DNA of 63,051 nucleotides, the filler included, from Octopus bimaculoides (taxonomy: Eukaryota): NCBI RefSeq assembly GCF_001194135.2. It is 7 parts of 7 records of this genome, joined end to end, with 100 filler letters (N's around TTAATTAATTAA, not from the genome) between each part and the next. Parts side by side here need not be neighbours in the genome. Positions count along the whole stretch, not along the records: positions 1 to 24,922 come from NC_068994.1; 6 more parts are not named here. One strand, given 5' to 3'. Under the pieces are notes generated by a model, which was not told the DNA's origin, did not search any database, and was given only the letters and a program-made list of their open reading frames with translations. A program made the translations under genes and the position numbers. Positions 1-63,051 of this stretch are shown one piece after another; position 1 is the stretch's first letter; the number at the start of each line of letters is the position of its first letter.

Positions 1-379
1 CGGAGCAAAAACAGGCGGGCGAGACCAGTGAAAATTATAAATACCTCGGTTATCTGTAGACCATAGTTTCAAAATCAACACTTTCTAATGAAAGTATCTA
101 TTTATCATCAGTACAAATTGCCGATATTATTATAATCGAACAGAATCTCATGCTAGTTGTTTCCCACCTATAGTCCTTTTAGGATCTCGGAAAATTTTTT
201 TCTGAACCTTCTGATTCTTTTTAATGTGCTGGTTTCCTGGTATTAAATTGATATTAATTAATATCGAATTTTTACCCTATTAAGTTATATATATATATAT
301 ATATATATATAACTTAATATGGTAAAAATTCGATATTAATTAACTATCTATCTATCTATCTATCTATATGAATATCTAT

Positions 380-530
380 GCTGTGGTGTGTTGTAAAATG
401 TTACCTTCCCAGTCAAATGTTTCCAAGTTCAGTCCCACTTTTGGCACCTTAGGTGTCTTCTACTATAGTCATGGACTGACCAAAGCCTTATGTGTGGATT
501 TGGTAGACAGAAACTGGAAGAAGCCTGTTC
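380..530 (+). mobile_element. tRNA-derived SINE (family A), 5' half, diverged
   Basis: Matches the head/body shared by copies at 8340, 35208 and 58016 (…gttcagtcccact…ggcaccttaggtgtcttctactatag…gtggatttggtagacagaaactg). Confidence 0.75.
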
Positions 531-534
531 TGCC

Positions 535-805
535 GAACTGGTTCTTGTGCAGGTGGCATGTAAAATACACCATCTTGAGCGTGGCTGTTGCCAGTACCTC
601 CTGACTGGCTTTCATGCCGGTGGCACATAAAAGCACCTACTACACTCGGAGTGGTTGGCGTTAGGAAGGGCATCCAGCTGTAGAAACTCTGCCAAATCAG
701 ATTGGAGCCTGGTGTAGCCATCTGGTTTCACCAGTCCTCAGTCAAATCGTCCAACCCATGCTAGCATGGAAAGCGGACGTTAAACAACGACGATGATGAT
801 GATGA
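535..805 (+). mobile_element. RTE LINE 3' tail repeat ending in (GAT)n
   Basis: gttaggaagggcatccagctgtagaaac…ccaacccatgctagcatggaaagcggacgttaaac+(gat)n; the same tail follows the RTE ORF at 19390-19745. Confidence 0.8.
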
Positions 806-1748
806 TACATATATATATATCGTTTTTTTTTAGAAAAACATAAAAACAAAGAAGCACACTCTAAGAAATTGAGCAATCTATATTTATCACTGGTGAAGGC
901 CTGTTTATATCCNNNNNNNNNNNNNNNNNNNNNNNNNNNNNNNNNNNNNNNNNNNNNNNNNNNNNNNNNNNNNNNNNNNNNNNNNNNNNNNNNNNNNNNN
1001 NNNNNNNNNNNNNNNNNNNNNNNNNNNNNNNNNNNNNNNNNNNNNNNNNNNNNNNNNNNNNNNNNNNNNNNNNNNNNNNNNNNNNNNNNNNNNNNNNNNN
1101 NNNNNNNNNNNNNNNNNNNNNNNNNNNNNNNNNNNNNNNNNNNNNNNNNNNNNNNNNNNNNNNNNNNNNNNNNNNNNNNNNNNNNNNNNNNNNNNNNNNN
1201 NNNNNNNNNNNNNNNNNNNNNNNNNNNNNNNNNNNNNNNNNNNNNNNNNNNNNNNNNNNNNNNNNNNNNNNNNNNNNNNNNNNNNNNNNNNNNNNNNNNN
1301 NNNNNNNNNNNNNNNNNNNNNNNNNNNNNNNNNNNNNNNNNNNNNNNNNNNNNNNNNNNNNNNNNNNNNNNNNNNNNNNNNNNNNNNNNNNNNNNNNNNN
1401 NNNNNNNNNNNNNNNNNNNNNNNNNNNNNNNNNNNNNNNNNNNNNNNNNNNNNNNNNNNNNNNNNNNNNNNNNNNNNNNNNNNNNNNNNNNNNNNNNNNN
1501 NNNNNNNNNNNNNNNNNNNNNNNNNNNNNNNNNNNNNNNNNNNNNNNNNNNNNNNNNNNNNNNNNNNNNNNNNNNNNNNNNNNNNNNNNNNNNNNNNNNN
1601 NNNNNNNNNNNNNNNNNNNNNNNNNNNNNNNNNNNNNNNNNNNNNNNNNNNNNNNAGTACCAGGCTTAAAAATAAAAGCTGGGATCAATTTATTCACCTA
1701 AAAATTCTCAAAGGCAGTGCTTCAGCATGGTCCTAATTTAACAACTGG

Positions 1749-1798
<50 letters not shown>

Positions 1799-1952
1799 TA
1801 GTGTAATATAATGTTCCTTTGAAGACCCATTGTGAATCTGCATCCAAATGCACTTTGAATAGCCACTCCAGAAGATGCAAATAGCCACAATAGGGAAACA
1901 TACATAGGGAACAAATGGTAGAGACTATGTCGTGTGTTTATCATATTTTTAC

Positions 1953-2087
1953 CTACATTTGCTCTGTATAATCTTAACTGGTAATACCACTTAGTAGTGA
2001 AGTAATCACACCACTTTACTGGAAGAAAACTGGAATATGATACTTTATGTGGAGTTCTAAATTCACCAGTAGCAGTCATACATCTAA
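1953..2087 (-). CDS. Candidate internal exon of an unidentified minus-strand gene
   Basis: AG acceptor (cctgtgtatacag) and GT donor (G|gtaaaa) bound 135 nt, phase 1-1, open: xRCMTATGEFRTPHKVSYSSFLPVKWCDYFTTKWYYQLRLYRANV. No family recognised. Confidence 0.25.
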
Positions 2088-2341
2088 CTGTATACACAGG
2101 AAATACTATATGTGTATGTGTGTGTGTGTGTGTACATAAGAAACATTTTTTTATATTAAATTTATATTAAAAACATGAGAATTTTCAAGTTTGTGTTTTT
2201 TTTTAATTAAGGATTTTTCTTATTTCATTCACAGTTTTTTTTTTTTTATATTTGGTTTGGAAACACTGACTGTCTTAAATCTATTTAACTGACATTTCAA
2301 GACCCTCACAATCTGACTTTCAAATTAAACTGTTGTATAAC

Positions 2342-2513
2342 CATAGCGAGGGACATTCCACAGTTGATTTAGAACAGTCACAAACAGTGAAAGAAGACAT
2401 GCACCCAACACCAGAGCTGAAGACACCTCCGAAAGGGGGTGGCCCCGCCACGTCAAAACGGTAGAGGAGTAGGGGCCGAAACCGGACGTGGTTCCTCCTG
2501 ATGATGTCTTCAG
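2342..2513 (-). CDS. Candidate exon, phase-compatible with 1953-2087
   Basis: GC-richer island, open frame LKTSSGGTTSGFGPYSSTVLTWRGHPLSEVSSALVLGACLLSLFVTVLNQLWNVPRY with a hydrophobic stretch; weak splice sites (ttag|CTG, G|gttata). Confidence 0.2.
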
Positions 2514-2554
2514 CTAACTGGATCCTATAAAGGAGCTGTTGTGGTAGCAGACCA

Positions 2555-2730
2555 CGAAACATGGTTGAAATTCCTCGTTGGCATTAGGAAAAGCATCCAG
2601 CTGCAGAAACCAAACAAAAACAGACAACTAGAGCTTGATGCAGCTTCCGGCTTACCAACTTCAGTAAAACCACCTAACTCATGCCAGCATGGAAAATGGA
2701 TGTTAAATGATGAGGATAAGGATGATGATT
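2555..2730 (+). mobile_element. RTE LINE 3' tail fragment
   Basis: cattaggaaaagcatccagctgcag…catgccagcatggaaaatggatgttaaatgatgaggat, same family as 535-805. Confidence 0.7.
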
Positions 2731-4765
2731 GGCATATAGTTTGAGCGTTCCTTGGTGAGACACAAAGGAAATAATTTCATAATGAAAAATAATTTTATAA
2801 TGTTAAGGGTACAATTTGGTAGATTTCATGAATGCATGATATATTTTTAAATGTGAAGTCTTCTTAATTCTTCATATCCATGTGGAACATAGAGTACTGA
2901 CAAGAGATCTGCACAAGTCACGATATCTGGTATTGAATTGCAGTTGGTCCCTGGTGTAGCTGCTTGTCTTTGTCTTAGTTTATGTGGACTTTCTCCATGT
3001 TGTTTTGAGTTTGCCATGTTTATGTATCCCTTGGAATGTTAATCAAAGGACTTGACTTGAATACTGGAAACAGATTTATGTAGGGTGTGTCTCAGTCAGC
3101 CCCATTTACTCCTCAGGATTTCAATTTATATTTGTAAAATCTCCATAGTTATTCTCATTTTCTAATGAAATTCTATACAAAATGCAGTGATGTTAATTTT
3201 AATTTTTATACTGTATTACAATGAGCTGCAGCAGCTCCATGGAATAAATGGATCTGCTACCAATGATTAAGCGTGAATGTCTATTGTAACAGTCTGAACC
3301 ATGAAGTTTACAACTTTTATGTTTACATTACAATTTGTATATTTCTTTGGTTGGCTGACATACATCATCTGGTTTACTAGATTGTAGGTTTGTATTGAAA
3401 AGGAGATATTTTTTTAGCATTCTGGAATATTTCAACTATGAGCTTGTTGTTACATGTGCTACAGGTTGTGTTCTGTTTTATAAGTCTTTTAAATGATATA
3501 TTTGCAACAAGACTGTTGACTGAATCCTAAACTCCAACTTACTTATAAGATGTTGAACTTGAGATCACTGTGTTCAGATGAGAAAATAATTATAAATACC
3601 AAACAGAATCTTGTCAAGGATTGATGATGTCAGCAGGCAACCAATCATGTCAGGTCCCTGGTAAACATATCTAAGCTAAAATAGAAGGCACCTGCCCCAG
3701 AACTATGTGGTTAGGAAGCAAACTTCTTACTACACAGCCACACCCGCACCTATTGTTTTACCACACAACCATAAAGTCAGTCAATATATATGTAAGACTT
3801 TCATTGTGACACACATATTATCAAAGCTATAATATTAACTTGGTAAGAATAATTTAGATAGAAACACATGTATGCATACACATGCACATCACTCAAGCAT
3901 TCAAACACACACACACACACACACACACACATGCATACATGCACACACTTATGCATACACACATATAGCAGATCTCTGCCCAAATTGATTTGTTGTTTCC
4001 TAATCAAGAAATTTGTAATAAACAACTGAGCACCATTAAAAAGCTTGATGACATCAGTCAAAACATAACCAGTAAAGCTTTTGAAATACTGATGACATCA
4101 GCAATAAACTGACCAATTAAAGTTTCTGAATGCAAATCAGTCATACATGATATAAGCTTCCTCGTCAAGGTACCAAAAAGAAAGACAGAAACAAATACAG
4201 GCTAGCATTCATACCCGTGGCTATTTGCCTATCGGCTGTTTGTTTTGATAGAAAGATTGATCAAAAATGAAGTTCTGCAGCATACATTAACTTTGCTAAA
4301 GTACTAACTTAAAAAAAACTAAAAATTAAAGTAGATGGCATTAAAATTTTAATCACTCTCTTTGCCTTGTTAACAAACCTAGTACACATTTATACACTAG
4401 CACGCGCACACACATAATGGCACGCACACACACACATGCGTGGGCATGCACACACACACACACACTTTCTCTTACTATCTTTCTGTCTCTCTCGTGCAAT
4501 TCCCCACCTCTCTCTCTCATCCTCTCTTTTAATTTCTTAGTGGAGCAACACAGATATATATATACTCACATTGTGAACTGAACTTAACTGTTATTCTCTG
4601 TCTAAACATCACTCTATGAAAAGAACGTTCCTTTCTTTCTTTGTTGTTTTTAGTCAGACCGTTGCATCTAATATAAACCCTTTTATCAATGAATAAATTT
4701 TCTGCAGATTTTAAAACATCAACTTCTTTCTCCCACTTTCTTTTCATTACATTCTCAAAGCTATC

Positions 4766-5605
4766 TATGAGAGTGGGCTGAAAAGTTCATGAGCTAACGA
4801 TGAAGGAGTGATGCTAGAACTATGAAATCTTGCCTGCATTAATTTCAACTCTTCTTCCATTGAGTCTTTCCTGATACACTGACATCTGGCTGTTCAAAGA
4901 AGATTTCAAAAGTAACTAGTGGCGACTTCTTTTGGAAATGGACAACATTTAGCATTGTGAGGTTATCAAATGCCTGCAGAAAGAAGATTTAGTTCCCAAC
5001 AACATTCATGCTGACATGGTTGTTACATTAGGAGATGATGTACCAGCTTTATCATCAGCACAAAAGTGGGCAGCTGAATTGAGGAGAGGAAGGGAGAGTT
5101 TTGAAGATGACCTAAGATCTGGATGTCTTGCAACTGTCACCACCGATGAAGACATCGATCATGTGCACCGATGAAGACATCGATCATGTATGACAAGCAA
5201 TTGACCATAAATCTAATAGCTAATGTTATTAGCATATGCTGTGTGAGAGTTGAGAACATTCTGCGCAATGAACTTGATATGATGAAGGTTGCTGCTCAGT
5301 GGGTGACACATTTCATACCTAAGCAAAAACATACCAGGCTGAACACATCATGGGAAAATCTGACAATGTTTGAAGCAGATCCAGTTGGTTTCCTTGAACA
5401 TTTCCTAAGCCATAGAACCAGAGACAAAGAGACAATTCATGCAGTGGAAATACCCCTCCTCACCTGCTCCAAAGAAAGCTAGCCTCATTTCATATGCAGG
5501 GAAGGTAATGTCCCAAGTTTTTGGGGATGAAAAAGGCATTGTGCTTACTGACTATCTTCAAAAGGGCCACACCATCACTGGAGAATACTATGTCAACTTG
5601 CAGAG
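4766..5605 (+). mobile_element. mariner transposon, 3'-truncated and decayed
   Basis: TA plus TIR-like tgagagtgggctgaaaagttc; frameshifted transposase pieces (…QKWAAELRRGRESFEDD.RSG, AQWVTH, AGKVM…DEKGIVLTDYLQKGHTITGEYY). Confidence 0.85.
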
Positions 5606-6006
5606 GCTATATAGTAATAATGATAACAATAATCTTTGGATGGAGTTTATAAACATTTAATGCATCGCTATGCATGTTTCCATACATCATATTTCCCTTA
5701 AGATCACAGTCCATATTCCAAGGATGATTACAGTGCAGTCTGTAGTATCCGTGGGCAATGGGTTGATCATCTTCATGGATTCATTTCTTCAGGCGATATA
5801 ACATCAATTGATGTACAACAGGGGAATGTTTATCCCTTTTCACCAGTATGGTGAATTATGTGTGTAGTTCTGTGTGTATTTGATGGGGAGGAGGGGAAGG
5901 TGATGGAAAGAAAGGAAGGGATGGTAAGTTATATGAGGATGGAGGTGTGTGGTTGTGTTGGATTTATTTTTGCTATTCATTCAGCAAGTGTCAAGGATGG
6001 GTAGTA

Positions 6007-6257
6007 CAGTAATCCCTCACCATATTGCAGTTCATCTATCATGGTTTACCTCTCATGGTTCACCTATTGCAGTTTATTGTTTAAGCTTACGTCGATTCCT
6101 CCACGGTGTTGTTTTGCATTTATAATAAAATAAATCTATACAAATTATAAGAATAATAAAAAAACACATACAGTACAGTACTGTTTCTACTTCATGGATT
6201 TTCACCTATCACAGAGGGTTTTGCAACATAACACCCACGATAGTCGAGGGATTATTG
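6007..6257. mobile_element. pogo/Tigger-type MITE
   Basis: TA-CAGTAATCCCTC … GAGGGATTATTG-TA terminal inverted repeats; related copies at 32984 and 55841. Confidence 0.8.
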
Positions 6258-6519
6258 TACATTCTTTTGTTTGAAGGCATGACTATTTTCAATAGATTCT
6301 GAAGTCAACAGGTCATCTGGTACTGTCACTACAATTCAGTCAAAACTGAATTGAGGTTTATTAACTGAATTGACAAATGATACCTTTATAAGGTGACCTT
6401 TTCATTGTTTCTAGTGGTATAGAGCAAAGCATCCTGCATATTGGTTGATTTCTTTATTTGTTTGCATTTCTTCCTTGTTCTATAATTGATTATTTCATTT
6501 CAAAATATATATACTGTAA

Positions 6520-6800
6520 ACACGCGTGACTTAGTGGTTAGGGTGTTGCTCTCACTAGATCACTAGATCATGATTTCAGTTCCTAGACTGGGTGGTGCAT
6601 TGTGTTCTTGAGAAAAATGCTTCATCTCATATTGCTTGGTGATCACTTTGACATCTGGTGTGTGGTACACTGTTCACCTGTTCAGGAGGGAAGTGAGCTA
6701 ATGTGCAGCACAAACATTTGATCACTATAAACAAATCATTTGTGTAGGTCATTCAGCAAAAACTGAACACTCATACATCATCTTCAACAGGCGAGTTCAC
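6520..6800 (+). mobile_element. tRNA-derived SINE, diverged
   Basis: A-box-like gtgacttagtggttagggtg and B-box-like gatttcagttcct head followed by a SINE-type body. Confidence 0.55.
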
Positions 6801-7034
6801 ACACACACACACCCAAGTAGTTAGGGTAAATCCCAGCTGTTTCCTTTTGAAGTACATCTGCTTATTTCACTATTACAATCAATATGTATCCATAGTTACT
6901 GTTGTATGTTAATCAAAATATTAAAATTAAGAATTATGGAAATATTATTTGTAGAGTTATTATATAACAAAACAGGAAGTTGGAAATTTTGGGGTATTAT
7001 TTATTCTCTGTTACATGCGTTTCATTTGCTAATA

Positions 7035-7612
7035 GGAATTACAAAGATTTACATACGTTATTTACATTATTTATATTTGATGGTTATTTGTCCTCATTTC
7101 GGCTGATATACTCTCCAGCCTTCTTCAGGTGTTCTCTTTACTCTTTTACTTGTTTTCAGTGATTTGACTGTGGCCATGCTGGAGCACCGCCTCTAGTCGA
7201 GCAAATCGACCCCAGGACTTATTCTTTGTAAGCCTAGTACTTATTTTATCGATCTCTTTTGCCGAACCGCTAAGTTACAGGGACGTAAACACACCAGCAT
7301 CGGTTGTCAAGCAATATTGAGAGGGGGGACACAGACACACAAACATACACACACACACACACATACATATATATACATATATATGAAGGGCTTTCAGTTT
7401 CCGTCTACCAAATCCACTCACAAGGTTTTGGTCAGCCCAAGGCTATAGTAGAAGACACTTGCCCAAGGCCCCACACAGTGGGATTGAACTTGGAACCATG
7501 TGATGTGGTTTGTAAGCAAGCTACTTACCACACAGCCAATCCTATGCCTGTCCTGGGGGAAATTTCAAACCTGGGTTCTCATTCCTAAGGTACTTTTCGA
7601 TGTTTTTATTAT
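7035..7612 (-). mobile_element. Penelope-like terminal-repeat fragment interrupted by a SINE
   Basis: Reverse complement of 7911-8062 motifs; contains hammerhead core CTGAAGA-stemII-GAAA (7097-7128); continues after the SINE at 7553 (ggggaaatttcaaacctgggttctcattcctaagg). Confidence 0.65.
7136..7545 (-). mobile_element. tRNA-derived SINE family A, full length
   Basis: Head ggctgtgtggtaagtagcttgctta…, internal CA/TA microsatellite, 3' body …gcatggccacagtcaaatcactgaaaacaagtaaaagag. Confidence 0.9.
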
Positions 7613-7625
7613 TATTATTATATTA

Positions 7626-7705
7626 TTCAGGTCACTGCCTGGAATCAAACTTAGAATCTTGGAGTTAGTAGCCCGCGCTCTTAACCACTACGCCACATGC
7701 CCACG
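7626..7705 (-). mobile_element. tRNA-like SINE head
   Basis: Minus strand reads ggcgtagtggttaagagcgcgggctactaactccaagattctaagtttgattccaggcagtgacctga+(ata)n, with A/B-box-like motifs. Confidence 0.55.
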
Positions 7706-7805
7706 GGCTATTATGGAGTGAATTTTAGGGCTTATAAATCTAATATTTTTTGCTATCCTTCCTTAATACTGGTTCCCGTATTCTACTCATATCTGCACTC
7801 AGTCT

Positions 7806-7910
7806 GCTTAGGAGGTTATTATGTCCTAGCATATGTGCTGCTTCTTTTTGTTTTCATATTTTCCAGAGAAAGAAGCAGCACATATACTAGGACACAATAA
7901 CCTCCTAAGC
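7806..7910. repeat. 42-bp inverted repeat (fold-back), 21-nt loop
   Basis: 7806-7847 is the reverse complement of 7869-7910 with 2 mismatches. Confidence 0.95.
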
Positions 7911-8062
7911 ATTGAAAAATACCTTAGGAATGAGAAGGCTGGAGAGTATATCAGCCGAAACATTGTGTTAACAACAAACAAGATGAGGACAAATATCAGT
8001 CAAATGTAAATAATGTAAATAATGTACATAATTCCTCATCTCTCAAATATAGAAAGATTTAC
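7911..8062 (+). mobile_element. Penelope-like terminal-repeat fragment
   Basis: ggctggagagtatatcagccgaaacattgtgttaacaacaaacaagatgaggacaaata…; inverted relative to 7035-7612. Confidence 0.65.
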
Positions 8063-8213
8063 ATGTTACATAGACTTTCTCTGTCTGGTGAATTTCTTGT
8101 TGGAAATTCCTAACATGCCTATATAACATGTAAATCTTTGTAATTACTATTAGCAAATGAAACATGTGTAATGGAGAATAAATAATAATTTCCATTTTTC
8201 TGTTTTGTTATTC

Positions 8214-8250
<37 letters not shown>

Positions 8251-8339
8251 GACTAATATAACATGAGGATGGAGGATAACAGTAGATCACAATAGTTTCT
8301 GCACTGCTCACCAGCTTTAAGTTGCTGAGTTTATATTCA

Positions 8340-8885
8340 GGAGTGGCTGTGTGGTAAGTACCTTGCTTACCAACCACATGGTTCTGGGTTCAGTCCCACT
8401 GCGTGGCACCTTGGGCAAGTGTCTTCTACTATAGCCTTGGGCCGACCAAAGCCATGTGAGTGGATTTGGTAGACGGAAACTGAAAGAAGCCTGTCGTAGA
8501 TATGTATATATATNNNNNNNNNNNNNNNNNNNNNNNNNNNNNNNNNNNNNNNNNNNNNNNNNNNNNNNNNNNNNNNNNNNNNNNNNNNNNNNNNNNNNNN
8601 NNNNNNNNNNNNNNNNNNNNNNNNNNNNNNNNNNNNNNNNNNNNNNNNNNNNNNNNNNNNNNNNNNNNNNNTATATATGTATGTGTGTTTGTGTGTCTGT
8701 GTTTGTCCCCCCACCATCGCTTGACAACTGATGCTGGTGTGTTTACGTCCCCGTAACTTAGTGATTCGGCAAAAAGAAACTGATAGAATAAGTTTTAGGC
8801 TTACAAAGAATAAGTCCTGGGGTCGATTTGCTCGACTAAAGGTGGTGCTCCAGCATGGCCACAGTCAAATGACTGAAACACGTAA
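8340..8885 (+). mobile_element. tRNA-derived SINE family A (gap inside its microsatellite)
   Basis: ggagtggctgtgtggtaag (A box) … gggttcagtccc (B box); full 3' body. Confidence 0.9.
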
Positions 8886-9221
8886 AAGAGATACCGTTAT
8901 AGAAGATCATTCTTTACAATTATTATATAGTTAAATACTTTTCAGCCACAGCCATGTGTGAGCATTTCATTAGGTGGAATATGATTAATTCCTGCAGAAT
9001 TTTCCTGAATACTCTGGGTTTATAATGTATATTTCTTTCAACCAATCAAATTATCAGGTTCCAGGGTACACAAGCATAAATATGTAAGATATATTACAAT
9101 AATGCCGCCAACAACAATAACAACAACAGAGACAAGACAACCTTCGAGGTGCTCAAACTATTAATAAAAAAGAAAAAAATATATAAAAAAATTAATCTTA
9201 TTTGAGTGATAGTGGTATCAC

Positions 9222-9224
<3 letters not shown>

Positions 9225-9258
<34 letters not shown>

Positions 9259-9515
9259 GTTTAACCTCTGTTTTCCATGCTGGCATGGGTTGGACAGTTC
9301 GACCGGGGTCTGGGAAGCCAGGAGGCTGCACCAGGTTCCAGTCTGATCTGGCAGTGTTTCTACAGCTGGATGCCCTTCCTAATGCCAACCACTCTGTGAG
9401 TGTAGTGGGTGCTTTTTACGTGCCACCGGCACAGGGGCCAGAGTAGGCTGGCAATGGCCACGATCGGTTGGTGCTTTTTGCATGCCACCAGCACGGAAGC
9501 CAGTCAAGGCAGCGA
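9225..9515 (-). mobile_element. RTE LINE 3' tail
   Basis: (cat)n-cgtttaacctctgttttccatgctggcatgggttggac…ggatgcccttcctaatgcc. Confidence 0.8.
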
Positions 9516-10320
9516 GAAACTGAAAACGACTTTTAACAAATATTGAATGAAGTGTGTCAAGAGAAATATAACATTTTATTTTATTTCTCTTAACATGCTA
9601 CATTTAATACTTAGAAAAAGTCGTTTGCAGTTTCTTCTTATATTTTGATTTTGTCTTTTTTTAAAATAAGATTAATTTTGTTATATTTTTTTTTATCTCT
9701 TTTATTAATAATCACTGGTGGCAGAAGTGCCCATTTCTTATTCTGGAAAAGTACCAGTGAAATTGATATCTATATACATATAATATAAATAATAAATTAT
9801 TAAAAATATCATATATCAAAGATACAACATTCTTATCATAGTATTAATTGTGATTCTTTCAGGTGCACATGTGCATGTGAATAAAAACAATGAGACAATA
9901 TCAAGTCCCATTCTTTTAGTTAATGTTGAAGACAAGTATCGTCATTATTGATAATTTAAACAAAACATTCCAAATCGGAATTTGTAATGTAATAGTCATT
10001 GTATCTGCCTTTGTAGTAAGTGGCCATTTCTAAGAAGTTGAATTTGTGGGGAAAAGAAAGGATGTATCATGCATTGTTGCATATTGAGGAAAAGAGTTTT
10101 TCTGTAATTGTCATTTGGATGGCAATGTAGGAACTGGTTTTAGTTTGGTTTCCCAATCAATATCATGCAAAGTCATTGGTAGTAATTGTGCATGCGGTGA
10201 GGGGAGGAACCTCCTGGAAGTGATTCATGTATGATTATTGTATCATTAAAATCACATGCATCGGATGCCATACCATGTAATATTCAAGATTGTACAGGCT
10301 GGTCTGGATTGGATCTTATA

Positions 10321-10603
10321 TCCTTTATCTTTTACTTGTCTCAGTCATTAGACTGTAGCCATGCTAGGGCACCACCTTGGTGAATTTTAGTCTAATGAAT
10401 TGACCCCAGTACTTACTATTTTTAAGTCTGGTACTTATTCTATTAATCACTTTTGCTGAGCTGCTGAGTTACAGGGATGTAAATACACCAACATCGGCTG
10501 CCTGTAGTGGAAGACACTCGTCAAAGGTCTCATGCAGTGGCACTGAACCCAGAACAATGTGGTTGGGAAGCAAGCTTCTTACCACACAGCCACGTATGCG
10601 TAC
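10321..10603 (-). mobile_element. SINE family A, internally deleted
   Basis: Head (accacacagccac) and 3' body present; central microsatellite segment missing. Confidence 0.8.
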
Positions 10604-10650
10604 TTGATGTTCTTCTAGAGTGAACCAAAGCTGGATTCATGTTGAATAAA

Positions 10651-12023
10651 TCACTTGGATATTTTTGGTTTCTTGCCAGTCATGTAAATTTCAAAGTATT
10701 TGTTTTCTTCATACTTGATGATGTGCTCTCTGCATATTGTTATCCACATTAGTTGGTTCAATTCTAATTTTAACCTATTCTTGAAGGCTTAACATTGATC
10801 TAATCATTTTGTCGTAATGCATTCTGTTCATGATTGTGCTTTTTCATTAATGATTGTGTCCCATGGTTCTCTACAATCAGCGGACAAATATGTCTTATGT
10901 TGAAGGTGCTTGATGTTAACAGGTATGGGTGGCCCTTCGAGAATGCATTTTGCCTCTTCTATATTGTTGTTAGTAAACCACATCTCTTCTGTGATGATGA
11001 AGACTTTAGTGGCACAGCTGCCAAAAGTAAAGTTATCTGCAGCCTGCTATTGCATTCTTCTGCAATTCATGAGGCCATTCTTGATGCTTCTTAAAATGTA
11101 ACTATTTCCATGGTTGCTGGGTTCTTTGATATGTAGTCTGTTTTCCATGAGAGGTATATTAGGCAAATCTCAAATGTACCATGTAAGAATTTATTTAATG
11201 GGAAATATTCGAACCATGTTGAGAGATGTCTATACATCCAAGTAAGTGTTTGTCATCAACACAAATTTTTCTTTTTTCCTTCTCATATTTGCTTCCATGT
11301 TGTCATTATTCTCATCTCTGTGAATATTGATGAATGCTTGTTGAATGATGTTGATTAGATTGTTCGCTGATTTGTATATATGTTCCCCTTGTTTTCTGAA
11401 GGATATCGTTTATGTATGTCTTCAGCACTTGTTCATTATTGTTTTTATAAAGTTGAACTGCTGACCACAGACAGTATCATGTTGCTTTATGGCTATTTCT
11501 TTCTGCAGCTTTTGCTGCTATTTGTACTTTATGTCTGTTAAATAGCTTAAGAACATTTTCTGAGTAGCTGTTGTGATGTTGTTCTGTGCAATCACTCATC
11601 TTTTATAGACTTGGATTCAGTATTTAATTCTGGGTTGAAAGTGACAATATCATAGCATGTGTTAGGTCTGTTTTTCAACAAAGTCGTGAGTTTGATGAAG
11701 CTGCAGTTGTTACTCGAGTGCATAGTGTACCAGGTGATGATGTGAAAGTGAGGAATATCATTACAATGTTTTATCTTGCTTGATCTTCATTCTTGAAATA
11801 TTAAGGTGGAAGGATTTTGGCAAAGATTGCTCAGCAAGTATTTGTGTGTGTCTCTATGTCTGTAGCTTAAGACTTTGTCTGGTGAGTTGAGATATTCTTT
11901 TGACACACAAATGTACTTGTCATTTGTATCAAAGCTTGAACTCCGAGTGTAAGCTGTGATGTTGTTGCTGTTTTCTTTGAAGGCAGTGTTGAATTCACTT
12001 CTCATGCGTCTGTACTCTTCCAT
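10651..12023 (-). pseudogene. NS1: Parvovirus NS1/Rep (HUH endonuclease + SF3 helicase) pseudogene
   Basis: ATG 12023; LIFQE*…NDIPHFHIITW (HFH 11750-11742, in frame with the ATG); Tyr motif MFLSYLTDIK; eroded Walker A EPSNHGNS (11124-11101, two single-base changes from GPSNHGKS); Walker B FIITEE (11001-10984); B' AKCILEG…VNIKH (10953-10906); TGA 10653-10651. Confidence 0.9.
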
Positions 12024-12056
12024 CACTGGCAGCTGACTGTTGTATCAGTTCTTATA
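12024..12056 (-). promoter_or_regulatory. Putative NS promoter (TATA + initiator)
   Basis: TATAAG 12056-12051; CCAGT initiator-like A at 12027, 29 nt downstream; ATG at 12023. Confidence 0.5.
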
Positions 12057-12095
12057 ATAAAATTTTCGATTCCATTTGCTAACTTCTTGATTGTG

Positions 12096-13833
12096 TCAGC
12101 CCAAAATTTTACATGATGTCAGTTTATTTAGGAATCTGCCATTGTATCTGCTGAGATGTAGATGGGGATTTGTGTTATTGACCAATATGGCTCTTCCTTG
12201 AAGAACCATATCAAGTATTTCTCTGTGTAAGTGTTTGCCTGATTGAGTGACAGCTAGATGGTCATGGAAGAATCCTGGGAAAGTCAAGGCATCAGAAGTA
12301 ATTCTATCAAAGTGGCTAATGCGTGTTCTGTGGCTATTTGATGGCAACATGCTGTGACTCTATGGCAAGAGTGTAAAGTAACATCAATGTTAAAGTAGAT
12401 TATAGTCAAAGATTCATTAGGTGTCATGAGCAGAAAGTTGATGAGGATCATTTCAGGTAGGTCTCTTTAAGAGTATAAGGTGTGGTTAATGCACGTCCTG
12501 TTTGCCACTGTGAATACCAACATTTATCTTGCCTTCTTTGAATGTTTTGTCTGTGGTTGGTAGTTGAAAGTGACAGAATTAACTTCTGTGTAATTCAGAT
12601 CCTCATCATAAATTTTTTTGCATTTCTTTTTTTCAAATTTCACCAGTATTAACTCATAGTCATTTTTCCATTCATCACTGGAAGTTGGAGCTGTTGTGAT
12701 GCTGAAACAACCATCCCATGTCATATAAAGATTCTTCTTTTTCTGTTTGTTGAAGTAGATTTCTTATTTCGGCATAGAACTGTGTACTTGTAAATTGTAT
12801 TTCCTTGTCTGAGTTTAGTTGATTTCATTTCTTGCCAGACATGTAATATATTGGCTTTCATGGTATTTTTTCCTTCTTTCCTTGGTTCTTCTCCAAATGC
12901 TTTCAAGATAGTATTTGAACATGTGTAGAAGTATGAACACATTGGCATTTTACATTCATAGTAGCTGCTTGGTTGAATTTGCGAGACTCCCAAATTTGGT
13001 ATGTGAGATATCTACGAATATTTAAAAATATGGCATTGGATTTGGTATGAAGACCGTGTCATTGTTTTTGATTGTCCATTCTCCTGCTGTAATGTTGTTG
13101 ATTTTGCAAATGATGCATACTATTCTGTAAGAGGCTGTTGTCTTCAGCGTTGCCTTGTATTGAATAGACTGAATCCATGGCATTAACAAATATGGTGTGA
13201 TGAAGTCCATAGAATTTGCCATGCTATATGCAAACTTTTTGACTACTGCTATTTTAACACCTTTTTCGTGGAAGAGTTTGAATTTGTTTTCTACTATGTT
13301 CATGTCAGCCGATTTTAGATTATTTCTGAATGTTCTACTGAATGTGTAAGCTTGTTTGAATGAGTTTGAAGGGCCTGGCACAGTTGGACCAATTTGTATG
13401 CCTTCCCATCCATTTGATCCTGTACCGTTGCTCATAGTGTCACACATGTTTTCATCCAAAGCCATATTATTACAAAGATGGTCAGAAGTAGAAGGATTGA
13501 TATTAGTGTTAGCCTCTGATCGTCTGAAGTAGATATCAGATCCAAGATATGTTTACTAACAATTGCTCCAGCAAATAAGAATCTTGTAGGACTAATGTAT
13601 ATTGGGTGATCAGTAAATATCTTGTCTGTACTCAAAGTATTGATGTCTTTATTTGCAGACTCTAGATCTTTCATAGTAACATTGAGTGTGTTTTTTGGCA
13701 CCCAAGATTTCTTTCTTTCAATATCAGTTCCTGGTCCTAAGAAATCACAGCCTGGTATGGGGTATCCTTTCCTTCCTCTTTATTGGTGGTTCGAAATCAG
13801 CCTCATATTTGATGTGACACTTGGTGGTGGCAT
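12096..13833 (-). pseudogene. VP1: Parvovirus capsid VP1/VP2 pseudogene with VP1-unique PLA2 region
   Basis: ATG 13833; GYPIPGCDFLGPGTDI…PKNTLNVTMKDLES (YxGxG-type loop 13755-13726; catalytic HD eroded; stop at 13782). After a frameshift: SNGTGSNGWEG, YTFSRTFR, ITPYLLMPW, PNPMPYF, KLRQGN, DLPEMILI. 3' end at about 12096-12130. Confidence 0.75.
12123..12128 (-). terminator. Putative VP polyadenylation signal
   Basis: AATAAA overlapping a TAA (12130-12128) at the end of the capsid region. Confidence 0.45.
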
Positions 13834-13840
13834 CTTTCTG

Positions 13841-13874
13841 ACTGAGAACTATTTATGTTTTTCCTCCTTATATA
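13841..13874 (-). promoter_or_regulatory. Putative VP promoter (TATA + TCAGT initiator)
   Basis: TATATAA 13874-13868; TCAGT 13845-13841 (A 31 nt from the TATA start); ATG 10 nt later. Confidence 0.6.
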
Positions 13875-14724
13875 GGTTACCCCACATGATCTGACCTACC
13901 ACATAACATACCACATGACTATGACATCATATACGAGTGGTTTGCAATTGACAAAATCACTGGTGCTGATTCTTATACAGCATTATAATTTGATCCTCTT
14001 ATACTAGTAAATGCACTATATCTGAGGTCCCCTCAGATCTCCCCATCCCTGTCTATTGGATTGGAGGAAACTATCTTATTGAATTTAATTGAGGGTCAGC
14101 AACTGGTTGAATCTGAAGCATTTACTAGCCCTGAAGAGGATGGCTTGTCTTTTGGGTGCATGTTTTAGTTATGTCATGTAATGTGGGATCACCGTGAAAG
14201 ATTATCAAAGACTAAGGTAGCCTAGCATTTAGAGCAATTGAAGATTTTAAATGTAGGTTGTCTAAGTCTAAACAGAGTGAGGTACAAGATGGTTATCCTT
14301 AGTTTGAACTGTGAATTTGTGGTTTTGAATGAAACTAGATTATGATTGCCATGAGGTGACGAAGTTTTACATGGAGAAGAAATGTGCTGCAGGTTAATGA
14401 GAACTAGTGGGTAATATCTGCAAAGTAGAGAGCATTGTAACAGGCAACAACAAGCTGGTTGTTAACATACAGAAGACAGTGTGTTAAGGACATTGCCAAA
14501 AAAAAAAAAAAAATAGGGCCAATGCCATAGCTAATGGGGGAGCAAGGGGAGCAACTGTTCATACCTAGCAAATTTTTCAAAATTGGTGCCTTCTATAAAA
14601 TGTATTAATGATGTGTTTAAATTTGTTTGATATGTATCAGTGTCTTTTCTTTATGTGCTCACTCCCACTAACTTTAGAATCTGGCTATGCCCCTGCTTAG
14701 GACACACTAAAGTTGTACTGAATT

Positions 14725-14736
14725 ATGCATCATCAC

Positions 14737-14778
<42 letters not shown>

Positions 14779-15060
14779 TTGGCTTCTGTTTTCCATGCTG
14801 GCATGGGTTAGATGGACTGAGTGGAGCTGGTAAGTTGGAGAGCTGCACCAGGCTCCAGTCTATTTTGGTTTCTACAGCTGGACGCCCTTCCTAATACCAA
14901 CCACTCCACACAGTGTCACCAGCATGGGTGCTTTTACATGTCACCAGCAGGGGTACCTTTTACATGTCACCAGTGTGGGTGCCCTCTATGTGTGTCACCA
15001 GCATGGGTGCCCTTTATGTATCACTGGCACAGGTGCCTCTTTTATGTCACCAGCACAAGT
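14725..15060 (-). mobile_element. RTE LINE 3' tail with internal 25-28 bp tandem expansion
   Basis: (cat)n tail; about 6 degenerate tgtcaccagcatgggtgc…ttttaca units at 14913-15062. Confidence 0.8.
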
Positions 15061-15464
15061 GCCTTACTTAGCTCAATGCAATGTTTTTCTTTCAGAACTA
15101 TATTGTCCGACATAGTTTTCCTTTTTGAAAACAGTAATGCTATTTGGTTGCTATATCTAGCAAATCAAACAGCTGCATAAAAGAAACCCTTGAACTGTTT
15201 GTCTGTCAAAGCAGTTAATAGAAGGCACAATATCTTTCCTAATTATAAGTATGTAGTTTGTATGGAGACTAGATTGCAGATGATAGAAAATCTGATTAAA
15301 CGCATTGATACTGCTTTTGAGGATATTGAGGAAAACAAGGATGAGAGTGACAAAGCATTTCACATTTCATCCTTATTTGTTTTTGAACATTCCTCTTTGA
15401 TCTCTCGGTTTGTGCATCTACTTATCTTATTGTTTCTCTCACACCATTTAACACTTTATCTCTC

Positions 15465-15782
15465 ACATACATACATACATACATACATACATACATACAT
15501 GCATACATGCATACATACATGCATACATACGTGCATATATGCATACATACATACATGCATACATACATACATATATGCACACACACATACATACATGCAT
15601 ACATGCATACATACATACACACATACATACATACATACATAAATACATACATACATACATGCATACACACACACATAATTATGCACACACATGCATGTAT
15701 GCATACATACACAAACACACAAGCACACACACACACAAACACACACACACGTGCACACACACACACACACACACACATGCAT
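15465..15782. repeat. Compound (CATA)n/(CA)n microsatellite
   Basis: Seen directly; explains the HT/MYVC repeat ORFs. Confidence 0.95.
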
Positions 15783-16204
15783 GCATGTCATGTATATGCA
15801 ATTTCATACAATGAGCTATGCAAATTTGGTCTAAAAGGAAATTTAGCTGAGACATCAGGATGTTTTAAATTCCTATGTTACTTCTGTGAACGTTTGCATT
15901 TTCAGCATATGTGAGAAGCATTTGTTTGTGCAAGCGAAAGCATGAGAACACACACTGAGGAGCTCAGATAAGATATCTATTTGTGCTATTATTTTCATAA
16001 GTATTTCAAACATGTGGATGAGATACAAAACTGAAACAATAAACTATGCCAATTCTATCCAAAAACAAGTTTAGCAGAGAGATCGATGTATTTTTTTGTT
16101 TATATGCTACTTCAACAATTTAAGTTCTTTTCCACAGTATATCCATTCTCCTACCCCATAATTTTGTTATTAGGCAGCTAAACTATGTGTCCCCATAATG
16201 GTTC

Positions 16205-16525
16205 TCCATTGGTTACGATGAAAAGTGTTCCAGTTGTTCTGATGAACGGAGCAGCCTGCTAGTGAAATTAACATGCAACTGGCTGAGCACTTCACTGACA
16301 CGCATATTCTGAATGTAGTCAGTTCTCAAGGAAATTCAGTATGACACAATGTGACAAGGCTGGCCTTTTGAAATACAGGAACTACTCATCTTTCACCAGC
16401 TGAGTGGACTGGAGCAAAGAGCAATAAATTGTCTTGCACAAGGACACAGCGTGCCACCAGGAATTAAACTCATGACCTTATGGTCATGAACTGAATACCC
16501 CCAACCTCTAAGCCATGTGCCTTTA
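16205..16525 (-). mobile_element. tRNA-derived SINE related to family B, diverged
   Basis: Shares cagcctgctagtgaaattaacatgcaactggctgagcac with the reverse complement of 18880-18950. Confidence 0.65.
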
Positions 16526-16896
16526 CTGTGTCCCCCCATAGAGGCAGTCTCAATCACTGGCTGTCCCTACATGATCACCACTCATACCTAACTACATAGT
16601 TAAAACAGCTTTTGTGTCCAACAGTCATTGATTGCTGTTGTCACCACCATCTTGGTAATAAATCTTTCCTTACCTCATCGAGAAGATGGTTTATTTCCCC
16701 TCATATTCCTTTTCCCTTTCTCCTTTTGCTTCTTTCAGTCATTAGACTGTGACCATCGATAATACTGTGCTTGTACAAATATATATAAGTCTTGTTCACC
16801 TTCACTATGAGAATGCCAAACCAGGTTGGACTGCATTGAATTTTTCTGAGGAAGATCATCTTGAGAAGCTTCAGTGGCAAACTATCTTTTATCTCT

Positions 16897-17405
16897 CTTT
16901 TACTTTTACTCTTTTACTTGTTTCAGTCATTTGACTGTGGCCATGCTGGAGCATCGCCTTTAGTCGAGCAAATCGACCCAAGGACTTATTCTTTGGAAGC
17001 CTAGTACTTATTCTATCGGCCTCTTTTGCCAAACTGCTAAGTTACAGGGACATAAATACACCAGCATCGGTTGTCAAGCGATGTTGGAGGAGGGGGGGGG
17101 GACAAACACAGACACACAAACATATACACACACATACATTTATATATATNNNNNNNNNNNNNNNNNNNNNNNNNNNNNNNNNNNNNNNNNNNNNNNNNNN
17201 NNNNNNNNNNNNNNNNNNNNNNTATATATATACATATATACGACAGGCTTCTTTCAGTTTCCGTCTACCAAATCCACTCACAAGGCTTTGGTCGGCCTGA
17301 GGCTATAGTAGAAGACACTTGCCCTAGGTGCCACTCAGTGGGACTGAACCCGGAACCATGTGGTTGGTAAGCAAGCTACTTACCACACAGCCACTTCTGC
17401 ACCTA
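16897..17405 (-). mobile_element. SINE family A, full length
   Basis: Same head and body as 7136-7545. Confidence 0.9.
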
Positions 17406-17647
17406 TATTTTTTTTTTACTTGTGTCAGTCATTAGACTGGCCATGCTGGGGCACCACCTCAAAGAATTTTAGTTGAATGAATCAACCCCAGTACTTTTTT
17501 TTAAGACACTGTCGCACTTATTTTATTGATATCTTTAGCTGAACCACTAATCCATGGGGATGTAAACACACCAACACCTGTTTCAAACAGTGGTGGGGAA
17601 TGAACACAGATACAAAGAGACACACACATACACATACATACACACAT

Positions 17648-17695
<48 letters not shown>

Positions 17696-17800
17696 CAGGT
17701 TTCTTTCAGTTTCAGTTTACCAGATCCATTCACAAGACTTTGTTCAGGGTCACCGGAAGTCTCAGCAGCCCAAAAGTTGGCCTTTGTGTACCGTATTCTA
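17406..17800 (-). mobile_element. SINE family A-related, older copy
   Basis: 3' body cagtcattagactggccatgctggggcaccacc…; long (CA)n; degraded head. Confidence 0.7.
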
Positions 17801-18399
17801 CTATAACCATCAAGGTTCCCAACTTCCTTGAACATGGCTAAGCATAGAGGAGATGCATCCATCTGCTGCTGATCATTAAGGGATTAAGTTATACTCAAGC
17901 TAGAAACTGATTAAAATACTAGCAACAGAGTAAGTAGCACTAAAGTAGCCATGGCCCAGTGGTGCTGTCAAATAAGGTGATGAATTACGTCTACCACTCT
18001 GACACCAGTATATGATTAGAACTTATTTACTTGATTCTGGAAGGATGAAACGCACAGTTAAACATGGATCAGCACTATGAATGTTGAGGTATAGAACTAA
18101 ATATTGCAAGTTATTTAGTCTGGTGTTTATGAATTATTTAATATCTGTTCAGTATATGACCAAAATATTTCTTCTTCTGCTCCTCCCCTCCTCACCCCTC
18201 AATAGTCTCATCCACATTGCTGCAATGCAACCACCACAGCTTGTTACTTTGCACCAAAACGTGATCATGCAGTGCTTATTATTCAGTTACTTAATGAAGC
18301 AATTAATTATTTCATCTATTTATAATGAATTAGCCTTCAAAAAAGTCTTTATGTATGGCAGATGTGCAAATACATTAAACATCAGAAATATACAGAAAA

Positions 18400-19745
18400 T
18401 GGACTCCCTCAAATTTCCAGTGGGGATCCTTAGAAGTAGTAGACAGCTTCCGTTAGTTAAGTGACCAAGTTAGCAGTGGAAGAGGTAATTCTGTAAGTAT
18501 AGCTGCTAGAATAAGAATGGGCTGGGCAAAGTTCAGAGAGCTGTTACTTTGTTGGCAACAAAGGGCCTCTCCCTCAAAGAGAAAGGCAGATTGTATGATG
18601 CCTGTCTATAATGTGGAGGCGCAATGGCCCAGTGGTTAGGGCAGCGGACTCACGGTCATAGGATCGCGGTTTCAATTCCCAGACTGGGCGTTGTGAGTGT
18701 TTATTGAGCGAAAACACCAAAAGCTCCACGAGGCTCCAGCAGGGGATGGTGGCGAACCCTGCTGTACTCTTTCACCACAACTTTCTCTCACTTTTTCTTC
18801 CTGTTTCTGTTGTGCCTGTAATTCAAATGGTCACACTGTGTCACGCTGAATATCCCTGAGAACTACGTTAAGGATACACGTGTCTGTGGAGTGCTCAGCC
18901 ACTTGCACGTTAATTTCACGAGCAGGCTGTTCCGTTGATCGGATCAACTGGAACCCTTGACGTCGTAAGCGATGGAGTGCCAACAACAACATGATGCCTG
19001 TCTATGAACAGCTATGCTAAATGGTAGTGAGACACGGGCTATGACTACTGAGGATATTGCAAAGGCTTGAAAGAAATGAAACCAGCATATTCTATTGGAT
19101 GTATAATGTCAGTGTGCATGTATGACAAAGTGTAAGTGGTTTGAAAGGAAAATTGGGGATGCAAGAGAGAAGACTGCACTAGTATGGTCATGTGATGTGT
19201 ATGGATGAGGACAGCCGTATCAAAAAGTGCCACTTTTTAATTGTGATGGGAATGTGTGGAAGGGACAGACCTGGGAAGATGTGGGATGAGGTGATGAAAA
19301 AGGATCTACAGACATTGGGCCTCACAGAGGAGATGACAAGGGACCGAGGTGTCTGGTGGTTTGCTGTGCTTGAGAAGACACACTAAGCTAAGTAAAATCA
19401 AGCTGTCCATATGTACAGGCAAGTCCTCTACATTCCTTTGTCAGCCAAGAGATACTAGTCTTGTGGGCTATTGAGTGCTGGTGCTACATAAAAGTACCTG
19501 TGCCAGTGTCATGTAAAAGCGCCCAGGCTGGAGCCACATAAAAGTGTCCATGCCAGGGCTATGTAAAAGCATCCTGTACACACTGTAAAGTGGTTGATGT
19601 TAGGAAAAATATCTAGCTGTAGAAACCATACCAAAACACAAATGGAGCCTGGACAGCCCTCCAGCAGGTCAGCTCTTGTCAAACCGTCCAACTCATGCCA
19701 GCATGGATACAGGGGTTTGGAGTTTAAAAGACGATGATGATAATA
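18400..19745 (+). mobile_element. RTE (BovB-like) LINE, 5'-truncated
   Basis: LEVVDSFR.LSDQVSS…RIRMGWAKFREL, …GHVMCMDEDSRIKKC…RDRPGKMWDEVMKKDL…TRDRGVW; 3' UTR ends in (GAT)n. Confidence 0.9.
18610..18990 (+). mobile_element. tRNA-derived SINE family B nested in the RTE, 15-bp TSD
   Basis: atgatgcctgtctat at 18595-18609 and 18991-19005; head ggaggcgcaatggcccagtggttagggc; (caa)n tail. Confidence 0.92.
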
Positions 19746-19935
19746 ATGATGGTTATGGTGGTGGTGGTGGTGGTGGTTATGATGACGATGACGACGATGA
19801 TGATGATGGTGATGGTGGTGATGACAACAACAATGACGATGATGATGGTGGGGATGATGTTGGTGGTTGTTGCTGGTGGTGGTGGTGGTGGTGGTAGTAG
19901 TGGTGGGGGGGGGTGATGATGATGATAGTGATGAT
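19730..19935. repeat. (GAT/GGT)n compound trinucleotide expansion of the RTE tail
   Basis: Seen directly. Confidence 0.9.
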
Positions 19936-20243
19936 TCAGAAACATAAATGTGCCCTACATTAGACATTTAAGAATGGTGCATTCCAATGCATACACGTGT
20001 CCTTGCAAATAGACATTTACAAAAGTATTGCTATCATTATATAGCAACAAACCAAGAATTATACTTTTGCTCATAATAGACCACAAATTACAGGGTGTGC
20101 AACAAGCTTTTATATCTGACTTTGTTTTTGTGAATATTAGAGCTGTTTGTATTCATATTTGTGACATACATTCTAATAATGCCACCATGCAACAGGTATC
20201 TTTTGGATTACCTTAGTTCACACAATATACACTCAAAGAAAGA

Positions 20244-20458
20244 CGGTGAACTGGCAGAAACGTTGACATGCTGGGCAAAATGCTTAGCGGTATTTCGTCT
20301 GTCTTTATGTTCTGAGTTCAAATTCTGCCGGGGTCAACTTTACCTTTCATCCTTTTGGGGGCCAATAAATTAAGTACCAGTTGTGTACTGGAGTCGATCT
20401 AATCGACTGGCCCCCGCCCCCAAAATTTCAGGCCTTGTGCTTAGAGCAGAAAAGAATA
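20244..20458 (+). mobile_element. SINE family C
   Basis: ggtgaactggcagaaacgttgac…gagttcaaattctgccg…gccttgtgcttagagcagaaaagaat; related copies at 27190, 30005, 37140 and 56225. Confidence 0.8.
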
Positions 20459-22844
20459 TACACTCAAAGATTTTTAGAAACTGTCTCATTATATTCTTTA
20501 CTTTCATAGACTCCCACATATATTTACACTTGAAGCTACCAACATTTTAGCATGTATCACATCTCTTTAGTATGTATTAATCATAAAATCTGAAATCCAT
20601 TTAAACCAACATGGTGTTAACCTTTCTCCCACTCAGGTCTCTTTCTTGTTTTGAAGATATTTTTATGACAACTAGAAATACTTTGGTTAGTTTTATTAAA
20701 AGAACCAAGAAGTTATTGTTGTTGTTATTATTATTATTATTATTATTAGTGTCAATCTCTGGATACTGATCTTGTATCGTAAAATACAATTCTTATTTCA
20801 TGCTTTTCTTTCTGTTTGGTATAAGACAGTTGCCATAAAAGGAGACAGTTTGTTTTAGTAGAAGAGATACTTAATTTCTAGATGGCCAGAAGTAGCTTTG
20901 AACAAGTATCAGATGATCTAATAGTATAACCTTTTCTCTTTTACTGACTTATTGATTCAAGATCTTTGTGATCATCAGCTATATTTTTGTCAAAATCAAT
21001 TTGTTTTCCTCTGCTTTTCTTAACCAGCTCGAGTTTTGCCTTTAGAGTAACTAGTTATGATGGTTTACTGATAGCATTCACTTTTATCTATGACTTGACA
21101 AATTTTAATCCAATTTTTAATGTTATATCTCTGTTATATTTCTGAATAAATACAGCTGAGTTGGAGTGAGAATATCTAGATAAAAACAAAGAAGGATTAT
21201 CATTAACCAAAGTAACAAAACACTATCGTAAGGACAAGGAATTTTTCCCATTCATTATCACACTGCAAGTAACTTAATAGACAAAACTTTAAAAGATATC
21301 AAATCTTTTTTTTTTAAATTGGTTGAAAATAAAGATTGTGAAAATGATTTTTTAATCACAACAATTTTGTTTTTGCTAAGTAAATACTCTTTCTACTCTC
21401 AGCATGTAAAGTAAAATTTGTTTGCTGTCTTGAAATGATAGTTCAGGAAGCAAATATTTGTGAAACATTTATGACTTATTTAAACTTTTTTCTCCAGATT
21501 CTAAGTCTAAATAATATGCACGAATAAATAAAAAAAAAATTAAAAAATAAATAAGTAAAAATTTAGAATAAAATTAAATAATGAAATGTTTCTCAAGAGA
21601 CCATATTCATTTCATGTCTAGATCTGTTTCTAGACAAAAAAAAAAAAGAAGCCAACTTCACTCATGTCAAGGAAATGCATGCTCATTATGTTCTCATTAT
21701 AGAGTAATTAAAGATACACTTTTGTTTTTTTCCAAGGAAAATCAATCCCTTTTTGTATATTCTTTAATTTATAATGAATTCTTCCATGTAAGTAGTAAAA
21801 TATAGTACTGACTTAGTTCTCTTGGAAGGAACTACTACACAGTGGGTAGCTGGTAAAACAGACTCTTATGTGAAACTATCAAATAAATGGTAAATAATGA
21901 TAATTTTCATAGAATCAAAATCCTTTCTGAATCACAAAAATCTAATGACATCAGAGCTTTGGTTTTCAGTGCTATGGAGCAGATGAAAAATAAATTTCTT
22001 GTTCGATAGGAAGTTAGTTTAGTACACTGACTGCACACATGCCACACAAAAATTAGAATTTATGGTTTCTAGAATATGACCGTAATAGTCTAATGATTAT
22101 TTATTTGCGAACATAATGATACATGTGTACATGTGTTTGTGTGTGTGCATGTGTATTTGTGTGTGTGTGCATGTGTGTGTGCGCGTGTGTGTATATATAT
22201 ATATATATATATGCAAATACATACGTAAATACTTACATACATACATATATACACATATACATGCATATATATATTACATGGCAAAATGCAAGCAGGAAAT
22301 GTAATATTCTTAAGATTATAAACCTGGAAAAGTACAGGACAAGTTGTTACACCTGGAAAAGTATAGGACAAGCTATTACTTCTAGTAAAGAATAAGAAAC
22401 TTTTTACTTCAAATATTACGGCAAAGAATGCCAGTTCTTCTAATTTATCACTCTTTACAGTTCACATCTTTTAAATTTATTGTACAAAACTGTTCAGCTA
22501 ATTTGTAAGTTTGTCTAATTAGTCACTTTTTCCGTATTTAAGGTAGTAAATTAGCNNNNNNNNNNNNNNNNNNNNNNNNNNNNNNNNNNNNNNNNNNNNN
22601 NNNNNNNNNNNNNNNNNNNNNNNNNNNNNNNNNNNNNNNNNNNNNNNNNNNGAAGGGTATTGAATTCAACCAAACCCAAAGATACAGGTAATACCGAGTC
22701 AGTGCTGTATACCGACTAGTTTTGCCCCTTTCGTTGTATAAACATGAGTGGGGATTATAACATAGGTCGTGTATTAGCGTGTGTATGTATAAAGAGAGAA
22801 AAGGATAAAGAGAACAATGGCAAAGTTAGAAATATATTTTATGG

Positions 22845-24850
22845 ATAAAGTCTTACAGCTGTTTCAGGGAAAATCCAATGTATCCCTTCATCGGAGACGG
22901 TAATAGTAGAGGAATGGATTATTACATCTATAAGAGGAGAGTTGTAGCAGGAAGTGAGAGTTATGCGCTGAAAAAAGAACAAAGAAGAAACAGTACTTGG
23001 AGTGTAGCTCCATTCCAGTAGTAAACATCCATGTAAATAATCCTTGTGGGTATTTTCCGGAGATAATTGTAGTAGCAAAGGTGGATATATGTCATATTGT
23101 GTCCAGAGTACACTGTGCGTTGTTTACTCAAAGGATAGCCCAAATCAATCGACTTACAGTCACCAAAAATCACGAAGGTAAAACAATTGTCACCCTTCAC
23201 CCTAGGCAATCGGCTTCCAGCTGTGTTGTCACCTTGTGGATTCCAAAACTCCAGTAGGAATCTTCTAAAATGCAAACATGGTCCGAAAATCTCTCTTCTG
23301 GAGTTAAAGATGCTCCCTGGTATGAGCGAGTCTTCAGCAATGCATAACTTGCAATGTGTTGTCCCGTTGATGTAGGGGCTTGGGTTTTCGATGATTTTTC
23401 ATGAGATTGAGTATGGTATCCTGTCGGCTCTTATTTGCCAGACGTGACTGACCAGCAGTGTTACATATCTCCTTTCTGAGACTCTGAAAGAGGACTAATG
23501 GCTGGAAAGATGTTGCTTGAGAGAATTCCTAGTACATCCCACATATTTCCATGGGTATGTGCTGCCAGTGTTGCACCTGTTGCTGTTGCTGCCATTGGTG
23601 CTGTCGCTGATGGAGCTGGGGCTGCTGGTGTTGGTGTTGGCGTCGCTAGGGGTGGTGGTGGTGTCGGTAATATTTTTGCCTCTGAGCATGTTGCCGGTAC
23701 TGGACCTATCCTTGTTGTTGCTGTTGCTGATGTTGTTACTGCTGCTGTCACTGTCGCTGCCGTTGGTGTTGTTGGAGCTGGGGTTGCTGGTGTTGCCGGT
23801 TATGGAGAAGGCGCTGTTGCTGTGGTTACCGCTATAGCTGGTGATGGTACTGGACTTGTTGCTGCTGTTATAGTGGCTATCAGGTCTGCCACTGTGGACG
23901 TTGTCAGGTTTGGCACTGTGGTCGTCAAGGAAGCTATTGGTAAGGCTGGTGTCGATGGTAATGCTGCTGTTGTTGGCAATGTTGCTGTTGTTGTTGCTGC
24001 TGTTTATTGTGGCGGTGGTGGTGATGGTGGTGGTGCTGCTGGCTCTGTTCCCATGTCTAAGGCTGCTATCACCTCTGCCAGTGGTAATGGCATAGCTTGC
24101 AAGAACTTTGGCTTGATAGACGACCCCTTTGGTTTCACAGACAACTGCTCCTACCAGACAATTGCTGCGGTTCCTGCATGAACAACCTGCCTTTTCCTGT
24201 GCCTTAGGGGCACTAACAAGGATACTCTTAATGTTGGGGGTGCAGCTAAATGAGCCCCTAACATTGTGTCCGTTGAAGATAGGCCTGTACCTATGGGAGC
24301 TATTGAAATACTCATCTATTATTTTAAGGAATTGTCTACCTATAGGTGTTATTGTGTTAAGGGAGTGGGGGTGGAGCAAACCAAATTGTATTTCTGCAGT
24401 GCTTCCTTCTGCAGTTGTTGGGTTTCAGCATGTAGATGTGGTCCCTAAACTTGCTGGTAGCTTGGGCCTCATTATAGTATGGGCCTGCTGCATCAAAGGC
24501 TTCTTGGCTGGAAGAAAGCCTCGAAATCCTCTTACTAACACCCTTTACCAGGTTCTTGAATACAATGGGTGGGTGACAGGGGGCTGTGTTGATGCATGAT
24601 AGCCTCTCGTTCGGTTTGCGGTAGGACCTATAAGTACTGGAGCTCAGATCAAGTGTGACATCTAAGAAGTCCACTGCTGTGAGGTTGGTCTCTATGATGA
24701 TCTTCAAACCCATGGAGGTGAATGTGCTGATTAAGTCTTTCCTAAGCCTGTCTAGTGTATGGCTGTTTGCTCCCCTAGAGATGGTCAGGGTATCATCTCT
24801 GTAGAGGCCAATGAGAACAGACTGCTCTATATCTTAGAGTGTGCTTTTCC
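22845..24850 (-). mobile_element. Penelope-like element (RT + GIY-YIG), 5'-truncated and decayed
   Basis: GLYRDD RT motif (YRDD 24803-24792); VDFLDVTLDL…YRKPN…HPP; IGRQFLKIID…CSCR…GVVYQAKV…KYVGCT; CKLCIAE; 3' hammerhead. Confidence 0.92.
22850..22898 (-). ncRNA. Type I hammerhead ribozyme (Penelope-associated, minimal), U4C variant
   Basis: GUCU-CCGAUGA-AGGGA(12-nt loop)UCCCU-GAAAC-AGCU-GUA-AGAC: stems I-III close; predicted cleavage after GUA. Confidence 0.75.
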
Positions 24851-24877
24851 GAATTTATGTTTCTCTACAAATGATAT

Positions 24878-24922
<45 letters not shown>

Positions 24923-25022
24923 NNNNNNNNNNNNNNNNNNNNNNNNNNNNNNNNNNNNNNNNNNNNTTAATTAATTAANNNNNNNNNNNNNNNNNNNNNN
25001 NNNNNNNNNNNNNNNNNNNNNN

Positions 25023-25059
<37 letters not shown>

Positions 25060-25572
25060 ACACACACAAACACAGAAGTAAAATGCCACTATTGTCTCAT
25101 TAGAAAACTTGAACAATAGAACGCCATGAAATAAAAGGAAAGAGCCGCGAATACAATTGATCACGTGGTTTTACAGGTAACCAATGACAACTTTTCGTAC
25201 TCCATACCTTTTTTGTCAGGTATGAATATATTGTATTGTCTAATACAGTACGGTCGTATTTTAATCAGCCAGAGAGGGATGTGAAGGGAACAAGTTCAAT
25301 ACAAGATAGTGTACGCAATTTAATAAGGTGTGTTTGTGTGTATATTTTTCATTTCTATTTTTTTCATAGGTTTTTATCGACTATAAATATAGGGAGATTC
25401 ATGGTAATATGATTGGATTAAAACTACCCATAATTTATAGGGTTCGGGTGGGTCATTGAATAATAAAATTATATTGATATTAATACCGTAATTTATAGCT
25501 GCTCACACTCGTAAATAGACGGATGCGTGCATGTGTATAGATACATGCATACATATATACATACTTAATACA

Positions 25573-25665
<93 letters not shown>

Positions 25666-26327
25666 NNNNNNNNNNNNNNNNNNNNNNNNNNNNNNNNNNN
25701 NNNNNNNNNNNNNNNNNNNNNNNNNNNNNNNNNNNNNNNNNNNNNNNNNNNNNNNNNNNNNNNNNNNNNNNNNNNNNNNNNNNNNNNNNNNNNNNNNNNN
25801 NNNNNNNNNNNNNNNNNNNNNNNNNNNNNNNNNNNNNNNNNNNNNNNNNNNNNNNNNNNNNNNNNNNNNNNNNNNNNNNNNNNNNNNNNNNNNNNNNNNN
25901 NNNNNNNNNNNNNNNNNNNNNNNNNNNNNNNNNNNNNNNNNNNNNNNNNNNNNNNNNNNNNNNNNNNNNNNNNNNNNNNNNNNNNNNNNNNNNNNNNNNN
26001 NNNNNNNNNNNNNNNNNNNNNNNNNNNNNNNNNNNNNNNNNNNNNNNNNNNNNNNNNNNNNNNNNNNNNNNNNNNNNNNNNNNNNNNNNNNNNNNNNNNN
26101 NNNNNNNNNNNNNNNNNNNNNNNNNNNNNNNNNNNNNNNNNNNNNNNNNNNNNNNNNNNNNNNNNNNNNNNNNNNNNNNNNNNNNNNNNNNNNNNNNNNN
26201 NNNNNNNNNNNNNNNNNNNNNNNNNNNNNNNNNNNNNNNNNNNNNNNNNNNNNNNNNNNNNNNNNNNNNNNNNNNNNNNNNNNNNNNNNNNNNNNNNNNN
26301 NNNNNNNNNNNNNNNNNNNNNNNNNNN

Positions 26328-26371
<44 letters not shown>

Positions 26372-27189
26372 GATATATATCTTTCCATATGAAGCAAAGA
26401 TTTTACTCTTTGTGTAATGTTTCTTAAAGTTACTTGCATTTTTTGTTCTGTTTTAAGGGAGTTGTATATTATGTTTATCCGCTCCATGGATGAATCAAAC
26501 ATCAAGTATGTGTTTAATTCATTTGATAAAATGATAGCAGTTCTTTGTGTCCGAAATTTATGAAGAAGAGCCTACATGAGCCGTTCTGTCTCAGACTGCC
26601 AGTTCAATTCAATACCTGTCGCTTTCGCCTTCATCGCTGGAGGGATTTTCTTTCTTCCCTTGTGGTTTTAAAGCGGGAGTCAGTCCGCACAATGCGATAC
26701 CCTTTTTAGGCTTGGAGGTTTGACCACATTGGTTCAGAAGTCTAAGATGGCAGCGGTGACCAGCAAGTTGTAGGATTCACACAGGAGTGGACTTCTCCTA
26801 GGTAAATTGTCTTGCAGAACTAGGTGTGCCTTCTCTGGAGACGCTAGAAGGGAGTCAAAGAGGCAGGAGACTACCTGGGGGACTCTACTCCATGATTTGC
26901 TATCGGGGCTGAATCCCCAAACCTTTTATTTTCCCCAAGGTACTCAGAACACAGTGATGGTTTGTGTTTGGAGTTTCTTCACTAACATGCTAATAAATTC
27001 ATAGCCGGGACCTTCACGGGACTAATACTCCGGGTCAAAGTAAACCAGGGTCTAGCAAGTAATTCCACGCTCTGCAGAACACTAGAACTCCCTAACCAGG
27101 CCCCACTACTGCATGTGGTTTAAAGTATCGTCCAAGACAGTTGACTCATTAACGTGGTTTGTGTATTTGTACTGGCTTCAAATTTTGGT

Positions 27190-27415
27190 ACAAGGACAGC
27201 AAAGCAATTTCGGAGAAGAAGTAAGTTGAGCACATCGACACTTGTGCTCAACTGGTGCGTATTTTATTATCTACGGACATATTTTATCGATCTTGAAAGA
27301 ATCAAAAGCAAAGTCGACCTCGGTAGAATTTAGACACAGAACGCAAAGCCGAACGAAGTGCCACAAAGCATTTTGTCCGTCGTGCTAACGATTCTGCCAG
27401 ATCTCCGCATGCAGA
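27190..27415 (-). mobile_element. SINE family C
   Basis: caaagtcgacctcggtagaatttagacacagaacg…gtgctaacgattctgccagatctcc. Confidence 0.7.
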
Positions 27416-28006
27416 ATTCTCTCCAGAAATACTTGATTCTATGTCTTTGCCTATTAGTTTGTTTTTCTTTTAAATACCCGTTGTAAATTATAGCTTCATT
27501 TAAGGAGAATCTTCTGGCTAAAGATTTCTCCATTGGACATTTTGTATCTGTGGTTATTTGTATCTGTGTTATAAACGAACGTGAAATATTTATTATTATT
27601 TATCTCAAAGTTTATTTCTATAAATAGTGTCATTATATTGATAGATGTTTCATTGGTACAATTCATCCACTGTTTGTTAAATTTTTGAAAAGAATTGTTT
27701 TCTAAGAATTAATTTCTAAATGCCCAAGATCGAATACTATGCCAAATATATATCATATATAACGTATGCATCCTCATCAGCGTCATCATCGTCATCATCG
27801 TCGTCGTCATCATCATCATCATCATTTGATGCTTAGTAGAAGTTCTTTTTCGGATTCTGAGAGCTAAGATAACAATATTATGTCATGATTTTTTATTCTT
27901 GCCAAAATTAAACATCTGCCACAGTAGTATATATGTGTATATATATATATATATACACACACACATATTAATATATATGTGCCTATCACACACACACACA
28001 CACACG

Positions 28007-28050
<44 letters not shown>

Positions 28051-28269
28051 GAAAGAGAGAGAGACATATATGTAGACATATATGTAGACATATAAAACAG
28101 ACACAAACACATAAGCATACACACACACACACACGCATATATATATTCCTTGATTTTACTGAGCACATAAAGAGCATATTTAGATGACTTCGGGACAATA
28201 GATATGTTGTATCTTAACAAGGTGGGTAGTAACACTGTGTACATTAAATATTCATACATATATACATGC

Positions 28270-28319
<50 letters not shown>

Positions 28320-29864
28320 ATATATATATATATATATATAAAACCGCACATATAAATACACATAAAGAAAATCACATTTCCCCTTCTTTGAAAGGTCGCG
28401 GCTTGGACATAATGGTGATCACGTGGTAAGTATATCCTATGAGTTTTTCTTGTTGGCGTCTTTCATTGTGGACAATGGGAGGCGTTCCCCATCAACTTGC
28501 CAATTTGTTGAGGATGTCTGTCGGTAAGGACGAATGTGGTACCGTTGTCGAAGAGAAACAAAGAACCAGCCAGGAAATCTATAGTATAGCGTGGGTAGAG
28601 GGCTTCTCCAGCCAGCCAGGTGGTTGTCTTGTCTTCTCGAGACAACAAGGGTCTTCTCTCAAGACAAGAGAGCCTCTATGCAGTCGTTCGTTTTGCTAGA
28701 AATAACAGCCAGGATATCTTGAAATTACATAATTTAATCTGAGATAAAATCCTAGATGCAATCTATTTGAGGAAAATAAAATATGGAGTTATGGGTATGG
28801 CTGGATTGCCTTTTATCATACGTAGGGGCATTGAAAACTTCCTGGATTTCGATATAAAAGAAAATACAGGAAGATCAGCTGATCAGTTAATTGTGATTTT
28901 ATTTAACATATTTCCCTTTCAGATTCACTCACTAATTGCAGAGGACTTCAATTTTTCTAAGCCCTGTAAAAGAACTCGGAAGGTTGGGCCTCCACCCAGG
29001 CCTTTGGGGATACCCTTAAAGCCAGAGTATATATGTATATGTATATATATATATATNNNNNNNNNNNNNNNNNNNNNNNNNNNNNNNNNNNNNNNNNNNN
29101 TTAATTAATTAANNNNNNNNNNNNNNNNNNNNNNNNNNNNNNNNNNNNNNNNNNNNACTACCACCACCACCACCACCACCACCACCACCACCACTACTAA
29201 TTCCGATGACCATCATGATGCCACATTGAACTGGCAAAATGAGTTATTTAGAACTGTTTTGGTCATGGACAAGTAGCAAAAAATCCGTCGCTCGGTTTAT
29301 CCCCGCCGCCTGATCCTTGCTTGCCTTTAGCAGTGTCTGCTCAGTCGGAAGTATTCGGTTTCAGGATAACCGCTTCTTTTCTTCTCTTGAGTCTCAGAGA
29401 CCCTAGAAAGAGCTGTGCGCACAGCACTCTCCCGGTAGTACTAATCGCTAACAAATATCGCACAGATCTATTCACTCGTTTATCAACTCGCCGCTTTCTG
29501 CCAAATATTTCTTCAGCAAGTGTGTGTACACCTGTTAATACAATGGACACTTTAACAGGTACCAGTAATATCTGCTACTCAGTTTCTTGCTCACATACAC
29601 AAGCCAATTGAGGAGCTATTAAGAAATCACAAGGAATGCTTGAAACAATAGCCAAATCTCCATCAAATTATATTCTACGTAAACTAACAGTAAACCAATG
29701 GTAAACCATTGGTTTACCGTTAAGTTAAAAGTTTTTAGGGGGTTAGCTTTGCGAGTTGCATTCCCTCGCGATCGGTAAAAATGTGCTTATTATAGTAGTT
29801 TGATTTCTGGAGTCCCTCTTAGCGTGAGACGTTATTGTATAGTAATGCCCTTATATAAGTTAAA

Positions 29865-29923
<59 letters not shown>

Positions 29924-30170
29924 ATTCAGGTAGTCGAAGTTTGAAGTCTTGATGATATATAATTTTTTTTTTTTTTTAATAATATGGTGACAAAATAAAG
30001 ACAGCAGAATCGTTAGCCCGACGAATGAAATACTTTGCTGTCGTTCGTCTGTCCTTGGGTTCTGAGTTCAAATTCAGTGGAAATCTACTTTGCCCTTTAT
30101 CGTTACGGTGGCGATAAAATAAGTACCATTATGCTGTGAGTTCGTTGTAAAAGAAAAGAATAATTGAATA

Positions 30171-30658
30171 CCGTAAATCCTCGAGTACAATCCGCATTTT
30201 GTTCCCCAAAATTTAAAGGTCAAAATCTCTAGTGCGTACTATATACGAGGTTAAAAATGAAAGATATTTTCTAAGCAATGTCCGAGTCTCTATTTGCTGT
30301 CCGGCAATGTTTATTCAGACGCATTTCGTGATGTCGGGCTTGTAACTGATAGTGATAAATATGTAAAGGAAAATTTATTTAATATTTATTTCTCACTGAC
30401 GTTATTACTGTTATTTCTTTATTTTCTGCAAACAAAGTGCACAAAAAAGCTACACGTTTGCATTATGTCATATATACAATAATAATAAAGGACGTTACCG
30501 TATATACGTTTACAAACCAAGGACGTTATTACGACCTCCTTGACTCAAGTTAGAGAAGAGGTGCGTATTATACACAAGGTTTAGGTTTTTCAGAGGTACA
30601 GCCCCTAAAATCTCCTGCGTATTATACTCAAGGGCGGACTATACTCGAGGATTTACTA
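30171..30658. mobile_element. pogo-type MITE (about 490 bp)
   Basis: TA-CCGTAAATCCTCGAGTACAATCCGC … GCGGACTATACTCGAGGATTTAC terminal inverted repeats. Confidence 0.8.
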
Positions 30659-31253
30659 TATATATATTTACCACTTCTGAGGTTCCGTTCGTTACGAAAC
30701 ATAAGTAACCGGCATCTTATCTACCCCATTCTTTAACTCTTGTATTCTTATTCGCATTCCCGTCAACCCCGAGATTGCTGGCCTAGTGACAATACTTGAA
30801 ACAAATATATCATTTTATACTAATTTTTCATTCTACTATTAGTTTAAGGTCGCCCTTCTCATTTAGCGTTCAGAGATTTATTATTTCTTAAAAAAACCTT
30901 TTATTTACAATATCAACCTAATGCTTCAAAACCCACATCCACACATTCACACAAACATCTCAGCCTCACACGCACGCATATATACACGCACACATTCCTG
31001 AAACACTTTCACGCATGCGTAGTTATCCACTCCAGGCTAGTGTGGTTTTGTTCTTTTTTTTTCTGTTTGTCTTCGTGAGTGTAAAGAAGAACTAGAAAAT
31101 ACAGATTATTGAACAACGCTATTAGCAATTAACTAATGATGTTAATCTGATTGGCTACTTAATTCGACTCATTCTGTCGACACAACTCTGACTGCACTTT
31201 AATTTCGTTTCGCTAAATCTCTTGCTCTTTTCTCAACCCTAAATACTGCCAGC

Positions 31254-31286
31254 TGTTGTTGTTGTTGTTGTTGTTGTTATTATTAC

Positions 31287-31347
<61 letters not shown>

Positions 31348-31352
31348 TTTAC

Positions 31353-31422
<70 letters not shown>

Positions 31423-31436
31423 TTTACTATTATTAA

Positions 31437-31477
<41 letters not shown>

Positions 31478-31661
31478 GTATTGTTGTTGTTGCTGTTGCT
31501 TTTCTTGTTATTCTTGTTCTTTGTTTCCTCCTTTCAAGCAGCTGTTCTATTGCCGGTGCTGTTGTGATATTTGCCATTTAAATGCTAAAAAATTATAGAA
31601 ATGATGATGGTGATAGGAACAATGGTAATGATAAAATGACGACGACGATAATAATGATAAT

Positions 31662-31758
<97 letters not shown>
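31254..31758. repeat. (TTG)/(TTA)/(TAA)n microsatellite complex
   Basis: Seen directly; explains the poly-L, poly-I and poly-Y ORFs. Confidence 0.95.
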
Positions 31759-32230
31759 NNNNNNNNNNNNNNNNNNNNNNNNNNNNNNNNNNNNNNNNNN
31801 NNNNNNNNNNNNNNNNNNNNNNNNNNNNNNNNNNNNNNNNNNNNNNNNNNNNNNNNNNNNNNNNNNNNNNNNNNNNNNNNNNNNNNNNNNNNNNNNNNNN
31901 NNNNNNNNNNNNNNNNNNNNNNNNNNNNNNNNNNNNNNNNNNNNNNNNNNNNNNNNNNNNNNNNNNNNNNNNNNNNNNNNNNNNNNNNNNNNNNNNNNNN
32001 NNNNNNNNNNNNNNNNNNNNNNNNNNNNNNNNNNNNNNNNNNNNNNNNNNNNNNNNNNNNNNNNNNNNNNNNNNNNNNNNNNNNNNNNNNNNNNNNNNNN
32101 NNNNNNNNNNNNNNNNNNNNNNNNNNNNNNNNNNNNNNNNNNNNNNNNNNNNNNNNNNNNNNNNNNNNNNNNNNNNNNNNNNNNNNNNNNNNNNNNNNNN
32201 NNNNNNNNNNNNNNNNNNNNNNNNNNNNNN

Positions 32231-32495
32231 TCATAGTAGGTGCCTTAGGTATAATAAAAATATATTCAGACAAATACATAACAAAAACACCAGGACTTAC
32301 AAATATATATAACATACAGAAAATTGCACTACTGGGCACAGCACACATCCTACGCAAAACACTTTCAATACAGTAAACATAAGAGCACCACAGCAAACCA
32401 CAGCACATACCCAAGGCGCACAGAGCTGCGCTCGGTAGTGAAGTGAAAGCACGTTATAAAAATAAAACTACTGAATAACAATAATAATAACTCTG
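32231..32495 (+). mobile_element. R4/Dong-type non-LTR retrotransposon 3' end
   Basis: IVGALG…IQKIALLGTAHILRKTL* C-terminus typical of REL-endonuclease elements; short 3' UTR ending in (taa)n. Confidence 0.8.
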
Positions 32496-32983
32496 CCCTT
32501 GGTGTACGGAAAACACTCGGCGAGAAATGGAAGAAAATTTGAAGAAAGAAAAAAAAAAATAATGATGATGATGATGATGATGAGGAGGAGGATGAGGATG
32601 ATGATGATGACACAACGCAGCCGGCGAAAGGTTTTTCTTGGTGGTCACTTGAATTGCTAGAAATATCTACCTTAGACCCAAATCTTACCTAAAGGGAATG
32701 ATAAGGTAGTCACAGATAAACTATGTCTAAAAATAACGGAATGGACTTCGCAGAAAGGCCTACGAACTCAAACCCCTTCAAATCGCACCAAGAAACCAAC
32801 AAAACGTTCCCACAACGAAGCCTCTCTGTCAGTGGCTCTCAACAAGGGTCAGTATGACCCTTAGGGGTCGATATAAGATTTTGTTGTAACAATTTTTGGG
32901 CAATAAACTGGTTATAATTCTACAATACACAGATATCTTAACGATTTTTAAAATGTAGTTCCTAATATTTAATTATAAAAATA

Positions 32984-33206
32984 CAGTAATCCTTCGCCAT
33001 ATCGCGGCTCACCTATCGCGGTTTATTATTTTAGCTTAATGTCGATTCCTCCGCGGTGTTGTTTTGCATTTATAATAAGATAAATATATACAAATTATAA
33101 AAATAATAAGAAAATACATATAGCACGTATTGTTTCTACTTCGCGGGTTTGCACCTATTGCGGGGGATATTGGAACGTAACACCAGCGAAAATCAAGGGA
33201 TTACTG
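32984..33206. mobile_element. pogo/Tigger-type MITE (same family as 6007)
   Basis: TA-CAGTAATCCTTCG … AAGGGATTACTG; shared internal sequence. Confidence 0.8.
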
Positions 33207-34436
33207 CATAGTAGGATTTTTTTTAAACATCCGTCCTTCCCAGTAAAACAAGAATCAATTTTTTAATTTTATTTATGCGCCCTTTTAAAGCTTAGCCAGG
33301 CTCATTGTCCCGGTTTCCCGGNNNNNNNNNNNNNNNNNNNNNNNNNNNNNNNNNNNNNNNNNNNNNNNNNNNNNNNNNNNNNNNNNNNNNNNNNNNNNNN
33401 NNNNNNNNNNNNNNNNNNNNNNNNNNNNNNNNNNNNNNNNNNNNNNNNNNNNNNNNNNNNNNNNNNNNNNNNNNNNNNNNNNNNNNNNNNNNNNNNNNNN
33501 NNNNNNNNNNNNNNNNNNNNNNNNNNNNNNNNNNNNNNNNNNNNNNNNNNNNNNNNNNNNNNNNNNNNNNNNNNNNNNNNNNNNNNNNNNNNNNNNNNNN
33601 NNNNNNNNNNNNNNNNNNNNNNNNNNNNNNNNNNNNNNNNNNNNNNNNNNNNNNNNNNNNNNNNNNNNNNNNNNNNNNNNNNNNNNNNNNNNNNNNNNNN
33701 NNNNNNNNNNNNNNNNNNNNNNNNNNNNNNNNNNNNNNNNNNNNNNNNNNNNNNNNNNNNNNNNNNNNNNNNNNNNNNNNNNNNNNAACACACACAACGC
33801 CCGGTCTGGGAATCGAAACCACGATCCTCCGACGGCGAGTCCACTGCCCTAACAACTGTGCCATTGCACCTCCAAAACAGGAATCAAACAGGGACCCAAG
33901 AATAAAGAATGGTTCAGAAGCACTGATCTATGTTGGAGTTCGGTTTGCTAGAGGTAGCAGCTGCGTCTACCTCAAATATCATTTTACCTTCTTAAAATTA
34001 AACAAAAATGTCCTCGATGTAACAAAAAAAGACAGGATGGCCAAGCTTGGATCGTCTTAGGTCATAGGTCAGTTAAATTAGTGCAGGTTTCGTATGGACT
34101 AACAACAACAACAAGCAAAATAATCATCCTTAACACTGGCCCCATTTAATCACCGAATCAACAACAGCAACAACAAAACACCCTGTTAAAAGAAACAAAG
34201 GACAAGGAAGCAACAACTTCCGTCGTTTAGGGCTCTAATCCCTTTAAAATGGGCTGAAAACCTGTAATTTGTCCTACCGTCACTTGATCATAGAATTTCA
34301 GAGAATCAGGTGAATTTTAGCAGCAACTTTTTAATGTGTGTTATTAGGAAACAACTGATGCGTATCAGCATGGGTACAACAATGGACGCCGCCGCCGCCA
34401 CCACCGCTGCTACTTCTATTGCTACCGCTGCTATTG

Positions 34437-34505
<69 letters not shown>

Positions 34506-35117
34506 ATGTCGGCAACAAATATATCAGGACTAAAGAGGTGACAATGCTCTTTTTTCAAATATTGTTTTCATCATTATAGTTAACATTCTTGGTTCATTGT
34601 AATAGGGGTGCAGATTGGATGGAAGGATGACGGGTATGGAAAGAAGGGTATGGTGTACCTACGTATGCATGTATTAATGTATGTATGTATGTATGTATGT
34701 ATGTATGTATGCATGTATGTATGTATGTATGAGTGCGTGTGGTGTGTAGCNNNNNNNNNNNNNNNNNNNNNNNNNNNNNNNNNNNNNNNNNNNNNNNNNN
34801 NNNNNNNNNNNNNNNNNNNNNNNNNNNNNNNNNNNNNNNNNNNNNNNNNNNNNNNNNNNNNNNNNNNNNNNNNNNNNNNNNNNNNNNNNNNNNNNNNNNN
34901 NNNNNNNNNNNNNNNNNNNNNNNNNNNNNNNNNNNNNNNNNNNNNNNNNNNNNNNNNNNNNNNNNNNNNNNNNNNNNNNNNNNNNNNNNNNNNNNNNNNN
35001 NNNNNNNNNNNNNNNNNNNNNNNNNNNNNNNNNNNNNNNNNNNNNNNNNNNNNNNNNNNNNNNNNNNNNNNNNNGCATGCATGCATATATATTTTTACAT
35101 ATATTCGTATGTATTTC

Positions 35118-35161
<44 letters not shown>

Positions 35162-35207
35162 CGTGTGTGTGTGTGTGTGTATGTGTGTGTGTGTGTGTGT
35201 ATGATAT

Positions 35208-35545
35208 AGGCGCAGACGTGGCTGTGTGGTAAGAAACTTGATTCACAACCACATGGTACCAGCTTCAGTGCCATTGCGTGGCAACTTGGACACGTGTCGT
35301 CGACTATAGCCTCGAGTAGACCAAAACCTTGTGAGTGGATTTTGTAGACGGAAAACTGAAAGAAGCCTATCGTGTATGTATATGTGAGTGTGTGTTTGTG
35401 TGTGTCTATGTTTAACCCGCATCACCGCTTGACAGCCGGCATTGGTGTGTTTATGTTCCCGTAACTTAGCGGTTCGAAAAAAGGATCCGATAGAATAAGT
35501 ACCAGGCTTTAAAAATAAATCCTGAGGTCGATTTGTTCGACTAAA
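35208..35545 (+). mobile_element. SINE family A
   Basis: aggcgcagacgtggctgtgtggtaag head plus body. Confidence 0.85.
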
Positions 35546-35916
35546 AAGCAGTGCTTCCTGTCTATTTATTTATCTATCTCTCTATCTATATAGCAATCGC
35601 TCTGCATCTGCGGGACTCTGTCCGCTACTGATATATTTCTGTGTTTTTAACACTATATGTCTTTGAGAGATACTTTCTCGAGACGAATACCGCTGCTTGA
35701 AAAGCTTTCAACAATATATCTGCTCTAAGTATGACCTACAAAATAATATTTTCGTCGCTAATAACGAATATGTACATGCGCGCGCTCACACACACACTCA
35801 CAGACGTATGCATGTATTGTAAGACACAGAAATAAATTTATTTCTCAAACGCGTGATAATGCTATAAATAGCGTGATCAGGATAAATTAGCCATACATTA
35901 CAGAAAAATACGTTAC

Positions 35917-35989
35917 TGGCCAGCCACGAGACTCGAACTCACATCTCTGTGATTACGCGTCAAGTGTTCTACCATTAGACTAAACTGCC
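35917..35989 (-). pseudogene. tRNA-like sequence (possible Thr-CGT pseudogene)
   Basis: A box TAGTCTAATGG, T-loop GTGAG-TTCGAGT-CTCGT, imperfect acceptor and anticodon stems, loop CGCGTAA, T5 run 8 nt downstream. Confidence 0.45.
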
Positions 35990-36132
35990 CAGCAACGAAT
36001 TCTTCTGCCATTTTTAGAACTTATAAATTTAGCTTCATGAGACGCTAACGTGAAATTCAATTTTACGATGAAAGTATGTAATTATGTATGTATGCATGCA
36101 TGTATGTATGCATGCATGTATGTATGTATGTG

Positions 36133-36212
<80 letters not shown>

Positions 36213-36616
36213 CATTTGTGACTGTGTCTGTACTTGTGTGAGTGCCCTTGAGTGTGTGAACGCGTACTTGTTTGTATATTATATTCCAAAGATAACGAAA
36301 AACCAGAAGTGTTAGAAGATAATATTTTGAAAGAAGATATTTTCAAATAACATATATTTGTTGTTAACTTATGCACCGTAGAAGAAGTTTCTATAATCCT
36401 TCATGAGTCTAGTGGAACGGTTTGCTCTAAGTTAACAGTTATTAAATTAAATACTAATTAATCGCCACAGAACATTGATATAAGCTGTCTGAAAATAAAA
36501 TAAATTGAAAGATTTGCAAAACACATGGGAAATCAAATGAAGATATATACGCATGCGTCTGCATTCTTTTTTGTCTTTTACTCATTTCTATGCATAATCA
36601 CATACACATGCTTACA

Positions 36617-36647
<31 letters not shown>

Positions 36648-36676
36648 TTTTCTTTCTTTCTTTATCTCTGTCTGTG

Positions 36677-36754
<78 letters not shown>

Positions 36755-37139
36755 NNNNNNNNNNNNNNNNNNNNNNNNNNNNNNNNNNNNNNNNNNNNNN
36801 NNNNNNNNNNNNNNNNNNNNNNNNNNNNNNNNNNNNNNNNNNNNNNNNNNNNNNNNNNNNNNNNNNNNNNNNNNNNNNNNNNNNNNNNNNNNNNNNNNNN
36901 NNNNNNNNNNNNNNNNNATATATGTATATATATATATATATATATGTATATACACATGAGGGTGGAGCATAACCAATATTTTAAAGCTACTATGTGACTT
37001 CGTAATATGTACTACACTTTCGTTAATATCTTGGGGGTACCTATCTTGTCTCTAACCTCTCTGACCTCACATCCTTCACCCAGCGAAACAATACAGATGT
37101 GATAAGCCCCTGAAAGCTAGCACTTTGCTGGTATTACAT

Positions 37140-37375
37140 TTCAGATGAACAGAATCTTTTCTACTCTGAGCACAAGGCCCTAAATTTCTGGAGAGGGGGG
37201 ATAGTCGATTAGATCGACCGCAGTATGCAATTGGTACTTAATTTATCGATCTGGAAAGGATGAAAGGCAAAGTCGACCTCGGCGGAATTTGAACTCAGTA
37301 CGTAAAGACCGGCGAAATACCGCCAAACATTTCAGCCGGCGAGCTAACGTGTCTGCCAGCTCGCCACCTTTTAAA
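37140..37375 (-). mobile_element. SINE family C
   Basis: Reverse complement of the 20244-type sequence. Confidence 0.85.
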
Positions 37376-37809
37376 CTGAGCATAATGGAGCAACGTAAAA
37401 TGTAGTGTAGTAAAGATTGTCTGCCAACATAACATGGCAGTCCTGGTTTAGGACGAATGTTGCATTAATTTAGCCCCAGGAGACATCGTCTCCAGCTGGC
37501 TATACGATACGATCTGTGTCTTTATTTTTTCGAACAAGGGAATGTAGCACCCCCACTCAGCTCAAAACAATATCTGTGTACAATGTACTGTTGCTGAATA
37601 TCTCACGTTGTGAGATTTAAAAATAATAATTTTGTAAAATGTAGTGTCTTGTTTAAAAGTTCAAGGCACCACGCAGACTAGGAATCAAAGCCATGAGCAT
37701 ACAATATAATCGCCATCCCAATGCAATTGATGGATAGGTAGACACACACACTCTTATCGTTACATACACACTTGCACACGCATTTCAAATTTGTAACTTG
37801 GTGATCTGG

Positions 37810-38040
37810 GAGTCTCTCCAGAAGGAGCTGTTACTTCTCCACATTGAGAGGTTACAGCTTCAGTACTATGGACATGTAATTAGAATGACTTAGGAAAGAA
37901 TCGATAGTCGGATTCTTTAAACTTAACCTACTGAAAGAAGATGTAGGATTAGACCAAAATGAGATAATTGGATAATATTCATAATCTCAGTTGGTCACGC
38001 TTGGAAAGTCAGTCGGAAAATCAAATGCCTGTTGCTTCCT
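37810..38040 (+). mobile_element. RTE LINE C-terminal relic
   Basis: LLLHIERLQLQYYGHVIRM..ERI…RPK remnant. Confidence 0.65.
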
Positions 38041-38961
38041 ATAGAACCCTATAGTAGGGGTACGTACGGGCTCTCTTCCCACAACCATGTCATAAATAGA
38101 GGACAGATATAGGTCAGCAAACAGGGGGTGCAGGTGGTGCTGGGGCTCCCAGTGCACCTCCTAAAATTTTGTGGGTATGCAAAATCAAAAGTTGCAACCC
38201 TACTTATTTTTCTCGGGTTTAGAAAACTGCGTAAAATGTGATTTGTAAAGAGTAGCTTGGAGTTAGGTTTCTACTCAAAGAATAAAGAACAAAAATAAAA
38301 TAAAACAATAAAAACTTGTTTACAGAAAACTTTGGACCTGAGTTTGCCCTACCTGAGCAAATTTCATTCCCAAGCCAGAGAAGATGGATAAAAGTTCGTA
38401 ATTGTAGAGGTATTATAACTTGTAATCTATGTTTAGCTGAATGGTGATAAGGATAAGCAAAAATAGATGTGATGGTTAGGTGAGGTATGAAATTGACGGT
38501 TAGTATTCTAGTGTGATGCAAAAAGAAATCAACTCGGTGTTAAAGTTCATGAGGCTGAGAGCACTGAAGACGATATTCCTCTTTAAAAAAATGGAGTTTG
38601 AGCTGAACATTTTTCTTTTTAATTTATTTAGGCTAGGTTGTATGATATATAGCTCTGTCAATAAGATACAGATAAAAGGAGTGAAGGGGCACTGAAGATT
38701 GTCAGAGTCAATGTATGGTTTAAAATTGTTATAAACAAAATTCCCGTAATATTTCTGAAGGAGTTTAGATGTTGGTTATGGCGCAGTTTGAATGCATTAG
38801 AATATATTCCGATGCAATGATTTTTCAGAAAAAGAATTTCTTTCTTTGAGGAAGTATATAATGGTTTTGTGTAAGCATATGGATGGCTACTTTTCGCATG
38901 ATCAGGTAGCGGAGGTTTGTTTTGAGAATGAAGAAGTATCTCACTCGCACACGCATACGCG

Positions 38962-39022
<61 letters not shown>

Positions 39023-39480
39023 NNNNNNNNNNNNNNNNNNNNNNNNNNNNNNNNNNNNNNNNNNNNNNNNNNNNNNNNNNNNNNNNNNNNNNNNNNNNNN
39101 NNNNNNNNNNNNNNNNNNNNNNNNNNNNNNNNNNNNNNNNNNNNNNNNNNNNNNNNNNNNNNNNNNNNNNNNNNNNNNNNNNNNNNNNNNNNNNNNNNNN
39201 NNNNNNNNNNNNNNNNNNNNNNNNNNNNNNNNNNNNNNNNNNNNNNNNNNNNNNNNNNNNNNNNNNNNNNNNNNNNNNNNNNNNNNNNNNNNNNNNNNNN
39301 NNNNNNNNNNNNNNNNNNNNNNNNNNNNNNNNNNNNNNNNNNNNNNNNNNNNNNNNNNNNNNNNNNNNNNNNNNNNNNNNNNNNNNNNNNNNNNNNNNNN
39401 NNNNNNNNNNNNNNNNNNNNNNNNNNNNNNNNNNNNNNNNNNNNNNNNNNNNNNNNNNNNNNNNNNNNNNNNNNNNNNNN

Positions 39481-39536
<56 letters not shown>

Positions 39537-40035
39537 GTGTGTGTGTGTGTGCATGTGTGTGTGCGTGAGCACTCATATGTTTGTGTGTGTGTGCGTGTTT
39601 TTTTTGTGTGTGTTAATGTGTAAAAATTTTTGTGTATATATATCCTTATTTTACCTGACAACCTGTAGACTAACTTGAGACATAAATAACTCGGTTAATC
39701 TGGAAGAAATTTAGTACGTAGCCGGCATTAAGTACAGTTGTTAACGCCCTAAATTTTTTTAGCCTGTAATGTAGAGGAATTCAGTTGTGAAGAAGTTAGG
39801 GACACGAAGTGAAGGGCGCTGAAATTTAACGCACTCATGCTGAAAGTGAGCAGAACCAGGCTTCCAATTGGCAGCCTTTTATATCCAATCCGTATTCTCA
39901 GTTCAAATGAAGTCACCTCTTATTTATGTAAGTATATGTATATACAAACTTATCTATATAAGATATGTATATATTTGTGTATATACATAAATATGTAAAG
40001 TAAATATGTATGGAAATGAGTATCTAAACATGAAA

Positions 40036-40070
<35 letters not shown>

Positions 40071-40480
40071 NNNNNNNNNNNNNNNNNNNNNNNNNNNNNN
40101 NNNNNNNNNNNNNNNNNNNNNNNNNNNNNNNNNNNNNNNNNNNNNNNNNNNNNNNNNNNNNNNNNNNNNNNNNNNNNNNNNNNNNNNNNNNNNNNNNNNN
40201 NNNNNNNNNNNNNNNNNNNNNNNNNNNNNNNNNNNNNNNNNNNNNNNNNNNNNNNNNNNNNNNNNNNNNNNNNNNNNNNNNNNNNNNNNNNNNNNNNNNN
40301 NNNNNNNNNNNNNNNNNNNNNNNNNNNNNNNNNNNNNNNNNNNNNNNNNNNNNNNNNNNNNNNNNNNNNNNNNNNNNNNNNNNNNNNNNNNNNNNNNNNN
40401 NNNNNNNNNNNNNNNNNNNNNNNNNNNNNNNNNNNNNNNNNNNNNNNNNNNNNNNNNNNNNNNGAATATATGTATCTATG

Positions 40481-40607
40481 TAAGTTACAGGGACGTAAAC
40501 AAACCAGCAGCGAATATTATGCCGTGGTGGAGTTAAATACTAACTCAAACACACTCATACATACATACATACATACATACATACATACATACATACATTC
40601 GTAGGAC

Positions 40608-40663
<56 letters not shown>

Positions 40664-40790
40664 AGAGTCTTTCAGTTGCCGTCTACCAAATCCACACACA
40701 AGGCTTTGGTCGGCTCGAGGATGTAGCAGAAGACACCAACTCAGGGACTGAAGCTGGATCCATGTAGTTTGGAAGCAAACATCTCAAGAC
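40481..40790 (-). mobile_element. SINE family A, degraded
   Basis: gtctaccaaatccacacacaaggctttggtcggc… body with internal microsatellite. Confidence 0.75.
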
Positions 40791-40880
40791 AGTCATTAAG
40801 ATTTCTTTTTTTGCCATATGTATTCATCAGAGTGTTCACACGTATACGCAAACGCTCGCGACTACGTAGGTGTGTGTGTT

Positions 40881-40926
<46 letters not shown>

Positions 40927-41141
40927 TATGTATGTACGTATATGCATATGTAAATATGCATATATATATATACATACATATACATAGATATATATATACA
41001 AATAAATATATACGTACATAAATACATATATACATATATATGTATACATACATACATGCAAAAACACAGACACACTATTGCAGTCACGCAAACGCTACTT
41101 ATATGCACATATATGTGCATATATAAATGTATACACGCGCA

Positions 41142-41190
<49 letters not shown>

Positions 41191-42047
41191 NNNNNNNNNN
41201 NNNNNNNNNNNNNNNNNNNNNNNNNNNNNNNNNNTTAATTAATTAANNNNNNNNNNNNNNNNNNNNNNNNNNNNNNNNNNNNNNNNNNNNAAAGTATATT
41301 TATTCATATTTAGCAGAAGCAACAGTGACTCAAGTGATGGATGGATGGATAGATACAAAGATATGGTATGTAGAAGTATACGTGCGATTGTAGCCGTCTA
41401 ATATGCCCCAATGCACACATACATCAACTTAAAAATTCAACACAACTAAGCTAAAGTAAGATGGCGACCGACAGGCGTTGGTATGCTCAACTTTTCTAGG
41501 AGGTGAGAAGAGTGTAATTCCTTTAATGGAAGTCTTAAGATAGAGACCCTAATGCATTAAACAATAAAGTTCAATCAGCGCAAAAACCTTTACGGGATGG
41601 TATGATTAAGTAGAAATAGAAACGATATTTCGTTAACACCATGATTAAAGAACGTTAAACTATGCACTCCTAAACATCGCAAAAGAGGGGAAATGACAAG
41701 GTTTTAAGACTTGTAGACATGGGTCGATTGTACTGCGATGACGTGGTGTTAAACAACAACAATAACAATAATTTTATTCATGTAACAACTCAGGATATTA
41801 TATCTATATATGCTCATGCATGCGCCTGTGAATGTGTATGTGTGTGCGTATTATAATATACGTGTGTATGTGCCCGCCTATGTGTATGTAAAAAATATAT
41901 ATGTGCTTATAGTGGAGTGTTTGTGTGTATACTATGTTTATGTATACGATATAGGAATAGTATATCATATTCTATGATGCATGGATATATAACAAAAATA
42001 TAGTGTATTTTTTTATCCATTATGATGCACACATATGTAGGAAGAAA

Positions 42048-42109
<62 letters not shown>

Positions 42110-43121
42110 TTATCTATCTGTTAATATAAGTATAACGGGAGAGAGAGAGAAAGAGAGTGAAGGAGAGAGATGCATGTATAAACACACACNNNNNNNNNNN
42201 NNNNNNNNNNNNNNNNNNNNNNNNNNNNNNNNNNNNNNNNNNNNNNNNNNNNNNNNNNNNNNNNNNNNNNNNNNNNNNNNNNNNNNNNNNNNNNNNNNNN
42301 NNNNNNNNNNNNNNNNNNNNNNNNNNNNNNNNNNNNNNNNNNNNNNNNNNNNNNNNNNNNNNNNNNNNNNNNNNNNNNNNNNNNNNNNNNNNNNNNNNNN
42401 NNNNNNNNNNNNNNNNNNNNNNNNNNNNNNNNNNNNNNNNNNNNNNNNNNNNNNNNNNNNNNNNNNNNNNNNNNNNNNNNNNNNNNNNNNNNNNNNNNNN
42501 NNNNNNNNNNNNNNNNNNNNNNNNNNNNNNNNNNNNNNNNNNNNNNNNNNNNNNNNNNNNNNNNNNNNNNNNNNNNNNNNNNNNNNNNNNNNNNNNNNNN
42601 NNNNNNNNNNNNNNNNNNNNNNNNNNNNNNNNNNNNNNNNNNNNNNNNNNNNNNNNNNNNNNNNNNNNNNNNNNNNNNNNNNNNNNNNNNNNNNNNNNNN
42701 NNNNNNNNNNNNNNNNNNNNNNNNNNNNNNNNNNNNNNNNNNNNNNNNNNNNNNNNNNNNNNNNNNNNNNNNNNNNNNNNNNNNNNNNNNNNNNNNNNNN
42801 NNNNNNNNNNNNNNNNNNNNNNNNNNNNNNNNNNNNNNNNNNNNNNNNNNNNNNNNNNNNNNNNNNNNNNNNNNNNNNNATGAAAACAATTATAATAGAC
42901 TAACAGACTTGGATAAAAGAAAGAATTTTCCATGGCGATCTTAAAACGAATCAAAATGCTGGGAAGAAGTTAAGCTGAAGGGAACGAAAATAGAAATGGA
43001 GGAAAAGAAGTACAAATCACTTTGAAATAGAAACAAATCGCTTTTTCTAGATTCAAAGATTAAATAATCTGACAAGTAATTAAATTATTACAAAATAGCA
43101 CCAACTTCTCATGTATATATA

Positions 43122-43152
<31 letters not shown>

Positions 43153-43491
43153 GTGTGTGTGTGTGTGTGCTTGGGTGGACACATATTGCCATGTCGGATC
43201 TCTGATGAATTCAATATTGTCACACTTTCTTATCAGTAACACATATACGTCCGTGCCTGTGTATGTATGGATTGGAGAGATAAGATATACATGTATGTGT
43301 ATATATATATATATAGATAGATAGATAGATAGACAGACAGATAGATAGATAGATAGATAGATTGATAGATAGATAGATATGTGTGTGTGTGTGTATGTAT
43401 ATATATATATATCTGTGTTTATACTTTCATACATACATACGTATATACATACATATACAGACACATATATATGCATATGTGTACATGCGTA

Positions 43492-43544
<53 letters not shown>

Positions 43545-43644
43545 NNNNNNNNNNNNNNNNNNNNNNNNNNNNNNNNNNNNNNNNNNNNTTAATTAATTAA
43601 NNNNNNNNNNNNNNNNNNNNNNNNNNNNNNNNNNNNNNNNNNNN

Positions 43645-43682
<38 letters not shown>

Positions 43683-44064
43683 ATATATGTATATTTATAT
43701 ATATATATATGTATGTATGTATGTATGTATTGGGAACAAACAATTTGTTGTGATTCCTATTCATCCTGATCACAGGATCATTGCAGAGATGGACCTTAAC
43801 TTGTATTCGAACTGCGCAGTGAACTCCCAAAATGGCCATAGATGTGATTGACTTGATTTTGTGGAAGTCTCTTACACTCCTGGACTCCAACCTACCTTTG
43901 TTTTTATGAAATGAACTTTTTTGACAAAATATTTGAGGGGAGTAAGAAACTTTTTTTACTTGATTGATGTTTTGTTTTATATTATTTAGATTTTTAGTCC
44001 CTTGACACACTTCAGAATTTTTAGTTGATTGTATATACCTACTTGATAGGCACTTCTCTATATC

Positions 44065-45300
44065 TGTATTTTTGGACAAAATAATGGAAACACCTTAAAA
44101 TTTCAACCAAATTTATTTTAATATGGGGTAGGACTACCTTTGAATTCTATGAGGTATGAAGTTGTACAAAGTTTGAATTGTTTCCAAAGGAATTTTTGTC
44201 CTTTCTTCAGCTAAAATACTCTCCAGTTCTTGTAGTGATGATGGTAGAGGATATCAACTCCTTACTTGCTTTTCTAAAATGCACCATAAACATTCAAAAA
44301 TATTGAGATCTGGGGACTGTGGTGGCCAGATAAGATATTCAACTTCACTAGAATGTTCCTCGTGCCATTCAGTAACAACTTTAGCAGTGTGAATTGGTGC
44401 ATAATCATCCTGAAAGATTGTGTTTCCCTCCAGAAACAGTTCCGCAACCATAGGATGAATTTGATCAGATAAAATGCTTAAATAGTCTTGACTATTCTGC
44501 CATGAAGGGAAATCATTGGACCGGCGGATTTCCAAGATATAGCCCCACAGATCCTCCTCCTTGTTTAACAGTTAGAAGAATGCAGTCTGGATCAAATGCT
44601 TTTTTTGGCTGTCTCCATATGTATACTCAGCCTGTGGTTGGAAATAAGGTAAAGGATATCTCCTCCGAGAAAATAACATTCTTCCACTGCTCTAGGGACC
44701 AATTTTGTAGGTTTTTACTCCTCTAAACACTTTGCAATGTTTGTTTTTGAAAGTAGTGGTTTTCTGATTGCAGCCCTCCTATGAAACCTGGCTTTCTGCA
44801 GTTCCCGGCGATCAGTTTTTGTGCAAACTGGATTCTCGAGGTGGTCATTAAGCTCTGCAGTAATTTTGGGAGCTGTACTTTTGTGATCCTTACTAACAAT
44901 TCACATAAGAATCTGACAGTCCCTATCTGAAAGTTTTGGTTTTCTTCTGGAGTTTTGTTTCAACAAGGAGGTTTTTTCCCTCTTTTTCGAAGGCTGTCAT
45001 TACTTTTGAGACAGTACTTCTTGATACATCAAACATTTTGGCTGTTTTCGTTACGCTAGCACCTGTCATACAAGAACCAACAATTTGACCTCCTTCAAAG
45101 TCTAATAGATCTGTCATTTTAATGAATTGTAATTACCTTTCCCTGATGATATCTGAAAAGAAACAGCAATTTTAGCAAAACATATTAAGCAACACTGATA
45201 ATAAAAAAAAAAATATATAAAAATAAACAAGCTTTTGACAGTTTTATAGATATTTCAAAATTATGATGCTAGGTGTTTCCATTATTTTGTCCAACCCCTG
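44065..45300 (-). mobile_element. Tc1-family transposon with decayed transposase
   Basis: TIRs ttggacaaaataatggaaacacct (44072-44095 and about 45272-45295); MTDLLDFEGGQIVG…VSRSTVSKV HTH; FQDDYAPIH…WPPQSPDLNIFE DDE region. Confidence 0.92.
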
Positions 45301-45812
45301 TATATTTTCTACCTTCTGTGGTTTTTATATATGTAATCTTTATATGTTAAAGGCCATGGTAATATTTGTATATGATCAAATGTATGGAAGCGTGGTGTTG
45401 TATAAAGTTGTTGACTCAAATGTGATGTTTCTGCTCTGATCAATGTTTTTTATATGTCTATATGTATATATATGCATGTATGTATATATATGTATATATA
45501 TATATATNNNNNNNNNNNNNNNNNNNNNNNNNNNNNNNNNNNNNNNNNNNNTTAATTAATTAANNNNNNNNNNNNNNNNNNNNNNNNNNNNNNNNNNNNN
45601 NNNNNNNATCGTTATTTTGAATAGAGATCAAATCTAGTGGCAGCATGGGAAGAAAAACTATATAGGTTATAATAATTTTTTTAAATTATAAATAGGGGTA
45701 TCTAATAAATACCACCATGCTTGAAATAGTAGCCAAAACCTAAACCTAAAACGACATCAAGTTTTCAATGCAGAACAATTTTTACTAGTTTATTTGTCGT
45801 TTGCCTTTCACC

Positions 45813-45858
<46 letters not shown>

Positions 45859-46384
45859 ATGCAAACATACATATATATACATGCATACGTACATACATGC
45901 ATACGTACATACATGCATACGTACATACATGCATACGTACATACGTACATACAGTGTCGCCTTTGATCATATTCTTCAAAAGACTAAAAATTCTTCTTAT
46001 ATTACATTAAACATACATTCATATAATATACCTTTATTTTTGCTTTTTAATACAACATTATACGATTAAGAGACTATGTAATCCCCATAATCCGCAGTAA
46101 TTCATTATAATGTTAAACACGTTTAATCACATGACTATCGGGTGAAAGGAAGAAAATGTGAAAATCTTCCTTCATTTTAAAATTTCTCGATATTTTGTAG
46201 TTGCAAATTTCACTGTTGCCTTTTATTCTTCGATTTCGTATTTTAACTCTTCGTAATAAAATGGTTCGTTACTACAATGTTTTGGAAATGTATCTATAAT
46301 GATAACAATAAATTGTGATATAATAAGATTCCTGTCTTAAAATATTTATTTCTTGGCAAGAGCCAATACATTGTTGTACATTTT

Positions 46385-46795
46385 CCTATTATCTTCTTTT
46401 ATCTTTTGTCGGATTCAATCATTCAACTACGGCCGTGGTGGGGCAGGCACGGAAGGAATTTAATCGAACGAATCGACCACAGTAAAATTTTATAAAGCCT
46501 GGTAATTATATTATCGATTTCTTTTTCCAAAACCGATACTTTATGGAGACGTGAACACACCAACACCGACTGCCAAGCACTACTCCGGGAAAAGACAAAC
46601 ACTCATACATGTGTGTATATATATATATATACACAATTGGCTTGGTTTTGCTTGCGTCTACCAAATCCACTCATAAGGTTTTGGTAAGCTCGAAGTTGTA
46701 CAAGAAAGTTGCCCAAGATATCACGCTGTGTGACTGAGCTCTAAACCATGTGGTTGGGAAGGAAGATTCTTACCACACGGCGACGTCTGTGCCTA
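46385..46795 (-). mobile_element. SINE family A-related, old copy
   Basis: Degraded body plus head (ttaccacacggcgacgtctgtgcc). Confidence 0.65.
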
Positions 46796-46870
46796 TAAAC
46801 TAAATATTAATTAATTCTGCTCTATCAAATTTTACAAATTAATTTCGTCGATTTTCTCTCATTCATTTTC

Positions 46871-47240
46871 GGTGCCGGTGTAGTATGTGATCTACATGAC
46901 ATTGTGATCTATAGCGACTTAAATCTAGATTAGCTTGTGATCTACATTCAAAATTTTGTTATAAATTTTCAAATTATTCCTCCACATTTGCTGCATGGAT
47001 CAATATCTCTATATTCATCAAGGAGTTCATAACGTCGGAGAAATTCTATTGCAGCTTCTTTATCTCGAATAACCTGTGTGTAAAATTCTTTTGCTCTCAT
47101 CAAGAATTCTTTTAATGGGCTCAGGACTAAAAGTGTTTAAATCATAACAGTTTTTTTCTTTATATATTAATTCAACCGGAAATCGGTTAAATTGATGAAT
47201 TTTAAATGATCAAAAAGTCGGTGTAGATTACACCAACACC
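46871..47240 (-). mobile_element. Non-autonomous Merlin-like DNA transposon
   Basis: GGTGCCGGTGTA / TACACCAACACC termini; 8-bp TSD tcattttc/tcactttc; residual MRAKEFYTQVIRDKEAAIEFLRRYELL…CSKCG (47100-46969). Confidence 0.65.
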
Positions 47241-47789
47241 TCACTTTCTATCACAGACAACAACCGACTGATAAACTACATTTTCATTTTTATATTTTCT
47301 CTCAGTCCTTTTTTTTTTTGGAGGTGGGGGGATATTTACCATTTCCATATCTCCCTCTGACTTAAGCAATGATTTTAATATCTGAAGAATGTCCAAACTT
47401 AAAAGTTTCTCAAAGAGAAGTAACACGTAATATCACTCGTCAAAGCTTTGTTCCGGTTGACTCGTAGAACATAATAGATTGCGAAAATCTTTTAGAGAGT
47501 CCTGTTATATAAATGTGTCCGAGCATTGAGAAGGATAATGAGATATAATCAGGATGTTATCAACACGCAAAGATGAGGAAAGTAACAAGTTATGATCATA
47601 TACGCGCGCGCACAATATATGAATGCAGAAATAAAAGGATTAGAGTAAGGGACATAACTCTTGTTGCATCCCTTCTGTAAATCTGTTTCTATTACCTTCT
47701 GAGAGATGATGAATAACAATGTATTCCGATTGAAAGGAAGACCAGAAGTGACGTCAATGAAACAGAAATTTTTTTTCCAGTTCACCCTC

Positions 47790-48025
47790 GACACTTAATG
47801 ACTGTGATAAAAGAATAACATGGATAGATTATAGGAAAGCCTATGATATGATCCCACACACATGGATAAGTGAACGTTTGAGTATATTTCGTGTAGCAGA
47901 GAACGTATGGGAATTAATTAGATTTAGTATGAAGAATTCGAAATTAGATCTCTACTCAGGTGATACATTCTTAGGTACAGTTAATATGAAAAGAGGAATT
48001 TTCCAGAGTGACTCGTTGTCCCATT
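47790..48025 (+). mobile_element. R4/Dong-type RT fragment
   Basis: WIDYRKAYDMIPHTWI…NMKRGIFQSDSLS. Confidence 0.85.
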
Positions 48026-48714
48026 TAAAGCAATGACGCATCACATAGCAGCAGGGCACTCGACGACGCCCGTCGGCATACTGATGCCTGGTGCTGGCGT
48101 CATGTAGATTCTGGCAGCCGAAGCCTGAACTACAACTTGACCCACAAACAGCATCTCCGGTTACATTCGGCNNNNNNNNNNNNNNNNNNNNNNNNNNNNN
48201 NNNNNNNNNNNNNNNTTAATTAATTAANNNNNNNNNNNNNNNNNNNNNNNNNNNNNNNNNNNNNNNNNNNNATGTGGATGGAAAGAAAACTTCTTATCAC
48301 ACACGAATGCCTGTCACAATTATCCCGGATAACATAAACACATTCACTGAAATAATTTTTCTTTTTTTTTTTTTCAATTAAGAAAACGTAATTAACGATA
48401 TTTCATATTCGTATAATTATCACCATTGACTCAGCACAAAATATATCCCTCCACAAATAATACGCGTTCAAATGTTTCAAGTTACGAAACTGTTTCTGTG
48501 TTCGATATTATACTTGTCCGTATCATGAAACGAAAAGAAAAAGCATGAACGAACAATACATGAAATAGACAGGAGACCCTTGTAAAACCCTTGATGTATG
48601 AAATGATATTTTAATTTTTTTTATATTTTACTTGTTTCACTCATTTGACTCCGGCCATGTTGGAGCACCGCTTTGTTTAAATTTTTTATCTGAAGTATAT
48701 TTTACTAATTATAG

Positions 48715-48886
48715 GGGAGTCCTCCTCCACCAGCAGATAAAAGTGGTATCAACGATGAGACGATTGTAAAGAAGCAGAAAATCGACGGAGGTTCAATCCT
48801 GAAGCGATGTTCAGCTATAATTGGCGTGGAACTTTTTAAAAATATTAACTTTGTGTTGCTGACGATCTCCTACACGTTTTGGGTGT
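48715..48886 (+). CDS. SLC16/MCT-like MFS transporter, internal exon (loop + start of TM7)
   Basis: tttactaattatag| … |gtgagt; GSPPPP…IIGVELFKNINFVLLTISYTFWV; its terminal T joins CT of the next exon (Ser). Confidence 0.85.
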
Positions 48887-49320
48887 GTGAGTATTGCTGC
48901 TGCTACTACTACTACTTAGAATAATTTTACAATTCTTACGTGCAAGCCTTTCATGTCATAAAAAGAAAGCTACTGGTTTCAGTTATTAGAGTGCAGCCAT
49001 ACAGTCTAATGACTGTTCCTTGACAATAAATGTTATTTCCTTCTTGTATGTCCACCAAAATGTCTGAGAAATGGCTACTGTTCTCTTCAAAGTTTGCATT
49101 TGTGACTTCAGTCACAATGTTTTGAAATTTACCTTTTTTCCAGAGCATTCCATATAGATTCGGAACTGATTAGCTGATAGAGAATTTTCTTGATATGTGA
49201 ACTTCCAAGAGCTTTCTAGAAATTTTCTAGAACTCTGCAGTAGTTTGAATAATAATTTAAACTCAGGGGTTCGTCCGTTCATTTGAGTTCTAGCTACCCA
49301 AGTGGATGGGCCTAGCTGTA

Positions 49321-50489
49321 CCAGGTTGGGTCAAAAGTTTCTTTTTATTTCTTTCTACTGATATTTGGCAACTTGTATCTCTATGTTATGCCATTAATTT
49401 GATGCAACTTGTCCAGTCGTTGCTGGATTGTTTGTTCTTTATTTCCATTTGTAACATATAAACGTTAATTGTTTAGTTTTTATTTTAAAACTTTGATAAT
49501 GAGTGGTGGAAAAAATTTCAATTTGAGCCATTTTATGCTACATGTGGAGAGAAAAAGATTGAGTACAAGGAGAGCAGCAAAAGACATTTATGATGTGGAA
49601 AGTCTAGGAACTGTCAAAGAGTGTATGGCACAAAACTGGTTCAGACGTTTCAAGGAAGGTGACACCAACCTCGAAAATAGACCAATGTCAGATAGACCAT
49701 CTGTTGTGGAATATGACGCTTTGCTTGAAGTCACAAACATTCGTACATTGTCAGCAGAACTTGGTCCTTCACAAACCACTATCAAGCTCGGCCTTGTGCA
49801 TAGACGCTGTCGAGAAGTTCCTCATGAACAATAAACCAATCTCAGTGATGTATGAACACTTGCAAACAACTGCTGACGAATCCTTCAGATGCCCGTTTTT
49901 GGTGTCGAATTGTAACTGGGGATGAAAAGAGGATCTATTTTCGTAAACCTAAAAATCCGTGGTTCCGTTCTGCCAGGCTTCAGTAAGGGCGGTTCGAAGA
50001 GATGATCATGTTGTGTGTTTGGAGTTTCGAGTGGGTGTTGCACTTGTGAATGCTAACTTTTATGCTCATCAATTGCAGTGAGTATATGATGTTTTCAAAG
50101 CCCACTACGCGGAATTGGTCAATCGAAGACACGTACTCCAACAGCATGACAATGCTCCAGTACACATTACCAATGTGATCAAGCGCAAATTAGAACTTGA
50201 GTGGCTGGAATTGGTGGCACATCCTACCTACAATCCAGACCTTACTTCCAAAAGATTACTGTATTTTCCGTGCAATGACTCATCTCCTACGAGAACAGAG
50301 GTTCAACAATATGGATGAGGTCGAAAACTCGAAGGCATATAAGCATGGAATTCAGCTTCAGGCACAACGATGGCGACAGCAGAGTGTGACGAGATATATT
50401 TTGATTAATAAACGCTTTCCGTATTGAACTTGTTTAAACTATTTATTAAAGCTTGAAATGCAAAAAAAAAACCTTTTGACTCAACCTTG
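49321..50489 (+). mobile_element. mariner transposon, decayed, intronic
   Basis: TA-flanked 19-bp TIRs (ccaggttgggtcaaaagtt / accttttgactcaaccttg); NWFRRFKEGD, QHDNAPVH, HPTYNPDL…DYCIF. Confidence 0.9.
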
Positions 50490-50491
50490 TA

Positions 50492-63002: not shown

Positions 63003-63051
<49 letters not shown>

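What the first reader, a model, noticed from the sequence alone, without database searches (positions are those of the whole stretch)
10650..13875. Near-complete endogenous parvovirus (densovirus-like) genome in a cephalopod-type scaffold
Seen: on the minus strand, PLA2 Ca-binding loop PGCDFLGPGT (13755-13726), Gly-rich SNGTGSNGWEG, capsid-like YTFSRTFR / ITPYLLMPW / LRQGN, then HUH motif PHFHII (11750-11742), a Tyr motif and SF3 helicase motifs (eroded Walker A EPSNHGNS, Walker B FIITEE, B' KCILEG…VNIKH). The ORF track only shows unrelated-looking fragments because stops and frameshifts split both genes. Established: HUH+SF3 NS1 and a VP1-unique PLA2 are hallmarks of Parvoviridae. Inference: an old germline integration of a mollusc-infecting parvovirus retaining both genes.
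Basis: partly seen in the sequence, partly recalled or inferred. Interest (0 to 1): 0.9.

Follow-up and report, generated by a model that had tools for sequence, protein, structure and literature searches.

The report
Capsid-first parvovirus fossil in octopus-like genome
A broken, likely near-complete parvovirus genome sits at the same chromosomal spot in four related animal species, likely octopuses, with its capsid gene ahead of its replication gene, which is likely the virus's own layout and the reverse of the usual parvovirus order.

Summary
The finding is real: a decayed endogenous parvovirus. NS1 hits Pfam Parvo_NS1 and matches unnamed relatives along almost its whole length. The PLA2 and capsid pieces belong to one gene. 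The element is held by five non-source samples of the host species and lies at the same locus in three other species; one 4.2-kb contig spans it and a host SINE. Changes show no codon bias, so it is decaying neutrally; rough minimum age 8-19 My. Three corrections. (1) It is not shown to be densovirus-like: it forms its own deep clade, the same lineage as cuttlefish and bobtail-squid ESTs in François 2016. (2) It extends past 10650: a SINE splits the NS1 tail, and palindromes at about 13875-14193 and 9159-9710 may be its termini (about 4.5 kb). (3) VP lies upstream of NS on one strand, an order seen in 0 of 42 IMG/VR parvoviruses. I favour a native VP-first genome (about 55%) over a concatemer fragment (about 30%). 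No relative's gene order could be read.

The parts
13875..14193 (-). Candidate terminal fold-back at the VP end (nested imperfect stems 13875-13898/14170-14193 and 13993-14014/14118-14141, small 8-bp ear 14020-14038)
   Evidence: z -2.9, boundaries picked after inspection; boundary scan z -1.8 to -3.6, and 2 of 45 control tiles reach -2.9. Suggestive only.
13868..13874 (-). TATATAA box 34 nt before the VP ATG, with two CATGTG boxes upstream; likely VP promoter
   Evidence: read directly; function inferred
12096..13833 (-). VP1 pseudogene: MPP start as in most relatives, PLA2 (Ca loop 13755-13726, catalytic pair not intact), Gly-rich stretch, capsid-like strands. Frame change near 13.52 kb, further stops and frame changes. 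3' end somewhere between 12284 and 12096
   Evidence: capsid core weak; end not resolved
12024..12128 (-). Short VP-NS spacer: AATAAA 12128-12123 overlapping a stop, TATA-like TTATAA about 30 nt before the NS ATG; no hairpin
   Evidence: fold z about 0 to -1.1 across the spacer; roles inferred
10605..12023 (-). NS1 pseudogene: HUH motif 11750-11742, Tyr 11622-11620, SF3 helicase. Stops at 11789, 11598, 11520, 11424, 11412, 11049; frame changes near 11.6, 11.2 and 10.8 kb
10324..10604 (-). Host high-copy repeat (SINE-like) inserted into the NS1 3' end
   Evidence: 13 other HSPs in the window; very high depth in three other species and in RNA
10269..10310 (-). Continuation of the NS1 Cys/His tail beyond the SINE
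   Evidence: best of 109,829 positions in the window for a two-sequence motif from P0001/P0012 (31.5 vs next 23.5, motif chosen after seeing it by eye); whole-tail shuffle tests not significant (23 and 170 of 300)
9711..10268 (-). Unassigned stretch, likely viral 3' region; a possible small frame 10027-9812 has no support
   Evidence: 9900 onward is present at single-copy depth in organism C; no Pfam or PDB hit
9159..9710 (.). AT-rich palindrome with arms of about 130 nt, carrying AATAAA (9706-9701 on minus) and split by a second host repeat (9219-9494); candidate terminal hairpin at the NS end

Best explanation
This is a dead parvovirus copy, broken by stops, frameshifts and host repeat insertions and shared at one locus by four related species, likely a near-whole genome that entered the germline of a likely octopus ancestor over 8 million years ago, and its capsid-before-replicase order is likely the parent virus's own layout. 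Shown: both genes, their order, their decay, their presence in several individuals and species. Inferred from parvovirus biology: the parent was a linear ssDNA virus of about 4.5 kb laid out as hairpin, TATA, VP1 (PLA2 plus jelly-roll capsid), poly(A), internal promoter, NS1 (HUH nickase plus SF3 helicase), poly(A), hairpin, copied by rolling-hairpin replication. A duplex genome-length copy was likely captured at a chromosome break in a germ cell, drifted to fixation and now decays neutrally with no protein function. My odds: germline parvoviral fossil 0.95; cephalopod-associated lineage 0.9; native VP-first layout about 0.55.
For: Germline: samples S6-S10 (3 studies, not flagged as source) hold 0.94-0.96 of the words. 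One organism C contig spans 10474-14490, from inside the SINE through both genes, at depth 32.7 against 30.4 for the next contig; B and D cover most of it in pieces. Neutral decay: 26 between-species changes in NS1 fall 11/7/8 on codon positions 1/2/3, p=0.61. Lineage: window plus 8 relatives form one clade (99/98) apart from 41 references; Euprymna and Sepia NS fragments printed in the PMC5013282 supplement match these relatives (49 of 70 residues with P0004, 36 of 37 with P0001, counted by eye). Native order: a TATA and a fold-back adjoin the VP start; a long palindrome with AATAAA lies beyond NS; the span between them minus the two repeats is about 4.45 kb; the VP-NS spacer has no hairpin and is at most about 260 nt, whereas joining the two ends of a monosense reference gives a median of 474 nt, 5 of 32 at or under 260; no NS remnant upstream of VP and no VP remnant downstream of NS.
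Against: No relative's gene order could be read: none of the clade was found in viral contigs and the three metagenome loci were short motif matches with no SF3 domain. All four species share one insertion, so the order is one event. Both 'termini' are weak: the upstream one depends on chosen boundaries, the downstream one is AT-rich in a genome that has other palindromes, and the two ends show no significant similarity. Junctions often lose terminal sequence (own knowledge). NS tails are poorly conserved, so missing one upstream of VP says little. The capsid core has no significant hit (hhalign E=0.067). Only 40 of 406 substitution rows were shown, so the codon test is small. No call names the host.
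Confidence: 0.55

Rival explanations
1. Ordinary NS-then-VP virus; the host captured a stretch of a head-to-tail concatemer or circle opened near the NS 3' end, so VP reads first.
For: 33 of 42 references are NS>VP and none VP>NS; PMC11357303 (passage) says all parvoviruses carry NS at the left. Precedent: the mole-vole element EllLut.1 has VP homology upstream of NS (PMC6232428 section 3.2), though the authors note an assembly gap there.
Against: It predicts telomere remains between VP and NS and NS tail sequence in front of VP. Neither is seen; the NS tail lies at the far end beyond the SINE; fold-backs lie outside the pair.
Confidence: 0.3
2. The parent was ambisense or bipartite; one cassette was inverted, or two segments were joined, during or after integration.
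For: In the 9 ambisense references the PLA2 lies near a genome end, as here beside a TATA and a fold-back. A bipartite parvovirus exists (PMC10267136, passages). Many NS relatives sit on contigs of about 1.9-2.5 kb, though short contigs are normal for that source.
Against: Needs an extra rearrangement before the four species split; no inversion scar or internal hairpin in the spacer; the SF3 domain does not group with ambisense references.
Confidence: 0.1
3. The upstream PLA2 gene is not the capsid but a separate PLA2 cassette, as in the megaparvovirus lineage (PLA2 ORF, unknown ORF, NS1, VP), and the true capsid gene downstream of NS was lost.
For: PMC13426907 (passages) describes that layout. 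No significant capsid hit here, and about 540 nt beyond NS is unassigned.
Against: P0022 and P0026 carry PLA2 and the Gly-rich/TFxRTF stretch in one frame. Unguided hhalign puts the window's ITPYLL..ICKINNI..IFVD on the monosense TPW..KIFNIQVK..VFTD strands and LRQGN on LRTG, in the right order. 9 of 10 Atlas rows are ssDNA capsid clusters (low recognition, lead only).
Confidence: 0.04
4. Contaminating virus or assembly misjoin.
For: The scaffold is gappy (56,169 non-N of 63,051 bases).
Against: No N inside the element; many stops; held by independent samples; same order and same SINE junction in another species at single-copy depth.
Confidence: 0.01

Closest known systems
Cephalopod parvovirus-related sequences of François et al. 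2016 (PMC5013282): Euprymna scolopes DW277466, DW283133, GBHH01003248; Sepia officinalis FO193416
   Same: Same NS1 lineage by eye (49 of 70 and 36 of 37 residues with P0004 and P0001). The paper found marine mollusc sequences closest to vertebrate parvoviruses and outside all genera.
   Different: Those are short transcript fragments; the parts I read give no gene layout, termini, orthologous locus or age. The two Octopus bimaculoides NS fragments printed there look like a different lineage (by eye; best hit an iteradensovirus).
Parvovirinae-layout viruses (AAV, B19V and 32 monosense IMG/VR references)
   Same: HUH plus SF3 NS1 (best PDB hits AAV2 Rep, E=1.9e-15 by profile; Foldseek E=8e-15 on a model of P0003); PLA2 in VP1; collinear capsid motifs; monosense.
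   Different: SF3 only about 27-36% identical and on a separate long stem; gene order reversed; invertebrate host likely.
Ambisense Densovirinae (9 IMG/VR references)
   Same: Invertebrate host, PLA2-bearing VP1 near a genome end.
   Different: Genes here are on one strand; separate clade; no capsid motif alignment.
Endogenous parvoviral elements such as EPV-Amdo-EllLut.1 (PMC6232428)
   Same: Genome-length germline insert with pseudogenes, host repeats and VP homology upstream of NS.
   Different: EllLut.1 has VP pieces on both sides of NS and, per the paper, no orthologue in another species; here a whole VP1 with its TATA precedes NS and the locus is shared by four species.
SwaBA megaparvovirus 1 lineage (PMC13426907)
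   Same: A PLA2-bearing ORF upstream of NS1.
   Different: There the capsid gene follows NS1 and lacks PLA2; genomes are about 6.4 kb and beetle-associated. Not compared by sequence here.

Membership tests
Parvoviridae | NS1 with SF3 helicase (basis of family classification, PMC13426907 passage) | tested here: met
   Pfam Parvo_NS1 above cut-off; AAV2 Rep and B19V NS1 are the top hits; papillomavirus E1 only weaker and below its cut-off in relatives
Parvoviridae | HUH endonuclease at the NS1 N-terminus | tested here: inconclusive
   HFH motif and Tyr kept against P0003; no Pfam hit; Atlas leads to Rep/E1 domains at 0.81-0.82 only; model pLDDT under 50 for residues 1-160
Parvoviridae | Single jelly-roll T=1 capsid protein | tested here: inconclusive
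   collinear motif alignment, E=0.067 and 0.49; Atlas 0.87-0.90; fold failed, pLDDT 28
Parvoviridae | Linear 4-6 kb genome with terminal hairpins | tested here: inconclusive
   candidate fold-backs at both ends enclose about 4.45 kb; single-strandedness cannot be seen in an integrated copy
Parvoviridae (usual layout, descriptive rather than a demarcation rule) | NS at the left, VP at the right | tested here: not met
   VP precedes NS on one strand; 0 of 42 references do so. May be native or an integration product.
Parvovirinae / Densovirinae | PLA2 domain in VP1-unique region | tested here: met
   eroded in this copy
Densovirinae | SF3 clusters with densovirus genera | tested here: not met
   outside the 9 ambisense references; the set appears to lack monosense densoviruses and holds no PLA2-less subfamilies, so placement among those is untested
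Parvovirinae | SF3 clusters within vertebrate-infecting genera | tested here: not met
   outside the 32 monosense references, stem about 2.1 changes per site; subfamily labels of the references are inferred from layout, not from names
Endogenous parvoviral element | Fixed in host DNA, disrupted genes, shared locus across species | tested here: met
Endogenous parvoviral element | Empty pre-integration site in an outgroup | not testable with these tools
   no host genome held; no target-site duplication found

The most novel reading that the evidence does not exclude
Cephalopods host an unnamed, subfamily-level parvovirus lineage whose linear monosense genome puts the PLA2-bearing capsid gene first and NS1 second, the mirror of the standard layout; this element is a full-length fossil of it, termini included, fixed for tens of millions of years.
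Probability: 0.45. Interest if true: 0.8.

Novelty: new variant of a known kind. Interest (0 to 1): 0.62.

Why it matters
Endogenous parvoviruses are well known, so the class is not new. This one gives a genome layout and a minimum age for a mollusc-associated lineage that I found in print only as short transcript fragments, and it shows that the lineage infected germline cells rather than being dietary contamination, a doubt PMC5013282 left open. If VP-first is native it breaks the rule that NS sits at the left of parvovirus genomes and raises a testable question: how early NS1 expression is secured when the capsid gene holds the terminal promoter. The clade has a PLA2 and Parvovirinae-like capsid motifs on a deep SF3 branch, so it bears on where vertebrate parvoviruses came from.

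Tried and rejected
No whole host genome was available, so no paralogue count or empty-site search. Full-length VP relatives: none. Relatives with flanking DNA: none in viral contigs; L001-L003 from metagenomes rejected as chance 31-33 residue matches without SF3. The reference loci could not be named. Single-sequence fold of the VP frame failed; no fold search was run on it. A weak P0003 hit at 59314-59156 (E=0.009) was rejected: no Pfam or profile support. A codon-position model called 7 of 11 test frames right and could not fix the VP end or support a third ORF. A resemblance between the DNA before the NS ATG and 13956-13990 scored 29 against a shuffle mean of 26 for a comparison of similar size: chance. 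A gapped self-alignment of the upstream region reached 40, matched by 7 of 500 shuffles. No similarity between the two candidate ends. Rfam: only microsatellite artefacts below gathering scores. The bacterial promoter scan is not applicable. No RNA holder was listed. Six look-ups of earlier scan findings returned nothing. Literature searches listed no paper on this element or on a VP-first monosense parvovirus; the library lacks most subscription journals, and I saw only listings for most hits. Rows left out: L027 from the tree (weak SF3), 10 loci without SF3 from the order count, 2 of 28 changes in ambiguous frame from the codon test.
Full report
Observation. Of six frames only one hits Pfam at E<0.1: Parvo_NS1, E=1e-6, 28.4 bits against a cut-off of 20. 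The helicase stretch finds four unnamed proteins at 46-51% identity. One of them, P0003 (514 aa), aligns from residue 18 to 505 over window 11969-10602 at 38.7% identity, with stops and frame changes along the way. A full HMMER scan of 1.84 billion representatives returned 23 hits: 18 to the NS part and 5 to the PLA2 part. All 5 are Pfam Phospholip_A2_4. P0022 matches the window's PLA2 piece and then, after a frame change near 13.52 kb, the Gly-rich and YTFSRTFR piece, so these are one gene.

Capsid identity. This is the weakest link. No full-length relative was found, PDB and Pfam give nothing, and a single-sequence fold failed. Two soft lines agree. The Atlas returns ssDNA capsid clusters in 9 of 10 rows at 0.87-0.90, with low recognition. 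Unguided hhalign against 26 monosense VP sequences lays 96 columns on the conserved TPW..KIFNIQVK..VFTD region (E=0.067) and a later piece's LRQGN on LRTG (E=0.49), in the right order. Against 9 ambisense VPs the alignments miss these motifs. That these are jelly-roll strands is my own knowledge.

Germline status. The stretch is held at 0.94-1.00 of its words by 12 runs from 10 samples and 4 studies of organism A; leaving out the five samples flagged as possible sources, five samples in three studies remain. Laying organisms B, C and D on 9900-14490 gave, for C, one 4,223-nt contig covering 10474-14490 with 230 substitutions and 66 gap letters at depth 32.7, and a second contig on 9900-10345 at depth 30.4. 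The first starts inside the host SINE and runs through NS, VP and beyond the upstream fold-back. B and D cover most of the element in pieces at 3-7% difference; a B piece also crosses the VP-NS boundary. So the locus and the gene order are shared and are not an assembly error. In the one RNA run laid (about 6% of the run) the element had next to no reads while the SINE had thousands; one tissue set, weak evidence of silence.

Age and selection. Of 28 listed NS1 changes, 26 lie in secure frame and fall 11/7/8 on codon positions 1/2/3 (p=0.61): no sign of protein-level constraint, on a small sample (40 of 406 rows were shown). The A-C distance is 0.060. With 3.6e-9 per year (bioRxiv 10.1101/573493, passages) or 2.4e-9 per generation and 1.5 years (PMC13669787, passages) this gives 8-19 My; it assumes an octopus host and overstates the split by ancestral polymorphism. 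Six stops in 393 NS1 codons imply about 0.125 changes per site since integration (95% range 0.046-0.27), about four times the per-lineage A-C distance, so integration is likely tens of millions of years old.

Lineage. I collected IMG/VR parvoviruses by PLA2 motif. In an SF3 tree of 50 rows the window groups with 8 unnamed relatives (99/98), on a stem of about 2.1 changes per site, apart from 32 monosense and 9 ambisense references. The window row fills 42% of columns and has a long branch; the reference set holds no PLA2-less groups, and the references carry no names. A model of P0003 (helicase pLDDT mostly 80-95, N-terminus under 50) matches AAV2 Rep first, then B19V NS1. François et al. 2016 (PMC5013282; passages, the phylogeny section whole, supplement passages) print Euprymna and Sepia NS fragments that match these relatives at 49 of 70 and 36 of 37 residues by my eye count, list avian parvoviruses as their best hits, and say mollusc sequences branch outside all genera. 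This makes a cephalopod host likely. 'Densovirus-like' is not supported.

Extent. NS1 does not end at 10650. A host SINE occupies about 10324-10604. A Cys/His tail motif shared by P0001 and P0012 has its best match among 109,829 window positions at 10310, directly past the SINE on the same strand. I saw the motif by eye first, and whole-tail shuffle tests were not significant. Further on lie an AATAAA (9706-9701) and a palindrome with arms of about 130 nt centred near 9575 and split by another host repeat. At the other end a TATATAA box sits 34 nt before the VP ATG, next to a nested fold-back at 13875-14193 that only 2 of 45 control tiles equal but that depends on boundaries. The span between the two, less the repeats, is about 4.45 kb.

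Gene order. VP comes first, NS second, on one strand. Among 42 IMG/VR loci with both SF3 and PLA2, 33 are NS>VP, 9 ambisense and none VP>NS. A review states that all parvoviruses carry NS at the left (PMC11357303, passages). A concatemer fragment could give this order, and EllLut.1 offers a partial precedent (PMC6232428, passages and section 3.2). But that model puts telomeres between VP and NS and NS tail in front of VP. Here the spacer is at most about 260 nt with no fold-back, carries a poly(A)-like and a TATA-like signal, and the fold-backs lie outside. I put native VP-first at 0.55, concatemer at 0.30, inversion or bipartite origin at 0.10 (PMC10267136, passages), and a megaparvovirus-type PLA2 cassette at 0.04 (PMC13426907, passages). 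The decisive evidence, a relative's contig, was out of reach.

Literature. Searches listed no description of this element or of a VP-first monosense parvovirus. PMC6631224 (passages) and PMC9616810 (passages) added nothing on order or host. Subscription journals are mostly absent, and supplements of large EVE screens that I did not open could list this locus.

Verdict. A true endogenous parvoviral element, likely near full length, of an unclassified and likely cephalopod-associated lineage, fixed across four species and decaying neutrally. The class is known; the reversed gene order and the dating are the new parts, and the order still rests on one insertion. Novelty: new variant of a known kind. 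Interest 0.62.

Noticed in passing
window 22960-24833, minus strand: Decayed open frames that look by eye like a Penelope-type retroelement (RT-like and GIY-YIG-like motifs, recalled); no Pfam hit.
   Followed up: partly
window 244-354 and 7805-7911: Two unrelated host palindromes of about 110 nt, one centred on a TA microsatellite.
   Followed up: partly
window 9720-10270: Tiles here fold better than shuffles (z -2.1 to -3.7) without any long inverted repeat; unexplained.
   Followed up: partly
window 55373-55600, 55998-56087, 50793-50884: Minisatellite arrays of 36, 30 and 15 nt units.
   Followed up: no
proteins P0024, P0026 and cluster members: VP1 relatives with a roughly 90-110 residue extension before the PLA2, ending early at differing points across members, as expected of other endogenous copies of this lineage.
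   Followed up: partly
L012:1-2784: IMG/VR contig of 2,784 nt with a PLA2 motif at 157 and no SF3 domain; fragment or single-cassette segment.
   Followed up: no
window 59156-59314, minus strand: Weak match to the HUH region of P0003 (E=0.009), not supported by profiles.
   Followed up: yes
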